Shown one piece after another: positions 1 through 34,498 of a stretch of DNA of 34,498 nt. The position numbers and the translations under genes are program-made. Within the stretch, counting starts at the first letter, position 1. The number at the start of each line of letters is the position of its first letter. Below the pieces are notes generated by a model. That model was not told where the DNA came from. It saw only the letters and a program-made list of their open reading frames with translations, and did not search any database. The stretch is from Hyphochytrium catenoides (Eukaryota > Protista > Hyphochytriomycota), in contig FLMG01003042.1 of the NCBI GenBank assembly GCA_900088475.1, forward strand, positions 1-34,498. The letters are read 5' to 3'.

Positions 1-11715: not shown

Positions 11716-13407
11716 CCTATTTTTGGTTCCTTCCTTTTTCTGGTTCCTTAAACTTGCTTGTATGCTCACCTCTCCTCGAAAAACGTTTTTGCCTCAATCT
11801 CTGTCTTTAGCTGGTTCCTCTTGCTTTTTCTCTCTCATTTGTCTCCTGACATTCGGTCACGGTAGGATCCTACCAAGAAGATAGTTTGGTCTGCAGACTT
11901 TGTAGAGGGAGAGCTTCCCTCAGATGGCCGCGCACCAGATGCCAAACGCTTCCGCCTCTCTTCTCAAGAAGGAGCAACAGGAAGGCGTCTACTGGACGTA
12001 AACACCGTCAGTCTCTTCGTTGAGAACTCCTTCGGAGAGAAGACATTTGCCGCTGATGTTCTCCATTACTTTGGGAACATTACGTTAGATCTAGCTCCGG
12101 CCTCTCTTTTCTCTTCGAACTCAAGCTTAAAGCCGTTGTACATCTCTACGGGCTGGTTGAAGGCAGGAGAGAGCGCTACCAACCCAGCTAACGGTGTCCT
12201 TGAAGCTTTCTATCAGGTAAACCAGATCTACCTATGGGTTCCCCTCCCTCCCTAATTCTTTCTCTTCCTCTCTTTTCTCTCTCTCACTCTCATCCACTTC
12301 GCTTGCTCTCTCAACAGTATTTCACTCTCTGTCTTTGGTCTGCTCCTGATCCTGATCCTGCTCTTCTAGTCAACCGCCGATGCGATTATCAGTAGTAGTG
12401 GTCCTTTCTGTCTCTTCTTAGTGGGTGCATTTCTCCAGCTTGGAGTCCCAATATCACGTCTTCTTCCCTCTCTTTTCCCCGTGCACTGCAAAGCGGTGGA
12501 TGTGGAGCGATGTCCTAGTCTTCATCACAGCGTTGACTCCCTCTTTCCTCTCTCCTAAAGGTTGTCGACGCCCCGGATGCTGAGGGAGAGTATAACCTCA
12601 CTGTCAGCTACTTCGGAACACTGGTTCTCTCTCGGAAACTCGAGCTGCGTTCGCCTCTTCCTTCTCCCTCTCGCACTCAAGCACAAGGACAGGCGCTTTA
12701 TAATGGCGTTCTCTATAGTAGAAATGACTTTTCTATCGTGGCCAAGAACGCTTTCGATGAGAATGTCTTTGACCGTCATTCTGCTAAGTTTAGAGAAGGC
12801 TTCCGTGCGACTCTGACTTGTGACGGAGGGGAAGACGGCGAGAGAGAAGAAAGTCAGGAGGAGATCGTTTCGTCAGTGACATTGGACAGGTTTGATGCTG
12901 GGAGAGGAGTGGTGGAAGGCTTCTACATGGTAAGCACAGTCAGGGAGAGTTGCCCCACTTCTGCTGTTTTCCATAGTCTTTCTCTTCCCATACTCTCTCT
13001 CTCCTCAAGGTATCTGAGGCTCTTCTTTCTCTGTCTTCTCCCCTTGCCTCACTTTCTCTTCTACCTCTCTCTTTCTCTTTTTGTCCTCTGTCGGCCGAGA
13101 AAATTGCTCTCGGCCATGTACTCTTGATGAGGGTATCGCTTCAAAAAAAATCCTCGCTACTGACACTTAACCGCTTTGCCGTCAGCTTTACTATGTGTTT
13201 CCGTTCACCGTCTTGAGACCCAGTCTTTCCTCGCTCTACTTGTTTCTACATGTTGCCGATTCTCTCATTCTCTAGCTCTAGGTTTCTTCCTCTCTCGGGT
13301 TTGCTGATTGCCTCGTGCGTCTCACTAACTCGCTTTTTCCCATGCTATCATGAGATTTACTCATTCACCTCTTTTTTTCTTGTCTCGGATTAATGTCCTG
13401 CGTCTTT

Positions 13408-13464
<57 letters not shown>

Positions 13465-14925
13465 TTCTCCCTCTCTCTCTCTTCTTGGTCACCTTTCTTT
13501 GACAACAGGTGAACTCCACCATGGACCAGATGTGTTCTCTATCCGTCACCTTCAACAACCAATCCATATCTGGCTCACCTTACACAGTGGCCGTCAAAGG
13601 CGTCTGTACGTTCTGCTCAACCTTCTCTTTCCTTTCCACCGGATTCTATTACCGTTCTCGCTTCTTTGTTCTCCACAATCGTTATCCCTTCATCTTGTCC
13701 TCTCTCTTCTAGTTTCCTCCTTCTTGTGTTCTCTCTCCAACCCTTCGGATCCTCTCTCACGTCTTTCCTCTCCGTTTAATTCTCTCTTGTTGCCTATCAC
13801 CCTCAATTCGATCTCAATCCCTCTTTGTGTCTCCTTCCTTCTCTCGTCCTTGTGCCAACAACTCTTTCTCTGTTTGTCTCTGGTATCCCGTAGCATGTGT
13901 GGCAGGATCAGCTCGTTCGCTTGATGGCTCTAGCTCTAAGCTCGTCTGCCTGGGAGTCTCAGGAGGTAAGGAGAGACTTACAAGCGCTCGCCTTCTCTCC
14001 TGTCCTGGCTTTCATTGTTCTCTCTTACTTTTCACGTTCCTCTGTCTTCAAGCAAGAAAAGCTTGATCTATTCTTTGGTCTGTCCTTGGTACTCTTCTCT
14101 CTTTCGCTGGTGATTTCTCTGATACTTCCGCTGCTAAGTTTCTCTAACTCTCTCTCTCCCTCTCTCTTTCATTGTGGTTGTGTGTCTCTCTCGCTTCGTG
14201 ACCCTCGTGTACCTCGCTCCACCCACTGCCATCAGTGTGTGCGGAAGGACAAGAGTTCCACTCAACCCGTGGCGTCTGTCTGGATTGCGGAATAGGTAGA
14301 GAGATTGATTGCCTCTCCTTTTTGTTGCTCTCTTGCTTGCCCTCTATTACTCGCCCGCATCTATCATGCGCAGGCCTTTCTCTCCTTTCTCTCCTCTGCC
14401 TGTCTCTCTCTCCTTCAAGCTGTTTCTTTCTCCCTCATCTTCTATTCACTCAATCAGATGTTGTACGAGAAGAGGAAAGTCTTCCCGTCGTGGTGCAGTC
14501 TTTCTTTTCTGGGCCTTGCTCTTCTCTCTCTTCTTCTTCTCTTCACTGTCATTGTCTTCTAATTGCCAACACGTCAGCTTCTGTCGCAGCGCTCTCTTCG
14601 TCGCAATGTTTGCCTCGCTCCGACCTCTTATCACTGCGTCTTCTTATTTTAACTTATCATGGACAGGTTACTATGGGTTCGATGGCATCCGCTGTCTCTC
14701 CTGTGAGAGCATGAAGACCAAGATTTCTTGTCTAGGAGGGACGAAAATTGTCAGCTTGCCGCAGTTTCTTCTAGACAAGAAGAGACTGAGGAGACTGGTT
14801 GGTGCACTGTTCTCTTTGTTCTCGCCCTTGTCTCTCTCAACTTAAGCTTAAGGGACGTGGTCCTTCTTCTTGGGTTATCGCACGTCTTTTCAAGAGCTCA
14901 TTTCTCTGTGGGATCTCTTTCTCTT

Positions 14926-14970
<45 letters not shown>

Positions 14971-17671
14971 TTCTCTCCTCTCTCTCTCCTCTCTCTTTCA
15001 CTACATGTCTCTTTCACTAAATGTGCCTCCTCTTTCTTTGTCGGCCGGACCAAACCTCGGGAAACTTTGTTCAACACATTCTCCGGTTTCTTCTTTTCAG
15101 CAACATGTCTTTGTCTCTCTCCTATCTCTCACCTCCTCTCTCCCGCAACGTTGTAGTTCTTGTCAACGGATTGGTCAAGTCTGACCAAACAGCAAGAAAC
15201 CCAAAGGAACCAGGAAATCCTTAGCTCTAGCGTCTACCAATGTCCGACTGGCTACTGCCCAGGTAAACACCTCGTTGTCCTGAGCTGATATCTTTCTTTC
15301 TTCTCACTCGGTGAACTTGGGTTTCCTCTTCTTTTCTCTCTCTGCTTTCCTCTCCCGTCTGTTTGGTAATATGTGGAGCATTTTGATATGAAAAGTCAGT
15401 CTTCTCTGAGGAGATGAGAGTTCACTCTGCTCCTTCTCTCCCTTTGCCTTTCGTCTCTTCTGTCTCTCCTGCGGGAACTACTACGCTAACTAGCTTTCCG
15501 CACAGTATTCCTCCTTCCACTCGCCTTATTTGCTGGCCCCATTGAACGATAGTTCCCTTCAAGTTCTCTCATGATCTGCCCTATCTCTCTTTCCTTTGGG
15601 TTTTTCCTTTCCCTTTCCAGGCCAAATATTGGAGAATGGCACTACCTCCTCCTCAGGGTGCATCGCCTCTAGGACCGGCGTGCTGTGCGGCTCCTGCTCT
15701 CCTGGTCACTCGCAGGGCTTTGGCACTTCTGAGTGCGTCGAGGACGACATGTGTTTCCCTCTCGTCTCTCTCTTGTTTCTCTTTCTCTTCATCTCTCTCG
15801 GACACAGCGCGATCTTAGCAGCAGTTGGCTGGCTCTCCCTTCCAGAAGTTGGGCTTGTGGCGATGATCCACAATATGAACAGAAGGAAAAAAGTGTCTGT
15901 TCTTGCCACCGCTCGGCCAGAAGGGGGAGAAACCGAGAGAGAAGAAGAAAGAAGAGATGAGCTCAGTAAAACAAGGGAGAAGGAGACTAGCAAGATATTG
16001 GAGCAAGAGGACAGCATGATGGCATCTTCAGAAGGAAAAGAATCTGACGGGAGAGGCGTTGCGCCAAGTGTCAGAACCTTTCTTGGCGGAGGAGGAGCAC
16101 CGCAAGAGCACTCTACCTTTCAGCAGAAGAGCTTCAAGATTCCCAATGCGGATATCTCTCCACCACTCTCTGCTGCCATCCCGGCGCAGACGATGAAGGC
16201 GAAGGAGCTCAAGTCCGTAGGAGAAGGAAGAAATTCTTCCTCCGGCACGCTGCCTCCACTCTCTCTGCCCACCCTGCCGTCTACGAGCGCCCCTAACTCC
16301 CTATCAAGCTCCCCTAATAAGTTTCTACCCGGCCGGAGGGCCGACGGAGGAGAGAGCAATGGAGAGAGAGAAGAGGGACCGGATAGGCCGTGGAGAAGAC
16401 GGAAAAGAAGCACCATGCTCTCCCTCTCTCGGTTGTGTCTCTCTTTTTCTCTCTCTCTCTCCGGCATATGGTCTCTCAAACCAAGCGTGAATGACTTTAA
16501 CGCGCTCGTCTTCTTCTTTCAGGTCTTCTCTTTCTTGGACGCCCCAGATATATTGCAAGGGCTGATCAACAGCCTGAAAGAGAATGATCTCTCTGTCTCT
16601 CTCCAGTTTCTCTTCACTGCAAAGGTCCCTTCTCGGTTCTTGATAACAGACAAATACTGCTTGTTAGCAGGGATGACAACACAGATGCAGCAGTTACTCT
16701 TCCTCATCTACTCCTGCTCGCCTTTCCTCATTCTGCTTGCTCTCTCGTTGGCCGGCTCTTTCGTCTTGCAAAGGAAGAAAGCAGTCAGAGTGGGAGAAGA
16801 AGAGCGAGAAGGAACAGGAGAGAAAGGCAAGCGACTTGGAGGAGAGACTCTGTTCATGAAGTGGGGCATCAAGTGCGTCTACATGGCGGTCAAGCTGGCC
16901 TATACCTCGGTAATGAGCAACTCTCTCGTCCTTCTGTCGTGTGTGAGAGTGGAAGAGAAGAGCGTTCTTTTCATAGATGGGAGTATAGAGTGCTATGAGG
17001 TCTGGCAGTATGGCGTGATGACACTTCTCTGTGTCTCTTCTTTCTATCCGTTTCTTCTTGCCTGGTATCTTTATACAACCAAGAGGAGAATACTCTCTGC
17101 AGCGCTAGGAGAAAGGAAAAGCTCCTCTCTGTCTCCAGAGTCTTCCCCTCCCCATCCACACCATCGGCACAGCAAGCTTGCCTCCCAGAGAAGCAGCATC
17201 GCGTTGTCCGTGGAAAACAGTCATTTTCTCTTCTTCTCTGAGGTGACGCGGCCATACAAGCCCTCATATTATCTATGGCCCACTGTGAACTATGTCCCTC
17301 TTACGCTGATGGTGTATGCCAAGGCCTTTGTTCCCAACCCCAACGCGAAGGCCATCCTTTACTCTATCATTCTCTCAATTGTGCTCGTGGTGAGGATCTT
17401 CCTCCCCGATACGCCCTATATCTCCTCTCTCTCTTCTACGGAGGACAAGGCTCTCTCTTGTCTGCTTCTCTCCGCAGCTATAGCAGCCACATGGCAGTCC
17501 TTGATTGCTCAAGACTCTTCTCTTTATAGTGAGTCAGTGTCACGGTGGATAGCTGTGTACAAGATGGTGATTTACGTGGCACCCATCATCTATCAAGCCT
17601 TAAAGGTGGCGGTAGGCATTGCCAGCTTCTATCGCACGTCTAAGGATAAGAAGGCGGAGCTTTCGCAGTAA
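8238..17671 (+). CDS. Multi-exon receptor-like protein (~1,540 aa): signal peptide + ANF-receptor/PBP1 Venus-flytrap domain + ~2 filamin-type Ig repeats + Cys-rich repeats + multipass (about 7) TM domain
   Basis: Hand-spliced GT-AG exons: 8238-8386, 9000-9211, 9591-9661, 9911-~10003 (donor in gap), 10135-10305, 10543-10840, 11141-11526, 11866-12216, 12561-12929, 13509-13605, 13894-13965, 14236-14295, 14667-14797, 15157-15262, 15621-17671. Phases are consistent. Venus-flytrap motifs: GIRFINE, VVALIGPYRS, PIYSPTTSSLNLDDK, MRTRP...FSW, YCFDAVILLASAL, SGASGVYYFD, IVW...PSD. Filamin-like: PSRTQAQGQAL...FSIVAKNAF and LSVTFNNQSISGSPYTV. Cys-rich: CLDCGIGYYG, CPTGYC, CIASRTGVLCGSC. TM region: LVFFFQV, LLSC...LFIDGSIECY, RPYK..YYLW. 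Confidence 0.85.
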
Positions 17672-18245
17672 CGACTGGGCGAGAGAGGCAGAGGTTCAGA
17701 GACGATTGGCCGCAAAGAGCAGATGCAATGAGCCAGTACCTCCTGGAGCTAGAGAGATGAGCGAGAGAGAGAGAGAAAAAGAAAGAGAGTGAGAGAGAAA
17801 GACAAAGGAAGAGAGATGTTGCCAGTCTTAATATTGGCGTGGTGGATAGATGAGAATCGCGCTCTTTCTCTCTTCTAAAGATGTTCCTCAGAGAAGACGG
17901 AGAAGCTTCTGGCTTCACTCTCTCTCTCCCTTTTGCTCTCTTGCCTCTCCGCTACCACTTCTACTTCCTTCCGCTCTGGATCTCCTTAGGCACAGTTGCA
18001 GTCCGTCACCCCTGTGACAGCTAGATTTTCCCATGTATTTTGGTTCTCTATATGTATGTTCATCTCTCTGGAGCTGTAAGATCAATAAAAGGCTCTTTCT
18101 ACTTGCTTTGGCACCGTCATGTCGGGGGCTCCCACATTTTCCATTCACCAGTTGCTGTCTTCCTCCTTCTCTGACCTCTTCCTTGTCCATCTGCTATGCC
18201 CTTTCTTGACCCATTGTTTGGGTCTCTCTCTCTCTCAAAACGCCC

Positions 18246-19100
18246 ATGGACCTTCTTCCTCTTTAGGAAGCTTGCGCCTCCACACTTTCCACCGCTTCGT
18301 CCACGCTCCCTGCCTTCTCATCATTCGGGTCGCGTTGAGCTCACTCTCTCATCGCTCTCGCCAGCTTTCTACACGGAGCTCTGCGAATTCTCTTTATTCG
18401 AAGGACAAGAAGTAAACGTTTGCTTTACGCTGCCATCTTCGGACGGATATGAAAGTGTCCTATATGTAGGTAGCAATCCAAATGATAATGCGCAATAGCC
18501 GTTCTCAATAGGAGCTCTTCGTGCTTTTGCTGCCTCTCTTCGCAAGTTGTGGAAAGTCTTTCTGGGTCCCCTTGGACATTTCATCAGTAAGTCCTTTGAA
18601 CGACAATAGCCTCTTCGGCACCTTAGCAAGGTATACTCTTCAGCCGCGAAAGACACTATTCATAGCCATGGGCTCTACAATCAGAAGAACCCGAACTTCT
18701 ATGTCACTGAAGCTTTATATCATTCCCCTGACCGTCAGACACTGCAACAGGCAACTTCTATTATTATGACGCTTCCACTACCATTGGGTCTCTACAGAGC
18801 ACGGACCACGATTTGAGACTATACAAAGGTTTAACTTGAAGCCCTGGCAGGAAGGCCTATATGTTTTACCAAGCTCACGTGCCCATCTGAAGCTTCCACT
18901 CGGCACAGTGCACGGTAAACCAGCCATCGAAGGCTACAGAGCTCCCACGATAACCTGAAGCTTCCGCGCAGTAGGATGGACAATCATCTGAACCTTTAGC
19001 AGGCTCCTAACGTGAAAGCATCACAGAGCTTCCCCACAGCACCGATCACGATCTGCCTCTCTTACAAAGCCCTTATTAAGAAGCCCATCTGAAGCTTCAT
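18246..19100 (+). pseudogene. Probable degenerate F-box/leucine-rich-repeat (FBXL-like) pseudogene
   Basis: ATG at 18246 gives MDLLPL*, then after a frameshift LRLHTF.RFV...RVALSSLSHRSRQL (F-box-like). LFASCGKSFWVPLDISSVSPLNDNSLFGTLAR resembles an FBXL-type LRR. ctgaagctt / ctacagagc motifs (HLKLP, NLKLP, LQS) recur every ~50-70 nt at 18700-19100. Multiple stops and frameshifts. Confidence 0.4.
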
Positions 19101-20398
19101 CGGGTCTGCCGCATCACGCTGGATCAGTAGAGCAAGCCGCGAGGAGGATGCGGGTCTGGCGTCTGCAGCTTTTGGCCAGCAGCAGCGGGACACTTGCACA
19201 ATGGATGCAGCTCCACCTCTCGTTGCCTCTGGCTGTTCCCAATTGATCTCTCCTTCCCACTCTGTCTATCATGCCTGATCTTTGTCTGTATCATATTACT
19301 CCGTCTGGCGGTCTGTAAAACCGTCTATGTGTACTCTGTCTCTGGCAATGACTCTATCTCTTGCTCTCTCTTTCTCGAATGGCTCTGTCCCGTATGTGAA
19401 GCTAGCTAATTTTGACATAATCGAGAGGTTGGAAGAGAAAGGGCAACCGTGGGAGAGGAGAAGCAGAGGGGAGAGGAACGGCTTTGTTCGAGACAGAACA
19501 GAGAAGAGATGACCTCACACAAGTAGGTTTACTTTGGAGAGGTAACCCAATACAAGGGTAATATAGGTCTATTGGGCTGACAAAGAGTGGCTCTAGATGT
19601 GTGTGTCTTGAAAGGAAGAGCGAGAAAGTGAGGGACCCCAAGGATCAAGGTTGGCTCGACTTGTTGTTACAGTGCATCCCTCCAAGTGTATGTACCAACA
19701 GGGGGGGACCCTGTCCACCCCACGGTGACGTCTTGGACTATTACGGAGTCAGCATTATCTATTAACTGTTGGAAGGGTGGGGATAGTCTCCGGTAACCCC
19801 AGTCACAACCGCTACCCTCTGAGACGCTAATAGTAGATATAGGGTCGGGGTGAGTACCCTCGCACTGTACACTAGTAGGTCTTTAATATCGGTTCTGATG
19901 GGCTTTCACAGAACAACAAAGGAGCTGTGCCAAAGAGCTTAAAGCCCCTGTGGCAAGGGGGGTTGTGAATGGCGCAATGCTGCACTTTTTTCCGCGGCAT
20001 AGACAAAGGGAGAAAAAAATTTTGGGGAAGTGTTCCGAGGTTTTTGCCGATGACGGGCATAAGCCTAAGTTATATTTAGGAACTCGGTCGCCTGGGTGTG
20101 AAGCTTGGTTGCTGTCGTTGGTTAGATGTATATCGCTTAGAGCCAGCGCACGTCCAGCTAGAGCCGTTGTTAGTCCTTTATAGAGTTCTTCAAGAGCTCT
20201 CTTGGTAGCTGTCTGAAGGACCTGCGTTTGCTTTGGCAAGGGGTTATTGGGGGTGCAGTACATCTAGTGCATCAGGAGGAGCGTGTCTCATTCTTACGAA
20301 ACCCAATGGTGCGTGCTGTTCTAGCGGCAGAGTATTCAGTCTCATGGCGGGGATAGAGCACAGGCTTTGCCATGGTTGAGAAGGCTAGTAGCCTAAAA

Positions 20399-23300
20399 AT
20401 GGCTTCTCGGGGAAGGAGGGCCTTTTGGTTCGTTCTCTTTGGGCTATGTCTGCAGCTTCTGGCTGCGGATCTCGCTCTTGCGCAAGGGCAGCAGTGTGGA
20501 ATATGCAAGGATTGTGGGAGTTGGTTCAGCGTACCTCTGTCATGCTGTGGAGGCAACAGTCCTTCATGTCAGGGGCTGCCATGTTGCGGTCCAGTCAATG
20601 GTATGCGTCGTGCGGCCATCTTGCAGCTTAGACCTATCCCGTAATCCCCGTCTGCTCACCTCTTCACTATCGGTGACTTCTTCTCTGGCTCTTTCTCTTG
20701 CTTCCCTATGCTCTCTATCTCTCTCGCACTTCATTCAGGCGGTTCTTTTCTGCATTTATCCTCGCATCGAGGTCATTCGAATGGATAGCAAACAAGCGCT
20801 AACATGAACTTCCTTCTCTATCATAGATAACTACAAGTACTCAGTCAACAACTGCCTGGCTTTCCCTGCTTGCAAAGCCGCACAGCCGCTGTGCTGCAGT
20901 AACAAACAGGGTTCCTGCTGCAATAACGTGAACGGACAAGAGGACCCATGCTGTGGCGGTAGGGACATCCTCCTCTTGGCCGTATTTTCCTTATCGCCCC
21001 ATCTCCCTCTCCATCTGTGTAACCTACCCTTCACAATTCACATCTCCTCTCTCTCTCTCTCCTTGTCCACTTCTTTATTAATTCTTCTGCCTGGCAAACT
21101 CTATGCTTTTCGGGTTGACTCTTCATCTTCCTTCGTCCTTTGGCGTCTCTCTTATGCAAATGCGTGACTGTTGTGGGCAACTCTCAGCTGGGGTTGCGGC
21201 TTTTGACGTCTCATCATCCTGTGTCTTGAGCACCACCTTGACGAGCTTCTTCCTGGCATTCCCTCACTGACCTATCGCCTTATTCCCACCGCGGTCCTTT
21301 CATCCTTTACTGAAGATTGACTTCCCACGCGTCCCTCTGTATGCCTTATCTTTTCACCTTACATCATCTTGCCCCTGCTTTTTCATGCTTTCTCTTTCCC
21401 CTTCTAGTCACTTCGACGCACTATCTCTGGCAGGCCAACGCCTCCGCGGTATCAATGCACAACAGCGTTGTTACTTTCACGATTCCCGCGTTTGACATGA
21501 TCAGGGAGTTTCCTCCTTCAGGGCAGCTCTCTCAAGTCATTCTCGAGCTGCCAGATGGCTGGGAAATCACCAGCCAAGTGCAGTGTGGTGTGGAGGTGCA
21601 GGATGGCACCGGATTCAAGAGAGAAACTAAAGGGTCTTGCATAAGAAGCTCCTCTGTGTCTCGGGGTAACCCGAACACCCCTGCGTCGATCCTCTTTTAC
21701 AACCTTGAGAGCTTCACAGGGGGAGACTTGACAGTTGTGGACCCATCTTACTTCCTGACCCTCATTATTAGAGGCTTAAATACGCCGTCATTGCCAATGC
21801 CAGCCCAGACGAAGCGCTTCTGGATGCTAAACGAATCGTTCTCCGTGAAGGCGGACTACAATGTCCAGAGAGTCGGACAAGGTCTGCTCTGTTTACATCT
21901 TTCTAATTCTTGTCTCATTCTCTCTTCTTTACCTCTTGCGCTACCTATGGTGAAACTTCTGAAGCAGAACCCTGGATTTCTACCCTTGGCGTGGCGAGTA
22001 TATGCCTTCATCCCTCATAGTTCCTTTCCATGAGCTGCTTTAGTCACTTCTCCTCCCTCTCTTCTCCGAGTTCTTCCACTCTCGCTTCATCTCTTCCGCT
22101 TGCTATCACTTCTCTGCTCACCGGACAATACGTCCTTCGCTGCAACTTTTTACAAAACAGGAGCGATTCGCACGGGTTTCTTCTCTCCCAAGAACGTGCA
22201 TGCCTCTATTCCTACAGAAGGACTGTTGGAGTTTATCTCCGAGTCTGCCCTTGAGCCTGATACGACGCTATTGTTAGACTTTCAGGAGACTCGCACCTTC
22301 ATAAATCCCAACGCCTCGTGGACGTTGGACAAAAATCAGGGACAGGTAGGCGGAAAGCTGTCTACAAACGTTACTCTTTCTCTATTCCCTTAAGGCTTCT
22401 TGTTACTGTCCCCGTTATTTCGCTTCTTCAAACTGTTACGACCGTTTCTGCACGCATGCCTTGAAGTCTTCAGCGTCTTGCAGCTGTCGTTCGTTGCCTC
22501 GCTTGAGCTTTTGAACTTTCTCACGTGCTTCCTATCTCACTCATTAAGTCCCTTTCGTTCATGATAGATTCCAGTGGCATGCGCTACCAATGGAAACGTC
22601 ACTACGCTTTGTAACCTGACGATTCCCACTGCCATCCCTCCGGACACCTCCGTCCGGTTAGGGGTCTCTAGCCTTGTCAATCCATCCATTGGCAACAAGG
22701 GGAGTGCAATCGGCATAGAGGCGAGGAGAGGAAACATTACAACGATGTCACTCTCCGCCCTACCTTCGTCTGTCATCTTGGAGAATGTGCTGCTCACAAA
22801 ATCTCCATCTCCCTTCTCTATTGTCTCTATCGTTATCTATGGCGTGTGCTTTCTCATCTGCGCAGGCCTGACCTGGACAAAAGCCTTGCAGTTTTCAAAG
22901 GTCTCCACGTCCCAGACTCCTATCTGGGCCCATCTGACAGCACTCTGTGCACTTTTAAACTTTCTGGTGCTCATCATTGGCAACGCGCTCTGGCTGACTG
23001 AGCCTACCATAACCTATCAATACCTCTCGGTCATATCTCTATGCCTGGTGTGGACCATGTTAGTGTCGGTCTGCTTCAACTGGGGCACGGCGATTGTACC
23101 AGGCAAGACAACGCTCTCGTACTCCTCCATACTTTGACACTCTATTTACCTTGTCGTCTGAGTTTGAGCTTAAAAGAATGGAAAGCCCTTGCTCGTCTCT
23201 CTATAGCCTTTTTTAGTTGTTGGTCCTTCCGGTCTATCGAAACAGTAGCGGTATCTGTCTAGGGCATTCCCTGGGCTGTGATCGATGTTTGAATCCTCCT

Positions 23301-26300
23301 TAGGAATCATTATACCTACCGTTTGTCCTAATCTTCCATCTTCGTGCAGGACTTCTGGCGGCACCATTCTGGAAGCTGGTCCTTCTCTATCTCGCGTGGG
23401 TTATGGGCTTCTATGCCTTCGTGGTATGGGGCGCACTAGCTAGCAGTGACATCCAGCAAGATTTCCTGGAATCCCGCCTTTTCTGCAAGAGCGGAGTGTG
23501 CGGCGTGGGCAGCACAGGGATCTCAGGTGATCCGGCGGAATATACGAACACTATCTACGCAGATGTCCAGCCTTCAGATTGGCGAGGATTCCCAGAGTCC
23601 AGCCTCCTCTCCATGATCAACGTCGTGACCTATGCAGCCTTTTGCTTAATTATCGGTCTTATCCTGGCCCTAGGAATGCATGTGATGAGAACTGGCAACA
23701 GCTTTGTGGAAGGCGGTGCACAGAACAATCATCAGGGTATGTAGATAGCCCAGCTTTCCCTCTTGATCTCCTTCAAGTTGCACCCGTTAGCCTGTTTAAT
23801 CCTTTTATTTGCGTGGCCGAGATCATTCCCTCTGTCTGCGAAGTTCGAGGCTATCTGTAGGTACCTAATCTTTGGCTCTAAATCCTCTTTTCCTTACAGA
23901 ATCTGGCCTGGAGTACTTTCACCTTAGGAAAGCTCTAAAAATGTTCCAGATGGCTATAGGTCTGGCCATCGTGGTCTATCTGATTGCGTTCCTCATGCAA
24001 CTTTGTCTCTTCTCCACTGCTATTAAGTACCAGTGGTGGTATGTCTTTGCCGTCTGGCTGCCAAATGCTGTTCCTCCTTGCTGCTTTCTTGCCCTTCAAT
24101 GGTCTAATTCTATGGACTGGCTGAAGACATTGCAGCAGAACCAAGGAGCGGNNNNNNNNNNNNNNNNNNNNNNNNNNNNNNNNNNNNNNNNNNNNNNNNN
24201 NNNNNCTCCCTCTCTTCACGATCCGTCCCTTTGGGACGTACAAGAGGACACTTGGAGCACGACGGGGGAGACAAAAGCTGGAGCAGTGGGCACTGGAGAT
24301 AGAGGGCTCGTTAAGTCTGGAGGAGAAAATGGGCTGGGCAAGAGTACGATACAGAGTGTGCAGTTCTTCATTCCTCTCACTCTTGAGCTTTCGTCCCCCC
24401 TTACCCCGGGGAGAGGTGTCATGGTCAAATGTGAGATCAGTAACCTTTCCTCTGCGGACGGACGGAGCTCCAGCTCTAGAGAGTTGGGTGTGGCGACGTA
24501 TCAGGTAGGTTGGACAGGTTCAATGCGAGCATCGATTAAGCTGGATTGTCAGGGACAGGAGAGAGCGAGAGGGAGTGAGCAAGAGATAGATTCATGGCGA
24601 GATATGCGAGACATTTGAAAATCTAAATCTCCTCCTCTTACTCTTATCCTGAAGGATTACGCTGATGCGGAGTGGGAGAATAATGGATCGACGGAGACGG
24701 TCTTTTCTTATGATGCTGAAAGTGGGAAGTACATCGTGCGCTTCCGGTACCTAGTCGAGGTAAGTCTGTCATCGGTCATTGGCTGCCTATCTCTGTTAAG
24801 CTTTGGCCCAGTATCTTGCTCTCAACCCCGCTTTTGTTTAGCTACTGGCGGTCTAGTCCTCTTCATGATCTAATGCTCCGGGCTCTTGCTCCCTGAGACG
24901 AGCCACTTTTGCTTCGCTTCTTTGGTTTTTGTCTTTCTCTGCTGATCTGCTTCTGACCTGCTTGGTCCTCTCACACGTTACAGGTGATCCGCGGCATGGT
25001 ATCCGACTTTGTGGTGCGCTTTTCAGTGATAGAGACAAGCGAGGTCTCGGAGGAAGTGGACTACAGCTCTCCCAACTCTACAGGGATGAACGAGTTGATG
25101 AGAGGAGGGAGAGACACAGACCCTTCCGACGTTGACGAGGATGAAGTGGATGCGGAAAGCGAGGAAGAGCACGAGCACTTCCTCGGATGCTTCTTCACAA
25201 CCTCAGCCTCGCTGTCCACTGCTGCAAAGGCCCATCAGCCTATCAGAATGACGGCACAGAAGGATAGTTCTGACAAGCAGGACGTTACGGCTGTACTCGT
25301 TGCACAGCCTATAGTGATTGCAAGAAGGGTTAAGCCCGGGGTCAGTGTACCGATCTAGCTCTCAGACTTTCTTTTGTTGTCACTCCTCATTTTTTCTTGC
25401 CAAGCAGGATTTGGGTCGTCTTTGTTGTGAACAGTCGATTCCTGTGAACGCTTTGTCTTGTCTCTTTCCCCCCATCTCTCTCTCTCTCTTTTTCTCTCTT
25501 TCCTTCTCTCTCTCCCCGCTTGCTCGCTGTCTCCTCTGTGATTCCCTTCTAATTGCGACAACGGCCAATTTGATCACCATCATTTCTCTATCAAACGTCT
25601 GTCGTCTGTGCAGCTGTCACCTCTGCTCACACAGTGACCCTCCCTCTACTACCTTCTGCACCCCTAGGCCAACCACATGATATCAAAACAGTTTGCTTAT
25701 GTAGCAGATAGAGGTGGACAGAGGAAGACCTTCATCGTGGAAGAGAACTTGACAGAGTCTGTCTTTGTCAATGATATTCCTCGACAAATCTTAGAGATTA
25801 TCCTCAGACAAAGGGTGCAGGACTATATGATGGCTAGGCACGACCAGAAAGTCTTTGAAGAGTACTTCAAGCAAAGGCTCAACAAAGAGTTCTTCGGTGG
25901 CTTCTATGAGACTCTGATTGACCACATTCAAGTAAGGAACAAAGCGTCGAAGGTTTATTCTCTCTGATCTGGAGATACGCGTAGCATCAACGGCCCTAAG
26001 ACCGACTCCATAATCTTCTGGCATTAGTCTTGGCTTCTCCTCATCGCTTTTTCTTTAGCTTCGGCTCTCAGCAATACTTCTCTTCTAAGCTTCAACTGTT
26101 GTCGTCACTTCCCACAGGACCATGGTGATCTTAGCTCAGTGCGAGCTTGGCTCGAAGATAGAGTCAGAGAAAGAAGAGAGTATGTGCGCGTTGTCAAGCA
26201 AGGCTGCAAGCTGGCTCTGGAGAGAGACAAGAAGGTGGGACGGGACTTGCTTTGAAAGCTAGGGGGGGAAGGAAATAATGAACGAGGAAGAAGAGAGGGG

Positions 26301-28415
26301 AGAAAGGAAAGCATCATTCTGTTGGAATCTCTGTATCTAGCTCAATTCTCACCTTCTTTATGTTGCAGGATGTACTATTCAAGTCTTCGGCTCTGAAAAA
26401 GGATGACGCCGTTCGGTTCCACCCCATCAATCTGCACTATCAGCAAATGTGGGTGGGTCCAGAAGAGTACTATCGGGGTCCAGAGAAGATAATGAATGCC
26501 GAGACAGGTACACGCCTCCATCTTTCTCTTCCTACTACCCCTTAGACCTTTGATTGCAGCTTTAATGCCTATTTGCCATACAGATGAAGTCTATTCCCTA
26601 GTCCCTCAGCTTGGTTGTTCCCAGTTCAACTCTCGCTCCTGTCTTTTGGCTGTCCCTCTCACCTTTTGTCTCTCCGATTCTATTGTCTTTAGGAATCTAT
26701 GACACAGTGACGGTCGGTGCAATGGCCGCTCACGTTTACAAGTTCAAGAATGGAGGCTTACAACGAATGGTGGAACAGGCAGAGAAGCACTACTCGCCCG
26801 ATGTAAGGGGCCAGCGCGCACGCTCTCTCTCTCTCTCTCCTTCTCTCTGCATTGCCCTCCCCCCCTCTCTCCCCAATGTCTGGTATCACCCTTCAGTGAT
26901 CCTAATGCTTGTCTTTCTTTCTCTATTTGACGTTGATCAGGGTCCGGCCGCGTACCCTGATTGGTCCGAGGAAGAACAGAAGCAAGATGACCGCTTGTGG
27001 GAGATCAAGGTGCGCAGAGATGTCTGTGTCACGCAGGCAGTGTCCGCTCTGGTACAATCCTTTGCAGCCAAGTTGGACATAGCGCTCCGACATCACGATC
27101 AGGAAGTAGGGGAGGCGCTATTGAGGCAATGGACAAAGCTGGGCTTCCTTCTCCAGGTAAGATGGAGTCACGCAATGAATACACATAAAGACAGCCCCAG
27201 AGAACGGTCCCCCGTCTTCCCTTTTCCTTGGGGTTCAGTGTCTGCCTTCTGACTGAGCAATGTCACCCTGTCGATCTTACATTCTTCACTGCATTGCCGC
27301 TGCTCTTTTCTTGGCCGTTCTGCACATTTACTAACTTTTTGTAAAAATCATCATCTCTTGCGTCTTCTCTCACTTTGTCCTCTCACTTCGCGCATCTCTC
27401 TTCCTCTCCAGGTGGAGTCTCTCCTCTCCACTCACGGGAAAGAAGTAGGAATGATAGAGGACATGGCGGACGCGATATCGGAGCTCAATCACGTGGCGTT
27501 CTTGCTGCAAGAAGAAGGATCTGTGTCTCCTGAAGACACCGTCTCAAGCCTGACCTTTAGAAACTCTGGCGCCTTAGACGAGGACCTTGGACCGGGAGTG
27601 ATATCTGTGGAAGTCTTTGAAAGCTTTGAGGTACGACTTGTCTATAGGAAAGACTGCAAGAGAGTGAATCTATCGAGGATATTATGCGATGCCACGCGAA
27701 GTCCGCGACAAGAAGCGGAAGCGGGAAGCACCATGCCTTCTTATGATTTACCTTCTGTCTTTTTAACTCTACAGGCCTTCCAAAAGCAAGCGAAGTGGCG
27801 GGGAGACGTTCCTCTCTATCTTACGACAAGAAGACCCAGTCTCAGTGCTTTGGCAACGCAAGGGTAAGGAAAGAAAAACAGAGAGAGAGAGATGGAAAGA
27901 ACGAGCAGCCGGAAGTTACAGCGTGAACCTCTGCCCTTGTTCCCTTGTCGTTCTAACGCTCCTCAAACTTGTTTCTATGTCTCCCTAGATACTTCATTCG
28001 CTTCAAGGTCAGGACTGGCGCGGTCAAGCTGCCTCGAACAAGAGGATGCTTTGTCCGGGTGATGGCGCTTCTCTTCACACAGGTAAGGCAGTGGGCGACG
28101 GATAAGAAGAAGCTGCTACAAGAGTTGGATATAAAACAACGGGAAAGAGAAAGAGAGACTATCACTTGTTTTCTTATCGCTCATCGTTCCTCCTCTGGTG
28201 CCCCACTTCTCCCTCTTCTTTTCTCCTTCCTCAGGGTATCAATGAGATGCAGACAATAGCAAACAGCACGAACTCCTCCTTTACGGAGATCCAAGATAAG
28301 ATTAACGGGAAGAGCATCAAAGTCCTCACGGAATATGCCAGTGGACTCTTCAACTTTTTCTCCAAGGTACGTTTCTTCTCCCTGCCTGTGTCTCCCTCCG
28401 GCAGAAACTTACCAG

Positions 28416-28446
<31 letters not shown>

Positions 28447-29457
28447 NNNNNNNNNNNNNNNNNNNNNNNNNNNNNNNNNNNNNNNNNNNNNNNNNNNNNT
28501 CTCTCTCTCTCTCTCTGTTTATCTCTTTCTCTCTCTCCTACATTTCCTCTACTAGGATCCCCATCCTGTTATAGATCGTACTTTTGATCTTCATCAATGT
28601 TTGGAGAACCTACAGTTGGTCTTTGATCAGACGAAGTTTAAAAAGGTACGACCTGAAGCACGCTTTGCACGTTTCTCTGAGTTCTCTCTCTTAGCTCTTC
28701 CTCTCTCTCCCGCTCCTGCATGATCACTAGTTGCCAGGCGTGCTTGCCTATCTTCTCCCTTGCGTGTGTGATGACCCTTTGCTAACCTTCTTTTTGTCGC
28801 CTGACCCACCTTTCCTGTTGATCTGGCTCATTTTAGACAAAAGCAGTGGAGATCTTGCAGCATGCGTCTGACTTCTGTCGTGAGGTTAACGCTGGTCGAG
28901 TGACTGTCTGCAAGAGCGCCAAAGACAGAACTTCGATGTCCGTTACGCTGGAGCAGGGAAGAATCCTCGTTAGGAAGCATTCCCATCCTGCGAAACTACT
29001 GGCTCAAACCGTGGCAACGATGAGGTGAGAGGCATAGTCTTAGGCAGACGGGAAGGCGTCTAGTACTCAAGAAACAGAGATCCAGAGAATGGGGAAGGCA
29101 CAGAAGCTTCAAAGGACTATAAAGCGGGAGAGCAGGACAGAGAGAGGGAGCAAGAAAGAGAGGGAGCAAGAAGAGAGAGAGCGGACAGAGAAAGAGAGAG
29201 GCATATATATAGAGAGAGAGAGAGCCACGGAGAGACAGAAAGAGGTACAGGGTGTTAATGGGAACAGCCAGGTGAGAGTGTCTAGGCTCACACTCTTCTT
29301 CACGCTTTTATCAATCTACAGAGCAAAGGGCGTCCGAATAGAGAACGCGTACAAGAACACGGGACGACGCTACTTTGCCTTCAATGCTTTCCAGCGGCAG
29401 ATGCTTCCCGAAGAGTACCGCTGTCCACCTGGCACTGGAGGCCAGAACAAGAGTTAA
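20399..29457 (+). CDS. 7TM receptor-like / inositol polyphosphate 4-phosphatase (INPP4-type) fusion protein, ~1,590 aa
   Basis: Exons: 20399 (or 20372)-20600, 20827-20958, 21408-21881, 22161-22345, 22568-23102, 23350-23736, 23900-24504 (spans the gap at 24152-24205, which may hide an intron), 24655-24759, 24984-25340, 25668-25931, 26118-26234, 26369-26507, 26693-26802, 26941-27156, 27412-27630, 27775-27863, 27989-28082, 28235-28366, 28556-28645, 28837-29024, 29322-29457. Signal peptide MASRGRRAFWFVLFGLCLQLLAADLALA. Seven hydrophobic helices at 22810-24105. INPP4 hallmarks: FKSS..K...FHPINLH, YDTVTVGAMAAH..FKNGGL, ESLLSTHGKEVGMIEDM, LFTQGINEMQT, CKSAKDRTSMSVTLEQ, GVRIEN..KN.G...FAFN. Confidence 0.88.
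23103..23349 (+). other. Non-canonical GC-AG intron
   Basis: Donor CCAG|GCAAGA and acceptor CGTGCAG|GA join TM3 to TM4 in phase 1. The nearby GT dinucleotides I checked are in the wrong phase. Confidence 0.75.
24152..24205. other. Assembly gap inside gene 2 (other gaps: 7785-7808, 10004-10013, 28447-28499, 31347-31440)
   Basis: Runs of n, mostly next to microsatellite or pyrimidine/purine tracts. Confidence 0.98.
28909..28932 (+). other. INPP4 catalytic CX5R P-loop (CKSAKDRT)
   Basis: tgc aag agc gcc aaa gac aga act; this is the signature of INPP4A/B-type phosphatases. Confidence 0.95.
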
Positions 29458-30071
29458 TCTTCTTGTTCCCCACCAGTCTTGATTTGCCCCTCTAGTTGAC
29501 TCTCTCCTCTCTCTATCCCTCTCTCTTACTTCACCGCTACCCCTTTTGAACCATTATTTATGCTTTGGTATATTATGGAGCAGCCGCTTCTCAGCTAGCC
29601 GAGCCTGCTATCATATAGAAAGAAACAAGCATCTCCTTTTATTATATAACAAGAAGCCTGAGGTTTTTTATCTTTCTTTAGACACCTGTTGTCTGTGCCA
29701 AAGCCTTTAGCCAGCCTGTCCGTTTTCTGTCTGTCTCTCCTTTCCTTCTCTCTCTCTCTCTCTCCCTCTTTCTCTCTCGCTCCCTTTGTTTGCCTCTCTT
29801 CAGCTCTCCTATGAGCTGTGCATTTAGTGTTTGCCACCCAGATTGCTGCCGTGTCATTTCCCTTGTGCTCTCTCCTCTCTCTGCGCACTTGAAGTACTAT
29901 TCCATGCCATCCAAGAGACGCAAGGACCTGATGTCTTGAAGATGTACATCCCACCTTGCCAAGGACGGAGCCACTTTTGCTACGAGGAAAAGGAGTCTCT
30001 CAGCACTACGGATAGCTTGTAGAGCCAAGAAGAAGGACGCTTCTTTCTTGCGTCTCTTGAAGGCAAAGCTA

Positions 30072-32682
30072 TCAATTCGTGTCTTCCCCTCTCCCACTGG
30101 CAAGCAGAGGCGTTGCCTCACCTGACCGACACGACCATTGGCTATTTCCCACAGAAGGCGAGGAGAAGCCGAAGAAGCTCTTTCTTTTTATCTCTCTCTC
30201 CCTCTTCTCTCCGGCTGGTGTCTCTCCCTCGCTATAACGTGACAGTGAATGCATCAGGAGCATCTTTAGTCCGTACAGAAGAGAAGCGAGAAGGTTAATC
30301 GCCAGTCCTGACCAGAAAGAAAAGCCGTCCATGGTGAAGAGAGTAAAGCCAACCACTATGAGCTTAGGTAAAGTGATGAGAAAGACGCCTGTCCAGCCAC
30401 CTGGGACTTTGTATGGGCGTTCCGCGTGAGGGAGAGAGAGACGAAGCTTGATGAAGGACGCAAACTCGAAGATTAGCTTCAAACAGAGCATCATCATCGA
30501 CGCCTGGAGCAAGCCAAGCAAGAAAGACAGGTGATGAGACGATGAGCAAGGCGGCGAGCTCAAGGAAATCAGCGAAAGAGAACCACCAGGAGCCACTTTA
30601 AGACATTGAGACAAAGGCGCCAGGAGAAATCGTAGATGAAGACGGACTCTGAACAAGAAGGAACTTGTTCTTGTTTGAGGAGAGAAAGAAAGCCAGAGAA
30701 AGAGAAGAGAAAAGAGGGAGCAAGAGGGAGATTGATAAAGAGACAATATCATAGAGAGGGACACGGTGAGAGAGGGACAGAGAGAGAGATGTAAGCCAGG
30801 AGAGAGATGTAAGCCACGAGGAGAAAGAGAGAGAATGTGGGAGCAGTGCCAGAATGAGCCAACAATTATTGTCAGGACAAAGGAGAGAAGATAACAGAGA
30901 AAGTACTTCCGAGGGACAGGAAAGAGGAGAGAGAGGCCTCAATACTGTTCTTACCTGGACCATCTCTTCAAACTCAAAGCCCAGGAGCAGGCAGAGCAAG
31001 ACAGAGTGTGTCACCACACTTACTACTGGGGAGTTATGCTTCTCCCAGCTGATGGCAAAGAAAGAGGGAAGATGTGCTTCCATGATCTCTCTCTCTGTTC
31101 GCTCTCTCCGTCTTCCTCTTCTGCCCCTCCTTCCTCCCGCAAAAGCCCACAGCTGCCTGCTGCTATGGGCCAGTCCCGCGTTGTAGAGGTTGAAGTTCGC
31201 TAGGATAGAAGCGGCGATAACGGTGTAACCAAAGAGAGGAGAGAGCTCAAGCATGAACTTTCCGAAAGAGCCACTATCCCATTGACTGTTGAAGGCAGAC
31301 AGAGAAGAGGAGCGAAGAGAAAATGGGAGCACATCGAGGTAGAGGCNNNNNNNNNNNNNNNNNNNNNNNNNNNNNNNNNNNNNNNNNNNNNNNNNNNNNN
31401 NNNNNNNNNNNNNNNNNNNNNNNNNNNNNNNNNNNNNNNNGAGGAAGGAGAATGAGACTAGCCCTGCAGGCGGCTGCCTCTGCCCGTCCCCCCAAGACCA
31501 CCTGCTGTTTCCCTTCTGCCGTCTCAGAGTCCCTTTAACGCTATATTGCTTCTCACAAAGTCCGTGGTGAGCACACCTTCCTCTTGGGAGACTTACTTCT
31601 CTTTTTCTCTCTCTCTCTCTCTTTCTCTCTCTTTGTTTCTCTCTTGCTCGCTCGTCCCTTCTGTGTGTCTCTCTCTTTTTCTATAGAGCTTGTGCCTCAG
31701 CTCACGTCGCACCTAAGGTCTGGTTGCATCTGAATTCCAACGAGGAGCGGGAAGCAGTAAGTGGCCAGGACCATGATAACTGTGAGAGATGCTCCGCGGA
31801 GGAGGGTGGGCCCAGGATTGTACACCTCACCAGCGAACGAACCCAGAGAGTCCCAACCTTAAGACAGAGTGAGAAGAGGCAGAGAGAGAAAGAGAGAGAA
31901 GAGACGGGATAGTGGGCTGTTAACGAAGGTAAATACCCCCGTCCCAACCACATTGTGCCTCCCTGCAATCTTCGTTTTCGGTCTCTTCTATCTCACAAGT
32001 CTCGCCATCCTCAGAGCTCAAACCTTTCTCCGGCTTCTCTCGCTCTCTTTTGTTGCTCTCTCTCTCTTTTGTTTCTCTCTTTCTTCTTTTTTCTCTCTTT
32101 CTTTCTCTCTCTCTCTCTCCTTCTCCCTTTGTCTGTTCACATTCTTAGTGGCTCTTCCTCCTACCATTACCTGAGAAAGCCCAAAGCATCGTGGACCAGA
32201 AGACGCCCCAGGCGCACTTCTCAGGCACAATGGCCCAGGATGTTCCTCCTTCTTCTAAGCGCCTAAACTCCCAGACGAAGGAGAGAATAAAGGGAAAGAT
32301 GACTGCGGTGGTGACCAGAATGGAAACAAATGACAGGGTTTGCACCCCGAAGAGGTTGAGAACCATCGAGCCAAGGATAACGATAAGCTTCGTGATGACC
32401 TTCCCTGCTGGAGAGAGAGACCCTATACGGAACGGTAGGAGAGGAGGAAGAGGCATAGAGAGAGAGAGAGAGAGGACGGAGAGAGAAGCAGAGAGAGACA
32501 GTGAATGGGAGAGGGCAATAGAGCGGGAGAGAGTCGGTAAACCTTCCGCCGCATGGCTGCGCTTCTTCCCTCCCTCTATTCCTCTAGGCTGCCACCTTTA
32601 CTATCAAGTCCTGTTCTCTACCTCTAAAAGAACACAATGAATAATAGGCTAGAGCAAGAGGTCACATGAGAGGCGTATATAA

Positions 32683-32728
<46 letters not shown>

Positions 32729-32804
32729 GTTCTCTCTCTCGCGCCCTCTCTCTTTGCTCTCTATTCATAGTTCAAAGCAAGAGGTCACATGAGAGGCGTC
32801 GGTA

Positions 32805-32842
<38 letters not shown>

Positions 32843-33764
32843 AGGTCTCGTTCTCACTCTCGCGCTCTCTCTCTTCTTTATTGCTCTCTCTCCCTATCTC
32901 CTGTTGCTTCTTGGTTGCTCGTACCGCAGCCATTCTCCACGTAAGCGGCGACGAGGTAAGGGTAGAGAGCAAGATCTGATACATTGGCCAGGAGTCCGTT
33001 CAGTCCGGACACAAAGCCAGCAAACGATCCAAAGGCGGCTTGCACCCAGATGACGCTGCCTCCGTTCTCAGGGAGAAGAGAAGACAACTCTGCGGTCATC
33101 ATCACCTAAGCAGGAGAGAAGACATCAGCACCGAAAGGAAGAAAGAAAAAGAGAGAAGGCAGAAGATAAAAGAGAGATTAAAGATTGAGAGTCGAGGACC
33201 TGGAAAGGGGTAACCCAAAGCAAATAGATATCGAGAAAGGTGACAGGCTACTGACGGCAAAGGGTTATAAGACAGGAAGGCGGAATAAGGAGAGAAAGAG
33301 GGATGGGGAATGGGAGAGAGAGGAGAGAGAAAAAAAGAGGGAGAGGGAGAGAGAGAAGGGGAGCGGGGGAGAGAGACAAAGGGAAAGGGAGAGGAAAGAT
33401 ATTTGGAACAAAGAAAAGAAGAGCACCCCGAGAGATAGATCACAGGATTTGAAAGAATCAAGGGTACGACCAAAGAAACGCGAGGAACGAGGGCTTCCAC
33501 CGCTTCTCTCCGACCTTCCCATTCTCCATTCTTTCTCTCTCTCTCTCTCTCTCTCTCCCCTCTCGCTCTTCTTTTTCTTTCTTTCCTTACCTGGGGAAGC
33601 ACCCAGGCGATCGGTAGGATAGCGAGAGCGATGAGAGTGTAGAGAGGACCTCCGGAGCGGACAGCGACCTCTATCCCATAAGGACCGCCGCAGACCAGAA
33701 AATAAGCGATAAAGGCTAGCTTTATAACCCCCAAGGGACGGCGATGGTGCTTTGGCGGCTCCGC
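30072..33764 (-). CDS. APC-superfamily LAT/PUT-type polyamine / amino-acid permease (5' end unresolved; probable extra exon(s) at ~34114-34420)
   Basis: Exons (-): 33764-33591, 33105-32925, 32407-32171, 31857-31713, 31285-30955, 30503-30072, together 500 codons with consistent phases. Family motifs: YFLVCGGPYGIE, AELSSLLPENGGSVIWVQAAFG, DLALYP, LWAFSGWDSLGSFAGEVYNP, SSRQL, FIKLR...RPYKVPGG. Confidence 0.88.
32653..32890. repeat. Tandem duplication, 2 x ~123 bp, inside a permease intron
   Basis: agcaagaggtcacatgagaggcgt starts at 32653 and 32776. Each copy is followed by taatctctct(ct)n...gtctcgttctc..ctcgcgc.ctctct. Confidence 0.9.
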
Positions 33765-33937
33765 CTGAGAGAGAGAGAGAGAGAGAGAGAGAGTCTCCTG
33801 AGCAATAAAGAGGTTTGGAAAGGACTAGGAACACTGAAAAATCCTAGTAGAGACGAAGAATGGGACATAGGGAGAGAGGCACCGGTAGAGAGAGAAGAGA
33901 GAGAGAGAGAAAAGGTAGAGAGAGAGAGAGAGAATAG

Positions 33938-33969
<32 letters not shown>

Positions 33970-34056
33970 AAAGGTAGAGAGAGAGAGAGAGAGAGAGAAA
34001 GAGGAGAGAGAGAGACAGAGACAGAGAGAGACAGAGAGAGAAAGAGAAGAGAGAGG
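33765..34056. repeat. (GA)n microsatellite-rich intron with internal duplication
   Basis: (ga)n runs; gaagagagagagagagaaaaggtagagagagag occurs twice (~33893 and ~33953). Confidence 0.85.
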
Positions 34057-34498
34057 TCTGTATCGTGCTTGCCAAGAGAGAAGAGGAAAAGAGAGGGACT
34101 GATCCGGATGAGAAGCAGAGGAAGAAGAGCGCACATCGTAGATCAGCGGCAGCGTATCCTTCAGTCCTGGACTAGCGCGATCATCGGAGAGAAGGACAAG
34201 CTCTGTTCCCCATCCTCGCTGTGTCTTTCTCTCTCTGTAGCCATCTGTGCCTGTGATTTGCTCAGGTCAGGACGAAGTCTCTCTCTTCTCTTCTTTTCAC
34301 CTTGGAGCTCTATGGTCTTGCCTCCTGCTCTGTCGAGTGCTCTCGCTTGGCTCCGTCTCTTCCCCTCTCTTCTCTCTGTCTCTCTCTGTCCCTCTCCTTG
34401 TTCCTCTCTATTTCTTCTGGGCAACCTGTCCTTTTGCTCTTCTCGCGTTCCTCTTTCTATGTTTCTTTTTTCGTATTTCTTCTCCCTCTCTCTCTCTC

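What the first reader, a model, noticed from the sequence alone, without database searches (positions are those of the whole stretch)
20399..29457. Single-chain receptor-lipid phosphatase: large ectodomain + 7TM + C2-like + catalytically intact INPP4
Seen in sequence: one phase-consistent gene model running from a signal peptide through ~450 aa of ectodomain and seven TM helices to a C2-like region (EWENNGSTETV) and a full INPP4 domain with CKSAKDRT. Established: animal INPP4A/B are soluble C2 + phosphatase enzymes acting on PI(3,4)P2, and 7TM-enzyme fusions (GPCR-bigrams, including a GPCR-INPP type) are described mainly from oomycetes. Inference: this is a ligand-gated phosphoinositide phosphatase, a one-protein signalling system needing no G protein. 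The long Cys-rich ectodomain, and a host whose intron-dense, microsatellite-rich genome does not look oomycete-like, may make it an undescribed variant or an extension of the known range.
Basis: partly seen in the sequence, partly recalled or inferred. Interest (0 to 1): 0.85.

Follow-up and report, generated by a model that had tools for sequence, protein, structure and literature searches.

The report
Receptor fused to lipid 4-phosphatase gene
This is very probably one real 21-exon gene for a membrane receptor joined to an intact inositol-lipid 4-phosphatase, a design already catalogued (but never tested) in water moulds as "GPCR-INPP", so it is a new member of a known kind, probably in a sister lineage.

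Summary
A 21-exon model on the + strand (20399-29457, about 1,600 aa) encodes these parts in order:
- a signal peptide
- a Cys-rich module
- three Ig-like beta-sandwiches
- a GPCR-fold 7TM
- a C2 domain
- an INPP4-type phosphatase with CKSAKDRT

The gap at 24152-24205 lies inside exon 7. DNA contigs of three runs bridge it with 75 letters (25 codons), so the frame holds. Allelic variants show that the post-gap part is coding in that same frame. The 75 letters were not shown and no RNA run was listed, so an uninterrupted transcript is still unproven. The second gap is intronic.

The novelty claim fails. A search with the TM1-3 exon alone returned oomycete proteins with the same layout and the same ectodomain. 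One is P. infestans PITG_02812, listed as "GPCR-INPP" in van den Hoogen et al. 2018 (Table S3).

What may be new is the host. Intron density, heterozygosity and the pattern of runs fit the hyphochytrid Hyphochytrium catenoides (an inference), which that survey did not include. Ligand gating without a G protein is untested for any member.

First-reader notes record a similar gene elsewhere in this genome (s1-362670).

The parts
20399..29457 (+). Whole coding region. The 21 exons are: 20399-20600, 20827-20958, 21408-21881, 22161-22345, 22568-23102, 23350-23736, 23900-24504, 24655-24759, 24984-25340, 25668-25931, 26118-26234, 26369-26507, 26693-26802, 26941-27156, 27412-27630, 27775-27863, 27989-28082, 28235-28366, 28556-28645, 28837-29024, 29322-29457.
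   Evidence: phases are consistent and there is no internal stop; tblastn with 56 oomycete family proteins hits only these + strand exons, in the same order. An alternative in-frame ATG lies at 20372.
20399..20485 (+). Signal peptide (aa 1-29)
   Evidence: Hydrophobic core at aa 9-27 followed by ALA-QG. Not run through a dedicated predictor.
20486..20958 (+). Cys-rich N-terminal module (aa 30-111, 16 Cys), in exons 1-2
   Evidence: the Cys pattern is shared with the P. infestans, Albugo, Lagenidium and Pythium proteins.
21408..22804 (+). Ectodomain body (aa 112-410), in exons 3 to 5. Three tandem Ig-like beta-sandwiches, by homology.
   Evidence: alignment; the AlphaFold model of P0046:1-903 shows three beta-sandwiches, whose best Foldseek matches are tandem Ig-like adhesin and integrin-leg arrays.
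22805..24102 (+). Seven-helix GPCR-fold domain (aa 411-706), in exons 5-7. Includes the family's conserved TM7 motif WLPNAVPPCCFLALQW.
   Evidence: hydropathy; 180-bit gapless match to the family profile; the homologue's 7TM aligns with solved GPCRs at Z 15.5-17.8, and all 50 top entries are GPCR-fold.
23103..23349 (+). Intron 5, with a GC donor. The alternative GT-AG intron 23096-23303 adds 13 aa to intracellular loop 2.
   Evidence: the family profile prefers the GC form (179.7 against 167.4 bits). Both forms are in frame. RNA is needed to decide.
24152..24205 (.). Assembly gap inside exon 7. The real content is 75 letters.
   Evidence: table 5: one bridging contig in each of X1, X2 and X3 'skips 54, 75 letters between'.
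24206..24504 (+). Post-gap part of exon 7: the linker and the first C2 strands
   Evidence: 9 synonymous and 3 non-synonymous allelic variants in the model's frame, against 0/12 and 1/11 in the other two frames; the PSL..W motif just after the gap matches the homologues' TPS(I/F)xF..W.
24350..25330 (+). C2-like domain (about aa 790-990), in exons 7-9, with an acidic insertion in exon 9. Boundaries are approximate.
   Evidence: residues 7-181 of the homologue model match C2 domains (BON1 Z 13.8; PI3K-gamma, SHIP2 and NEDD4 at Z above 10). Mapped onto the window by the alignment.
25668..29457 (+). INPP4-type phosphatase domain (aa 995-1591), in exons 10-21
   Evidence: 40-47% identity to the oomycete proteins; 196 of 243 family-invariant columns are kept; the family profile matches the P-Rex2 IP4P domain at E 1e-34. 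P-Rex1 Z 29.6 and SopB Z 20.
28909..28932 (+). Catalytic P-loop CKSAKDRT (CX5R)
   Evidence: The motif is identical to that of human INPP4B aa 842-849 as quoted in PMC3248162.
28447..28499 (.). Second assembly gap, in intron 18, flanked by (TC)n
   Evidence: It lies between exon 18 (ends 28366) and exon 19 (starts 28556).

Best explanation
One gene encodes a type I membrane protein of the GPCR-INPP bigram family, of the INPP4 type (the PITG_02812 group).

**Shown**
- The exon structure and the domain order.
- A gap bridged in frame.
- Purifying selection on the linker, in the 7TM frame.
- Colinear homology to oomycete proteins over ectodomain, 7TM, C2 and phosphatase.
- GPCR, C2 and IP4P folds in models of two homologues.
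- An intact CX5R loop.

**Inferred topology.** The ectodomain faces outside. The C2 domain and the phosphatase face the cytosol, at the inner leaflet.

**Inferred mechanism (about 40%).** A ligand bound by the Ig-like/Cys-rich ectodomain or the 7TM pocket shifts TM6 and TM7. These are encoded in the same exon as the linker and the first C2 strands. The shift would change how the C2-phosphatase unit meets the membrane. That would switch removal of the 4-phosphate from PI(3,4)P2, or possibly PI(4,5)P2 or soluble inositol phosphates. This is analogous to the way a voltage sensor drives the PTEN-like phosphatase plus C2 domain of Ci-VSP.

The alternative mechanism is that the 7TM only anchors and localises a constitutive enzyme, with or without also coupling to G proteins.

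**Host.** Probably Hyphochytrium catenoides, a sister lineage of the oomycetes (inference).
For: **Gene model.**

**The fusion is conserved.** phmmer with exon 5 alone (part of the ectodomain plus TM1-3) against 1.84 billion representatives gave 7 hits. Five of them carry CKSAKDRT near the C-terminus. P0001 aligns to the model in one HSP from aa 107 to 1550.

**The family is oomycete and already published.**
- All named hits are oomycete.
- P0046 matches PITG_02812, classed as GPCR-INPP.
- The P. infestans GPCR-INPP rows seen in the Table S3 excerpts are annotated as inositol-3,4-bisphosphate 4-phosphatases.

**The join across the gap.**
- The bridge is 75 letters in three runs.
- Of 21 exonic variants, 17 fall at codon position 3 and 16 are synonymous. 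The post-gap segment is coding only in the model's frame.
- There is no in-frame ATG between the gap and 24421.
- The homologues are continuous across this region.

**Folds.**
- GPCR, Z 17.8.
- C2, Z 13.8, and IP4P, Z 29.6.
- Tandem Ig-like ectodomain.

**Host.**
- The model's mean exon is 227 nt and mean intron 214 nt. The H. catenoides genome paper gives 228 and 208.
- That paper also describes a diploid genome with SNP frequency 0.0275, sequenced as one HiSeq lane plus two GAIIx lanes.
- This matches X1 (2017) plus X2 and X3 (2011, one sample), each holding two haplotypes.
- The gene tree puts the window outside the oomycete clade.
Against: - No transcript evidence: no RNA run was listed.
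- The 75 bridging letters were not displayed, so a stop codon in them is not excluded.
- The bridging runs are probably the data the assembly was built from, so they are not independent of it.
- The structures were predicted for homologues (P0046, P0001; 21-47% identical by region), not for the window's own protein. A spliced window protein could not be handed to the tools.
- No Pfam family matches the 7TM or the ectodomain.
- No member of the class has a demonstrated ligand, substrate or regulation.
- Whether the host makes PI(3,4)P2 is unknown.
- The host identification is circumstantial. The tree has long branches and is rooted on a paralogue.
Confidence: 0.85

Rival explanations
1. These are two adjacent genes wrongly read as one. 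A receptor-like 7TM gene ends in or near the gap, and a separate soluble C2-INPP4 gene starts after it.
For: - The join runs through unread letters, and no RNA run was listed.
- Animal INPP4A/B are soluble C2-phosphatase enzymes.
- 25 random codons would hold a stop about 70% of the time.
Against: - The bridge is 75 letters, a multiple of three.
- The post-gap 215 bases before the first in-frame ATG (24421) show a synonymous-biased variant pattern in the 7TM frame only. They must therefore be translated from upstream.
- 75 letters is shorter than any of the 20 introns (minimum 125).
- More than 30 homologues from at least 10 oomycete genera carry both halves in one protein and align continuously here. 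One such gene on a metagenome contig is a single uninterrupted 4,167-base ORF.
Confidence: 0.07
2. It is one real gene, but the 7TM part is only a membrane anchor or localiser. The phosphatase is constitutive, or regulated by other inputs such as G proteins, Ca2+ or lipids through the C2 domain. It is not gated by a ligand.
For: - No sequence match to any curated GPCR family.
- No functional data for the class.
- The C2 domain could target the membrane by itself.
Against: - The 7TM is the second best conserved part of the protein after the phosphatase: 111 family-invariant columns, of which 61 are kept in the window.
- Its nearly invariant residues include the TM7 motif.
- A large conserved ectodomain with a Cys-rich module and Ig-like domains is costly for a mere anchor.
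- The fold matches ligand-binding GPCRs, many of them solved with a G protein bound.
Confidence: 0.45
3. It is a decaying pseudogene or an assembly chimera.
For: There are two gaps in the locus, with microsatellites beside one of them.
Against: - 21 exons are open and in phase.
- 81% of the family-invariant phosphatase columns are kept, and the P-loop is intact.
- 16 of 21 exonic allelic differences are synonymous.
- Contigs from three runs tile the 2.5 kb examined, including the gap.
Confidence: 0.03

Closest known systems
Oomycete GPCR-INPP bigrams of the INPP4 type, for example Phytophthora infestans PITG_02812 (1855 aa), PITG_12266 and PITG_02728 (van den Hoogen et al. 2018, mBio, PMC5784254, Table S3)
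   Same: - Same order of parts: signal peptide, Cys-rich module, Ig-like ectodomain, 7TM, C2, then INPP4 with CKSAKDRT.
- Colinear alignment along the whole length, with 21-23% identity in the ectodomain, 28-33% in the 7TM and 40-47% in the phosphatase.
   Different: - 20 introns here, against a single uninterrupted ORF in the closest metagenomic relative.
- A shorter ectodomain, lacking one insertion.
- It branches outside the sampled oomycete clade.
- The probable host is a hyphochytrid, which that survey did not cover.
Animal INPP4A/INPP4B (type I/II inositol-3,4-bisphosphate 4-phosphatases)
   Same: A C2 domain followed by a CX5R phosphatase with the identical CKSAKDRT motif.
   Different: The animal enzymes are soluble, with no signal peptide, ectodomain or 7TM. 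The presence of an NHR2-like region was not tested.
IP4P domain of P-Rex1/P-Rex2
   Same: The only solved structures with this fold. The family profile hits P-Rex2 at E 1e-34 and P-Rex1 at Z 29.6.
   Different: The P-Rex sequences lack the catalytic Cys-x5-Arg. One search shows MCSSGVHRC and MCGTGMQRS at the aligned loop. The window keeps the catalytic loop.
Ci-VSP (voltage-sensing phosphatase)
   Same: It works alike in principle: a transmembrane sensor is joined in one chain to a CX5R phosphoinositide phosphatase plus a C2 domain at the inner leaflet. This rests on established knowledge; the Ci-VSP C2 domain appears among the fold matches.
   Different: - The sensor is a four-helix voltage sensor, not a 7TM with an ectodomain.
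- The phosphatase is PTEN-like, not INPP4-like.
- The C2 domain follows the phosphatase rather than preceding it.
- There is no homology of the whole.
GPCR-PIPKs (Dictyostelium RpkA, Phytophthora GK proteins) and the 7TM-5-phosphatase fusions of Nannochloropsis
   Same: The same logic: a 7TM N-terminal half fused to a phosphoinositide-metabolising enzyme.
   Different: The enzyme domains are different (a PIP kinase, and a 5-phosphatase of the exo-endo-phosphatase type). The 7TM families differ, and the examples seen have no large ectodomain.

Membership tests
GPCR-INPP bigram, INPP4 type (PITG_02812 group) | N-terminal seven-helix GPCR-like domain homologous to that of the family | tested here: met
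   - Exon 5 alone retrieves the family.
- The window's 7TM matches the family HMM at 180 bits without gaps.
- The homologue's 7TM has a GPCR fold, Z 17.8.
GPCR-INPP bigram, INPP4 type (PITG_02812 group) | C-terminal inositol polyphosphate 4-phosphatase domain with CX5R | tested here: met
   - CKSAKDRT at 28909-28932.
- 40-47% identity to the family's phosphatase domains.
- 196 of 243 invariant columns are kept.
GPCR-INPP bigram, INPP4 type (PITG_02812 group) | Both halves in one reading frame on the DNA | tested here: met
   - The exon phases are consistent.
- The gap is bridged by 75 letters, or 25 codons.
- The post-gap segment is coding only in the 7TM frame.
GPCR-INPP bigram, INPP4 type (PITG_02812 group) | An uninterrupted ORF through the gap and a single transcript | not testable with these tools
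   The 75 letters were not printed (table 5c).
GPCR-INPP bigram, INPP4 type (PITG_02812 group) | Shared ectodomain (Cys-rich module plus tandem beta-sandwiches) | tested here: met
   The alignment matches module by module. BLASTP HSPs run from model aa 29-77 to 714 against P0002-P0005.
GPCR-INPP bigram, INPP4 type (PITG_02812 group) | Oomycete host (the range described so far for the 4-phosphatase type) | tested here: inconclusive
   - The gene has 20 introns.
- The run pattern and the exon and intron means fit the H. catenoides paper.
- The tree places it outside the oomycetes, but on a long branch.
- The organism is coded in the tools.
INPP4 (type I/II inositol-3,4-bisphosphate 4-phosphatase) | CKSAKDRT catalytic motif | tested here: met
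   and the motif as quoted in PMC3248162.
INPP4 (type I/II inositol-3,4-bisphosphate 4-phosphatase) | C2 domain N-terminal of the phosphatase | tested here: met
   Shown on the homologue P0001, where residues 646-820 match C2 domains at Z 10-13.8. The window aligns there, including W-x4-S-T-E-T. The window's own sequence was not folded.
INPP4 (type I/II inositol-3,4-bisphosphate 4-phosphatase) | Soluble cytosolic protein | tested here: not met
   A signal peptide, a 410-aa ectodomain and seven TM helices precede the C2 domain.
INPP4 (type I/II inositol-3,4-bisphosphate 4-phosphatase) | Hydrolysis of the 4-phosphate of PI(3,4)P2 | not testable with these tools
   This needs an enzyme assay.
G-protein-coupled receptor in the functional sense | Sequence membership in a curated GPCR family | tested here: not met
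   No Pfam family matches the window's exons or six full-length homologues. No solved GPCR is found by the sequence profile.
G-protein-coupled receptor in the functional sense | Seven-helix GPCR fold | tested here: met
   all 50 top entries are GPCRs or a designed GPCR-like fold, with 213-267 residues aligned at Z 15.5-17.8. This was done on the homologue P0046.
G-protein-coupled receptor in the functional sense | Coupling to heterotrimeric G proteins, or ligand binding | not testable with these tools
   No experimental data exist for any member of the class.

The most novel reading that the evidence does not exclude
The window would hold the first GPCR-INPP4 seen outside oomycetes, in a hyphochytrid. 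That would mean the whole receptor-phosphatase, with its Cys-rich and Ig-like ectodomain, was already assembled in the common ancestor of Pseudofungi. It would also act as a directly ligand-gated 4-phosphatase, a chemical counterpart of the voltage-sensing phosphatase Ci-VSP, without a G protein.
Probability: 0.25. Interest if true: 0.6.

Novelty: new member of a known kind. Interest (0 to 1): 0.35.

Why it matters
**For this finding.** It settles that the fusion is real at the DNA level despite the assembly gap. It removes the claim of a new architecture, because the same protein, ectodomain included, is listed among the published oomycete GPCR-INPPs.

**What it adds.**
- The published "GPCR-INPP" label covers two unrelated enzyme types. 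Every P. infestans row seen in the Table S3 excerpts is annotated as a 4-phosphatase, and the one Nannochloropsis gene whose annotation was fully shown is a 5-phosphatase.
- The family's parts now have fold assignments: tandem Ig-like domains, a GPCR fold, a C2 domain and an IP4P-type phosphatase.
- The family probably predates the split between oomycetes and hyphochytrids.

**Wider relevance.** Oomycetes include major crop and fish pathogens, and these receptors have no animal or plant counterpart. A non-pathogenic sister organism that can be grown in culture and carries the same receptor could serve as a model for finding the ligand and the substrate.

Tried and rejected
- **RNA evidence.** The search for RNA runs listed none. 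The 'any' search gave only DNA holders and three tiny unrelated-looking runs.
- **Pfam.** Scans of ten exons and of seven full-length hits gave nothing for the family, and Pfam appears to have no INPP4 model. The only hint was a weak IpgD match on the catalytic exon.
- **Sequence profile of the N-terminal half against PDB.** Only chance matches to designed propeller proteins.
- **Foldseek with the 903-residue model.** It returned only ectodomain-type matches. The 7TM match needed the VIA-align wide search.
- **Alternative GT-AG intron 5 (23096-23303).** Considered because the GC donor is unusual, but rejected as the first choice on the family profile. It stays possible.
- **Frame 1 after the gap.** It is also open as far as 24505. 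Rejected because 0 of 12 variants are synonymous in it.
- **Handing in the window's own spliced protein.** It has no reference, so it was not given to the search or structure tools. Homologues and single exons were used instead.
- **Identifying the host directly.** Not possible, because organism names are coded and no self-hit appeared in either protein search.


Full report
**1. What is in the sequence**

Translating the three + frames of 20000-29800 gave open segments that join through AG acceptors and GT donors into a 21-exon model from the ATG at 20399 to the TAA at 29455-29457 (last exon corrected). The coding sequence is 4,776 bases and has no internal stop. One donor is GC, at 23103.

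The product is 1,591 aa with the gap counted as 18 codons, or about 1,598 aa with the true 25. It holds these parts in order:
- a hydrophobic signal-peptide-like N-terminus
- about 80 aa with 16 cysteines
- about 300 aa with 6 N-glycosylation sequons
- seven hydrophobic helices between aa 414 and 704
- a linker
- the stretch with EWENNGSTETV
- about 600 aa ending in a domain with CKSAKDRT, at 28909-28932

**2. The gaps**

The second gap (28447-28499) lies in intron 18, inside a TC microsatellite, and does not matter.

The first gap (24152-24205) lies inside exon 7. This exon encodes TM6 and TM7 before the gap, and the linker and first C2 strands after it.

Three DNA runs hold the locus. In each of them a contig joins 24151 to 24206 with 75 letters in between, rather than the 54 Ns. 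Seventy-five is 25 codons, so the frame on the two sides is the same.

The runs also carry two haplotypes. I placed the 40 listed differences on the model.
- Of the 40, 21 are exonic. Of those, 17 fall on codon position 3 and 16 are synonymous.
- In the post-gap part of exon 7, the model's frame gives 9 synonymous and 3 non-synonymous changes. The two other frames give 0/12 and 1/11. One of those other frames is also open, so this test was needed.
- Seven of the post-gap variants lie before the first in-frame ATG after the gap (24421). This coding stretch must therefore be read from upstream.

What remains untested is the content of the 75 letters, which the tool did not print, and the transcript. 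No RNA run was listed. The bridging runs are probably the assembly's own data.

**3. Relatives**

I searched 1.84 billion representative proteins with exon 5 alone, which encodes the end of the ectodomain and TM1-3. Seven proteins came back. Five of them have CKSAKDRT about 80 residues from their C-terminus, and they align with the model over both halves. P0001 aligns in a single HSP from model aa 107 to 1550. A membrane-domain query thus pulls out phosphatase fusions, which is independent support for the architecture.

The named members are from Albugo candida, Aphanomyces euteiches and Phytophthora kernoviae. A second search with P0001's 7TM region found 35 proteins of about 1,700-1,960 aa. 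They come from Phytophthora, Pythium, Globisporangium, Hyaloperonospora, Peronospora, Bremia, Plasmopara, Peronosclerospora, Lagenidium and Albugo. Several carry the UniProt name 'inositol-3,4-bisphosphate 4-phosphatase'. Apart from the partial entries, all carry CKSAKDRT.

Running 56 of these proteins by tblastn against the window hits only the model's + strand exons, in the same order. The homologues are continuous across the gap region. The conserved TM7 motif lies before it, and a TPS..W motif that matches the window's PSL..W lies just after it.

**4. It is a described class**

Van den Hoogen et al. 2018 (PMC5784254) defined GPCR-bigrams, including 'GPCR-INPP': seven genes in P. infestans and one to nine in other oomycetes. 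Outside oomycetes they found the class only in Nannochloropsis.

In the excerpts of their Table S3 that I saw, the P. infestans GPCR-INPPs are annotated as 'inositol-3,4-bisphosphate 4-phosphatase, putative'. PITG_12266 (1541 aa) has a signal peptide and a large ectodomain. P0046 from my search has the length of PITG_02812 (1855 aa) and the N-terminal residues shown for it in the table excerpt.

The one Nannochloropsis member whose annotation was fully shown is a 5-phosphatase, so the published label covers two unrelated enzyme folds.

The window's ectodomain is not special. Its Cys-rich module and each later segment align with the oomycete proteins.

**5. Folds**

The spliced window protein has no reference, so I folded homologues, using family alignments that include window exons as rows (A1 and A2).

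P0046:1-903 (pLDDT 71) shows three beta-sandwiches followed by seven long helices.
- Foldseek matched the ectodomain to tandem Ig-like arrays of adhesins and integrin legs.
- The wide VIA-align search matched residues about 480-780 to solved GPCRs at Z 15.5-17.8, and all 50 top entries are GPCR-fold.

P0001:640-1388 (pLDDT 74, pTM 0.77) has two parts.
- An N-terminal C2 domain: BON1 Z 13.8; PI3K-gamma, SHIP2 and NEDD4 C2 domains at Z above 10.
- A phosphatase domain matching the P-Rex1 IP4P domain (Z 29.6) and SopB (Z 20).

The family profile hits P-Rex2 by sequence at E 1e-34. The window's catalytic exon alone hits it at 1e-5, and the alignment shows that P-Rex lacks the Cys and Arg the window keeps.

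The window retains 196 of 243 family-invariant phosphatase columns and 61 of 111 in the 7TM.

**6. Splice detail**

Intron 5 has a GC donor in my preferred model. A GT-AG alternative (23096-23303) is also in frame and adds 13 aa to intracellular loop 2. The family HMM aligns the GC form without gaps at 179.7 bits, and the GT form with two insertions at 167.4 bits. Neither form changes the helix count.

**7. Host**

Organism names are coded. Four lines of evidence point away from an oomycete.
- The gene has 20 introns, whereas the nearest metagenomic relative is one uninterrupted ORF.
- The model's mean exon is 227 nt and mean intron 214 nt. The Hyphochytrium catenoides genome paper gives 228 and 208.
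- That paper also describes a diploid genome with SNP frequency about 0.0275, a scaffold N50 of 35.6 kb, and one HiSeq lane plus two GAIIx lanes deposited under an old SRX accession. This matches one 2017 run plus two 2011 runs of one sample and one study, each with two haplotypes.
- A quick ML tree places the window outside the clade of Aphanomyces, Albugo and the peronosporaleans, though on a long branch and rooted on a paralogue.

I take the host to be H. catenoides or a close relative, with about 75% confidence. H. catenoides is not in the 2018 survey's tables. I found no paper linking Hyphochytrium with GPCR-bigrams.

**8. Mechanism**

The topology and an intact catalytic loop are shown by the sequence and the homology above. 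Established knowledge adds two points. INPP4B needs the Cys of CKSAKDRT, and it hydrolyses PI(3,4)P2.

Coupling between the receptor half and the enzyme is inference. Points in its favour:
- The 7TM and the ectodomain are conserved.
- TM6-TM7, the linker and the first C2 strands share one exon.
- Ci-VSP is a precedent for a membrane sensor that drives a CX5R lipid phosphatase with a C2 domain.

The authors of the class state that direct activation is untested. The substrate in this lineage is unknown.

**9. Verdict**

This is a real and well-supported gene, and a new member of the known GPCR-INPP (INPP4-type) family. It probably extends the family's range to the sister group of the oomycetes. 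It is not a new architecture.

First-reader notes of this scan record another gene of the same layout, and one with CX5K, elsewhere in this genome. I did not check them.

Noticed in passing
If so, two large receptor-like genes lie side by side. I did not examine it.
   Followed up: no
window 23000-25500: Two haplotypes occur at about equal contig depth in runs X1 and X2. Some 200-base contigs differ at up to 10 positions. There is a 9-base in-frame-length indel behind 23329 and an indel cluster of about 20 bases at 24916-24926 in intron 8. The genome looks like a strongly heterozygous diploid.
   Followed up: partly
window 1428-3056, - strand: A 543-aa open reading frame without introns. It has a Cys-rich, Ser/Thr-rich N-terminal half and several hydrophobic segments. 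I did not search for a function.
   Followed up: no
window about 32100-33800, - strand: Exon-like open segments resemble an amino-acid or polyamine (APC-type) transporter, for example the stretch with CGGPYGIEVAV. They are interrupted by GA/TC-rich introns.
   Followed up: no
window 6486-8746, 25460-25520, 28424-28520, 29140-29240: Long (TC)n/(GA)n microsatellites lie in introns and intergenic DNA. At least three of the five assembly gaps (7785, 28447, 31347) sit next to such tracts, which probably caused them.
   Followed up: no
L001 7302-11468 (metagenome scaffold KOPF15-1, ERZ23491423): The closest relative found, P0001 (1388 aa), is an unnamed single-ORF gene on a gene-dense metagenomic contig. 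It lacks the N-terminal Cys-rich module. In the quick tree it does not group with any named oomycete lineage, and its position relative to Aphanomyces is unresolved. Its organism is unknown.
   Followed up: partly
PMC5784254 Table S3c, compared with finding s1-331052: The published class name 'GPCR-INPP' mixes two enzyme types. The P. infestans entries seen in the excerpts are annotated as 4-phosphatases, and the one Nannochloropsis entry fully shown as a 5-phosphatase. An earlier follow-up in this scan equated a 7TM-5-phosphatase gene of this genome with the oomycete GPCR-INPPs. That equation may need checking.
   Followed up: partly
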